Below, one piece after another: positions 1 to 22,842 of a stretch of 22,842 bases of DNA. Every line of letters starts with the position of its first letter. Positions within the stretch are counted from its first letter, which is position 1. The notes beneath the pieces are model-generated. The model did not search any database. It was not told the origin of the DNA and saw only the letters and a list, made by a program, of their open reading frames with translations. Origin of the DNA: Spirulina sp. (GTDB taxonomy: Bacteria; Cyanobacteriota; Cyanobacteriia; Phormidesmidales; Phormidesmidaceae); NCBI GenBank assembly GCA_044070495.1, contig JBIPSI010000050.1, positions 1 to 22,842 on the forward strand, in the 5' to 3' direction. A program made the position numbers and the translations under genes.

Positions 1-11
1 ACTGTTCAGAT

Positions 12-218
12 ATGCCTAGCCTCATCACCGACACCCTAACCTTCGGCGGCAACTGCGAACCCGACGCCACGCCGCCCCCCGGCTGGCAAATCACCGCAGC
101 CGACCCGCCCCCCGGAATGGCTTCCCCTCAGTGGGATGCAGTCGCCCAGCAGTGGATCGAAGGCCCCCAGCCCCCGCCCTATGCCCCGCCCCTGTCCTTG
201 TCAGACCTAATCCCATGA
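12..218 (+). CDS. Small Pro-rich hypothetical protein, possibly virion-associated
   Basis: 68 aa ORF with PQWDAVAQQWIE motif. Its stop overlaps the next start (ATGA at 215-218). Confidence 0.5.
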   Translation: MPSLITDTLTFGGNCEPDATPPPGWQITAADPPPGMASPQWDAVAQQWIEGPQPPPYAPPLSLSDLIP

Positions 219-367
219 ATCGCCCCATCCGCCCCGCCATCGCTATCGCCGCCGCTGTCGCCCTTGGCCTACTCGTTCTAGCCGCTGGTTCGCGGGATGA
301 ATTTCCAAGGCGTCGTCAAGGAGGAGGTAGCCAGAGTGCCAACCCTATCGCTCTACTTTCCGCCTGA
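215..367 (+). CDS. Small membrane or secreted peptide (50 aa)
   Basis: ATG overlaps the previous TGA. Basic N-terminus plus hydrophobic run AIAIAAAVALGLLVLAAG. The 3' end overlaps the FHA gene. Confidence 0.4.
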   Translation: MNRPIRPAIAIAAAVALGLLVLAAGSRDEFPRRRQGGGSQSANPIALLSA

Positions 368-908
368 GTTCCCCGACCCGTCACTCGCGGATCACACCCA
401 TCGCCTGACCATCCCCCGACCAGACGCCGACTCTGATGAGTTCCTGGTCGGACGCTCCCCAGAGTTAGACCTAACCTTAGCCGTCAAGACCGTTAGCCGT
501 CGCCATCTGGCCATCACCTACAGCTACGCCGCCGACCGCTGGGCCATTCAGGATCTCAAATCCACCGGGGGCACTTGGCTGAACGACCAGGCCCTCACCC
601 CCTATAACTGGCACTCCCTCACCATCGGAGACAAGATCCACCTCAGCAGCAACCCGCCGATCCGAGTTGTTGAGGATGAGAACGACACCATCAACGACGA
701 CGGCCCCACCACCGTCGTAAGCCTCACGCCCCTGGCCACCATTCCCCCAGCTCCCCTCGACGGCGACCGCTACGACGACGCCCTCTACCTGTTTGTCCAG
801 TGGTTCACCACCGGCACCACCTTCTGGGGAAAAACAGCCCGGTTCCTGCTGCTGGTGCTGCTGGCCACCATCGCCGCCGTTGCGGTGGCCGCCGTCGTCA
901 TCCACTAG
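297..908 (+). CDS. FHA domain protein with C-terminal transmembrane helix
   Basis: FHA motifs VGRS, VSRRH and DLKSTGGTWLND; hydrophobic tail FLLLVLLATIAAVAVAAVV. An alternative GTG start at 336 follows a GGAGG RBS. Confidence 0.85.
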   Translation: MNFQGVVKEEVARVPTLSLYFPPEFPDPSLADHTHRLTIPRPDADSDEFLVGRSPELDLTLAVKTVSRRHLAITYSYAADRWAIQDLKSTGGTWLNDQALTPYNWHSLTIGDKIHLSSNPPIRVVEDENDTINDDGPTTVVSLTPLATIPPAPLDGDRYDDALYLFVQWFTTGTTFWGKTARFLLLVLLATIAAVAVAAVVIH

Positions 909-916
909 CCCAAAAC

Positions 917-948
917 AAAACCCCCAGGGCCTTGGCCGCTGAGGGTTC
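917..948. terminator. Probable hairpin terminator between convergent genes
   Basis: Imperfect stem aacccc-ag-ggcc / ggcc-g-ctga-gggtt preceded by an A-run. Confidence 0.45.
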
Positions 949-960
949 GCTGAGTAGTAG

Positions 961-1965
961 TCACAGCCTAATTTTAGGTCGTGGCGTCAGCCGTCGCCAT
1001 CCATCAATCACCGCCAAAATCTCAGCATGGGGCCGAAAATCCACATACACCGCCCGTTCTACAATCGCCGCCCGTTCCCTCACCAGCCCCCGCAGCATAG
1101 AGCCACCTGGAATGTGGCGGACGCCATCAATGCGATCACCATGGCCCCACCGATACCGGAAGTAACGCCTTCCCTTGCTGGGATATTCGCTGGCCTCATG
1201 CCAAAACCGCCCACCCTGGCAAAACGCCTCATGAAGCGCGTCGTCCTCATCCCCTGGATCGGCATCCTCCCACCAACGAGATTCCGCACTGTCGGACACA
1301 TTTCCCTTAGGAAAATCTTGGCCCTGAATCTCGCCCCCGCAATCGCTGAAGCGGCGAGATTCCGCACTGTCGGACACGCTTCCTAGTGGCTCCACCTCTC
1401 CGCCATCCCAAAACCATAGACCTTGGTTCCCCCGACAGTAGATCGGCTTAATGGGCTGAACGTCTGACAGCACCCACCCCCAGGGGCCAAAGAACCATGG
1501 CGAGTTATGCGTCTGAGTGTTGCCCCGAAAAGTGACCAGCGCGACGATAGCCCCTGCTGGGTGTTCGCTTTCCGGCGGCACATCTCCCAGGCCGCTTGTC
1601 CTGATCCACTCCGCCCCCTCCGAGTCCCACCCCTTCCCGGCATGGATCGCAATCACTGTCCCGACCTCTCTCGGTAGCGCCCAGGTTCTGTTCTCGACAT
1701 CCTTCCCCAGGTGGGTGATCGCGTAGGCCCAGGGCCGCTTTAGGGTAACGGTGGGCGTTCGTTCAACATGTGACAGTTGCCCTCTGCTCGCGTGGCTACA
1801 GCTCGGAGCTGTGCGCGGCTGATCGTCGCCCGAAACCCTTGCTATTGCGTTGTTGTCGGAAAGCCCCCCTCGGCTAACGACGTTGTGACAGTTGCCCCCG
1901 CACTCTAGGCGGCAATAGTAGCCGCTGGGGTGGTCTAGGCTGGGCACCAAGTTAGGGCACATCAT
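961..1965 (-). CDS. ASCH (PUA-like) domain protein with an additional C-terminal basic domain
   Basis: ASCH signature TLKRPWAYAI..GKDVENRTW..IAIHAGK..GAIVALV..RGNQGLW; C-terminal RYFRYRW..HIPGG segment. Confidence 0.85.
   Translation of the reverse strand: MMCPNLVPSLDHPSGYYCRLECGGNCHNVVSRGGLSDNNAIARVSGDDQPRTAPSCSHASRGQLSHVERTPTVTLKRPWAYAITHLGKDVENRTWALPREVGTVIAIHAGKGWDSEGAEWIRTSGLGDVPPESEHPAGAIVALVTFRGNTQTHNSPWFFGPWGWVLSDVQPIKPIYCRGNQGLWFWDGGEVEPLGSVSDSAESRRFSDCGGEIQGQDFPKGNVSDSAESRWWEDADPGDEDDALHEAFCQGGRFWHEASEYPSKGRRYFRYRWGHGDRIDGVRHIPGGSMLRGLVRERAAIVERAVYVDFRPHAEILAVIDGWRRLTPRPKIRL
1277..1377. repeat. 23-bp exact direct repeat inside the ASCH gene
   Basis: cgagattccgcactgtcggacac at 1277-1299 and 1355-1377 (VSDSAESR twice). 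Confidence 0.9.
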
Positions 1966-2200
1966 CGGTCAAGCCTTCCACAATCAAGGACAGAAAGTAG
2001 TTTCGGGCTGGTGCTGGCCACCGCCGCACCATGCTGAGCACCTGATGCGCATTGAGTCGCACCGCTAGCGCCTGTTGGTCGGCCTTACTCAGGCCGTGGG
2101 CCTCCAGTTCCGCCAAGATGGCATCTACGAGATGGTCAACATCATCACCACCTCGGTGCTCTGGCTGTTCGATTAGGTCTAAAAGGTTAAGTTGCGTCAT
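1952..2200 (-). CDS. Hypothetical protein (82 aa)
   Basis: ORF overlaps the ASCH start, suggesting an operon; helical composition. Confidence 0.6.
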   Translation of the reverse strand: MTQLNLLDLIEQPEHRGGDDVDHLVDAILAELEAHGLSKADQQALAVRLNAHQVLSMVRRWPAPARNYFLSLIVEGLTDDVP

Positions 2201-2239
2201 GACTGGGCACTTTAAATTTGCTGAGTTTGGTTGCTAATC

Positions 2240-2638
2240 ATGCGTGTTCATCCGATCTGGTATTTGGTGGGGTTCTCCCTATTCATTGGGGTCGCCAATA
2301 AGGTTTTGGAGAGTCCCCAGGGCGCGGCCCCCGCCGCCGCTGGTGGCAGCTCTGGGGACTACGCCACCGAGGTGGCCAAGATGATCACCGAGGTAACCAA
2401 TATCGACGCCCAAGGGGAGATGGAAGCTCGCCACTACTACGAAGAAACCATCCTGGGCCTAGATGCTTACTGCTCCGAGAATGTGGGGATGGTTGTAAGG
2501 CTTGCCGCCGTCGAAGTGGATAGGAGGGGTGATTCAGGCGTTCAGTTCGCGCTACTAGATGAGCTTGACGTAGTCCTAACCATGGCTGAAGACGCCCCCG
2601 TGCGCCCCACCCCCTGCGAACCACTGATAGGCCAGTAG
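2240..2638 (+). CDS. Hypothetical N-terminally membrane-anchored acidic protein
   Basis: ATG at 2240, hydrophobic IWYLVGFSLFIGVA segment, followed by a strong hairpin. Confidence 0.6.
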   Translation: MRVHPIWYLVGFSLFIGVANKVLESPQGAAPAAAGGSSGDYATEVAKMITEVTNIDAQGEMEARHYYEETILGLDAYCSENVGMVVRLAAVEVDRRGDSGVQFALLDELDVVLTMAEDAPVRPTPCEPLIGQ

Positions 2639-2656
2639 CCCACCACCACGCCAAAG

Positions 2657-2692
2657 CAAACCCCCAGAGATGCGATCACCTCTGGGGGTTTG
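2657..2692. terminator. Bidirectional intrinsic terminator
   Basis: 13-bp stem caaacccccagag / ctctgggggtttg between convergent ORFs. Confidence 0.8.
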
Positions 2693-2701
2693 TTGTGTTG
2701 G

Positions 2702-3037
2702 TTATTCGCCGCCTAGTTGAGACCTCAGCTCCTCCAACTCCTTGAGTGAGGTTGTGTGCTTTTCAACTTCGCGTTCATACCAGCGCACGCACTCCTCGAC
2801 TTCTACCAGCTTCTCTTGCTCTTGCTTGATTAGCTGGTCAACGATTTTCCCAAGACGTCTGGCTGAGTCCTGGGAGACTCTGTCGATGATGGCTTGTACC
2901 AATCCTTCATAGTCTCCAAAAGCTCCGAGAGGGACTTCGCCCCCACCTCCTGCTTCACTTTCTCCATGAAGTCCCTGGCCTCGTTGCTCACGGTCAAGTT
3001 CAGTCGCGGTTTCTGTGCCATTCTCAACCTTCTCCAT
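2702..3037 (-). CDS. Coiled-coil hypothetical protein (111 aa)
   Basis: ATG at 3037; heptad-rich C-terminal half IVDQLIKQEQEKLVEVEECVRWYEREVEKHTTSLKELEELRSQL. Confidence 0.6.
   Translation of the reverse strand: MEKVENGTETATELDREQRGQGLHGESEAGGGGEVPLGAFGDYEGLVQAIIDRVSQDSARRLGKIVDQLIKQEQEKLVEVEECVRWYEREVEKHTTSLKELEELRSQLGGE
2830..3021 (-). CDS. Ribbon-helix-helix (CopG/Arc-like) DNA-binding protein, nested in a different frame of the coiled-coil gene
   Basis: MAQKPRLNLTVSNEARDFMEKVKQEVGAKSLSELLETM has the alternating beta-strand, helix and G-x-x-S-L-S-E-L-L helix pattern. Confidence 0.7.
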   Translation of the reverse strand: MAQKPRLNLTVSNEARDFMEKVKQEVGAKSLSELLETMKDWYKPSSTESPRTQPDVLGKSLTS

Positions 3038-3063
3038 AGATCGTCTCCATGATTGTACGCCGC

Positions 3064-3126
3064 TTATACGCATAACTTATTAATGCGCATAACTATGCGT
3101 ATTGTAGTTCAAGTTATGCGTATAAT
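3064..3126. promoter_or_regulatory. Divergent promoter/operator array
   Basis: Perfect 15-bp inverted repeat ttatacgcataactt (3064-3078) / aagttatgcgtataa (3111-3125), a central near-palindrome aatgcgcata-ac-tatgcgtatt, and TATAAT at 3121-3126. Confidence 0.8.
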
Positions 3127-3299
3127 GCACGCATGGATAACCAACTCCACAACGGGGCCTCACTCCCCCGTTTTCCTGGCTGGCCCTAGGGGTGTATGGG
3201 CGTTCATGCAGGCGGTGCAATTCCGCCCAGGCCAAAGTGACTGACTAGCGTCAAACGTAGTGACCGGGGAACGCCCCCCGGATTTTCTTAGGAGAAAAA

Positions 3300-3629
3300 G
3301 TGACCCAAGAAGAGTTGATGACCCTACGCCTACCCCGCCTACAGCAGATTGCCGAGCGCCACGGCATTCAATGGGCCAATGCCCACGGGAGAGGCCGCCA
3401 TCTACGCAAACCTGAGCTGGTAGAACTGCTGGCCCCCGTCTTAGAGGCTAAAACGCCCCCGCCCCTGCCCCAGAAAGTCTATCGAGTGGTGAACCGCGCC
3501 ACGGGAAAAGAGGTCGGGCGTTTTCCATCCATCTCCTACGCCGGTCTATTTTGGCGGGGCCTGTGCCAAGCCAACGGATCAGCAGAAGCCATCAAAATGA
3601 AATTTCGCATGGAGGAAACCTGGGAATGA
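3300..3629 (+). CDS. Hypothetical protein with Rho_N/HeH-like N-terminal motif
   Basis: AGGAG RBS before GTG; LRLPRLQQIAERHGI...LRKPELVELL pattern. Confidence 0.65.
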   Translation: MTQEELMTLRLPRLQQIAERHGIQWANAHGRGRHLRKPELVELLAPVLEAKTPPPLPQKVYRVVNRATGKEVGRFPSISYAGLFWRGLCQANGSAEAIKMKFRMEETWE

Positions 3630-3829
3630 CCGCCGAAGCCGCCCACTACTGCACCCCCAAAGACCGAGTGACGAGCGAAATCCTCAAGGAAATGCGCTCC
3701 ATGAGCTTGCCCGACCTGGTCTATCTTCGCGACCAAGCCCAGGCCCTCAACCAAGCGCGTCTAGAGCAAGAAGCCGCCCTCAACGCCCGTTACCCCCTCA
3801 CCACCGGAACCGATGACCATGGCGAGTAA
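3626..3829 (+). CDS. Hypothetical protein (67 aa)
   Basis: GGAGG RBS; ATGA overlap with the upstream stop. Confidence 0.6.
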   Translation: MTAEAAHYCTPKDRVTSEILKEMRSMSLPDLVYLRDQAQALNQARLEQEAALNARYPLTTGTDDHGE

Positions 3830-4082
3830 CCAACAAGTTCCCGAACGCATCGCCCGCACCCTCGCCAAAGCTGCCTTTGTATCGGCTTACCTGGCTGACG
3901 AAGCAACCAGCGGCAGTACCGAGCATGTAGGGCAGAACCCAGAGGAGCTTATGGCCTCCTTGAATCACGTTGCCGAATGCCGCCTACTAGAGATGCCCCG
4001 TAGCGAGTATCTAGCCAACCTGCGCCGCTGGCTCTCGGCCTTCGATTGTGAACTCTTAGAGGAAACCCCCGATGCCGAATGA
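3813..4082 (+). CDS. Hypothetical protein
   Basis: ORF overlaps both neighbours in the same operon. Confidence 0.6.
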   Translation: MTMASNQQVPERIARTLAKAAFVSAYLADEATSGSTEHVGQNPEELMASLNHVAECRLLEMPRSEYLANLRRWLSAFDCELLEETPDAE

Positions 4083-4404
4083 AACCCCCACCATCCAACC
4101 CTGGGCCATGGACGCCCTACGAGAGCTGATTGATATCGCAGGGCTGCTCAACGATGAACAGTTCATTTCCCACGAAGAAGACCCCCGAATCACCGTCATC
4201 GACCGCCTAACCCAGCTCATCCAGTCCTTAGTGATTGACCGTGAACCCCTAGACCCCCAGGACGATGATCAGCGAGTCTTCTTTATGCCAGAGGACGGAG
4301 TCCCTGTCGAGGTTCGCTCCAGTGAGAACCCCTACGAGAGTGAACGAAACCTAGACCGGATTGACGACGACGAGTACGGCAACCCCCGCCTGCTCCCTTA
4401 CTAA
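4072..4404 (+). CDS. Acidic hypothetical protein (110 aa)
   Basis: GAGG RBS; overlaps the upstream ORF; its stop abuts the ribozyme. Confidence 0.65.
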   Translation: MPNETPTIQPWAMDALRELIDIAGLLNDEQFISHEEDPRITVIDRLTQLIQSLVIDREPLDPQDDDQRVFFMPEDGVPVEVRSSENPYESERNLDRIDDDEYGNPRLLPY

Positions 4405-4466
4405 CCCGCCTGACGATGGCCCCTGCCAAGGGCCGAAACATTCCCCACCGTGGGGAGTGTCGCGGG
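4405..4466 (+). ncRNA. Type I hammerhead ribozyme
   Basis: Stem I cccgc (4405-4409) / gcggg (4462-4466). Core CUGACGA (4410-4416) plus one extra U. Stem II ggccc / gggcc. GAAA at 4435-4438. Stem III acauucccca / uggggagugu. GUC cleavage triplet at 4459-4461. Confidence 0.92.
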
Positions 4467-4650
4467 AGGCTTGCACGGCCCCGGATTCCAACCCCGTGGC
4501 CCTAAGCTTCTTCGCCTCCGGGCTGGGGCTGTTATACCGATGCGTTTTTACGCCCAAAGAATGTTGCCATACAGCCCGGAGCCACCACTAGGCGGAATCA
4601 TCTCCAGTCTGAGAGCGACGTGCTAAACGGTGGCCCAGCCCCGGAGCTTA
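4462..4650 (+). ncRNA. Putative IS110 bridge RNA
   Basis: Non-coding segment just upstream of an IS110 recombinase. It has a 5' hairpin (4474-4498), an outer stem (4516-4525 / 4636-4646) and two arms (4526-4577, 4581-4634), each with a large internal loop capped by a small hairpin. Confidence 0.75.
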
Positions 4651-4677
4651 TGTAATTGCGACACAGGACGTTGATCT

Positions 4678-5880
4678 ATGCCTTCAATCATCGGGGTAGA
4701 GGTTGCTAAGACCTCTGTGCTTTGCTGCAATCTGGATGACGGTCTACCCGTTCCTAGCGACCCAGCGCAGTTTGCCCATTCCTATGAACCCATCCCCATC
4801 CTGGCCAACAGCGACGGTGTGAAACGCCTGTTGGAGCTGGGAGATCACTATGTCATTGAACCTACGGGGGATTATTCCCGCGTTTGGATCAACACCCTCA
4901 GGGCCAACGGTAAGACCGTCCTTAGGGTCAATCCCAAACGGGTATCTGCCCTGAAGCAGTATCACGGCGTAGCCAGTAAGACCGACCGATACGACGCCGC
5001 ATTCCTGGCCATCTATGGAGCCATGAACCACGGCAAGCCCAGCGCATTCCTTAGCGACTACGCCGAGGAACTGAGGGAAGCCACAGCCCAACATCAATTC
5101 CTTAGCCGCCAGACGGGGAACCTTCAGCGCCGCCTATGGCAACTCCTAAGCCACGAATGGCCGGAAGCCTGCCGCGTGGCATCAGGGAAGAAACCCCAGC
5201 AGCGCCGCCTATGGCTTAGTCCCCATCCTCCGGCGCTGTGGCGGTTTGTCGCTGGTGAGTCGGTCAGGAACCAGAAAAGCAGGGAAGCCAGTCTAGACGA
5301 AACCATTGGCTCCGGCCTCTCCGTGATGAGTAAGACCCTGGCCGCGCAGGTCTGCGAGATGGAGCGGCAACAGTTCCTTATTGAAGAGCACATCGCCGCA
5401 ATCCTCGAAGTCAGCGAGTTTAAGCCCTATCACACCGTATTTGATCGGTTCGGCTTCGGCGAGATGACGCGGGCCGTCCTGCTGAGCCGCATCTACCCCT
5501 TTGATCGCTTCCTAGGCCCAGACGGTAAGCCCCGCAGGGAGAAGCGCCCTAGTTCCAAGACAGAAGGGCGCTTCCATCGCCGTGATCGCTCCCTGGGAGC
5601 CTTCCGTATGGCCCTGGGCAATGGAACCCGCGTCTATCAGTCAGGGCAAGACATGAAGCGTCGCGCCGCTGGTAGTCAGCTAACCCGAACGGCGCTGTAT
5701 CTCCATGTGGGGACAAAGATTTGCATGGCCAGCGCCAGAAACCTCGCCATGCCCCCCAAACTTCGCGCCCATGCTGACTACCATCAATCCCTCGCAGGGG
5801 TGCCCCACAAGCAGGCCGTCAGTAAAACCATGAGCCGAATCGTCAAAGACCTATACAGGGAGTTGCTGGCCACCCTGTAA
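4678..5880 (+). CDS. IS110-family (Piv/MooV-like) recombinase/transposase
   Basis: RuvC-like motifs IIGVEVAK, VIEPTG, VNP and KTDRYDA; C-terminal Tnp domain LG..YQSG (Ser322)..GS..RTALY. Confidence 0.9.
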   Translation: MPSIIGVEVAKTSVLCCNLDDGLPVPSDPAQFAHSYEPIPILANSDGVKRLLELGDHYVIEPTGDYSRVWINTLRANGKTVLRVNPKRVSALKQYHGVASKTDRYDAAFLAIYGAMNHGKPSAFLSDYAEELREATAQHQFLSRQTGNLQRRLWQLLSHEWPEACRVASGKKPQQRRLWLSPHPPALWRFVAGESVRNQKSREASLDETIGSGLSVMSKTLAAQVCEMERQQFLIEEHIAAILEVSEFKPYHTVFDRFGFGEMTRAVLLSRIYPFDRFLGPDGKPRREKRPSSKTEGRFHRRDRSLGAFRMALGNGTRVYQSGQDMKRRAAGSQLTRTALYLHVGTKICMASARNLAMPPKLRAHADYHQSLAGVPHKQAVSKTMSRIVKDLYRELLATL

Positions 5881-5902
5881 AGCCTCCTGAGATGACCCCG
5901 CG

Positions 5903-5929
5903 CCCCCGCTCTGTCGGGGGTCTTTTTTT
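5903..5929 (+). terminator. Intrinsic terminator after the recombinase
   Basis: cccccg / cggggg stem followed by tcttttttt. Confidence 0.8.
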
Positions 5930-5936
5930 GGCCGCG

Positions 5937-6027
5937 CTTATACCGATCCCTTCGTTCGTGCTGCACTCTGATCGCTAGTGTGGGTAGCGAAATCTTCGTG
6001 CAGCACTCACTACGGAATCGGTATAAG
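5937..6027. repeat. 91-bp imperfect palindrome with CTTATACCGAT termini
   Basis: cttataccgat (5937-5947) / atcggtataag (6017-6027); gtgctgcac / gtgcagcac; cgcta / tagcg. Confidence 0.9.
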
Positions 6028-6056
6028 GTAGGTTAAGGCGCTTTAGGAGTCTACCG

Positions 6057-6833
6057 ATGTCAGATGTCGCGCTATCGCCAAGTCCTCGTTCGGCAAGCCC
6101 CGCCCTCGATTTGGAGGCGGTGAATCGGCAGTGGGCCGATGCCGATGCGAGCCGCCTGGTGCAGTGGGGCTACGACACCTTTGGCGAGGGGCTAGTCCTC
6201 AGTACCAGTTTTGGCATTCAGTCGGCGGTGATGCTGCATTTGGTGACCCAGGTGGTGCCCCAAATTCCCGTCATTTGGGTGGATACAGGCTATCTGCCGG
6301 TGGAGACCTACCGCTTTGCCGAAGAACTCACTGAACGCCTACACCTGAACCTGAAGGTGTATCAATCCTCCCTTAGCCCCGCCCGCATGGAAGCGATCTA
6401 CGGTCGGCTGTGGGAGCACAACGATGTGGAATCCTTCAATCGCTACGACTACATCCGCAAGGTGGAACCCATGCAGCGGGCCTTGACGGAACTGGGGGCG
6501 ACCGCATGGCTAGCGGGCCTCCGGGCCGACCAAACCGAGCACCGCCGCACCCTAGAACGCATTGGGCTTCAGGGCGGACGCTACAAGCTAATGCCCATCC
6601 TCAAGTGGACCTCTAAGCAGGTCTATCAATACCTCGTAGCCCACGATTTGCCCTACCATCCCCTCTTCGACAAGGGCTACGTCACCGTGGGCGACTGGCA
6701 CTCTAGCCGTCCCATCAGCGCCAATGACAAAAACGAGCGCGACACCCGCTTCAAAGGGCTAAAGCAGGAATGCGGTCTGCACCTGCCCCAATCCCCCGAA
6801 GCCGCCGCTAGCCTGGATTCTAGTTCGTTGTAG
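6057..6833 (+). CDS. cysH: Phosphoadenylyl-sulfate (PAPS) reductase
   Basis: [29 protein letters not shown] and C-terminal ECGLH motifs. Confidence 0.95.
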
Positions 6834-7760
6834 TCAGCCTGATTTGCTGAGGCTGAGCAGGGCGACGCTGAGGGTCACCAATGCCACGCCGAGGGCCTGC
6901 ACCCAGGAAAGATGCTCTTGCAGGAGGAGGGCGGCTAAAACGGCGGTGAGGGCGGGGTTCGCGGATCCCACCATGGCGGCGGCGGTGGCCCCCACCCAGC
7001 GAATCCCCAGATTGTTCAGCAGGTGCCCGCTGGCGGTGGCGAGGGCCGACAGTAGCGCCCCAATCCACAGACCAGCCCAGTCTAGGCCCTGAAGGTGGAC
7101 GGGCCAAATCAGCAAACACAAACCCGACAGCACCAGGGTGGCGGCAAAGCTGATGACCGTGAAGGGGAGAGGATGGTAGGTTTCAAAGGCTCGTTGGGCC
7201 ACAACGGTATACAGGGCATAGGCCAGGGCCGAGGCCAAACCGAGGATCACCCCCAGCCAGCTCATTGCCCCTTCGCCACCGAGGGGTACCGTGAGGCCGC
7301 TGCCCAGCAAAATCAGGGCCATAATGCCCCAGCTTGCCGCCGAGGGGCGGTGGCCAAACCAGCCCCAGGACAGCAGCGCCGTATACACCGGGAAGGAGAA
7401 AAACAAAGTGAGGGCAATGCCCGTGGGAATCAGCCCGATGGAGACATAGAGCAGCCCCAGGTACAAAAACATCAGCCCGCCCCCGGCCAAGCTCAACCTC
7501 AGTTCTTGGCGGTGGGTGGGCTTTTTGAGGCGATGCAGGTCGGGCCAGAGGTCGGGATAAACGGGGGTGAGCGCCATCGCCATCAGCGGCACCCCCAGCA
7601 GCATCCGCATAAACAGCAGCAAAAAGGAATTGGGCAGGGTGGGTTCCACAAAACCGCCCACCACCATGTCGCCTAGGGGATAGGCATTAAACAGTATCCG
7701 TGCCACCAGGTTTTGCAGAGAAAAGAACCCTGCCGCCAGCAAAATAATCAGATAACCCAT
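6834..7760 (-). CDS. EamA/DMT family transporter
   Basis: About 10 hydrophobic helices in two repeats, e.g. P.GIALTLFFSFP and NPALTAVLAALLLQE. Confidence 0.88.
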   Translation of the reverse strand: MGYLIILLAAGFFSLQNLVARILFNAYPLGDMVVGGFVEPTLPNSFLLLFMRMLLGVPLMAMALTPVYPDLWPDLHRLKKPTHRQELRLSLAGGGLMFLYLGLLYVSIGLIPTGIALTLFFSFPVYTALLSWGWFGHRPSAASWGIMALILLGSGLTVPLGGEGAMSWLGVILGLASALAYALYTVVAQRAFETYHPLPFTVISFAATLVLSGLCLLIWPVHLQGLDWAGLWIGALLSALATASGHLLNNLGIRWVGATAAAMVGSANPALTAVLAALLLQEHLSWVQALGVALVTLSVALLSLSKSG

Positions 7761-7811
7761 AAGCCTGTCTTTGCGTAATCCAACCCATCAAGCATCCACG
7801 TCCAAGCTTTG

Positions 7812-7906
7812 CCCTCATCCCCCAGCCCCTTCTCCCTAGGGAGAAGGGGAGCCGGAAACGGTCTTCAAAGTCCCTCTCCCTTGGGGAGAGGGATTTAGGG
7901 TGAGGG
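7812..7906. repeat. REP-like cyanobacterial palindromic repeat
   Basis: ccctcatcccccagccccttctccc..gggagaagggg and tccctctccc..gggagagggatttagggtgaggg; a related copy lies at 9166-9230. Confidence 0.85.
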
Positions 7907-7914
7907 TCAGATCA

Positions 7915-7946
7915 GCTCAATAGAGCAAGTTTTTGCTCTATTGAGC
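7915..7946. terminator. Perfect 14-bp hairpin at the add stop codon
   Basis: gctcaatagagcaa / ttgctctattgagc with a 4-nt loop. Confidence 0.6.
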
Positions 7947-8975
<1,029 letters not shown>

Positions 8976-9058
8976 CTATCGCCGGATTCGGAAATCCAAG
9001 GGAACATCTAGGATATACCCCTATTCTCGGTTGAATTTAGAAAAATGGGGCCAAAACA

Positions 9059-9099
9059 CCGTAGAACCCAACGACTTTGGGCTGTCGCGGGTTCTACGG
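9059..9099. repeat. GTAG-type palindromic hairpin
   Basis: ccgtagaaccc / gggttctacgg with inner cgac / gtcg. Confidence 0.7.
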
Positions 9100-9165
9100 C
9101 AACCTCAGTTTGGGATCAGTCAAACATTGCAATATCAAGACACCTGCTTCCAGCTTGCATTGTAG

Positions 9166-9388
9166 CCCTCACCCTAAATCCCTCTACCTCTGGGAGAGGG
9201 ATTTTGATCCGTTCTAGCCCCCTCTCCCCATGGGATCTACTGTTTATACACATCTTGTTTTCATGCTGCAAGTCCTTGGGGATCCCCCTAAATCCCCCTT
9301 GGAAAGGGGGACTTTGACTCTGGTTCCTCCCTTAACAAAGGGGACTTTGACTCTAGTTCCCCCCTTTTTAAGGGGGGCTAGGGGGGAT
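9166..9388. repeat. Cluster of REP-like palindromic repeats
   Basis: ccctcaccctaaatccctc..gggagagggga, then gatcccccta aatccccctt..aagggggactttgactct (twice)..aaggggggctaggggggatc. Confidence 0.85.
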
Positions 9389-9411
9389 CAACCCTAGGAA
9401 CCAAACGCAGT

Positions 9412-11811
9412 CTAGTAGGGCCACTTCCAGTGGGTGATTTCGTCCTGGTCTTTGCCCTCGGTGTGGGCGTAGGTGAGGCATTCGATGATTTTGTTTTTCA
9501 TCTTTTCCTTCACATGAGCCGCTGCCGAGCCCAGCTTGGGCACCCGGTCGATCACGTCGATCACCAGGTTAAAGCGGTCGATCTGGTTGTTGATGGCCAG
9601 CTCTAGCGGGGTGTTGATATTGCCCTGCTCCTTGTAGCCCCGCACATGGATGCGGTCTTGGTTGGATCGGCGATAGACCAGCTTGTGGATCAGCCAGGGG
9701 TAGCCGTGGAAGTTGAACATCACGGGTTTGTCCTTGGTGAACAGGGAATCGAAATCCCGGTCGTTGAGTCCGTGGGGGTGCTCCCCTTCGGAGACCAGCT
9801 TGAACAGATCCACCACGTTGACAAACCGCACTTTCAGGTAGGGGAATTCTTCCCGCAGAATGGCGGTGGCGGCGAGGGATTCCTTGGTGGTGATGTCGCC
9901 GCAGCAGGCCATGATCACATCGGGAATGTCTGGCTCGGTACCGCAGTCGTCGTTGCTGGCCCAGTCCCAAATGCCGATGCCCTTGGTGCAGTGCTGGACA
10001 GCCTGCTCCATAGTCAGGTATTGCAGGTGGTTCTGCTTGTCCGACACGATGACGTTGATGTAGTCTACGCTGCGGAAGCAGTGGTCGGCCACGGAGAGCA
10101 GGCAGTTGGCATCGGGCGGAAAGTAGACTCGCACCACTTCAGGGCTTTTGTTGGTGGCCAAGTCCACGTAACCGGGATCCTGGTGGCTAAAGCCGTTGTG
10201 ATCCTGCCGCCACACCAGGGACGACAGCAGAATATTCAGCGACGACACCGACCGCCGCCAGGGCACATGGTTTTTGCAGATGTCCAGCCATTTGGCGTGC
10301 TGGTTGAACATGGAGCTAACCACGTGGGCGAAGGCTTCGTAGGTGTGGAACAGGCCGTGGCGACCCGTTAGCAGGTAGCCCTCTAACCAGCCTTGCAGGG
10401 TGTGCTCGCTCAGCATTTCCATCACGCGGCCCTCGCGGGAGAGTTCGCTGCCGTCCATGTCCTCCGGCAAAAACTCCGCCATCCAGGCTTTTTTGGTGAC
10501 TTCATAGACCGGGTGCAGACGGTTGGAATGGGTCTCATCTGGCCCCATCAGCCGGAAGTTTTTGACGTTGTTGCCCATGATGTCGCGCATGAAGATGCCG
10601 AGGGCCTTGGTGTTCTCAAACTCCACGCTGCCGGGGTGGGGCACCGGAATTTCGTAGTCCCGGAAGTCCGGCATTTTCAGCGCCTTACGCAGCAACCCGC
10701 CATTGGCGTGGGGGTTGGCACTCATGCGGCGGGGGCCAGCCGGGGCCATGGCTTTAATCTCCGGGCGCAGAGTCCCATTTTCATCGAACAGTTCCTCCGG
10801 GCCGTAGCTCCGCATCCAGGCTTCTAGGTCGCGCAGGTGTTCGGGGTTGCTGTGCATGCCGCCCATGGGCACCTGGTGCGCCCGCCAAAAGCCTTCTACC
10901 TTGTGACCATCCACATAGCTCGGCCCCGTCCAGCCCTTGGGCGACCGCAGCACAATCATCGGCCAGCGGGGGCGTTCCACATTGCCGTTGATGCGGGCTT
11001 CTCGCTGGATTTCCTTGATTTTGAGGACACATTCCTCCATCACCACCGCCATTTTCTGGTGCATGTCGGTGGGGTCACTGCCCTCCACAAGGTAGGGGGT
11101 GTAGCCGTAGCCGTAGAACAGGGCGTTGAGTTCGTCGTGGGAAATGCGGGAGAGAATGCTGGGGTTAGCGATTTTGTAGCCGTTGAGGTTGAGGATCGGC
11201 AGCACCGCCCCATCCCGCGCCGGGTTGATGAACTTGTTGGAGTGCCATGCCGTCGCCAATGGCCCGGTTTCCGCCTCGCCATCTCCGGCCACGCAGGTGA
11301 CGATCAGGTCGGGGTTATCCAGCACCGCCCCGTAGGCGTGGGAAATGCTGTAGCCCAGTTCGCCGCCCTCGTGGATCGAACCGGGGGTTTCTGGCGTCAC
11401 GTGGCTACCAATGTGGCCCGGAAAGGAAAACTGCTTGAAGAAGCGCTGCATCCCTTCTTCGTCTTCGCTCTTGTCGGGGTAGATCTCCGAGTAGGTGCCC
11501 TCTAGATACACCGGGCCAAGCACCCCTGGCGCACCGTGGCCAGGGCCAGCCACGAAGATCATATCCAGGTCGTACTTTTTAATTAGCCGGTTGCAATGGA
11601 CGTAGGTGAAACTCAAGGCCGGAGACGCGCCCCAGTGGCCGAGTAAGCGATACTTGATGTGTTCCGGCTTGAGGGGTTCCTTCAGCAGGGGGTTGTCTTT
11701 CAGATAAATCATGCCCACCGCCAAATAATTACAGGCGCGCCAATAGGCATGAATGTTATAAAGCTCGTCGTCGGTCAGGGATTGGGATGGGGGAGAGAAT
11801 GCAACTACCAT
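9412..11811 (-). CDS. xfp: Xylulose-5-phosphate/fructose-6-phosphate phosphoketolase
   Basis: [45 protein letters not shown] motifs; start chosen at ATG 11811. Confidence 0.97.
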
Positions 11812-12021
11812 AGGTATGCCAAATTGAAAGTGCAACGTGGAGCCAAACAGCCCACGATTTAACCGAACAGATACCTACTGCGTCCTGGATCGAACCCTTG
11901 CACCCTAGCAACGTTCCCTTAAATTGGGGTTAATTGGGTCGCGCTAGATCACTAGGGTCAGAAACCTCTTTGGCCGATAGGCTAGCACTCCACCCCCAAC
12001 GAAGCCGTAGCTATCGATGCA

Positions 12022-12174
12022 ACTAGTGCGGTTCTCGATAGCGTGAGATACCCCATGGCTGGGGTCTAGATCCCCCCAGTCCCTAGCGGTCGAAGGTTCA
12101 CTTTGTACCCCCCTTATCAAGGGGGCAGGGGGGATCATCGCCATGGACTTCAGCCCAGTAAAATCCGCTATAGT
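12022..12174. repeat. Nested repeat: a (ATA)GCGGTT..CCGCTAT-type element containing a REP-like palindrome
   Basis: Ends actagtgcggtt / atccgctatagt; inner ccatgg pair; gatccccc..cccccttatcaagggggcaggggggatc at 12069-12136. Confidence 0.6.
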
Positions 12175-12206
12175 GCGAAGAAATAAGACATCGGTCATTG
12201 GGCTAA

Positions 12207-12337
12207 GAGGGCGTTTGAAAAGGGTTGCCCCAGGTGCGATTGGTCGCTAGATCGGTGCAAATCTACGGGATTTTTGACGACGGAGGCTGACCTCATCGGT
12301 ATAACTTGGGACGAGCTTCAGCTTTTCAAACGTCCTC
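12207..12337. mobile_element. MITE with IS5/IS1031-like ends
   Basis: TIR gagggcgtttgaaaag / cttttcaaacgtcctc (15/16), flanked by TAA on both sides (12204-12206, 12338-12340); no ORF. Confidence 0.75.
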
Positions 12338-12594
12338 TAAAGTCCTGTCATTTACCCAAACTCTATGGTTGACGGCTGTCCTAAAAAAGTAAAAAAATGA
12401 CGGGGCCAGAGATGGGGATGATTTGTGGTGCGCTCATCCGAATCCTATTGAGGGGTTAAGACCTAGGGAAGCTATCGAAACCTTCTATCGCTCGGCTACA
12501 AGTAGACAGAAAGGCCATACGGATGGGGACGAATCTGCACACATCGCAGCGTAATCCGGTATGGATTGCGCTGCCCTAGCCCAGCCGATATCTG

Positions 12595-14055
12595 CTATGG
12601 CGATTTCAGAAAAATTGAAAAGGTTGATCCTGCTTCCAGGGTACTCGTCACCTCAATATGACCTCGGTGAGCCTGCACGATTTGTTGGACGATGGCTAGC
12701 CCCAGACCTAGCCCTCCAGACGCTTTGGTGCGTTTTGAATCAACCCGGTAAAACCGTTCAAAAATCATTGGCAATGACTCTTTGGGAATACCGATACCGG
12801 TGTCTTGCACCTCAATCACCGCCTGGTGTTTCTGTTGCAGTAACCGAAGTTGAATATGTCCTCCAGCGGGGGTGTACCGACAGGCGTTGCTGAAAAGATT
12901 AGCGATGGCCTGTCGCAGTAAATTGGCGTCGGCATTCACCATTACGGCGGTAGCGGGCAGTTGCGACGAGAGTTGGAGGTTGTGGGTCTGGGCCTCGGTC
13001 TGCCAATCACTGACCAGTTGAGCCGCCAGTTCGGTTAAATTGACTGGTTGTAAATTTTCTGGGGCCAGCAATCCCTCGTGGCGAGCTAGAAACAGCAGTT
13101 CGCCGACCAGGGTGCTCATCGTTTTGGTCAGACTCACAATTTTTTCTAGACGCGGACGAATTCCGTTGGGTTGGTGATCGGGTTTCGGATACTCCAATTC
13201 AAAGTCCTCCAATGCCATCAAACCAACCTGGGCATTGCTCAGCACCGCCGCCAGGGGGGCACGGAGTTCGTGGGAGGCGTTGGCAGTGAACCGCTGAAGT
13301 TGGTTACAGGCGTTTTCTAAACGCTGGTTGATGGTTTTGAGATTTTCTTCGCGGTTGGCTAATTCTCGCTCCAACTGGTGAAGTAGGTGAATGGCAAAAA
13401 AGGCCGCTAGGGTGCCAATCACCACCAGCAAACACAGGGCCAACCAGGCTACTTGCTGGTAGCGATCACGGTGCTGAATCCGCTGGGCCAGCAACGCTTC
13501 TTCTACCTCCAGGAAGCGGTCTATGGCGTTGCGAGCGGCATCCATGGTCTCTTTGCCCTCCTCCAACCAGGTGTAGAGCGCGGCGGCAGGCACCGGGGTG
13601 CTGGGTTCCGCTGGAATCAGTTGGGATTCCTGCTTGAGGGTTAATTTCTGCTGAAAAATTGCCAGATTTTCGTCCACGAGTTGGCGAATTTCCTGCACCC
13701 GTTCCACCTGGGCCGAGTTGTCGCTGACTAGAATTTCGAGCCGATCCAGGGAACCGGGAATTTCAATTTGAGCCCAGCGGTAGGGTTCCAAAAATTCCTC
13801 CTGCCGGGTCAGGCCATAGCCGCGCACGCCGGTTTCAGCATCGATTAAGGCCTTGACCAGGTACTTGGTTTCGAGCCTCACGGTTTGGGTATGTTGCACC
13901 CAGGTTTCGTCCTCCGCCAAGCTGGCCTTGAGCCAGGCAAAGGCCGATAACGCCGTAAACATACAGGTAACCGGGATGGCGATAATCACCGCTCCGCGCC
14001 ATCGAATTGGCAGGTTTTGCCAGGGCTGATACAGGCGTTGGGCCAGATTTGCCAT
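12595..14055 (-). CDS. Sensor histidine kinase with CHASE3 domain
   Basis: Two TM helices; [14 protein letters not shown] (CHASE3); [10 protein letters not shown]-box; N, G1, F and G2 boxes. Confidence 0.93.
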
Positions 14056-14058
14056 AGG

Positions 14059-14736
14059 TCAAGGCGCAGGAGGGGCAAGGCGATAGCCGACGCCGTAGAC
14101 CGTTTCAATCCAGGTGTCGGTATCTAAACTTCGTAGGCGCTGGCGCAATCGTTTGATGCGAGCCGTCACGGCGTTGCTCTCCGGTTCAGAGCCCCATTCC
14201 CAGAGGGCCTGCTCAATTTGGTTGTGGGTCAGCACCTGGTGGGGATGGCGCAGCATATATTCCAGCAGTTGAAAGTCGCGACTGGAGAGCTTGAGACTGT
14301 AATCGCCCCGCTCCACCCGCATGGTATCCAGATGTAGCACGAGGTCAGCTACTTGCAGTACATCGCCGCACCAAAGGGGGGATCGCCGCCGCAGGGCCCG
14401 CACTCGCGCCAGCAGTTCTGCCACATCTACGGGCTTCACCAGGTAGTCATCGGCCCCGGCATCTAGGCCCACAACCTTATCGGCGGTGGTATCTTTAGCC
14501 GTCAGCATCAGAATGGGGGCGGCTTTACCCTCCTGGCGGTAACGCTGGCACAGGGAAATGCCATCTTCCCCCGGCAGCATCCAGTCGAAAATCAGCAGAT
14601 CATAGTCTTTTTCTCCCATCAACCAGCGGGCAGTGGTACCATCCTCAACCGCATCGACCACATGGCCAGCGTGGCTTAAAGCTGCCTGCAAGGGTTCAAG
14701 TTGTTCGGGGTCGTCTTCAACCAGCAGGATGCGCAT
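14059..14736 (-). CDS. OmpR/PhoB-family response regulator
   Basis: MRILLVEDD, DWMLP, GADDYLVKP and winged-helix end IETVYGVGYRL. Confidence 0.95.
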   Translation of the reverse strand: MRILLVEDDPEQLEPLQAALSHAGHVVDAVEDGTTARWLMGEKDYDLLIFDWMLPGEDGISLCQRYRQEGKAAPILMLTAKDTTADKVVGLDAGADDYLVKPVDVAELLARVRALRRRSPLWCGDVLQVADLVLHLDTMRVERGDYSLKLSSRDFQLLEYMLRHPHQVLTHNQIEQALWEWGSEPESNAVTARIKRLRQRLRSLDTDTWIETVYGVGYRLAPPAP

Positions 14737-14803
14737 GGGCGAGCGTGGATGGGTGGATGGTGGATGGCTATCAAGACAGATCCAACCAGAAGGGCCTAGC
14801 TAG

Positions 14804-15364
14804 TTATGGATTCAAACGAACCGTGAAGGCATCGAATTCGCCGTTCTCAAATTCGCCGGTAATGGTGATGCGATCACCCACCGAAACATAACTGGCCGTA
14901 TTGTCGCCGTAGACATCCCAGGTATCGACCCGCAGGGTGCGATCCCCCGTGTTGATCTGAAAACCATCTTCCCAGACGCGTTCAACGGTACCGCTATAGG
15001 TGTTGGAGGACGGGCGAGGATTAGCACTAGCGGCTACGGCATCCGCCGGGATCGCTGTGGTTGCAGGGGAAGTAGAACCAGAGTCCGTTCCAACGATGGT
15101 GAAGGCATCAAACTCACGGCCTTCAAATTCGCCGGTAATGGTCACTTGATCGCCAATGGTGACATGGCTGGCGGTGCTGTCGCCATAGACATTCCAAGCA
15201 TCGACCCGCAGCGTGCGATCCCCCGTATTGAGTCGAAAGCCATCTTCCCAGACCCGTTCAACTGTACCGGTGTGGGTGGTTTGGGCGTGGCTGAGATTGG
15301 GCAACACCAGCGCAGCCCCAATCCCGCTAACTACTAGGACACCTAGAACAATGCGATTCATCAT
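14804..15364 (-). CDS. Secreted protein with two tandem OB-fold-like repeats
   Basis: Signal peptide ending SHA; GTVERVWEDGF..TGDRTLRVD.W..GD..TITGEFE..EFDAF occurs twice. Confidence 0.8.
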   Translation of the reverse strand: MMNRIVLGVLVVSGIGAALVLPNLSHAQTTHTGTVERVWEDGFRLNTGDRTLRVDAWNVYGDSTASHVTIGDQVTITGEFEGREFDAFTIVGTDSGSTSPATTAIPADAVAASANPRPSSNTYSGTVERVWEDGFQINTGDRTLRVDTWDVYGDNTASYVSVGDRITITGEFENGEFDAFTVRLNP

Positions 15365-15431
15365 CAATCTCCATGCGTTGAGCGAAACGATCCAAACGAA
15401 CCAAGGAACGAGTTCACTCTACAAACGAACC

Positions 15432-15448
15432 ATGACTCAAAAATGACA
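15432..15448 (-). promoter_or_regulatory. OmpR-family tandem binding site (GTCAT-N6-GTCAT)
   Basis: atgac at 15432-15436 and 15443-15447 (11-bp period), upstream of a -10-like TAGAGT. Confidence 0.55.
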
Positions 15449-15545
15449 GCTTTATCAGCCCCGGCCCTAGAGGTTCACCGATCCATGGCCTATGGGCCTA
15501 GGCTGGTTGCCCTCCGCTGATCCCATGCCACCAGCCCAGGCAAGT

Positions 15546-15764
15546 TCAGCCATCTGTGGTCTCGATGTTGAAGATGGCGAAGGGGAAGTACAGAAACGTG
15601 GACACGCCCAGCGTCACCGCCATGAATGCGCCGCAGGAGTTCCAGGGAATCAGCACTGAGGTGACAGTGCCTATATCGGCGGCTAGGTGCGAGAGGTTCT
15701 GGGACTGCAATCCCCGCTTTTGAAACTCGACCCGGAACATGCGGGCGGGCAGCACTAGGGCAAT
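15546..15764 (-). pseudogene. nhaC: Fragment of a Na+/H+ antiporter NhaC (C-terminal part)
   Basis: IALVLPARMF..NLS..D.GTVTSVLIPWNSCGAFMA.TLGV.T..YFPFAIFNI resembles the NhaC C-terminus; truncated at both ends. Confidence 0.8.
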
Positions 15765-15874
15765 AGCATTGTTGTGAAAACGATGCTAATTTGTCCCGGC
15801 GACACTAATTCACCCTCGACGACACCAATCTGCCACAGATGACAGACAACGTGTCACTGTATGCCTGAAAACAG

Positions 15875-15948
15875 GGCGGATGAGGAGACTCGAACTCCCG
15901 AATGGTGGAACCACAATCCACTGCCTTAACCACTTGGCTACACCCGCC
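15875..15948 (-). tRNA. trnH: tRNA-His(GUG)
   Basis: GGCGGGTGTAGCCAAGTGGTTAAGGCAGTGGATTGTGGTTCCACCATTCGGGAGTTCGAGTCTCCTCATCCGCC; G-1 with C73 discriminator; CCA not encoded. Confidence 0.97.
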
Positions 15949-16188
15949 ATAACTGCGTTTCCGCGTTTTTTACTCTAGCACAGGGGAGCAAACCTGTGGA
16001 GTTTTTTTTGGAGAAGAACCGGGAAGGAAAGACCCGACGTTCCTAGTCGCGAGGAAATTAGGCTGATTTTTGGCATGTATCTGCTGCATTGGATACCAGC
16101 GAACTGGAGTCCAATTCCTATAATGGGGAGCATATGTCTCTCCATGCCCCGCCCGCTGGAGGTGGCGCACCCCCAGGAGTTGTCTACT

Positions 16189-17139
16189 ATGTCCCAAGCA
16201 TCGTTTGCCACAACGGCCTATCTATTGGTGTACCACGGCAGTCGCGATCCAAGGCCGGGGCGAGCGGCAGAGCGTCTAGCGCAGTTTGTGCGAGAACACT
16301 TGGAGACCCAACCGAGCACCCTATCCCGTTCTAGGCCAAGCTACAGCCGGGACAACGTAGGCCCCTTTGAACGGCTTCCGGCGGCGGTGATTGGTGACAG
16401 TGATCACCCCGGCAATCCAAAACCGCACCTAGCGAGCCATTCCCATCCCCCCCTCATCGGGACAGCCTGCCTAGAAACGGGGGCTATGCCGCTCCATCAA
16501 CAACTCGTGAATTTTGGTCAGCGGGTGGCCCAGGCGGGCGTCATCGACGTTCGTATTGTGCCCATATTTTTACTGCGGGGGGTGCATGTCCTGCGGGATC
16601 TGCCAGCGGAGGTGCAGTTGGCCCAACAACTCCTGCCGGGGCTGACCTTGAGCCTGACGACCCACCTCGGTGATCACCCTGGGCTACGTAGCTTGGTCAA
16701 GGATCGGCTGCAAACGACCACCGCAGACACTTGGTTGCTGTTGGCCCACGGCAGTCGGCGGCCAGAGGGCAATCGGGCTATCCAAGCCTTGGCCCAGTCC
16801 CTCGGTGGCACAACGGCTTACTGGGCGGTGCCGCCCCACCTCGATACCCAGATTATCCACCTGATTCAGCAGGGGGTACATCGGCTGGCGATTTTGCCCT
16901 ATTTTCTGTTCACAGGCAGCACCACCGATGCCATTACCCAGCGCACCGAGGAAATGGCGGAGCGGTTTCCCAGCCTAGGCATTCACCTGCTGCCGCCCCT
17001 TGGCCCCTCGCCTCAGTTGGCGCAGTTGGTGGTCGATCTAGCCCTCGGCCATGGCCCCACGAAGACGCCTCAGCCCGTGGTTTCTCTGAAGCGATTGGCC
17101 CGTCGCTCGGCTCCCCAGCCTTCCTCTATGGTGTCCTAG
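16189..17139 (+). CDS. cbiX: Sirohydrochlorin chelatase (CbiX/SirB family, two domains)
   Basis: YHGSRDP, PIFLLRGVHV..D, AHGSRR and PYFLFTG motifs; adjacent to cobA. Confidence 0.88.
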   Translation: MSQASFATTAYLLVYHGSRDPRPGRAAERLAQFVREHLETQPSTLSRSRPSYSRDNVGPFERLPAAVIGDSDHPGNPKPHLASHSHPPLIGTACLETGAMPLHQQLVNFGQRVAQAGVIDVRIVPIFLLRGVHVLRDLPAEVQLAQQLLPGLTLSLTTHLGDHPGLRSLVKDRLQTTTADTWLLLAHGSRRPEGNRAIQALAQSLGGTTAYWAVPPHLDTQIIHLIQQGVHRLAILPYFLFTGSTTDAITQRTEEMAERFPSLGIHLLPPLGPSPQLAQLVVDLALGHGPTKTPQPVVSLKRLARRSAPQPSSMVS

Positions 17140-17343
17140 CTGGCTGCGTCACTCTGGCTCCAGTGAATTTAATCCGTAGGCTTTGCGGCTTCACCCAGCG
17201 GTGCCTTCATCGTCGCCGTCCAAATAGGAGACACCTGTGGAATCACCCTAGAGGGATGCCGATCCCCATCAGCGTGAATCGTAGGATGGGGATCGGCCAT
17301 TGTTAACGGTTCAGTGGCATGATTTAAATTCAGTCGTTTGGCG

Positions 17344-18144
17344 ATGACCTTGACCCCTTCCCCCTCAGACGCAACCCCGACCTATGGCAAGGTGTATTTG
17401 GTGGGGGCTGGCCCCGGCGATCCAGGGCTGTTTACCCTAAAGGGCAAGGGCTTGCTGGAATGCGCCGATGTGGTGGTGCACGATGCCCTGGTCAGTGCGC
17501 CCATTTTGCGGATGATCAATCCCCAGGCGGAGGTGATTAACGCGGGCAAACGGCGGGGGCGTCACTCTATGCTCCAGCCGGAGATTACCCAGCTTTTGAT
17601 TGAAAAAGCGGCGGATCATGCTGTGGTGGTGCGCCTGAAGGGGGGCGATCCCTTTGTGTTTGGCCGAGGGGGCGAGGAAATGGCGGGTCTGGTGGCCGCC
17701 GGGATTGCGGTGGAGGTGGTACCAGGAATTACCGCTGGAGTTGCAGTGCCCGCCTATGCCGGGATTCCCGTCACTCATCGAGAACAGAGTTCCTCGGTGG
17801 CCTTTGTAACGGGGCATGAATCGGTGGGCAAGTATCGCCCTGAGGTGAACTGGCGCGCCCTCGCCCAGGGGGCCGAAACCATAGTCGTTTATATGGGCAT
17901 TCGCAACCTAGACACCATTGCCACGGAACTGCTAGCCGCCGATCTCAGCCCTGAGACCCCGGTGGCCCTGATTCGTTGGGGCACCCATCCCCAGCAGGAG
18001 ACCCTGTTGGGCACCCTGGGCACCATCGTTGCCCAGGTGGCGGCTACGGGCTTCGAGGCTCCGGCCATTGCGGTGATTGGCCAGGTGGTGCAATGGCAAG
18101 CCCAGTTTCAGCATTGTCGCCCGACCCTCCTGGGGTGGGATTAA
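17344..18144 (+). CDS. cobA: Uroporphyrinogen-III C-methyltransferase
   Basis: VYLVGAGPGDP, RLKGGDPFVFGRGGEE, VPGIT, PVTHR and VTGH motifs. Confidence 0.96.
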   Translation: MTLTPSPSDATPTYGKVYLVGAGPGDPGLFTLKGKGLLECADVVVHDALVSAPILRMINPQAEVINAGKRRGRHSMLQPEITQLLIEKAADHAVVVRLKGGDPFVFGRGGEEMAGLVAAGIAVEVVPGITAGVAVPAYAGIPVTHREQSSSVAFVTGHESVGKYRPEVNWRALAQGAETIVVYMGIRNLDTIATELLAADLSPETPVALIRWGTHPQQETLLGTLGTIVAQVAATGFEAPAIAVIGQVVQWQAQFQHCRPTLLGWD

Positions 18145-18159
18145 CCAGGGTTGTCGTTT

Positions 18160-19080
18160 ATGGGTCGCACCTATAAAGTTACAGGCATTAACCTCAAGGC
18201 CATGCCCCTGGGGGAAGCGGATCGCATTCTCACCATCCTGACCCCCGATCTGGGGCTGGTACGGGCAGTGGCACCGGGATCCCGCAAGCACCAGTCGCGG
18301 TTGGGGGGGCGCAGCGATTTATTTGTGATTAACGAGTGGCTGGTGGCCAAGGGCAAGCGTCTGGATAAGGTCGTGCAGGCGGAAACGGCGCGCACCTTTC
18401 CCAAACTTAGCCAAGACCTAGGACGGCTGACCGCTAGCCAATACCTGGCGGAAATCGTGCTGTTTATGGCCCTCAACGACGGATCCCAGGCGGAGCTGTA
18501 CCACCTGTTTGTGGAGCACCTGGAACGGATTGAAACCAGTCCCCCCAGTGCCCTACTAGCCGCCCTTACTCACGGGCTGTATCACCTGCTGGCCCTGGCC
18601 GGGGTGGCCCCAGAGGTGCATCGCTGCTGCCTCAGCCGGGAGGACATTGTGCCCAACCTGATGGATGATCGGTGGACGGTGGGCTTTAGCGCCGATGCCG
18701 GGGGGCTGGTGCAGTGGTCGGCCCTGGCCCAGGATGCCCGCCCCCAGCGGTTGCGGCCCAGGTCAGACCCTCGCCCAGCGGTTGCGGCGGCGGATCGGGT
18801 CATGCCGTCCTTGAGGGAAGCCCCAGCCCCCTACCATCCCCGTTCCTCAGCGCCCCAGTCCCTTAGCGCCATGGATGTGGTGCTGCTCCAACAGTTGAGT
18901 AAACCAGAGATTATCACCACCCTGCCCGTCCTGCCCGATGCGCTCTCTGCGGCAACCCCTTCCGCTCAGCAGGTGGCCTGGGCCAGAATTGAGCGCCTGC
19001 TGCGGCACTATGCCCAGGACTATTTCGAGCGCCCCATCCGTTCGGCGGCCTTGATTGATGTTTGCTTTGCTACTGTTTAA
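18160..19080 (+). CDS. recO: DNA repair protein RecO
   Basis: TGINLK..LGEADRILTILT..GLVRAVAPG.RK..SRLGG; C-terminal IRSA. Confidence 0.93.
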   Translation: MGRTYKVTGINLKAMPLGEADRILTILTPDLGLVRAVAPGSRKHQSRLGGRSDLFVINEWLVAKGKRLDKVVQAETARTFPKLSQDLGRLTASQYLAEIVLFMALNDGSQAELYHLFVEHLERIETSPPSALLAALTHGLYHLLALAGVAPEVHRCCLSREDIVPNLMDDRWTVGFSADAGGLVQWSALAQDARPQRLRPRSDPRPAVAAADRVMPSLREAPAPYHPRSSAPQSLSAMDVVLLQQLSKPEIITTLPVLPDALSAATPSAQQVAWARIERLLRHYAQDYFERPIRSAALIDVCFATV

Positions 19081-19250
19081 ACTAAGCAGAATCTAAGTTG
19101 AGCCACTTCCAGCCTCGCTAATCCCAGCGTAAAGCCGTCTGCCAGGGTGCCCACAATCCGGTGCAGGGGGTTGGGCTATCGCAAGGGGATCACCCCATCT
19201 AGAGCCAGTGGTGGATTTCTGGGTCATAACGTCAGTTCGTTGGTCTTCCC

Positions 19251-20753
19251 ATGCTTCGTGAGTTTGATACCGATCTCCCAGACCAGGCCACCTCGGCGGC
19301 CAATGATCGCCCTGGCCTTGGCGAAACCGCCAACCCAGACCATCTCCTCCATTCAGACTCGACGCCGCCGTCGTCTACTCCAGCATCCACGCTTAATCTG
19401 GCCGCTCCATCTGACCCCGCCATCCCCCACCCCGCCCCCGATCCAAATCCGTCATCGGTGGATGAACCCCATGGCCCTGGGTTTGGGCGGGTGCTGAAAA
19501 ACCGAAATTTCCTCACCCTCTGGCTGGGCCAACTGTTTTCCCAACTGGCGGACAAGGTCTATCTGGTGCTAATGATTGCCATTATCTCCGCCCAGTTTGA
19601 TACCCCAGGCCAAAGCATTAGCGGCTGGGTATCGGCGGTGATGGTGGCCTTTACCATTCCGGCGGTGCTGTTTGGGGCGGCGGCGGGGGTGTTTGTGGAT
19701 CGCTGGCGTAAGCAGCCCGTGTTGGTGCTGTCGAACCTGCTGCGGGGGGGCTTGGTGTTGCTGCTGCCCCTGGGGTTGTGGCTGGCGGCGGATGGGGGAT
19801 TCCTGGCGGGTTGGCCCCTGGCCTTTTGGTTCCTGTTAACGGTCACCTTTGTGATATCCACCCTCACCCAGTTTTTTGCCCCGGCAGAGCAGGCGATTAT
19901 TCCTGTGATTGTGGCGGAGGGGGATTTGTTACCGGCCAACTCTCTCTACACCACCACCATGACCGCCTCAGTGATTGTGGGGTTTGCGGTGGGGGAACCG
20001 CTGCTGGCCCTCGCCGACCAACTGATGACCACCCTAGGCGTTACCAACAACGGCCCAGCGGTGCTGGTGGGGATGAGCTATCTGCTGGCGGGGCTGTGTT
20101 TGGCGTCCATCCGGCCCGGTGCTGAGACCCTGTCGGCGGGGCGCGACTGGTCGCAGTTTTGGCTCGATATCCGCGATGGGTTGAGTTATCTGAAGCACCA
20201 GGCCCAAGTGCGGGTGGCAATTTTGCAGTTGGTGCTGCTGTCCTGTGTGTTTGCGTCCCTGGCGGTGCTGGCGGTGCGCTTGGCGGAACTGATTCCGGCG
20301 ATTAAGGCCTCCCAGTTTGGGTTTTTGCTGGCCGCTGGTGGGGCGGGGCTGGCCCTGGGGGCGATTCTGGTGGGGCACTATGGTCAGCGGTTTCCTCGCC
20401 GCTACCTCAGTCTGTGGGGCACCCTGGGCATGGCCCTCAGCCTAGTTCTGCTAGCTTGGACCACCCAACAACTGTGGCTTTCCATCGGGCTGCTGACGGT
20501 GCTGGGCTTTGCTGGGGCGCTGGTGGGCATCCCCATGCAAACGCTAATTCAAGAAACCACCCCAGAGGATATGCGGGGCAAGGTGTTTGGGCTGCAAAAT
20601 AACCTGGTTAACATCGCCCTCACCCTGCCCCTGGCCCTCACCAGCCTGGTGGAAACGGCCCTGGGTTTGCCCTCCGTTTTTGTGGGTCTGGGGGCGGTGG
20701 TTGGTCTCGGTGGGGTGGCAACGTTATTCTATTACCGTTCATCTGAAGCCTAG
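19251..20753 (+). CDS. MFS transporter
   Basis: NRNFLTLWLGQLFSQLAD, GVFVDRW, FFAPAE and DMRGKVFG motifs; about 12 TM helices. Confidence 0.92.
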   Translation: MLREFDTDLPDQATSAANDRPGLGETANPDHLLHSDSTPPSSTPASTLNLAAPSDPAIPHPAPDPNPSSVDEPHGPGFGRVLKNRNFLTLWLGQLFSQLADKVYLVLMIAIISAQFDTPGQSISGWVSAVMVAFTIPAVLFGAAAGVFVDRWRKQPVLVLSNLLRGGLVLLLPLGLWLAADGGFLAGWPLAFWFLLTVTFVISTLTQFFAPAEQAIIPVIVAEGDLLPANSLYTTTMTASVIVGFAVGEPLLALADQLMTTLGVTNNGPAVLVGMSYLLAGLCLASIRPGAETLSAGRDWSQFWLDIRDGLSYLKHQAQVRVAILQLVLLSCVFASLAVLAVRLAELIPAIKASQFGFLLAAGGAGLALGAILVGHYGQRFPRRYLSLWGTLGMALSLVLLAWTTQQLWLSIGLLTVLGFAGALVGIPMQTLIQETTPEDMRGKVFGLQNNLVNIALTLPLALTSLVETALGLPSVFVGLGAVVGLGGVATLFYYRSSEA

Positions 20754-20763
20754 TACAAAAGCC

Positions 20764-21324
20764 CTAGAGCAGTTCCGCCGTCCGCCGCTTTTCTGCTTCG
20801 CTGGACTCCAGATAGGGTTGTAGGCTGGCCAGGGAGGCATGACCGCTCAGTTCCTGGATCCGCTTTGTCGAGATGCCTTTCTTCAGGAGATGGGTTAGGG
20901 CTCCCCTTCGAGTGCTGTAGGGGCTGTAGCCCGTCATCCCCAGTTGTGCAAAAGCCCTAGACAGGGCGTTGTAGTAGGCCCGATAGCTAAGATGGCCGCT
21001 TTGACTGTCGCTAGGGAACAACGGCCCCCAGGCTGGAGCGTCGTAGAGGCGCAGTTCAGCGGCTAGGCCAGTGGTCACCGGCGCCTCTCTTGTCCGCCGA
21101 TCCTTCCGTTTGGCCCTGGCGATCACAATGGTTTCCCGTGGCCGTCGTTTGTCGTTGGAGGTATAGCAGTCCTCAACGTCGAGTTGGAGGATCGCCCCTG
21201 GCCGCTCCGTGGTGTACCAGCACAGAGCGAAGGCCATGCGATAAGCCCCCCTCAAATTGTTAAGCACTGTGTTGAACTGAGTTTTTGTTAGCGGTTCGGC
21301 TTGTCCATTGCCGTGAATTTTCAT
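20764..21324 (-). CDS. Minimal tyrosine recombinase/integrase (catalytic domain only)
   Basis: TTERP (R), RKD (K), YSTRR (HxxR variant), SGH and LQPY (catalytic Tyr); 186 aa. Confidence 0.9.
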   Translation of the reverse strand: MKIHGNGQAEPLTKTQFNTVLNNLRGAYRMAFALCWYTTERPGAILQLDVEDCYTSNDKRRPRETIVIARAKRKDRRTREAPVTTGLAAELRLYDAPAWGPLFPSDSQSGHLSYRAYYNALSRAFAQLGMTGYSPYSTRRGALTHLLKKGISTKRIQELSGHASLASLQPYLESSEAEKRRTAELL

Positions 21325-21509
21325 TCCTGTTTCCCTCGAAAAACATTAAGAACAGGAACCGCAGCAACTTGAATATAATTCTCCAACGCCCAAAAGCCGC
21401 GCCGGTAGGCTGTTCTAGCTATTAATTCTAATGCTCGATTTGTAGATTTCCTGATCTTCTCTATCAAGATTTAATGCCGTAAAACTGGCATAGAGTTCCT
21501 GATTTTCCT

Positions 21510-21809
21510 ATGTCTGCATTTTCGACCACAGACCTCCCCGCCTCAATTGACAGTTTAGAGAAGCTGGTTGTCTGGGCCTGCGGGGCCTTCTACCAACTGC
21601 ATAAAAACGACCGTTACCAGGAAAGCGACGCTAGTCCGCTAATCCCTCTGGTCACCGCCCAAGATGGGTTGGCGGCTGACAAGACGGAGAGAATTATCTT
21701 CCGTCTGTCGATCCAACTGCTGGATACGTGGCGAGAAGATACGCTGCCCATGTTCGCCCAGGCCCTGGAGGCCAGTAACGCTGCCATCCCGTCTGGCTAT
21801 ACGCCCTAG
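21510..21809 (+). CDS. Hypothetical protein (99 aa), possible structural protein
   Basis: Clean ORF divergent from the integrase, 9 nt upstream of the next ORF. Confidence 0.7.
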   Translation: MSAFSTTDLPASIDSLEKLVVWACGAFYQLHKNDRYQESDASPLIPLVTAQDGLAADKTERIIFRLSIQLLDTWREDTLPMFAQALEASNAAIPSGYTP

Positions 21810-21818
21810 GGGTGAGTG

Positions 21819-22842
21819 ATGTCTGTTGCCCTCAAGTCGGCTAGCCCAACGGAGCTAGGCCAATCGATCAATAGCGGAGCCATTACCCGCCCTCCCACGG
21901 TGGGGAATATCGATCAGATCGCCATTCCCCAAACGGCGCAAACCTCCAACATCAGCCCTACGACCTACGTTAGGGAGTTCAACGTCCCAGGGCAAAACGT
22001 AACCGCCGAGGTTCCCTATCGGATGCCTGCCGATGTAGGGGATCCGCTTTATCGCCCACTAGCAGGCGACCCCCTAGGGCAGCCCTCCACTCGCAGCGGT
22101 CGCCCTGTTCGCAGTGCTGGCCTAGACGGAGGGCCGATCAACGCAGGCAGCGCACCCCCCAGGACGGCCCCCACTGGAGCTGCGCCCATAAATCGCAATG
22201 GCGGCGGCGGTGCATCTGCTGGAGGACGAACCAGCAACCCAGGTCGAGCGGTCAATCCTAGGGTTCCCGGAGGAATTGGCGGCGCTGCGTCTGTTGGTGT
22301 GGCGGTTGTCTTTGGCGGCGGCGGACTAGGAGAGCGAGTTGGGACGGGAATCGGCGGATACATCGGCTTCAATCAGGGCGCGGCGGCTGGGGCGGCGGCT
22401 GGGGCTTCCGCTGGGACGGTTACCCTTCCTGGCGTGGGCACGGTCGGCCTCGGCGGCGCTGGGGCTGTTGCTGGCGGGATTGCAGGCGCAGGCGTGGGCG
22501 GAGCTGTCGGGGGACGCATTGGCCGCGCCATAGACAACGCTATCCCAGATTTCCCCCTCCCCTGGCCATTCAACGGCGGCGGCGGCTACCCCAACCAAAC
22601 CGACCCCGACGCCATTCCCCCAGGGCCTGAAACGGAGTCTGGAAGCTCAAATAGTGGCTCAGTGTCGGGCGTAGTCTATCGGGCCGTCGGTGGGCACACC
22701 GATCAATTTGGCAGCTATGTGAACACCGTTTCCGCTCCATTGACTGGGCCTGTTTCGAGTGGTTCAAACGAGACATATCACGGGAATGGGAGACAGGCCG
22801 GAAAATTCCAGGTCTACACGGACTCAAACGGATTTACTGTTT
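21819..22842 (+). CDS. Gly/Pro-rich glycine-zipper protein, truncated by the window end (at least 341 aa)
   Basis: Manual translation from ATG 21819 is open to the end: MSVALKSASPTELGQ...GAAAGAAAGASAGTVTLPGVGTVGLGGAGAVAGGIAGAGVGGAVGGRIG...; not in the ORF track. Confidence 0.8.
   Translation, partial: MSVALKSASPTELGQSINSGAITRPPTVGNIDQIAIPQTAQTSNISPTTYVREFNVPGQNVTAEVPYRMPADVGDPLYRPLAGDPLGQPSTRSGRPVRSAGLDGGPINAGSAPPRTAPTGAAPINRNGGGGASAGGRTSNPGRAVNPRVPGGIGGAASVGVAVVFGGGGLGERVGTGIGGYIGFNQGAAAGAAAGASAGTVTLPGVGTVGLGGAGAVAGGIAGAGVGGAVGGRIGRAIDNAIPDFPLPWPFNGGGGYPNQTDPDAIPPGPETESGSSNSGSVSGVVYRAVGGHTDQFGSYVNTVSAPLTGPVSSGSNETYHGNGRQAGKFQVYTDSNGFTV

Follow-up and report, generated by a model that had tools for sequence, protein, structure and literature searches.

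A cargo-carrying IS110-family element of filamentous cyanobacteria with a bridge RNA and a predicted hammerhead ribozyme

Layout and junctions of two sibling elements

The window analysed here (the whole of contig C50, 22,842 nucleotides) contains the ends of two sibling mobile elements, A and B. The right-hand 6.0 kb of element A is integrated at positions 1 to 6015 (forward strand), as established by empty sites in relatives and by colinearity with contig C56, which when reverse-complemented follows the window from base 1 and has the first 127-mer in common with it. The left 2.15 kb of element A is found on contig C47. At the far end of the window, positions 20720 to 22842 (forward strand) belong to element B: its core AAC lies at 20720-20722, and the left 2.1 kb that follow are 92% identical to the A left end carried by C47; the right end of B is on C56. 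The middle of both elements is absent from all contigs of this genome.

Both junctions of the two siblings could be fixed by empty sites in relatives. For element A, the relatives G008 and G022 carry the C47 flank joined to the cysH flank, and in each of them the empty site is equal in length to the rebuilt site of element A; homology to the two closest element-free relatives begins at about 6010-6016. For element B, homology to relatives stops at 20722, and the empty site (ggcAAC followed at the junction by ctggtatattgcc) is present in 5/5 relatives displayed. Insertion is conservative: the two junctions of A each carry AAT, those of B each carry AAC, and every empty site has a single copy. 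What was inserted is a discrete unit, whose exactly defined junctions have a three-base core in common. The crossover point of A is the core AAT at 6016-6018, found also at the left junction on C47, and host DNA runs from 6019 onwards, 135 bases separating the end of the recombinase open reading frame (ORF) from it. A first-pass annotation of this DNA had located the recombinase at a host boundary at 5947; the boundary is real, but it lies at the core, and bases 5938-5947 are inside the element.

Those ten bases, TTATACCGAT, are an inner repeat belonging to the element. Together with a conserved imperfect palindrome they make up the right end of element A (5938-6015, forward strand), which with host bases 6017-6026 forms an inverted repeat of about 90 bases. 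By eye, the arms of this repeat can be made out in 11 of 14 loci, and the inner arm equals the guide word of the RNA described below with 0-2 mismatches. The palindrome was also considered as a dispersed host repeat used as target, a reading that was rejected because it is unique in the genome and missing from the empty sites.

A repeat or operator array at 3064-3125 lies between a divergent ORF (2702-3073, reverse strand) and the operon that starts at 3300. Its inverted arms TTATACGCATAACTT and AAGTTATGCGTATAA are 15 nt long and 100% complementary, and more copies are present. Downstream of it come four small cargo ORFs on the forward strand (3300-3629, 3626-3829, 3813-4082 and 4072-4404), whose ends overlap or abut; they have no family match, and their homologues stand in identical order in relative L006. 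The recombinase is the last gene of this co-oriented block, and its stop codon is followed by a terminator-like feature of the intrinsic type (5902-5929, forward strand), consisting of a hairpin at 5902-5921 and a T run, in a layout that recurs in relatives. Both the operon beginning at an operator array and the separate terminator had been recognised at first pass. A simple scan of 2600-6200 gave no sigma-70-like promoter, and the only Rfam match at gathering level in the whole window was tRNA-His.

At the left end of B, the ORF at 20764-21324 (reverse strand) encodes a small tyrosine recombinase of 186 aa (PF00589, E 2e-13; phrog_216, E 2.6e-27). The N-terminal core-binding domain is absent from these proteins, the Pfam match covering profile positions 3-170 of 172, that is, the catalytic domain. 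All eight elements with enough sequence have a homologue, of 186-213 aa and some 45-70 bases from the left junction. The catalytic residues R (ERxG), K, xxR, GH and Y are kept in seven of the eight copies, with the first H replaced by Y in A, B and G1, and dN/dS between A and B is 0.03, indicating strong purifying selection.

The element had also been described as phage-like. Capsid, portal, terminase and morphogenesis ATPase were sought with Pfam, PHROG and NCBIfam profiles among 12 ORFs of the right part of the window and the 18 and 13 ORFs of two complete relatives, and none of them matched, so that this description did not find backing in the cargo ORFs examined. The sole match of phage type was a weak one to a tail tape-measure PHROG (E 0.0033) by the cut ORF 21816-22841; no Walker A motif occurs among the 18 ORFs of the complete relative G1. 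An 855-aa cargo protein gave weak leads only in the ESM Atlas (best 0.79; TspB 0.76) with a poor model, and these were set aside. On these ORFs, which for this genome come from the assembled ends, a prophage nature of the element is unproven.

Elements of this kind measure 12-15 kb and occur in filamentous cyanobacteria; a conserved backbone of 5-18 kb with fixed gene order is present in at least five genera of one cyanobacterial family. The gene order is conserved in the eight elements with enough sequence, and in 8/8 the right end carries the IS110-family recombinase gene and the left end that of the tyrosine recombinase. Some loci are decayed: the recombinase is truncated in G162 and the tyrosine recombinase is degenerate in G078.

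The recombinase, its bridge RNA and the hammerhead motif

The ORF at 4678-5880 (forward strand) encodes an IS110-family recombinase of 400 aa, an assignment made from Pfam (PF01548 DEDD_Tnp_IS110, E 5.5e-14), NCBIfam (NF051857 transpos_IS110_2, 288.8 bits against a cut-off of 180), profile comparison and a structure model. The DEDD domain PF01548 is present in 35/35 relatives, and the profile built from them matches IS621 (8wt6) with E 3.1e-10 over residues 5-152. The AlphaFold2 model has a pLDDT of 91.7, and its best ten Foldseek matches are IS621 and ISCro4, full length, with TM scores of 0.55-0.57 by target and a probability of 1.0. In the alignment E61, D103, D106, S305 and S322-G323 are invariant, while position 7 is E or D; the two serines are candidates for the catalytic serine of the Tnp domain. 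As judged from sequence, the protein has the RuvC-like DEDD domain of the IS110 bridge recombinases. The C-terminal Tnp domain is too divergent for PF02371, to which only 6 of the 35 members match at E <= 1 (best 0.013).

Immediately upstream, the 216-base leader at 4462-4677 (forward strand) is assigned as a bridge RNA with a 5' stem-loop, a target-binding loop and a donor-binding loop. RNAalifold on five sequences predicted 53 pairs, 19 of them with compensatory changes; four sequences have an alternative architecture. The leader RNA has two internal loops. Guide matches were scored by counts in a fixed register, a longest-common-word comparison having been dropped for its noise of 7-9 bases. 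The 5' strand of the target loop, TTATACCGAT (4532-4541), is the reverse complement of the core plus right target (6017-6026). It matches core and right flank at 10/10 bases in ten of 11 loci and at 9/10 in one, locus G115 having a core mismatch at the right junction. The mean self score is 9.9/10 over the 11 loci against a cross-locus mean of 4.4/10, and cross values of 9 arise only between loci at similar sites. The 3' strand of the target loop, AAAGAATGTTGC (4556-4567), has the same sense as the left target, the core and the first bases of the left tip; here the seven bases before GTT agree with the left junction at 6-7 of 7 positions in 5/5 elements (mean 6.6/7, cross mean 2.9).

In the donor loop, the 5' strand CTGAGAGCGACGT (4609-4621), conserved where the target-loop strands are variable, is complementary to the core and the left tip of the element, with 10-11 contiguous pairs, including 1-3 G-T, in 6/6 elements. 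Three variants of the left tip were found, each with a matching variant of the RNA; the donor-guide cross matrix separates these variants only partly because of G-U pairing. The 3' strand TTATGTAATTGCG (4648-4662) holds the three-base core, AAT here, and its core triplet is that of the element itself in 6/6, while its flanks resemble the right-end junction weakly (4-6 of 7-8 bases, by eye). Three of the four guide strands thus match strongly and the fourth at the core alone. In relatives assembled whole, the left tip with which the RNA pairs lies at least 10 kb away. The guide matches as a set thus point to the two ends of the complete element as what the RNA-guided recombinase would work on. 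A further stretch, ACTAGGCGGAATC (4587-4599), resembles the right end of A and was considered as a guide; the resemblance does not hold in other loci and it was rejected.

A sub-type comprising B, L009, G115 and G162a has two alternative 3' strands in the target loop. One corresponds to left target plus core, as in the empty site, and the other to right end plus core, as in the occupied right junction.

A type I hammerhead motif with core and three stems occupies 4405-4466 (forward strand). As noted at first pass, it abuts the previous stop codon, beginning one base past the TAA at 4402-4404. The order of its parts is stem I (4405-4409 with 4462-4466), CUGAcGA, stem II, GAAA, stem III and GUC, and the predicted cut falls after C4461. 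The motif was found in 17 loci (16 parsed by script and one by eye), in which the sequences of stems II and III vary and the pairing is always kept, the H position being C, A or U; it has the core CUGANGA...GAAA...UH, the three stems and the open stem I of the type I class. The matching position in relative L008 gives 33.8 bits with RF00163 (E 6.6e-7), just short of the gathering score of 34. The copy in the window has no Rfam match at E <= 10 (4380-4700 scanned) and, like the copies in B and G1, has an additional U between A9 and stem II. Because of this extra U and the missing Rfam match, the window copy may be a poor ribozyme or an inactive one. The hammerhead sits exactly where a guide RNA would have to be freed from a longer transcript, and cleavage there is predicted.

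Movement of the elements and alternative explanations

This genome has two copies of the recombinase gene, one at the right end of A and one at the right end of B, and no stand-alone 1.5-kb IS110 copy. Both the copy number and the gene neighbourhood of homologues, which the first-pass annotation had proposed to check, agree with its proposal of an RNA-guided integrase moving multi-kb cargo, a proposal that is well supported by the guide matches, the empty sites and the kept gene order. That annotation had held that another integrase in place of the IS110 gene would count against it: the IS110 gene is kept at its position, but every element also has the tyrosine recombinase at the opposite end. 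The IS110 recombinases of A and B are 57% identical, while 4 of 186 residues are changed between the two tyrosine recombinases and the backbones are 88-98% identical; even so, A and B occupy unrelated sites, each of which matches the RNA of its own element. Site choice follows the module of RNA and recombinase, not the rest of the element, and the tyrosine recombinase does not track it.

A metagenome contig of run X1 (2390 bases, depth 41) tracks 4415-6018, departs from the window exactly after 6018, and continues into left-end sequence, the two ends being joined exactly at the core. Its junction spacing of 463 (221 + 242) would fit an A-type left tip to the base. Known from assembled contigs, this joined-end molecule indicates a circle or a head-to-tail copy; its depth of 41 compares with 0-3 for the host flank.

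We consider it quite probable that the IS110-family recombinase and the bridge RNA constitute the integration/excision machine of the 12-15 kb element. In the mechanism that we propose, the operon transcript would read through into the leader, the type I hammerhead would cut after C4461 and so free the 5' end of the bridge RNA, and the freed end would re-pair into the RNA's own 5' stem. The complex of recombinase and RNA would then pair the circular form (right end, core, left tip) with the chromosomal site, with strand exchange at the core as in IS621. The coding module would be inverted relative to the polarity of the site, and the GTTGC extension that follows the left-target guide could play the part of a handshake guide towards the donor. 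A second conserved function would fall to the small tyrosine recombinase; in view of its purifying selection and its presence in all elements it may share in integration or excision, and our guess is that it resolves multimers of the circular form or aids excision. A bolder composite, in which a large-cargo RNA-guided integrase uses a bridge RNA excised by the hammerhead from a polycistronic transcript, one RNA of the sub-type with two alternative 3' strands switches between integration and excision, and the inner inverted copy of the target word in the right end is a docking half-site for the excision complex, seems to us doubtful.

The position of the PF00589/phrog_216 'integrase' beside the left junction, a frequent one for prophage integrases, its occurrence in 8/8 elements with catalytic residues kept in all but one, and its low dN/dS might suggest that the tyrosine recombinase is the true integrase, and that the IS110 gene and its RNA are passengers or serve some other purpose. 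This is very unlikely, given that the near-identical tyrosine enzymes of A and B are found at unrelated insertion sites and consist of a catalytic domain without an N-terminal DNA-binding domain. Tyrosine integrases usually use an overlap region far longer than 3-5 bases, which is all that the left and right junctions have in common here, and an integration of this type would leave the match of the leader RNA to both flanks and to the left tip unexplained. It is less likely still, to the point of being hardly credible, that 4405-6018 is an independent IS110 insertion sequence of 1.6 kb, which inserted by itself where an unrelated element meets host DNA and does not move the cargo. The segment has the size of an IS110 element, and homology of the window to the X1 variant and to sibling B shifts at about 4405-4478, and therefore 4405-6018 behaves as an exchangeable module; yet the left-target and donor guides match the far left junction and not 4405, the IS110 gene holds a constant position in eight elements with different targets, this genome has no solo copy, and the empty sites in relatives lack the whole element, not merely 1.6 kb of it.

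More weight, though still not much, can be given to the view that the elements are fixed relics, in which the guide matches record a past insertion and there is no present movement. This genome showed no direct sign of element movement, this clade has a non-canonical hammerhead, and the decay of the recombinase in G162 and the tyrosine recombinase in G078 points the same way. We nevertheless think it unlikely: close relatives (G008, G022) have empty sites; guide and site differ jointly between G115 and L009 at one orthologous site; both recombinase genes are intact, the tyrosine recombinase being under selection; and the depth of the X1 joined-end contig far exceeds that of the host flank.

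Relation to known systems

The closest characterised relatives of the recombinase and RNA are the bridge recombinases of the IS621/IS110 group (Durrant et al. 2024, PMC11208160; Hiraizumi et al. 2024, PMC11208158). Common to IS621 and the present elements are the DEDD RuvC-like domain and, by the structure model, the Tnp fold; a leader RNA upstream of the recombinase with two internal loops, one for target and one for donor; guides that include a short core at which conservative recombination takes place; and an extension beside one guide that matches the other DNA in a handshake-like manner. There are also differences. Complete relatives have at least 10 kb of cargo separating the left tip from the RNA gene, which adjoins the right end, at least 6 kb from the left tip in the present genome; judged from these positions, the RNA, unlike that of IS621, could not be driven by a promoter reconstituted across the joined ends, and it is preceded by a hammerhead instead. 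The order of the guides in both loops appears, from the position numbers, to be swapped relative to gene order. The target guide has 10 bases, the putative handshake 3-5 bases against 2 in IS621, and the protein 400 aa against 326, with a Tnp domain beyond the reach of PF02371. Finally, the target word is repeated in inverted form within the right end.

Expanded IS110 loci that carry cargo and are well above 1.5 kb have been described by Hu et al. (bioRxiv 10.64898/2026.08.14.744561), who recovered a 9.2-kb circle and reported tandem and nested growth. Multi-gene cargo and guides that match the flanks of the whole locus are common to their loci and ours. The cargo of their loci is mostly plasmid-derived or concerned with resistance and is acquired by progressive accretion, whereas here a backbone of fixed order recurs across genera, and the present elements, unlike theirs, have a hammerhead and a second recombinase; the terms ribozyme, cyanobacteria and prophage are absent from the main text of the preprint. 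The recombinase had at first been thought of as domesticated, a notion that is unneeded because the layout, an IS110 unit with cargo between left tip and bridge RNA, is the kind of expansion described in that preprint.

Neisseria filamentous prophages (Nf1-4/MDA phage) have a terminal IS110-family transposase (PMC7058167, citing Kawai et al. 2005). These prophages, of about 8 kb, resemble the present elements in the terminal IS110-family gene, taken as integrase, and in a short repeat target with a small conserved core; they can be recognised as inoviruses and have genes for replication, coat and assembly, whereas no virus hallmark was found here. To our knowledge, neither a hammerhead nor a tyrosine recombinase is known for them. 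Cargo-carrying IS110 elements and IS110-bearing Neisseria prophages are thus already published.

Type I hammerheads near integrase genes in prophages were reported by Perreault et al. (2011, PMC3088659). With those motifs (RF00163) the present one has in common the core, the three-stem layout, a location between genes of a long mobile-element transcript and an adjacent recombinase; it differs from them in that the predicted cut falls at the first base of a guide RNA and in that the 3' strand of its stem I is able to pair anew within the 5' stem of that guide RNA. A link between a hammerhead cut site and the first base of a guide RNA was not found in the literature searched, nor was a fusion of hammerhead and bridge RNA found in print.

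Bridge recombinases are under development as programmable tools for the insertion of large DNA, which raises two questions: how guide RNAs are expressed and shaped in natural cargo elements, and how direction, in or out, is controlled. On the sequence evidence, this lineage would offer a testable natural answer, in which the 5' end of the guide RNA is set by a self-cleaving ribozyme. It further combines a 10-base target guide, a long handshake-like extension, 5-18 kb of cargo, a possible second RNA conformer for the occupied site and an accessory tyrosine recombinase.

Searches that demand the standard two-domain Pfam architecture overlook the whole clade. The relatives described here were found by an alignment-based scan of genome contigs, a single-protein scan having given none. 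IMG/VR yielded no relative: the protein profile gave only a 25% match and the hammerhead pattern none, and a match to the donor-guide pattern, lying in a terminase-like coding region without a nearby recombinase, was taken as chance. Among genomes of the cyanobacterial family itself, 18 of 151 carry one to three copies each, and to cyanobacterial genomics the elements add a new family of mobile elements, site-specific and with exactly defined ends.

Boundaries of the inserted units

The window is contig C50 in its entirety, from a Spirulina assembly of 5.3 Mb in 74 contigs. Upstream of cysH, the element is missing from G008 and G022, the two closest relatives. In both, homology begins at about window position 6010-6016, and the upstream flank maps to contig C47 of the Spirulina assembly. 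The left junction of this element (A), on C47, reads ...ctggctgaag AAT gttgctctag... and its right junction, in the window, ...cactacgg AAT cggtataagg..., and the site rebuilt from the two has the same length as those of G008 and G022. The first-pass annotation had placed a host boundary beside the recombinase gene, at 5947; the boundary exists, but it lies at the core triplet, 6016-6018.

The genome contains one paralogue of the recombinase, 57% identical to it, on contig C56. The reverse complement of C56 and the window are colinear from base 1, with 88-98% identity in the cargo and only 66% in the recombinase gene; the same 127-mer opens both contigs, C50 (the window) and C56, and the assembly break therefore falls inside a repeat. 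The left end of this sibling element (B) forms the right end of the window (20720-22842) and shares 92% identity with the left end of A on C47. Homology to relatives on the B side ends at 20722, and the empty B site, ...ggcAAC followed by ctggtatattgcc..., is present in all five relatives shown; here it is split between the window (...ggcAAC followed by gttattc) and C56 (...cttcagAAC followed by ctggtatattgcc). By the exact junctions and empty sites of A and B, the inserted unit is the whole element, bounded by a 3-base core (AAT in A, AAC in B).

B interrupts an MFS transporter gene (19251-20753) in its last codons; the reading frame now runs on for 31 bases into the element, and the C-terminus is thereby replaced. 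A tRNA-His (GTG) gene at 15874-15947, between A and B, serves as attachment site for neither.

Apparently joined ends were found in the public metagenome run X1, where a contig of 2390 bases (depth 41) matches 4415-6018 apart from 33 differences and departs from the window exactly after the core. The 784 letters past the core include matches to 20917-20942 and then 21185-21225, both in the tyrosine recombinase gene of the left end, and 254 more letters; by arithmetic this leaves 463 for two gaps, 221 + 242, a spacing that an A-type left tip placed directly after the core would give (the shared backbone is preceded by 72 bases in an A-type tip and by 45 in B). Host flank depth in X1 is 0-3. The pattern of matches agrees with a circular form, or with a head-to-tail copy, of a relative with about 98% identity. 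No RNA data set among the public runs contains the locus.

The recombinase gene and its bridge RNA

The 400-residue protein encoded at 4678-5880 (+ strand) is a member of the IS110 family. It contains the DEDD domain (PF01548, E 5.5e-14) and scores 288.8 bits on the NCBI curated model NF051857 'transpos_IS110_2', above the cut-off of 180, and the ten best Foldseek hits of its AlphaFold2 model (pLDDT 91.7) are the bridge recombinases IS621 and ISCro4, matched over the full length. The family profile matches IS621 at E 3.1e-10. PF02371, the standard C-terminal family, gave no match in this protein, and at E <= 1 is found in only 6 of 35 relatives (best 0.013). The neighbourhood originally described was borne out, the position of the host boundary being the one correction: four small co-oriented cargo reading frames with overlapping ends lie upstream (3300-4404, + strand) behind a repeat array (3064-3125), and a terminator-like hairpin follows the gene (5902-5921).

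In the bridge RNA geometry outlined in PMC11208160, each loop carries two guides, one in the same sense as left half and core, the other reverse-complementary to core and right half. The 216-base leader before the recombinase gene has segments of each kind. A 10-base target guide, TTATACCGAT (4532-4541, + strand), is the reverse complement of 6017-6026; in the same register, this guide matches its right site at 10/10 positions in ten of eleven loci and at 9/10 in the other, against a mean of 4.4 for non-cognate loci, where values of 9 occur only between similar sites. The left-target guide AAAGAATGTTGC (4556-4567, + strand) is the sense of left flank, core and first left-tip bases, and its 7 bases before GTT match the left flank at 6-7 of 7 positions in all five elements with a known left junction (cross mean 2.9). 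A conserved donor guide, CTGAGAGCGACGT (4609-4621, + strand), pairs with core and left tip, forming 10-11 contiguous pairs in 6/6 elements. The three left-tip variants, GTTGCTCT, GTTATTCT and GTTGTTCT, are each met by their own RNA variant, although the donor-guide cross matrix separates these only in part because of G-U pairing. A short segment past the last hairpin holds the element's own core triplet in six of six elements and otherwise matches the right-end junction weakly. In the RNAalifold consensus (53 pairs, 19 with compensatory changes), the two target guides face each other in one internal loop, which a small hairpin closes; the donor guide and the core-triplet segment form the two sides of a second loop. 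The leader is very probably a bridge RNA for the whole element.

Compared with IS621, the top-strand guides lie on the 5' side of this RNA, for which reason the coding module may be inverted relative to site polarity; the GTTGC extension would then correspond to a long handshake guide. A second RNA architecture, in B, L009, G115 and G162a, has a target loop with two alternative 3' strands, one corresponding to left target plus core and the other to right end plus core, the latter matching at 7-8 of 8 positions, by eye, in three of the four elements. This suggests a candidate switch between recognition of the empty and the occupied site. In the right end of A, the target word recurs as an inner copy at 5938-5947, directly after the terminator. 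With host bases 6017-6026 this copy makes up an inverted repeat of about 90 bases, centred on an imperfect palindrome that is conserved; the inner arm of the repeat differs from the guide word by 0-2 mismatches.

The AGGA before the recombinase start codon (4648-4677) lies within the stem predicted at the base of the donor loop, where columns 227-229 of the consensus fold pair with 152-154, so that RNA folding and translation of the recombinase may compete. The exact 10-base word read by the target guide of A, ATCGGTATAA, is also found in a MITE-like repeat of about 140 bases (12201-12342, and 12028-12172) that has inverted ends (..TAGAGGRCGTTTGAAAAG..) and is present about 40 times in the genome. 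Most of the 42 genome-wide occurrences of the word fall within this repeat; the left-target half is unmatched at the copies, which would thus be half-match sites.

A hammerhead motif at the 5' end of the RNA

One base past the stop codon of the preceding reading frame, at 4405 (+ strand), begins a hammerhead motif comprising a stem I strand, CUGAcGA, a hairpin, GAAA, a hairpin, GUC and GCGGG. The layout recurs in all 17 loci examined, distant clade members included, with stems II and III varied in sequence and always paired, and with C, A or U at H. The homologous stretch of the related locus L008 falls just short of the RF00163 gathering score of 34, at 33.8 bits (E 6.6e-7). The window's own copy carries an additional U ahead of stem II, gave no match in an Rfam search at E <= 10, and may be weakly active or inactive. 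Its predicted cut lies just before G4462. In the consensus fold the 3' half of stem I, GCGGG, doubles as the opening strand of the 5' stem of the bridge RNA, which would favour release after cutting. Hammerheads beside prophage integrase genes are described in PMC3088659; no published link of a hammerhead to IS110 or to bridge RNA was found, co-mentions being judged by title or passages.

At L008 9709-9781, the hammerhead with the stretch just 5' of it gives a weak match to RAGATH-1-hammerhead (RF03152; 26.5 bits, gathering score 56.3). Two distant recombinase homologues (L042 in G137, L044 in G125) have no hammerhead in the 320 bases upstream; that region contains words like TTATACGCATAA, a word of the operator-like array at 3064-3125.

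Site choice, distribution and cargo

A small tyrosine recombinase is encoded at the far left, on the opposite strand, in every element with enough sequence (A, B, G1, G2, G115, G162a, G050 and G078; two shorter loci were left out), 4.5-16 kb from the IS110 gene in the six relatives. Its constancy, and the retention of the catalytic residues in seven of eight copies, might suggest that this is the enzyme choosing the site. Between A and B, however, its genes differ at 56 of 558 bases and its proteins at only 4 residues (dN/dS 0.03), and yet the two elements occupy unrelated sites, each matched by its own RNA. What does differ is the IS110 protein, the leader after base 4478, and the outermost 45-72 bases at the left tip. 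Were the element circular, a stretch of about 1.7 kb would hold the leader, the recombinase gene, the right end and the left tip side by side, so that exchange as one block is possible. The comparison argues strongly that site choice follows the RNA module and not the tyrosine recombinase. The latter is without any N-terminal domain, and in A, B and G1 a tyrosine stands in place of its first histidine; its role, at a guess, is multimer resolution or help in excision.

Relatives of the IS110 recombinase number only 37 in a large protein collection, in clusters of 1-3 member sequences, and all named members are from Nodosilinea- or Leptolyngbya-type cyanobacteria. A match (E <= 1e-40) is present in 18 of 151 genomes of the cyanobacterial family, at 1-3 copies each. 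Of the complete copies, G1 is 11.9 kb long and G2 about 14.7 kb. A 2026 preprint (Hu et al., bioRxiv 10.64898/2026.08.14.744561) reports IS110 elements with cargo that reach about 100 kb, a circle of 9.2 kb having been recovered, and PMC7058167 describes Neisseria filamentous prophages in which a terminal IS110 transposase is taken as the integrase. New here are a conserved cyanobacterial lineage of fixed architecture, the hammerhead at the 5' end of the bridge RNA, the swapped order of the guides and their great length, a right end that mimics the target, and the pairing of a tyrosine recombinase with an IS110 recombinase.

The element had also been called phage-like, which is unproven, since the cargo reading frames gave no notable Pfam, PHROG or NCBIfam matches except phrog_3193 (function unknown), an FHA domain and a weak tape-measure PHROG (E 0.0033, on 21816-22841), none of the 18 reading frames of G1 has a Walker A motif, and an IMG/VR search found no relative. 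The largest cargo protein (window 1-218 and 21816-22842; L055 9056-11620) has 855-925 residues in relatives and is proline- and glycine-rich, with one membrane-like segment, a helical C-terminal part and a poor fold (Atlas pLDDT 0.39).

At locus L058 (G162:C4:1665500-1685400), two left tips lie 330 bases apart at about 1290-2250, one element having inserted into a decayed, older member of the same family, within its tyrosine recombinase gene; 3 kb further on is a truncated IS110 gene of 339 codons without a leader. This arrangement points to nested or tandem growth of the elements.

Follow-up and report, generated by a model that had tools for sequence, protein, structure and literature searches.

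A hammerhead ribozyme preceding a bridge RNA and an IS110-type recombinase in large cyanobacterial cargo elements

Relation to described guide RNA and ribozyme systems

Minimal IS110 elements are ~1.2–1.6 kb long and contain only a recombinase and its RNA. As described for IS621/IS110 (Durrant et al. 2024, PMC11208160; structures 8wt6, 8wt9 and 9t56), the recombinase combines a DEDD RuvC-like domain with a serine-bearing Tnp domain, and a structured RNA lies directly upstream of it; the locus analyzed here has the same organization. The left guides of the IS621 RNA are identical in sequence to the left half-site plus the core, and the right guides are reverse-complementary to the core plus the right half-site (PMC11208160), a rule that the guides and junctions reported below follow. 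The present locus departs from IS621 in several respects. The element is 10–16 kb in length and carries cargo rather than being a minimal insertion sequence, and its bridge RNA sits behind an operon, 9–14 kb from the far end, whereas that of IS621 lies at the element end, beside a junction promoter. In addition, a hammerhead ribozyme precedes the bridge RNA, and the order of the target guides is mirrored in the subfamily represented here. The sole ribozyme in PMC11208160 is an engineered HDV, and bridge RNA is only weakly expressed from chromosomal IS621 loci according to the abstract of PMC13626964.

Bacterial and prophage hammerheads, as portrayed in PMC3088659, have the same consensus core and three-helix junction as the motifs studied here, and pseudoknot-type contacts may be a further likeness; they likewise occur in selfish elements, where they lie close to integrases and inside polycistronic transcripts. 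Unlike those, the predicted 3’ product here is a recombinase guide RNA, giving the cut a proposed purpose; furthermore, the hammerheads described here are missed by all Rfam models, and many have an extra U after A9. In synthetic RGR cassettes, a 5’ hammerhead provides a CRISPR guide with a defined 5’ end regardless of promoter or upstream sequence (as summarized in PMC9881144). RGR cassettes are engineered; the present arrangement would be their counterpart in nature, serving a recombinase guide, and it has no visible 3’ ribozyme. R2 and other non-LTR retrotransposons carry HDV-like ribozymes at the 5’ end of their RNAs. Self-cleavage by these, as proposed for the present element, separates a functional RNA of the mobile element from the host or read-through transcript it is part of; however, they belong to another ribozyme class, act in eukaryotic elements with RNA intermediates, and release a template or messenger, not an RNA that targets DNA. 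IStrons combine a group I intron with a TnpB guide RNA within a single transposon (as outlined in PMC13521648), and so share with the arrangement proposed here a catalytic RNA and a guide RNA on one transposon transcript, although theirs are a splicing ribozyme and a nuclease guide, rather than a self-cleaving ribozyme and a recombinase guide. No description of a ribozyme–bridge RNA–recombinase arrangement was found in the literature searched, in agreement with the first-pass annotation of this DNA, which had named none.

Recombinase, bridge RNA and element ends

The window, i.e., the whole 22,842-nucleotide stretch of Spirulina sp. DNA that was analyzed, contains the following features.

3300–4404, + strand: cargo operon of small overlapping ORFs (3300–3629, 3551–3829, 3813–4082, 4072–4404), from the ORF list
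4405–4466, + strand: type I hammerhead ribozyme, predicted from sequence, MFE fold, descriptor, covariance model R1 and covariation
4462–4677, + strand: bridge RNA (predicted 3’ cleavage product), from single-sequence and consensus folds and guide-junction matches
4532–4541, + strand: right-target guide UUAUACCGAU, reverse-complementary to host flank 6017–6026
4557–4567, + strand: left-target guide plus first bases of the element left end, AAGAAU-GUUGC, the exact sequence of the left junction, which lies on C47, another contig of this genome
4593–4599, + strand: candidate left-donor guide CGGAAUC, identical to the element right end 6013–6019 (tentative)
4609–4619, + strand: candidate right-donor guide CUGAGAGCGAC, complementary to the element left end GTTGCTCTAG (tentative)
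4678–5880, + strand: IS110-family (bridge) recombinase, 400 aa, from Pfam, NCBIfam, alignment, AlphaFold2 model and Foldseek
5902–5929, + strand: intrinsic terminator after the recombinase gene, from a terminator scan
5938–6016, + strand: terminal module, conserved with covarying arms in C56, L096, L201, L202, L192, L206 and L194
6017–6026, + strand: right junction, core ~AT (6017–6018) plus host right target ATCGGTATAA, upstream of cysH

The first-pass annotation had read this region as a complete type I hammerhead beginning right after the stop of the last operon gene and cut after C4461, followed by a bridge-RNA-like two-loop structure of ~190 nt and an IS110 recombinase. The parts and their order are borne out, and the two-loop RNA carries guides; its length was misjudged, as the predicted cut and the ATG delimit 216 nt.

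The product of ORF 4678–5880 is an IS110-type recombinase, as judged from profile matches and the predicted structure. Its N-terminus corresponds to Pfam PF01548 (5.5e-14), a RuvC-like DEDD domain, and it scores 288.8 bits against the NCBIfam IS110 model NF051857.1 (cut-off 180); Pfam PF02371 (Transposase_20) was not detected in the protein. The catalytic positions are E8, E61, D103, D106 and S322. In a 32-sequence alignment, E61, D103, D106 and S322-G323 are invariant, and the first catalytic position is E in five sequences (window, L201, L202, L096 and L192) and D in the other 27; the sequence YQSGQ aligns to YESGS of ISCro4. The AlphaFold2 model (pLDDT 93.2) has IS621 and ISCro4 as its top PDB matches, with a full-length Foldseek match to IS621 (E 7.5e-10), to which the protein is 17–18% identical. 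Homologous loci were gathered by genome search and DNA pattern scans. With a single recombinase protein as query, no relative was found in the collection of genome contigs searched, and tblastn of the recombinase against a phage collection gave no match.

The RNA downstream of the predicted cut consists of a 5’ hairpin (4462–4515), a target-binding loop 1 (4516–4581) and a second guide region (~4589–4670), and the consensus fold of five subfamily members contains compensatory changes in 14 of 52 pairs. Comparisons of loops and junctions provide evidence for its identity. First, the relation between the right-target guide and the host flank is found in all eight subfamily elements, with a different sequence in each. 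Second, the right junction (6017) and the left junction (C47) of the window’s element both fit the loop guides. Third, the loop-1 guides account for both junctions of L201 and for the empty site in G000, the left-guide rule being verified in L201 against an empty site. In the larger subfamily, the 12-nt right junction predicted from the loops has no mismatch in 8 of 13 parsed loci and one mismatch in four more. The predicted left junction is found 9–14.5 kb upstream in six of eight long loci. Because its loops predict the element junctions, the downstream RNA is identified as a bridge RNA, and on this sequence evidence RNA 4462–4677 is a real one. The right-target guide lies 5’ of the left-target guide in the window’s subfamily, which constitutes the mirrored order. 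The candidate right-donor guide pairs with the left end at 8 of 10 positions, counted by hand and including one G-T wobble, and the relation also holds in L201. Loop 1 of the window and L201 could at first be taken to combine a right-target with a left-donor guide, a view that was dropped after the L201 left junction was found. L206, C56, L096 and L202 contain a duplicated unit, and their guide order is only partly decoded.

At the right end, the terminal module repeats the right-target guide sequence internally in direct orientation (5938–5947) and has an imperfect palindrome ending ...CTACGGA; joined to the host flank, it makes up a long repeat able to form a hairpin. Relatives G405 and G419 have AATC.G.ATAAGGTAGG in common at their empty sites, and an empty site was also reconstructed for the window’s element. 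The chromosomal target reads ...AAGAAT|CGGTATAA.... Positions 1–6016 of the window, 2,150 nt on C47 and an unassembled gap probably make up one copy of a ~12 kb mobile element, of which at least 8.2 kb is assembled. The first-pass annotation had spoken of an element transcript; the ~12 kb cargo element now gives that term substance, the element having been implied there rather than established. Core-to-core lengths range between 10.1 and 15.7 kb (~10.7 kb in L206 and 11,864 bp in L201), and the window’s element exceeds the size of a minimal IS110 insertion sequence. As delimited by their predicted junctions, these elements are 10–16 kb cargo carriers, not minimal insertion sequences.

Several other candidate ends were considered. 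A 10-nt repeat at 4532 and 5938 was rejected as the ends of a small insertion sequence because the flanking module is conserved in paralogues, the true ends being 6017 and C47. A two-half junction scan at k=7 was too noisy; a stricter scan recovered both L206 junctions, and found no left junction for L201, L202, L205, L040 or L041. A C12 site with a match to the left-target guide of C56 was attributed to chance, and no left end was located for the C56 copy. A search with three guide-like 12-mers found no donor junction in a circular IMG/VR record.

The cargo operon ORFs have no Pfam or PHROG match, and the operon is homologous in the C56 paralogue and L201. A terminator-like hairpin (3264–3281) lies just 5’ of the operon, and no terminator-like site was found between 3282 and 5901. 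A sigma-70 scan of 2600–6100 identified no promoter; there may be an internal promoter of another type.

Hammerhead structure, conservation and distribution

The TAA stop of ORF 4072–4404 occupies 4402–4404, and the next base begins the 5-bp stem I (CCCGC, 4405–4409, with GCGGG, 4462–4466). The core sequence CUGACGA (4410–4416) is followed by one additional bulged U at 4417, between A9 and stem II (4418–4422/4430–4434), then by GAAA (4435–4438) and stem III (4438–4447/4451–4460). C17 is at 4461, placing the predicted scissile bond between 4461 and 4462. All 13 positions of the consensus core as given in PMC3088659 (C3 U4 G5 A6 N7 G8 A9 / G12 A13 A14 / A15.1-U16.1 / H17) are present, at 4410–4416, 4435–4438, 4438/4460 and C4461. 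The MFE fold of 4400–4470 is the hammerhead three-way junction (z -2.81), in which loops close stems II and III while stem I is open.

A hammerhead descriptor matches exactly two sites in the 5,313,730 bp genome (both strands, 10.6 Mb of searched strand), and covariance model R1 also gives exactly two matches in the same genome. Both hammerheads lie upstream of paralogous IS110-like recombinases, one in the window (63.4 bits, E 3.8e-16 with R1) and one in the C56 copy. The structure of R1 was supplied by hand; RNAalifold recovered stem III alone because stems I and II are out of register in the MAFFT alignment. The C56 and window recombinase genes are 66% identical in DNA sequence and the hammerhead regions 87%, and the C56 stem III, though wholly different in sequence, is still perfectly paired. 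Among 29 sequences, 12 of the 17 pairs in the three helices show double changes, paired cells amount to 91.8% compared with 69.9% when shuffled and 31–51% when slid, and helix III is 99% paired. The hammerhead is, by the pattern of its sequence changes, under selection.

The survey of homologous recombinases suggested in the first-pass annotation proved productive. With R1, a hammerhead is found upstream of 30 of 39 foreign homologues (24 of 29 phylum-sample and 6 of 10 family-sample loci), covering recombinase identities of 26–70%; the descriptor alone matches in 16 of 29 loci. The predicted cut falls 189–260 nt before the recombinase start codon in the window and 22 pattern-matched foreign loci. 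Nine loci have no R1 hammerhead (L010, L011, L033, L194, L195, L197, L198, L029 and L031); among these, L029 is cut by the contig and L031 has a partial gene. Bridge-RNA-like guide motifs, read by eye, are kept upstream in L010, L011 and L194, and likewise in L206, which comes from the same location as L195. These nine loci indicate that the ribozyme is not obligatory, some lineages doing without it. Among the 18 ORFs terminating immediately 5’ of a hammerhead, only three pairs are alike at E ≤ 1e-5. From its genomic context, the predicted hammerhead is tied to the downstream module, not to the upstream gene.

A check against Rfam, also suggested at that stage, went the other way: no Rfam hammerhead model reached its gathering score in the window, 4300–6100 or 4390–4480 (also run at E ≤ 10), the best match being a partial Hammerhead_II (10.8 bits against a gathering threshold of 37, E 7.5), and these models gave no match at E ≤ 0.01 in 15 related loci. 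A pattern scan of GTDB species genomes identified at least 134 stretches, and the DNA of 80 loci was examined. All 11 matches with cyanobacterial record titles have the recombinase downstream; the IS110 domain is absent from the first downstream ORFs tested in 46 of the remaining loci. Hammerheads with the same stem I (CGC...GCG) occur without such a recombinase in 79 of 80 IMG/VR loci, and also in Clostridia prophage arrays. A loose hammerhead pattern also matches inside housekeeping genes of unrelated bacteria.

Predicted cleavage and alternative readings

We consider it likely, at roughly 70%, that cleavage creates the 5’ end of the bridge RNA from a read-through transcript. The right-hand end of the element would form one transcription unit comprising cargo genes, hammerhead, bridge RNA, recombinase and terminator. 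Polymerase reading through the cargo operon would transcribe the hammerhead, which would fold and cut itself after C4461. The cut would free an upstream mRNA with a 2’,3’-cyclic phosphate end and give the RNA beyond it, which begins with the 216-nt bridge RNA, a defined 5’-OH at G4462. The hammerhead shares nucleotides with the 5’ hairpin of the bridge RNA, and the five stem I bases freed by cleavage would join this hairpin (4462–4515), disfavoring re-ligation. The bridge RNA loops would then pair with the chromosomal target and the element ends and direct the recombinase encoded just downstream, so that the element moves by IS110-type, bridge-RNA-guided recombination. We infer in this that self-cleavage would take place in vivo, that operon and hammerhead would share a transcript, and that processing of the 5’ end would matter for recombination. 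With a stem I of 5 bp and no convincing loop II pseudoknot, the window’s hammerhead may be slow at cellular Mg2+.

Alternatively, the hammerhead may be a general phage-type cutting or insulating device that separates the cargo mRNA from the recombinase mRNA. Its 5’-OH and cyclic-phosphate ends would alter stability or translation, the 5’ end of the bridge RNA would not be specifically needed, and the position beside the bridge RNA would merely reflect an operon boundary. The frequency of same-stem-I hammerheads in phage contigs and Clostridia prophage arrays that lack this recombinase suggests that the motif may be such a transcript-cutting device, and bacterial hammerheads near integrases and flanking prophage genes were described as of unknown function (Perreault et al. 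2011, PMC3088659). The nine homologue loci without a hammerhead are also in keeping with it. However, the cut lies at a constant 189–260 nt before the recombinase start in the 22 pattern-matched foreign loci, and the genes upstream are unrelated between loci. Furthermore, in 21 of 40 family members the 3’ product begins with bases to which loop II can pair over at least 6 bp, and this pairing covaries (e.g., GGACAC/GUGUCC and GACCCAG/UUGGGUC), tying the ribozyme structurally to the guide. A general device is a distinctly less probable explanation.

It is very improbable that the motif is an inactive relic or has a purely structural role, such as a set of hairpins for protein binding or attenuation. 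In such a case, the extra U and missing tertiary contacts would abolish catalysis in the window’s copy: U4417 adjoins the core, no Rfam model reaches threshold, and no pseudoknot above chance level was found in the window, L201, L096 or L202, the window’s pairing between loop II and the 3’ tail being only 4 bp compared with a shuffled mean of 4.33. The full set of 13 consensus core positions in the window and the 16 invariant columns in alignment A1 (25 sequences) speak against a relic, as does the retention of the inserted U after A9 in 11 of these 25 diverged members, which is unexpected for a dead motif. Finally, a chance occurrence in GC-rich intergenic DNA, to which the loose-pattern matches in housekeeping genes and the subthreshold Rfam scores could point, is effectively refuted by the two homologously placed descriptor matches in 10.6 Mb of strand, the R1 E-value of 3.8e-16, the covariation supporting the fold, and retention of the motif in 30 of 39 loci at 26–70% recombinase identity.

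More broadly, the balance tips slightly toward a picture in which a family of 10–16 kb cargo elements is widespread in cyanobacteria; these may be episomal or virus-like and would integrate through IS110-type recombination guided by a bridge RNA, with a guide matured by a built-in hammerhead that interlocks with the 5’ hairpin of the guide as a cleavage-triggered switch. Bridge recombinases currently attract attention as programmable tools for genome rearrangement, and the diverged pairs of recombinase and guide, whose target rules have been decoded, may be usable for engineering. The analysis brings to light a hammerhead family beyond detection by Rfam models, and proposes a specific, testable function for one group of bacterial hammerheads, ribozymes of unclear role since 2011. 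A different natural solution for guide supply is also suggested, in which the guide resides within a long operon transcript and is freed by a self-cleaving ribozyme. If so, the locus would represent a ribozyme-guide cassette of natural origin and would demonstrate, in nature, the movement of large cargo by bridge recombinases, IS110-type recombination mobilizing 10–16 kb at a time. The supply of guide, and hence the mobility of these elements, would then depend on the element’s own gene program and not on a circle-junction promoter.

Hammerhead ribozyme at the operon boundary

The window, contig C50, belongs to a cyanobacterial assembly of 5.3 Mb in 74 contigs. A textbook type I hammerhead begins one base after the TAA of the ORF at 4072–4404. 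All of its elements can be read at 4405–4466, and the three-way junction is the minimum-free-energy fold of 4400–4470 (−32.8 kcal/mol, z −2.81), in agreement with the first-pass annotation, which had placed a complete hammerhead right after the operon stop.

Features of the window
4072–4404, + strand: ORF upstream of the hammerhead, TAA stop at 4402–4404
4405–4409 with 4462–4466, + strand: stem I, CCCGC with GCGGG
4410–4416, + strand: hammerhead core, CUGACGA
4417, + strand: extra base, single U
4418–4422 with 4430–4434, + strand: stem II, GGCCC with GGGCC
4435–4438, + strand: GAAA
4438–4447 with 4451–4460, + strand: stem III, 10 bp
4461, + strand: C17
4462–4677, + strand: bridge RNA
4678–5880, + strand: IS110-family recombinase, 400 aa
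15875–15947, − strand: tRNA gene, 60 bits, unrelated to the element's insertion site

The annotation had proposed a check with Rfam, which did not confirm the call: no hammerhead model matches the window at gathering score, no model matches at E<=10 in 4300–6100, and in 4390–4480 the sole result is a Hammerhead_II match that is partial and scores 10.8 bits. Our own descriptor (CUGANGA, an optional one-base insert, GAAA, UH and three stems, each 4 bp or longer) finds exactly two sites on both strands of the whole genome, one in the window and one on contig C56, in a paralogous element. R1, a covariance model made from an alignment of 25 hammerhead copies, finds exactly the same two. By BLAST, the two hammerhead regions are 87% identical and the downstream recombinase DNA 66%; the recombinase proteins are 57% identical. 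The C56 ribozyme likewise begins directly after a stop codon, and its core, stem I and stem II are identical to those of the window, while stem III differs throughout in sequence and still pairs perfectly. The hammerhead is not a chance match.

Conservation and the downstream partner

A phylum-wide sample of 400 genomes plus the window's own was searched for recombinase homologues at E<=1e-10; these occur in 40 of 401 genomes, the window's included, all of the same class and at 26–37% identity. Of the 29 foreign loci, 16 have a hammerhead by the descriptor and 24 give one strong R1 match (E<1e-8). R1 finds none at three loci (L010, L011 and L033), and is without a match at L029, where the upstream DNA is just 131 nt long, and at L031, a partial gene. 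A separate sample from the window's own family adds six of ten foreign loci, for 30 of 39 combined, and thus the survey for upstream hammerheads that the annotation proposed came out positive. The predicted cut lies 189–260 nt upstream of the recombinase start in the window and the 22 foreign loci fitting our own pattern, and 11 of the 25 aligned copies have an extra U after A9. In the 29-sequence model alignment, 91.8% of cells are paired, versus 69.9% when shuffled and 31–51% with partners slid; this alignment was fitted to R1 and is therefore biased toward the structure, and the slid controls and a raw MAFFT alignment agree in direction. Changes on both sides are seen in 12 of its 17 pairs, and helix III is 99% paired. 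Two variant arrangements were also observed: L026 (minus strand) carries tandem hammerheads at 2811–2872 and 3130–3189, ~320 nt apart, upstream of a single recombinase homologue, and L205/L193 (genome G466) has a ~110 nt insertion within stem III and a weaker R1 match.

The partner of the hammerhead is the downstream module. Among 18 ORFs ending just before a hammerhead, only three pairs are alike at E<=1e-5. A hammerhead pattern scan of one genome per prokaryotic species gave at least 134 stretches, and 80 loci were retrieved as DNA. Among the matches listed, each of the 11 loci with cyanobacterial titles has the recombinase directly behind the hammerhead, and the rest of the 80 lack it there. 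Pfam scanning of the first downstream ORF at 46 non-cyanobacterial loci among these matches, leaving out 16 on three contigs with hammerhead arrays and seven without a suitable ORF, found an IS110 domain in none. Several non-cyanobacterial matches lie inside housekeeping genes and are probably chance. For IMG/VR, the recombinase is present in one of 80 retrieved pattern loci. One IMG/VR record, L332 (1–15387), is viral-classified, and its 15,387 nt end in a 127 nt direct terminal repeat, so that it was assembled as a circle. It has the same module of hammerhead, guide-like RNA and recombinase, and may represent the element in an excised or episomal state; its donor junction was not found in a search of its sequence.

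Assignment of the downstream gene to the IS110 recombinases, also made in the annotation, stands. The protein matches Pfam DEDD_Tnp_IS110 (5.5e-14) and NCBIfam NF051857.1, 'IS110 family transposase' (288.8 bits, cut-off 180), and PDB sequences of IS621 (E 0.002) and ISCro4 (E 0.036). An AlphaFold2 model using 32 homologues has a mean pLDDT of 93.2, and the ten PDB structures that match it best are all chains of IS621 or ISCro4 (full length, 17–18% identity, E 7.5e-10 to 2.6e-8). The 32-sequence alignment shows no variation at E61, D103, D106 or S322-G323; at the first acidic position of the catalytic set (residue 8; window 4678–4704), the window and its close relatives L201, L202, L096 and L192 have Glu, and the other 27 sequences Asp.

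Guide sequences and element junctions

The RNA between the ribozyme and the recombinase gene is a bridge RNA; the annotation had called it a bridge-RNA-like two-loop structure, and its loop sequences predict the element junctions. In the larger subfamily it has two modules, one with variable guides N6-GAA and N6-UUC, and the other with conserved guides, e.g. GAGAGUGAA and GGGUGAUUC. Junctions of 12 nt were predicted from the guides, the right one by joining the left-donor guide to the reverse-complemented right-target guide; by our own arithmetic, ~0.09 chance matches are expected per pattern per 20 kb locus. The predicted right junction is found with no mismatch in eight of 13 parsed loci and one mismatch in four more, and overlaps the recombinase stop codon in several. 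The left junction lies 9.0–14.5 kb upstream in six of eight parsed 20 kb loci, with one mismatch, invariably the same; the two G156 copies gave no such junction. Element lengths from these junctions are 10.1–15.7 kb. The complete genome G156 (L034, 3286–16494) has two ~13 kb copies with cargo in common. Among the shared products are a protein resembling HU, one of 190 aa resembling tyrosine recombinases, and one with a Peptidase_S74 (tail-fibre chaperone) domain; most other ORFs are without a Pfam match. Other neighbours include ~9 clustered tRNA genes beside the element at L027 (2759–4166) and a HEARO RNA near L023 (1171–1397).

The window's subgroup comprises eight elements: the window, C56, L096, L201, L202, L192, L206 and L194. 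The L201 element, from relative G405, has a recombinase 69% identical to the window's, is syntenic with window 250–5973 and measures 11,864 bp core to core. Its empty site is on contig C13 of the window's genome, ...GTCGTTTAGAT/TAAGCTAAGCC (slash, junction), and its left and right junctions read ...GTCGTTTAGAT/GTTGTTCTAATG and ...ACGGAAGGAT/TAAGCTAATCG. The 5' side of its loop 1, AGCUUAAUCC, matches the right flank in reverse complement, and the 3' side, UUUAGAUGUUG, is identical to the left junction. Applying this rule, window 4532–4541 is the reverse complement of 6017–6026, and 4557–4567 (AAGAAUGUUGC) has an identical counterpart on contig C47, the site GAAGAAT/GTTGCTCTAG (2151–2157, minus strand), whose outer flank is orthologous to the DNA preceding cysH in the relatives G405 and G419. 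As reconstructed, the empty site is ...CACTGGCTGAAGAAT/CGGTATAAGGTAGG, similar to ...CATTGGCAAAAAAAT/CGTTATAAGC of G419. The window copy thus spans C47:2150 to the contig end, an assembly gap and window 1–6016. The assembly breaks at window 1, C56:15457 and C47:1, within two paralogous elements ~88% identical there, which explains why the window starts inside the element. Relative to IS621, guide order in this subfamily is mirrored; donor guides are tentatively placed at 4593–4599 and 4609–4619.

Each of the eight elements has a distinct 9–10-mer on the 5' side of loop 1, which repeats just past the recombinase terminator and again, inverted, 30–80 nt beyond. In the window, the right end of the element (5938–6026) carries the right-target guide sequence once more, as an internal direct copy, and after it a palindromic module of 30–70 nt; the other seven elements have the same arrangement. 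In combination with host flank it makes up a long inverted repeat, which in L201 and L202 is a perfect palindrome; the arms vary among elements and always match their own guide. This right end might serve as a second substrate, as an immunity site or in excision. Separately, a ~150 nt MITE-like repeat (starting gacgtttgaaaagccgaagc...) contains the window's right-target guide 10-mer, TTATACCGAT, at window 12295–12304 (− strand) and about 35 other sites in this genome; these could be coincidence or potential off-target sites.

Proposed processing and prior knowledge

A simple scan, not tuned to cyanobacteria, finds + strand terminator-like sites only at 3264–3281 and 5902–5921, and calls no sigma-70-like promoter in 2600–6100. 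The layout fits, and does not prove, a single transcription unit running from small ORFs through hammerhead and bridge RNA to recombinase. Read-through from the cargo operon would reach the hammerhead, which would cleave co-transcriptionally after C4461; the bridge RNA would thereby acquire a 5'-OH, and its first bases would refold into its own 5' hairpin, as folding and consensus predict. Loop II can pair by at least 6 bp with bases 1–10 of the 3' product in 21 of 40 family members (mean 5.45, versus 4.12 shuffled), through sequences that vary by member (e.g. GGACAC/GUGUCC, GACGC/GCGUC, GACCCAG/UUGGGUC); the contact does not exceed chance in the window's own subgroup. The GUCCAAA-type motif of the 5' hairpin is present also in hammerhead-less homologues, e.g. 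L010, L194 and L206, and thus the ribozyme looks like an add-on to the guide.

In the portions of the literature covered by full-text searches, no description was found of a natural link between hammerheads and IS110 elements or bridge RNAs. Perreault et al. 2011 reported that hammerheads in bacteria occur close to integrases and within the operons of prophages; their function was unclear. A 2026 preprint (10.64898/2026.10.21.760802) describes a divergent hammerhead-like cluster of 152 loci, likewise below Rfam thresholds, which the present hammerheads may overlap. Abstracts of two 2026 papers treat both the supply of bridge RNA by integrated copies and excision as live questions.

The association of hammerhead, bridge RNA and recombinase is real, and the self-processed guide RNA system put forward in the annotation is its best-supported reading, with cleavage and its consequences predicted from sequence. 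The pieces, hammerhead, bridge RNA and IS110 recombinase, are known; their combination is apparently undescribed, as apparently are the element of 10–16 kb with its cargo and the way in which ribozyme and guide interlock.

Follow-up and report, generated by a model that had tools for sequence, protein, structure and literature searches.

An IS110-type cargo element of cyanobacteria with a bridge RNA directly preceded by a predicted hammerhead ribozyme

Results

A bridge recombinase gene and its surroundings

The window analysed here is a stretch of 22,842 nucleotides of Spirulina sp. DNA (contig JBIPSI010000050.1). It carries the recombinase end of one mobile element, element A, and, further downstream, the left end of a second, diverged copy in the same genome, element B, whose recombinase end lies on contig C56. 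In element A, a short ORF, a hammerhead motif, a non-coding RNA, the recombinase gene, a terminator-like hairpin and a palindrome follow one another up to the chromosomal junction.

The gene at 4678..5880 (plus strand) encodes a protein of 400 residues which Pfam, NCBIfam and fold matches place among the IS110-type DEDD (bridge) recombinases. It matched Pfam DEDD_Tnp_IS110 (E 5.5e-14) and NCBIfam NF051857 'IS110 family transposase' (288.8 bits over residues 4-397, for a cut-off of 180). PF01548, the N-terminal RuvC-like DEDD domain, was found in all five close proteins analysed (best E 1.4e-15), and Pfam Transposase_20 (PF02371) in none of the five. An AlphaFold model based on 37 homologs (pLDDT 93) had IS621 or ISCro4 chains as all of its 10 best PDB matches (E 5.5e-10 to 7e-9), aligned over 409-414 columns and with ~18% identity to IS621. 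The residues assigned are E8, E61, D103 and D106, with S322 as candidate catalytic serine; E61, D103, D106, S322 and G323 are invariant in the 37 homologs, and position 8, E in the window copy, is not. Despite the PF02371 miss, the modelled fold thus points to a C-terminal Tnp domain with a candidate catalytic serine, and S322 is the probable nucleophile. This assignment bears out an earlier note on the window, which from the letters and translated ORFs had described a bridge-RNA-like fold at 4516..4650.

Downstream of the gene is an intrinsic-terminator-like hairpin with a T run (5902..5930, plus strand). The recombinase clade was matched in 40 of 401 genomes sampled across the class, with close relatives (by contig titles) in Nodosilinea, Phormidium and Leptolyngbyaceae cyanobacteria; scans for further homologs yielded one locus in metagenomes and no relative in viral contigs.

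A predicted type I hammerhead ribozyme upstream of the RNA

Directly after the stop codon (4402-4404) of ORF 4072-4404 begins a motif (4405..4466, plus strand) with the core letters and three-way-junction fold of a type I hammerhead ribozyme, and with covariation in homologs. It reads CCCGC-CUGACGA-U-GGCCC(loop)GGGCC-GAA-ACAUUCCCCA(loop)UGGGGAGUGU-C, then GCGGG, and comprises helix I (4405-4409/4462-4466), CUGACGA (4410-4416) followed by an extra U (4417), helix II (4418-4422/4430-4434) followed by GAA (4435-4437), and helix III (4438-4447/4451-4460), with C17 at 4461. The three-way junction folds at -32.8 kcal/mol (z -3.2), and cleavage is predicted between 4461 and 4462.

A strict pattern detected a hammerhead 161-336 nt 5' of the ORF start in 26 of 40 cyanobacterial locus entries, among which two loci are listed twice (L012 = L047, L011 = L060) and one has only 149 nt of upstream sequence. 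We aligned 23 copies, having left out L015 for its long insert, L042 as a doubtful match and L047 as a duplicate. CTGA, GA and GAAAC are invariant in all 23, and the cleavage triplet is GTC in 20 and GTA in three. Paired cells amount to 86.9%, compared to 65% in shuffles, and double-change cells to 94, compared to 30, with none of 500 shuffles as high; the covariation score was 0.568, and at most 0.149 when the 3' partners were slid. Helix III is 98% paired with five of seven pairs doubly changed, as are five of the six pairs of helix II, where three of the 23 rows look partly unpaired at the extra U between A9 and the helix. With Rfam RF00163, two relatives scored 33.8 (L006) and 24.4 bits, the gathering score of 34 not being reached. 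The Rfam search of 3800-6400 (E up to 1) returned no match, and the window copy, which carries the extra U after A9, falls below the reporting limit. By comparison across the clade, the window motif is best read as a type I hammerhead with conserved core and three helices, helix I being open.

GCGG, the 3' strand of helix I, is reused in the basal stem of the 5' stem-loop domain of the predicted mature RNA (4462..4515, plus strand; -26.1 kcal/mol, z -2.8), and this domain recurs in the consensus folds of seven homologs. Since the helix I 3' strand is also the first strand of the stem-loop, cleavage and refolding would be coupled. Alternatively, the hammerhead may not make the 5' end of the RNA but end or destabilise the cargo mRNA, or gate expression of the recombinase, in keeping with its start one base after the upstream stop codon and with cleavage affecting both products. 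Yet it travels with the recombinase across different upstream genes (the 26 of 40 entries, and also G062, another genome with a recombinase gene of this kind preceded by a hammerhead), and its helix I 3' strand opens a conserved 5' stem-loop, so we consider the mRNA role on its own unlikely. Setting the RNA 5' end and acting on the upstream mRNA are not exclusive roles.

The RNA and its two arms

The RNA occupies 4462-4677, immediately 5' of the recombinase gene. The 5' domain is followed by loop 1 (4516..4581, plus strand), delimited by homolog comparison, uninterrupted sites and a left junction, in which a closing stem (4516-4525/4572-4581) encloses the left target guide UUAUACCGAU (4532-4541; its last two letters are the core AU), a hairpin (4542-4553), the right target guide AAGAAU (4557-4562) and, after it, the conserved GUUGCCAUAC (4563-4572). 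The second arm, loop 2 (4582..4650, plus strand), has a local stem (4581-4586/4629-4634) and, on its 3' strand, the putative left-donor guide AGAGCGACGU (4612-4621) and the conserved GUGCUAAAC (4620-4628); a 3'-terminal strand (4635-4647) is able to pair with 4516-4528. At 10-12, 6-7 and 10 nt, the guides are comparatively long. A similar motif follows each guide-bearing 3' strand, GUUGCCAUAC in loop 1 and (C)GUGCUAAAC in loop 2. The first five letters of GUUGCCAUAC are also the first five of the element left end (GTTGC), and the GUUGC of loop 1 does not track the left end where relatives' left ends differ.

The letters quoted in the earlier note are all in place: gggctgt (4526-4532) and acagccc (4571-4577), TATACCGAT (4533-4541), gcgt (4542-4545) and acgc (4550-4553), GAAT (4559-4562), gccacc (4581-4586) and ggtggc (4629-4634), CGGAATCAT (4593-4601), GCGACGTG (4615-4622), and GAATCGGTATA (6015-6025; reverse complement TATACCGATTC). 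The stems drawn from them fared unevenly in the window RNA and those of six close homologs. The arm 1 stem proposed at 4526-4532/4571-4577 is 71% paired, has only one of seven pairs changed on both sides, and includes two pairs that form in just two of the seven sequences; the register given above, 4516-4525/4572-4581, is 90% paired with four of ten pairs changed on both sides. The small hairpin of arm 1 was supported by the close-homolog comparison, and the outer stem is possible throughout, since the 5' strand of arm 1 can pair with the 3'-terminal strand in all seven RNAs (-14 to -25 kcal/mol), as judged by duplex energies because alignment registers differ between RNAs and preclude a column-wise count. 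The tandem GGGCUG of the window RNA allows the arm 1 stem and the outer stem simultaneously. In arm 2, no secondary structure is conserved among the seven RNAs, and the stem gccacc/ggtggc is found in the window and one relative (E5) and in no other. Comparison of homologs yielded variable guides and an arm 1 stem, in another register, and no conserved arm 2 fold. Taken alone, 4500-4680 has an unremarkable fold energy (z -1.24), and hence the RNA is supported by comparison and not by thermodynamics. What adjoins the recombinase gene is a non-coding RNA with a 5' stem-loop and guide-bearing internal loops, of which the 5' domain and arm 1 are supported, and, with the guide matches described below, we conclude that it is a true bridge RNA.

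Loop 1 reads both halves of the insertion site

Loop 1 acts as the target-binding loop. Read as its reverse complement, ATCGGTATAA (6017-6026) agrees with the 5' strand of the loop, UUAUACCGAU (4532-4541), at 10 of 10 positions, and the left flank AAGAAT agrees with the 3' strand, AAGAAU (4557-4562), at six of six; the 5' strand has the same sequence as the left target half plus core, and the 3' strand is complementary to core plus right half. The insertion site was recovered from relatives and from the other end of element A. Upstream of cysH, six of nine related loci examined have an uninterrupted site, ...AA(A/G)GA-AT-CGGTATAAGG (three exact, three with one or two base variations), the other three being too diverged for alignment, and homology of the uninterrupted relatives to the window begins at ~6014. 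The left junction of element A, on contig C47 of the window genome, is GCTGAAGA-AT-GTTGCTCT (in longer form, ...GGCTGAAGA-AT-GTTGCTCTAGTAAATTC). Together, the uninterrupted sites and the C47 junction indicate that the insertion site in the window genome is GCTGAAGA-AT-CGGTATAAGG, also written GCTGAAGA-AT-CGGTATAA. The core dinucleotide AT at the right junction, assigned from the six related genomes and C47, is at 6017..6018; the element ends at 6016 and the chromosome resumes at 6019, the boundary being ambiguous within GAAT (6015-6018). Insertion was precise at the core in both copies, AT in element A and AC within AAC in element B, with no other duplication. The earlier note's reading of the arm 1 guides against 6015-6025 accordingly picked out a true target-derived junction, made of left target half, AT core and element end, and its AT core is confirmed by the uninterrupted sites and the C47 left junction.

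The 10-mer TTATACCGAT occurs four times in the window (4532+, 5938+, 6017-, 12295-), where 0.01 occurrences are expected (100 shuffles). The longest match between RNA and right flank (reverse complement) is 8-12 nt in each of nine cognate pairs, compared to a mean of 6.0 and a maximum of 9 nt in 72 non-cognate pairs, and in a tenth element (G062) the left target guide matches its own flank at 10 of 10 positions. Ten related elements carry ten different left guides, 10- to 12-mers, each fitting its own chromosomal flank.

The right target guide, the 7 nt directly 5' of GUUGC, was compared with the left flank in the five elements whose left junction is known, and fits at 6/7 positions in A, 7/7 in B (second unit), 7/7 in E5, 6/7 in E12 (where the mismatch permits a U-G pair) and 7/7 in L020. 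For so short a guide, whole-RNA exact matches are at noise level (5-7 nt in non-cognate pairs too), and only the position-specific comparison is informative. Left junctions were located via homologous flank, element homology or a combined predicted pattern; a fuzzy search by the right guide alone found none. For L020, the 16-letter pattern predicted from its RNA hit a single site, with one mismatch, in the 6.7-Mb genome; this junction is on another contig, and the sequence that follows is collinear with the left part of E12. An uninterrupted site for the L020 right flank had no match in 52 other genomes of the genus. The target guides therefore match both halves of the insertion site, core included, on the left in 10/10 elements and on the right in 5/5 with a known left flank. 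In AC-core elements, guides end in GU (left target, left donor) or AC (right target, right donor).

A MITE-like repeat of 138 bp (window ~12203-12340; terminal inverted repeats AGAGGACGTTTGAAAAG, flanks CTnAG) contains TTATACCGAT at 12295-12304 on the minus strand, and ~36 of 42 genomic TTATACCGAT matches fall in its copies. The 11 letters of its TTATACCGATG recur in the bridge RNA, in the region of the left target guide. As a cognate target the repeat was rejected, because its right half, GAGG, mismatches the right guide; it is at most a half-site.

Loop 2 and recognition of the element ends

The segment AGAGCGACGU (4612-4621) on the 3' strand of loop 2 can pair, two G-T wobbles included, with ATGTTGCTCT, which comprises the core and the initial 8 nt of the element. 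Read across elements, RNA AGAGCGAC pairs with the left end GTTGCTCT in element A, AGAACGAC with GTTGTTCT in E5 and AGAAUGAC with GTTATTCT in E12, B and L020, RNA and left end having changed together in the latter two cases. The pairing is seen in 5/5 elements, with two compensated positions, in a covariation resting on three related haplotypes. In the two fully assembled relatives, the partner lies ~12 kb from loop 2. These complementarities suggest that a 10-nt segment of the loop 2 3' strand pairs with the core and the element left end, and that AGAGCGACGU is a left-donor guide in function, though on the 3' side of the arm. The target/donor assignment, left undecided in the earlier note, can hence be made in part: loop 1 takes the target, and the donor guide of loop 2 probably lies on the 3' strand (the 'GCGACGUG' side). 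The left 9-mer of loop 2, CGGAAUCAU, which had been taken for a guide, matches the right end in the window copy only (CGGAAU). The motif is near-constant, as GGCGG(U)AAUC, in relatives with differing right ends and is hence probably not a programmable guide. Tried as a guide in its own right, the loop 2 5' strand matched over 6-7 nt in A and in E5; the two matches lie on opposite sides of the junction, and chance alone would give such lengths.

Five relatives (B, L020, L036, L037 and L038; L037 and L038 by eye) have a duplicated, third guide unit. The first unit fits the element right end in L020 (UACGGAAC, 8/8), B (UUCGGAAC, 7/8 plus a wobble), L037 and L038 (7/8 each) and has no match in the altered end of L036; where the left flank is known (B, L020), the second unit is the guide for the right target half. 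A right-donor guide is thus seen in four of five three-unit RNAs, and, among the four two-unit RNAs compared with their right end, in the window copy only, as the near-constant CGGAAU.

The lack of a general right-donor guide in two-unit RNAs is one reason to ask if the RNA guides the target only, the donor ends being read by protein or through the imperfect terminal inverted repeats (TAGTGAGT-like) that are present; the loop 2 complementarity would then be a scaffold coincidence between two conserved stretches, the loop 2 3' segment and the left end, seen in just three haplotypes. What makes this improbable is 10-12 nt of contiguous Watson-Crick or G-U pairing at the same RNA position in 5/5 elements, with both variable positions compensated, whereas the GUUGC of loop 1, which could be an RNA-RNA partner instead, shows no co-variation; and in the three-unit RNAs of L020, B, L037 and L038 a separate unit fits the right end.

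The mobile unit is the whole cargo element

Neither copy in the window genome is assembled end to end. Of element A, which exceeds 8 kb, the window holds the right-hand 6 kb (1..6016, plus strand), while C47 (1-2150, reverse strand) and an unassembled gap account for the remainder. The chromosomal sequence on the left side of the site, as taken from an element-free relative, maps to C47, where it abuts new sequence that is 92% identical to window 20768-22163 and 98% identical over 22583-22842, and hence this part of the window is the left end of copy B. Element B (left junction plus left 2.1 kb, 20720..22842, plus strand) begins at ...GGTGGGGTGGC-AAC-GTTATTCTATTACC, with AAC at 20720-20722, and is absent from 7/7 related loci, where GGCAAC runs uninterrupted into CTGGTAT (GTAAC into CTGGTAT in two), exactly the two flanks of B joined. 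Two relatives have complete elements on one contig, which from core to core measure 11,864 bp (E5) and 14,661 bp (E12). The RNA is ~1.5 kb from the near end of the element and, in these two relatives, ~10 kb or more from the far end. Gene order 5' of the recombinase is syntenic in three other genomes. The mobile unit is therefore the whole cargo element and not a 1.5-kb IS.

The cargo is largely without family matches. Pfam, searched with 17 cargo ORFs, placed only window ORF 297-905 in a family, as a protein with an FHA domain (PF00498, E 6.5e-14) and a weaker Yop-YscD_cpl match. The 15 cargo ORFs of E5 gave no PHROG match, and a single sub-threshold hit was their only one in Pfam, and among the cargo ORFs scanned there was no other integrase or transposase. 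An ORF of 855 aa in a relative (L017:562-3126) had no Pfam or PHROG match.

The first ~140 bases of the window are identical to the last bases of C56 (reverse strand); the two contigs end at one and the same point of homology, which is also true of C47 and the window 3' end, and the assembly broke inside the two element copies. Window 7811-7906 is a ~95-bp repeat with dozens of copies on many contigs at 78-92% identity.

It might still be held that recombinase, RNA and right end form a small IS inside a larger island moved by other means. Window 1-4480 is ~88% identical to C56 in contrast to ~66% for the recombinase region, a module of ~1.56 kb (~4459 to 6016), and in G062 the DNA upstream of the same module is unrelated. 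This divergence and context do indicate module exchange. However, the far-left flank fits the right target guide, and the far left end pairs with the loop 2 guide, in 5/5 elements each; relatives' uninterrupted sites lack the whole element, for A and B alike; homology between copies continues through the hammerhead, with no second junction near it; and the scanned cargo ORFs offer no other integrase or transposase that could move an island. A small IS of this kind is thus a quite remote prospect. In L078 (G062:C5:291000-299000, reverse strand), a tandem duplication (~3480-4130) 3' of another copy of the module, itself preceded by unrelated upstream cargo, comprises the terminator end, the palindrome and ~400 bp of flanking gene.

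A palindrome completed by integration

At the right end of element A is a palindrome of ~90 bp (5937..6027), which has 30-nt arms with 83% complementarity and folds at -47.1 kcal/mol (z -5.3). At the outer end of the left arm (5938-5947), within the element, the left target half plus core is repeated in inverted orientation, and the outer end of the right arm (6017-6026) consists of the core and the chromosomal flank of the target. In nine of ten elements, an inverted left target half plus core was seen by eye ~70 bp inside the right end, fitting the left target guide of the RNA at 9-11 positions. With one arm internal and the other formed by element end and flank, the palindrome is complete only after integration. 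In E5 and L036 the two arms mirror each other perfectly, and this suggests that they pair within a strand in vivo. Perfect symmetry is found at ~11255-11345 of L017 and 3' of the ORF in L036; in L036 it does away with the core and the right-end sequence seen elsewhere, as though one arm were a copy made over the other.

An ordinary structured transposase mRNA leader, with 10-mer matches that are inherited repeats without guide function, would suit the unexceptional fold energy taken alone and has next to no chance of being right, contradicted as it is by the cognate/non-cognate matrix, by ten elements with ten different 10- to 12-mers that each fit their own flank, and by an internal inverted copy that matches too in 9/10 elements.

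Discussion

We propose, with a probability of roughly 0.86, that the window holds a cargo-carrying IS110 element whose recombinase and bridge RNA (4462-4677) pair target and joined ends and exchange strands at the AT core. Through base pairing by the RNA, the recombinase would engage both strands of the 14-bp site in the chromosome as well as the excised element at its joined ends, and recombination would follow the IS621 scheme. The upstream hammerhead is predicted to cut the RNA from a longer transcript, leaving a 5'-OH end at G4462, after which GCGG would re-pair into the 5' stem-loop. No sigma-70-like site was found in 3000-6100, where shuffles give 1.3, and since the RNA is internal to the cargo element (11.9 and 14.7 kb in relatives) no junction promoter can drive it.

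For the three-unit RNAs, we raise as a speculation that one strand of the 5' stem closes on either the right-donor unit or the duplicated right-target unit and thereby switches the direction of recombination. If so, the left guide with the right target guide would read an empty target, for insertion, and the left guide with the right-donor guide an integrated junction, for excision; together with a 5' end set by a hammerhead and a palindrome dependent on integration, this would make a bridge system regulated at the RNA level.

Bridge recombinases are in development as programmable genome-writing tools, for which the expression, trimming and direction of natural RNAs matter, and predicted ribozyme self-cleavage would be a natural way to release a bridge RNA from within an operon. 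Of the new features of the system, the hammerhead cap stands out most.

In IS621, the left target half reportedly adjoins the left end, which encodes the RNA, and the core is said to be CT. Compared to that reported arrangement the module here is inverted, with the left target half abutting the end 3' of the recombinase gene, the core is AT or AC, and the left-donor guide is on the 3' strand. Inverted module and 3'-strand left-donor guide both appear to be new, and apparently so are the third guide unit of some relatives and the internal inverted half-site that forms a ~90-bp palindrome with the flank.

Bridge RNAs (PMC11208160) and seekRNAs (PMC11187229) have already been described. IS621 and ISCro4 (PDB 8wt6, 9t56) share with this system a DEDD recombinase of the same fold and an upstream RNA in which a 5' stem-loop precedes guide-bearing internal loops. 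In the target loop of IS621, the 5' side pairs with one DNA strand (left half plus core, 8-9 nt) and the 3' side with the opposite strand (core plus right half, 4-7 nt), the core being included in each (Durrant 2024, PMC11208160); the geometry here is similar, with 10 and 6-7 nt, respectively. A second RNA segment, which in IS621 recognises the element's own ends, probably does so here too. They differ in sequence (~18% identity to IS621, and no Transposase_20 match here) and in that a hammerhead precedes the RNA here instead of the junction promoter described for IS621. As a recent survey required the Pfam pair PF01548 plus PF02371, which this clade lacks, such surveys have likely missed it.

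Cargo-bearing IS110 elements of up to ~100 kb have been described (Hu et al., bioRxiv 10.64898/2026.08.14.744561). Like the elements here, they have multi-gene cargo moved by an IS110 recombinase, guides that match the flanks and 3' non-coding regions homologous to flanking chromosomal DNA; unlike theirs, the cargo here is without family matches except for one FHA protein and is not plasmid or resistance DNA. The main text of that work has no mention of cyanobacteria, inverted repeats or palindromes. The ISPpu10 target stem-loop, a 'structural gate' (bioRxiv 10.64898/2026.03.19.712850), is likewise a hairpin-forming sequence adjoining an IS110 insertion site, but lies wholly in the target, whereas here one arm is in the element and the other is element end plus flank. 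Insertion and excision by IS621 are asymmetric (PMC13626964), and the third guide unit and integration-dependent palindrome bear on a bias of this type.

The window motif shares with Rfam RF00163 CUGANGA, GAAA, the GUC/GUA triplet, three helices and an open helix I, and is set apart by its position directly 5' of a bridge RNA and, in the window copy, by the extra U after A9. Within the full texts searched, no natural ribozyme adjoining an IS110 element or bridge RNA was found; matches on ribozyme plus IS110 were limited to engineered HDV ribozymes and one unrelated hammerhead candidate, and a hammerhead directly 5' of a bridge RNA hence appears to be a new arrangement. In the engineered constructs, an HDV ribozyme is placed 3' of bridge or seek RNAs (PMC11208160, PMC11187229), so that there, as predicted here, a self-cleaving ribozyme sets one end of the guide RNA, at the 3' end and in the laboratory in contrast to a natural hammerhead at the 5' end. 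This clade offers comparatively long guides, non-CT cores and a guide arrangement different from that of IS621.
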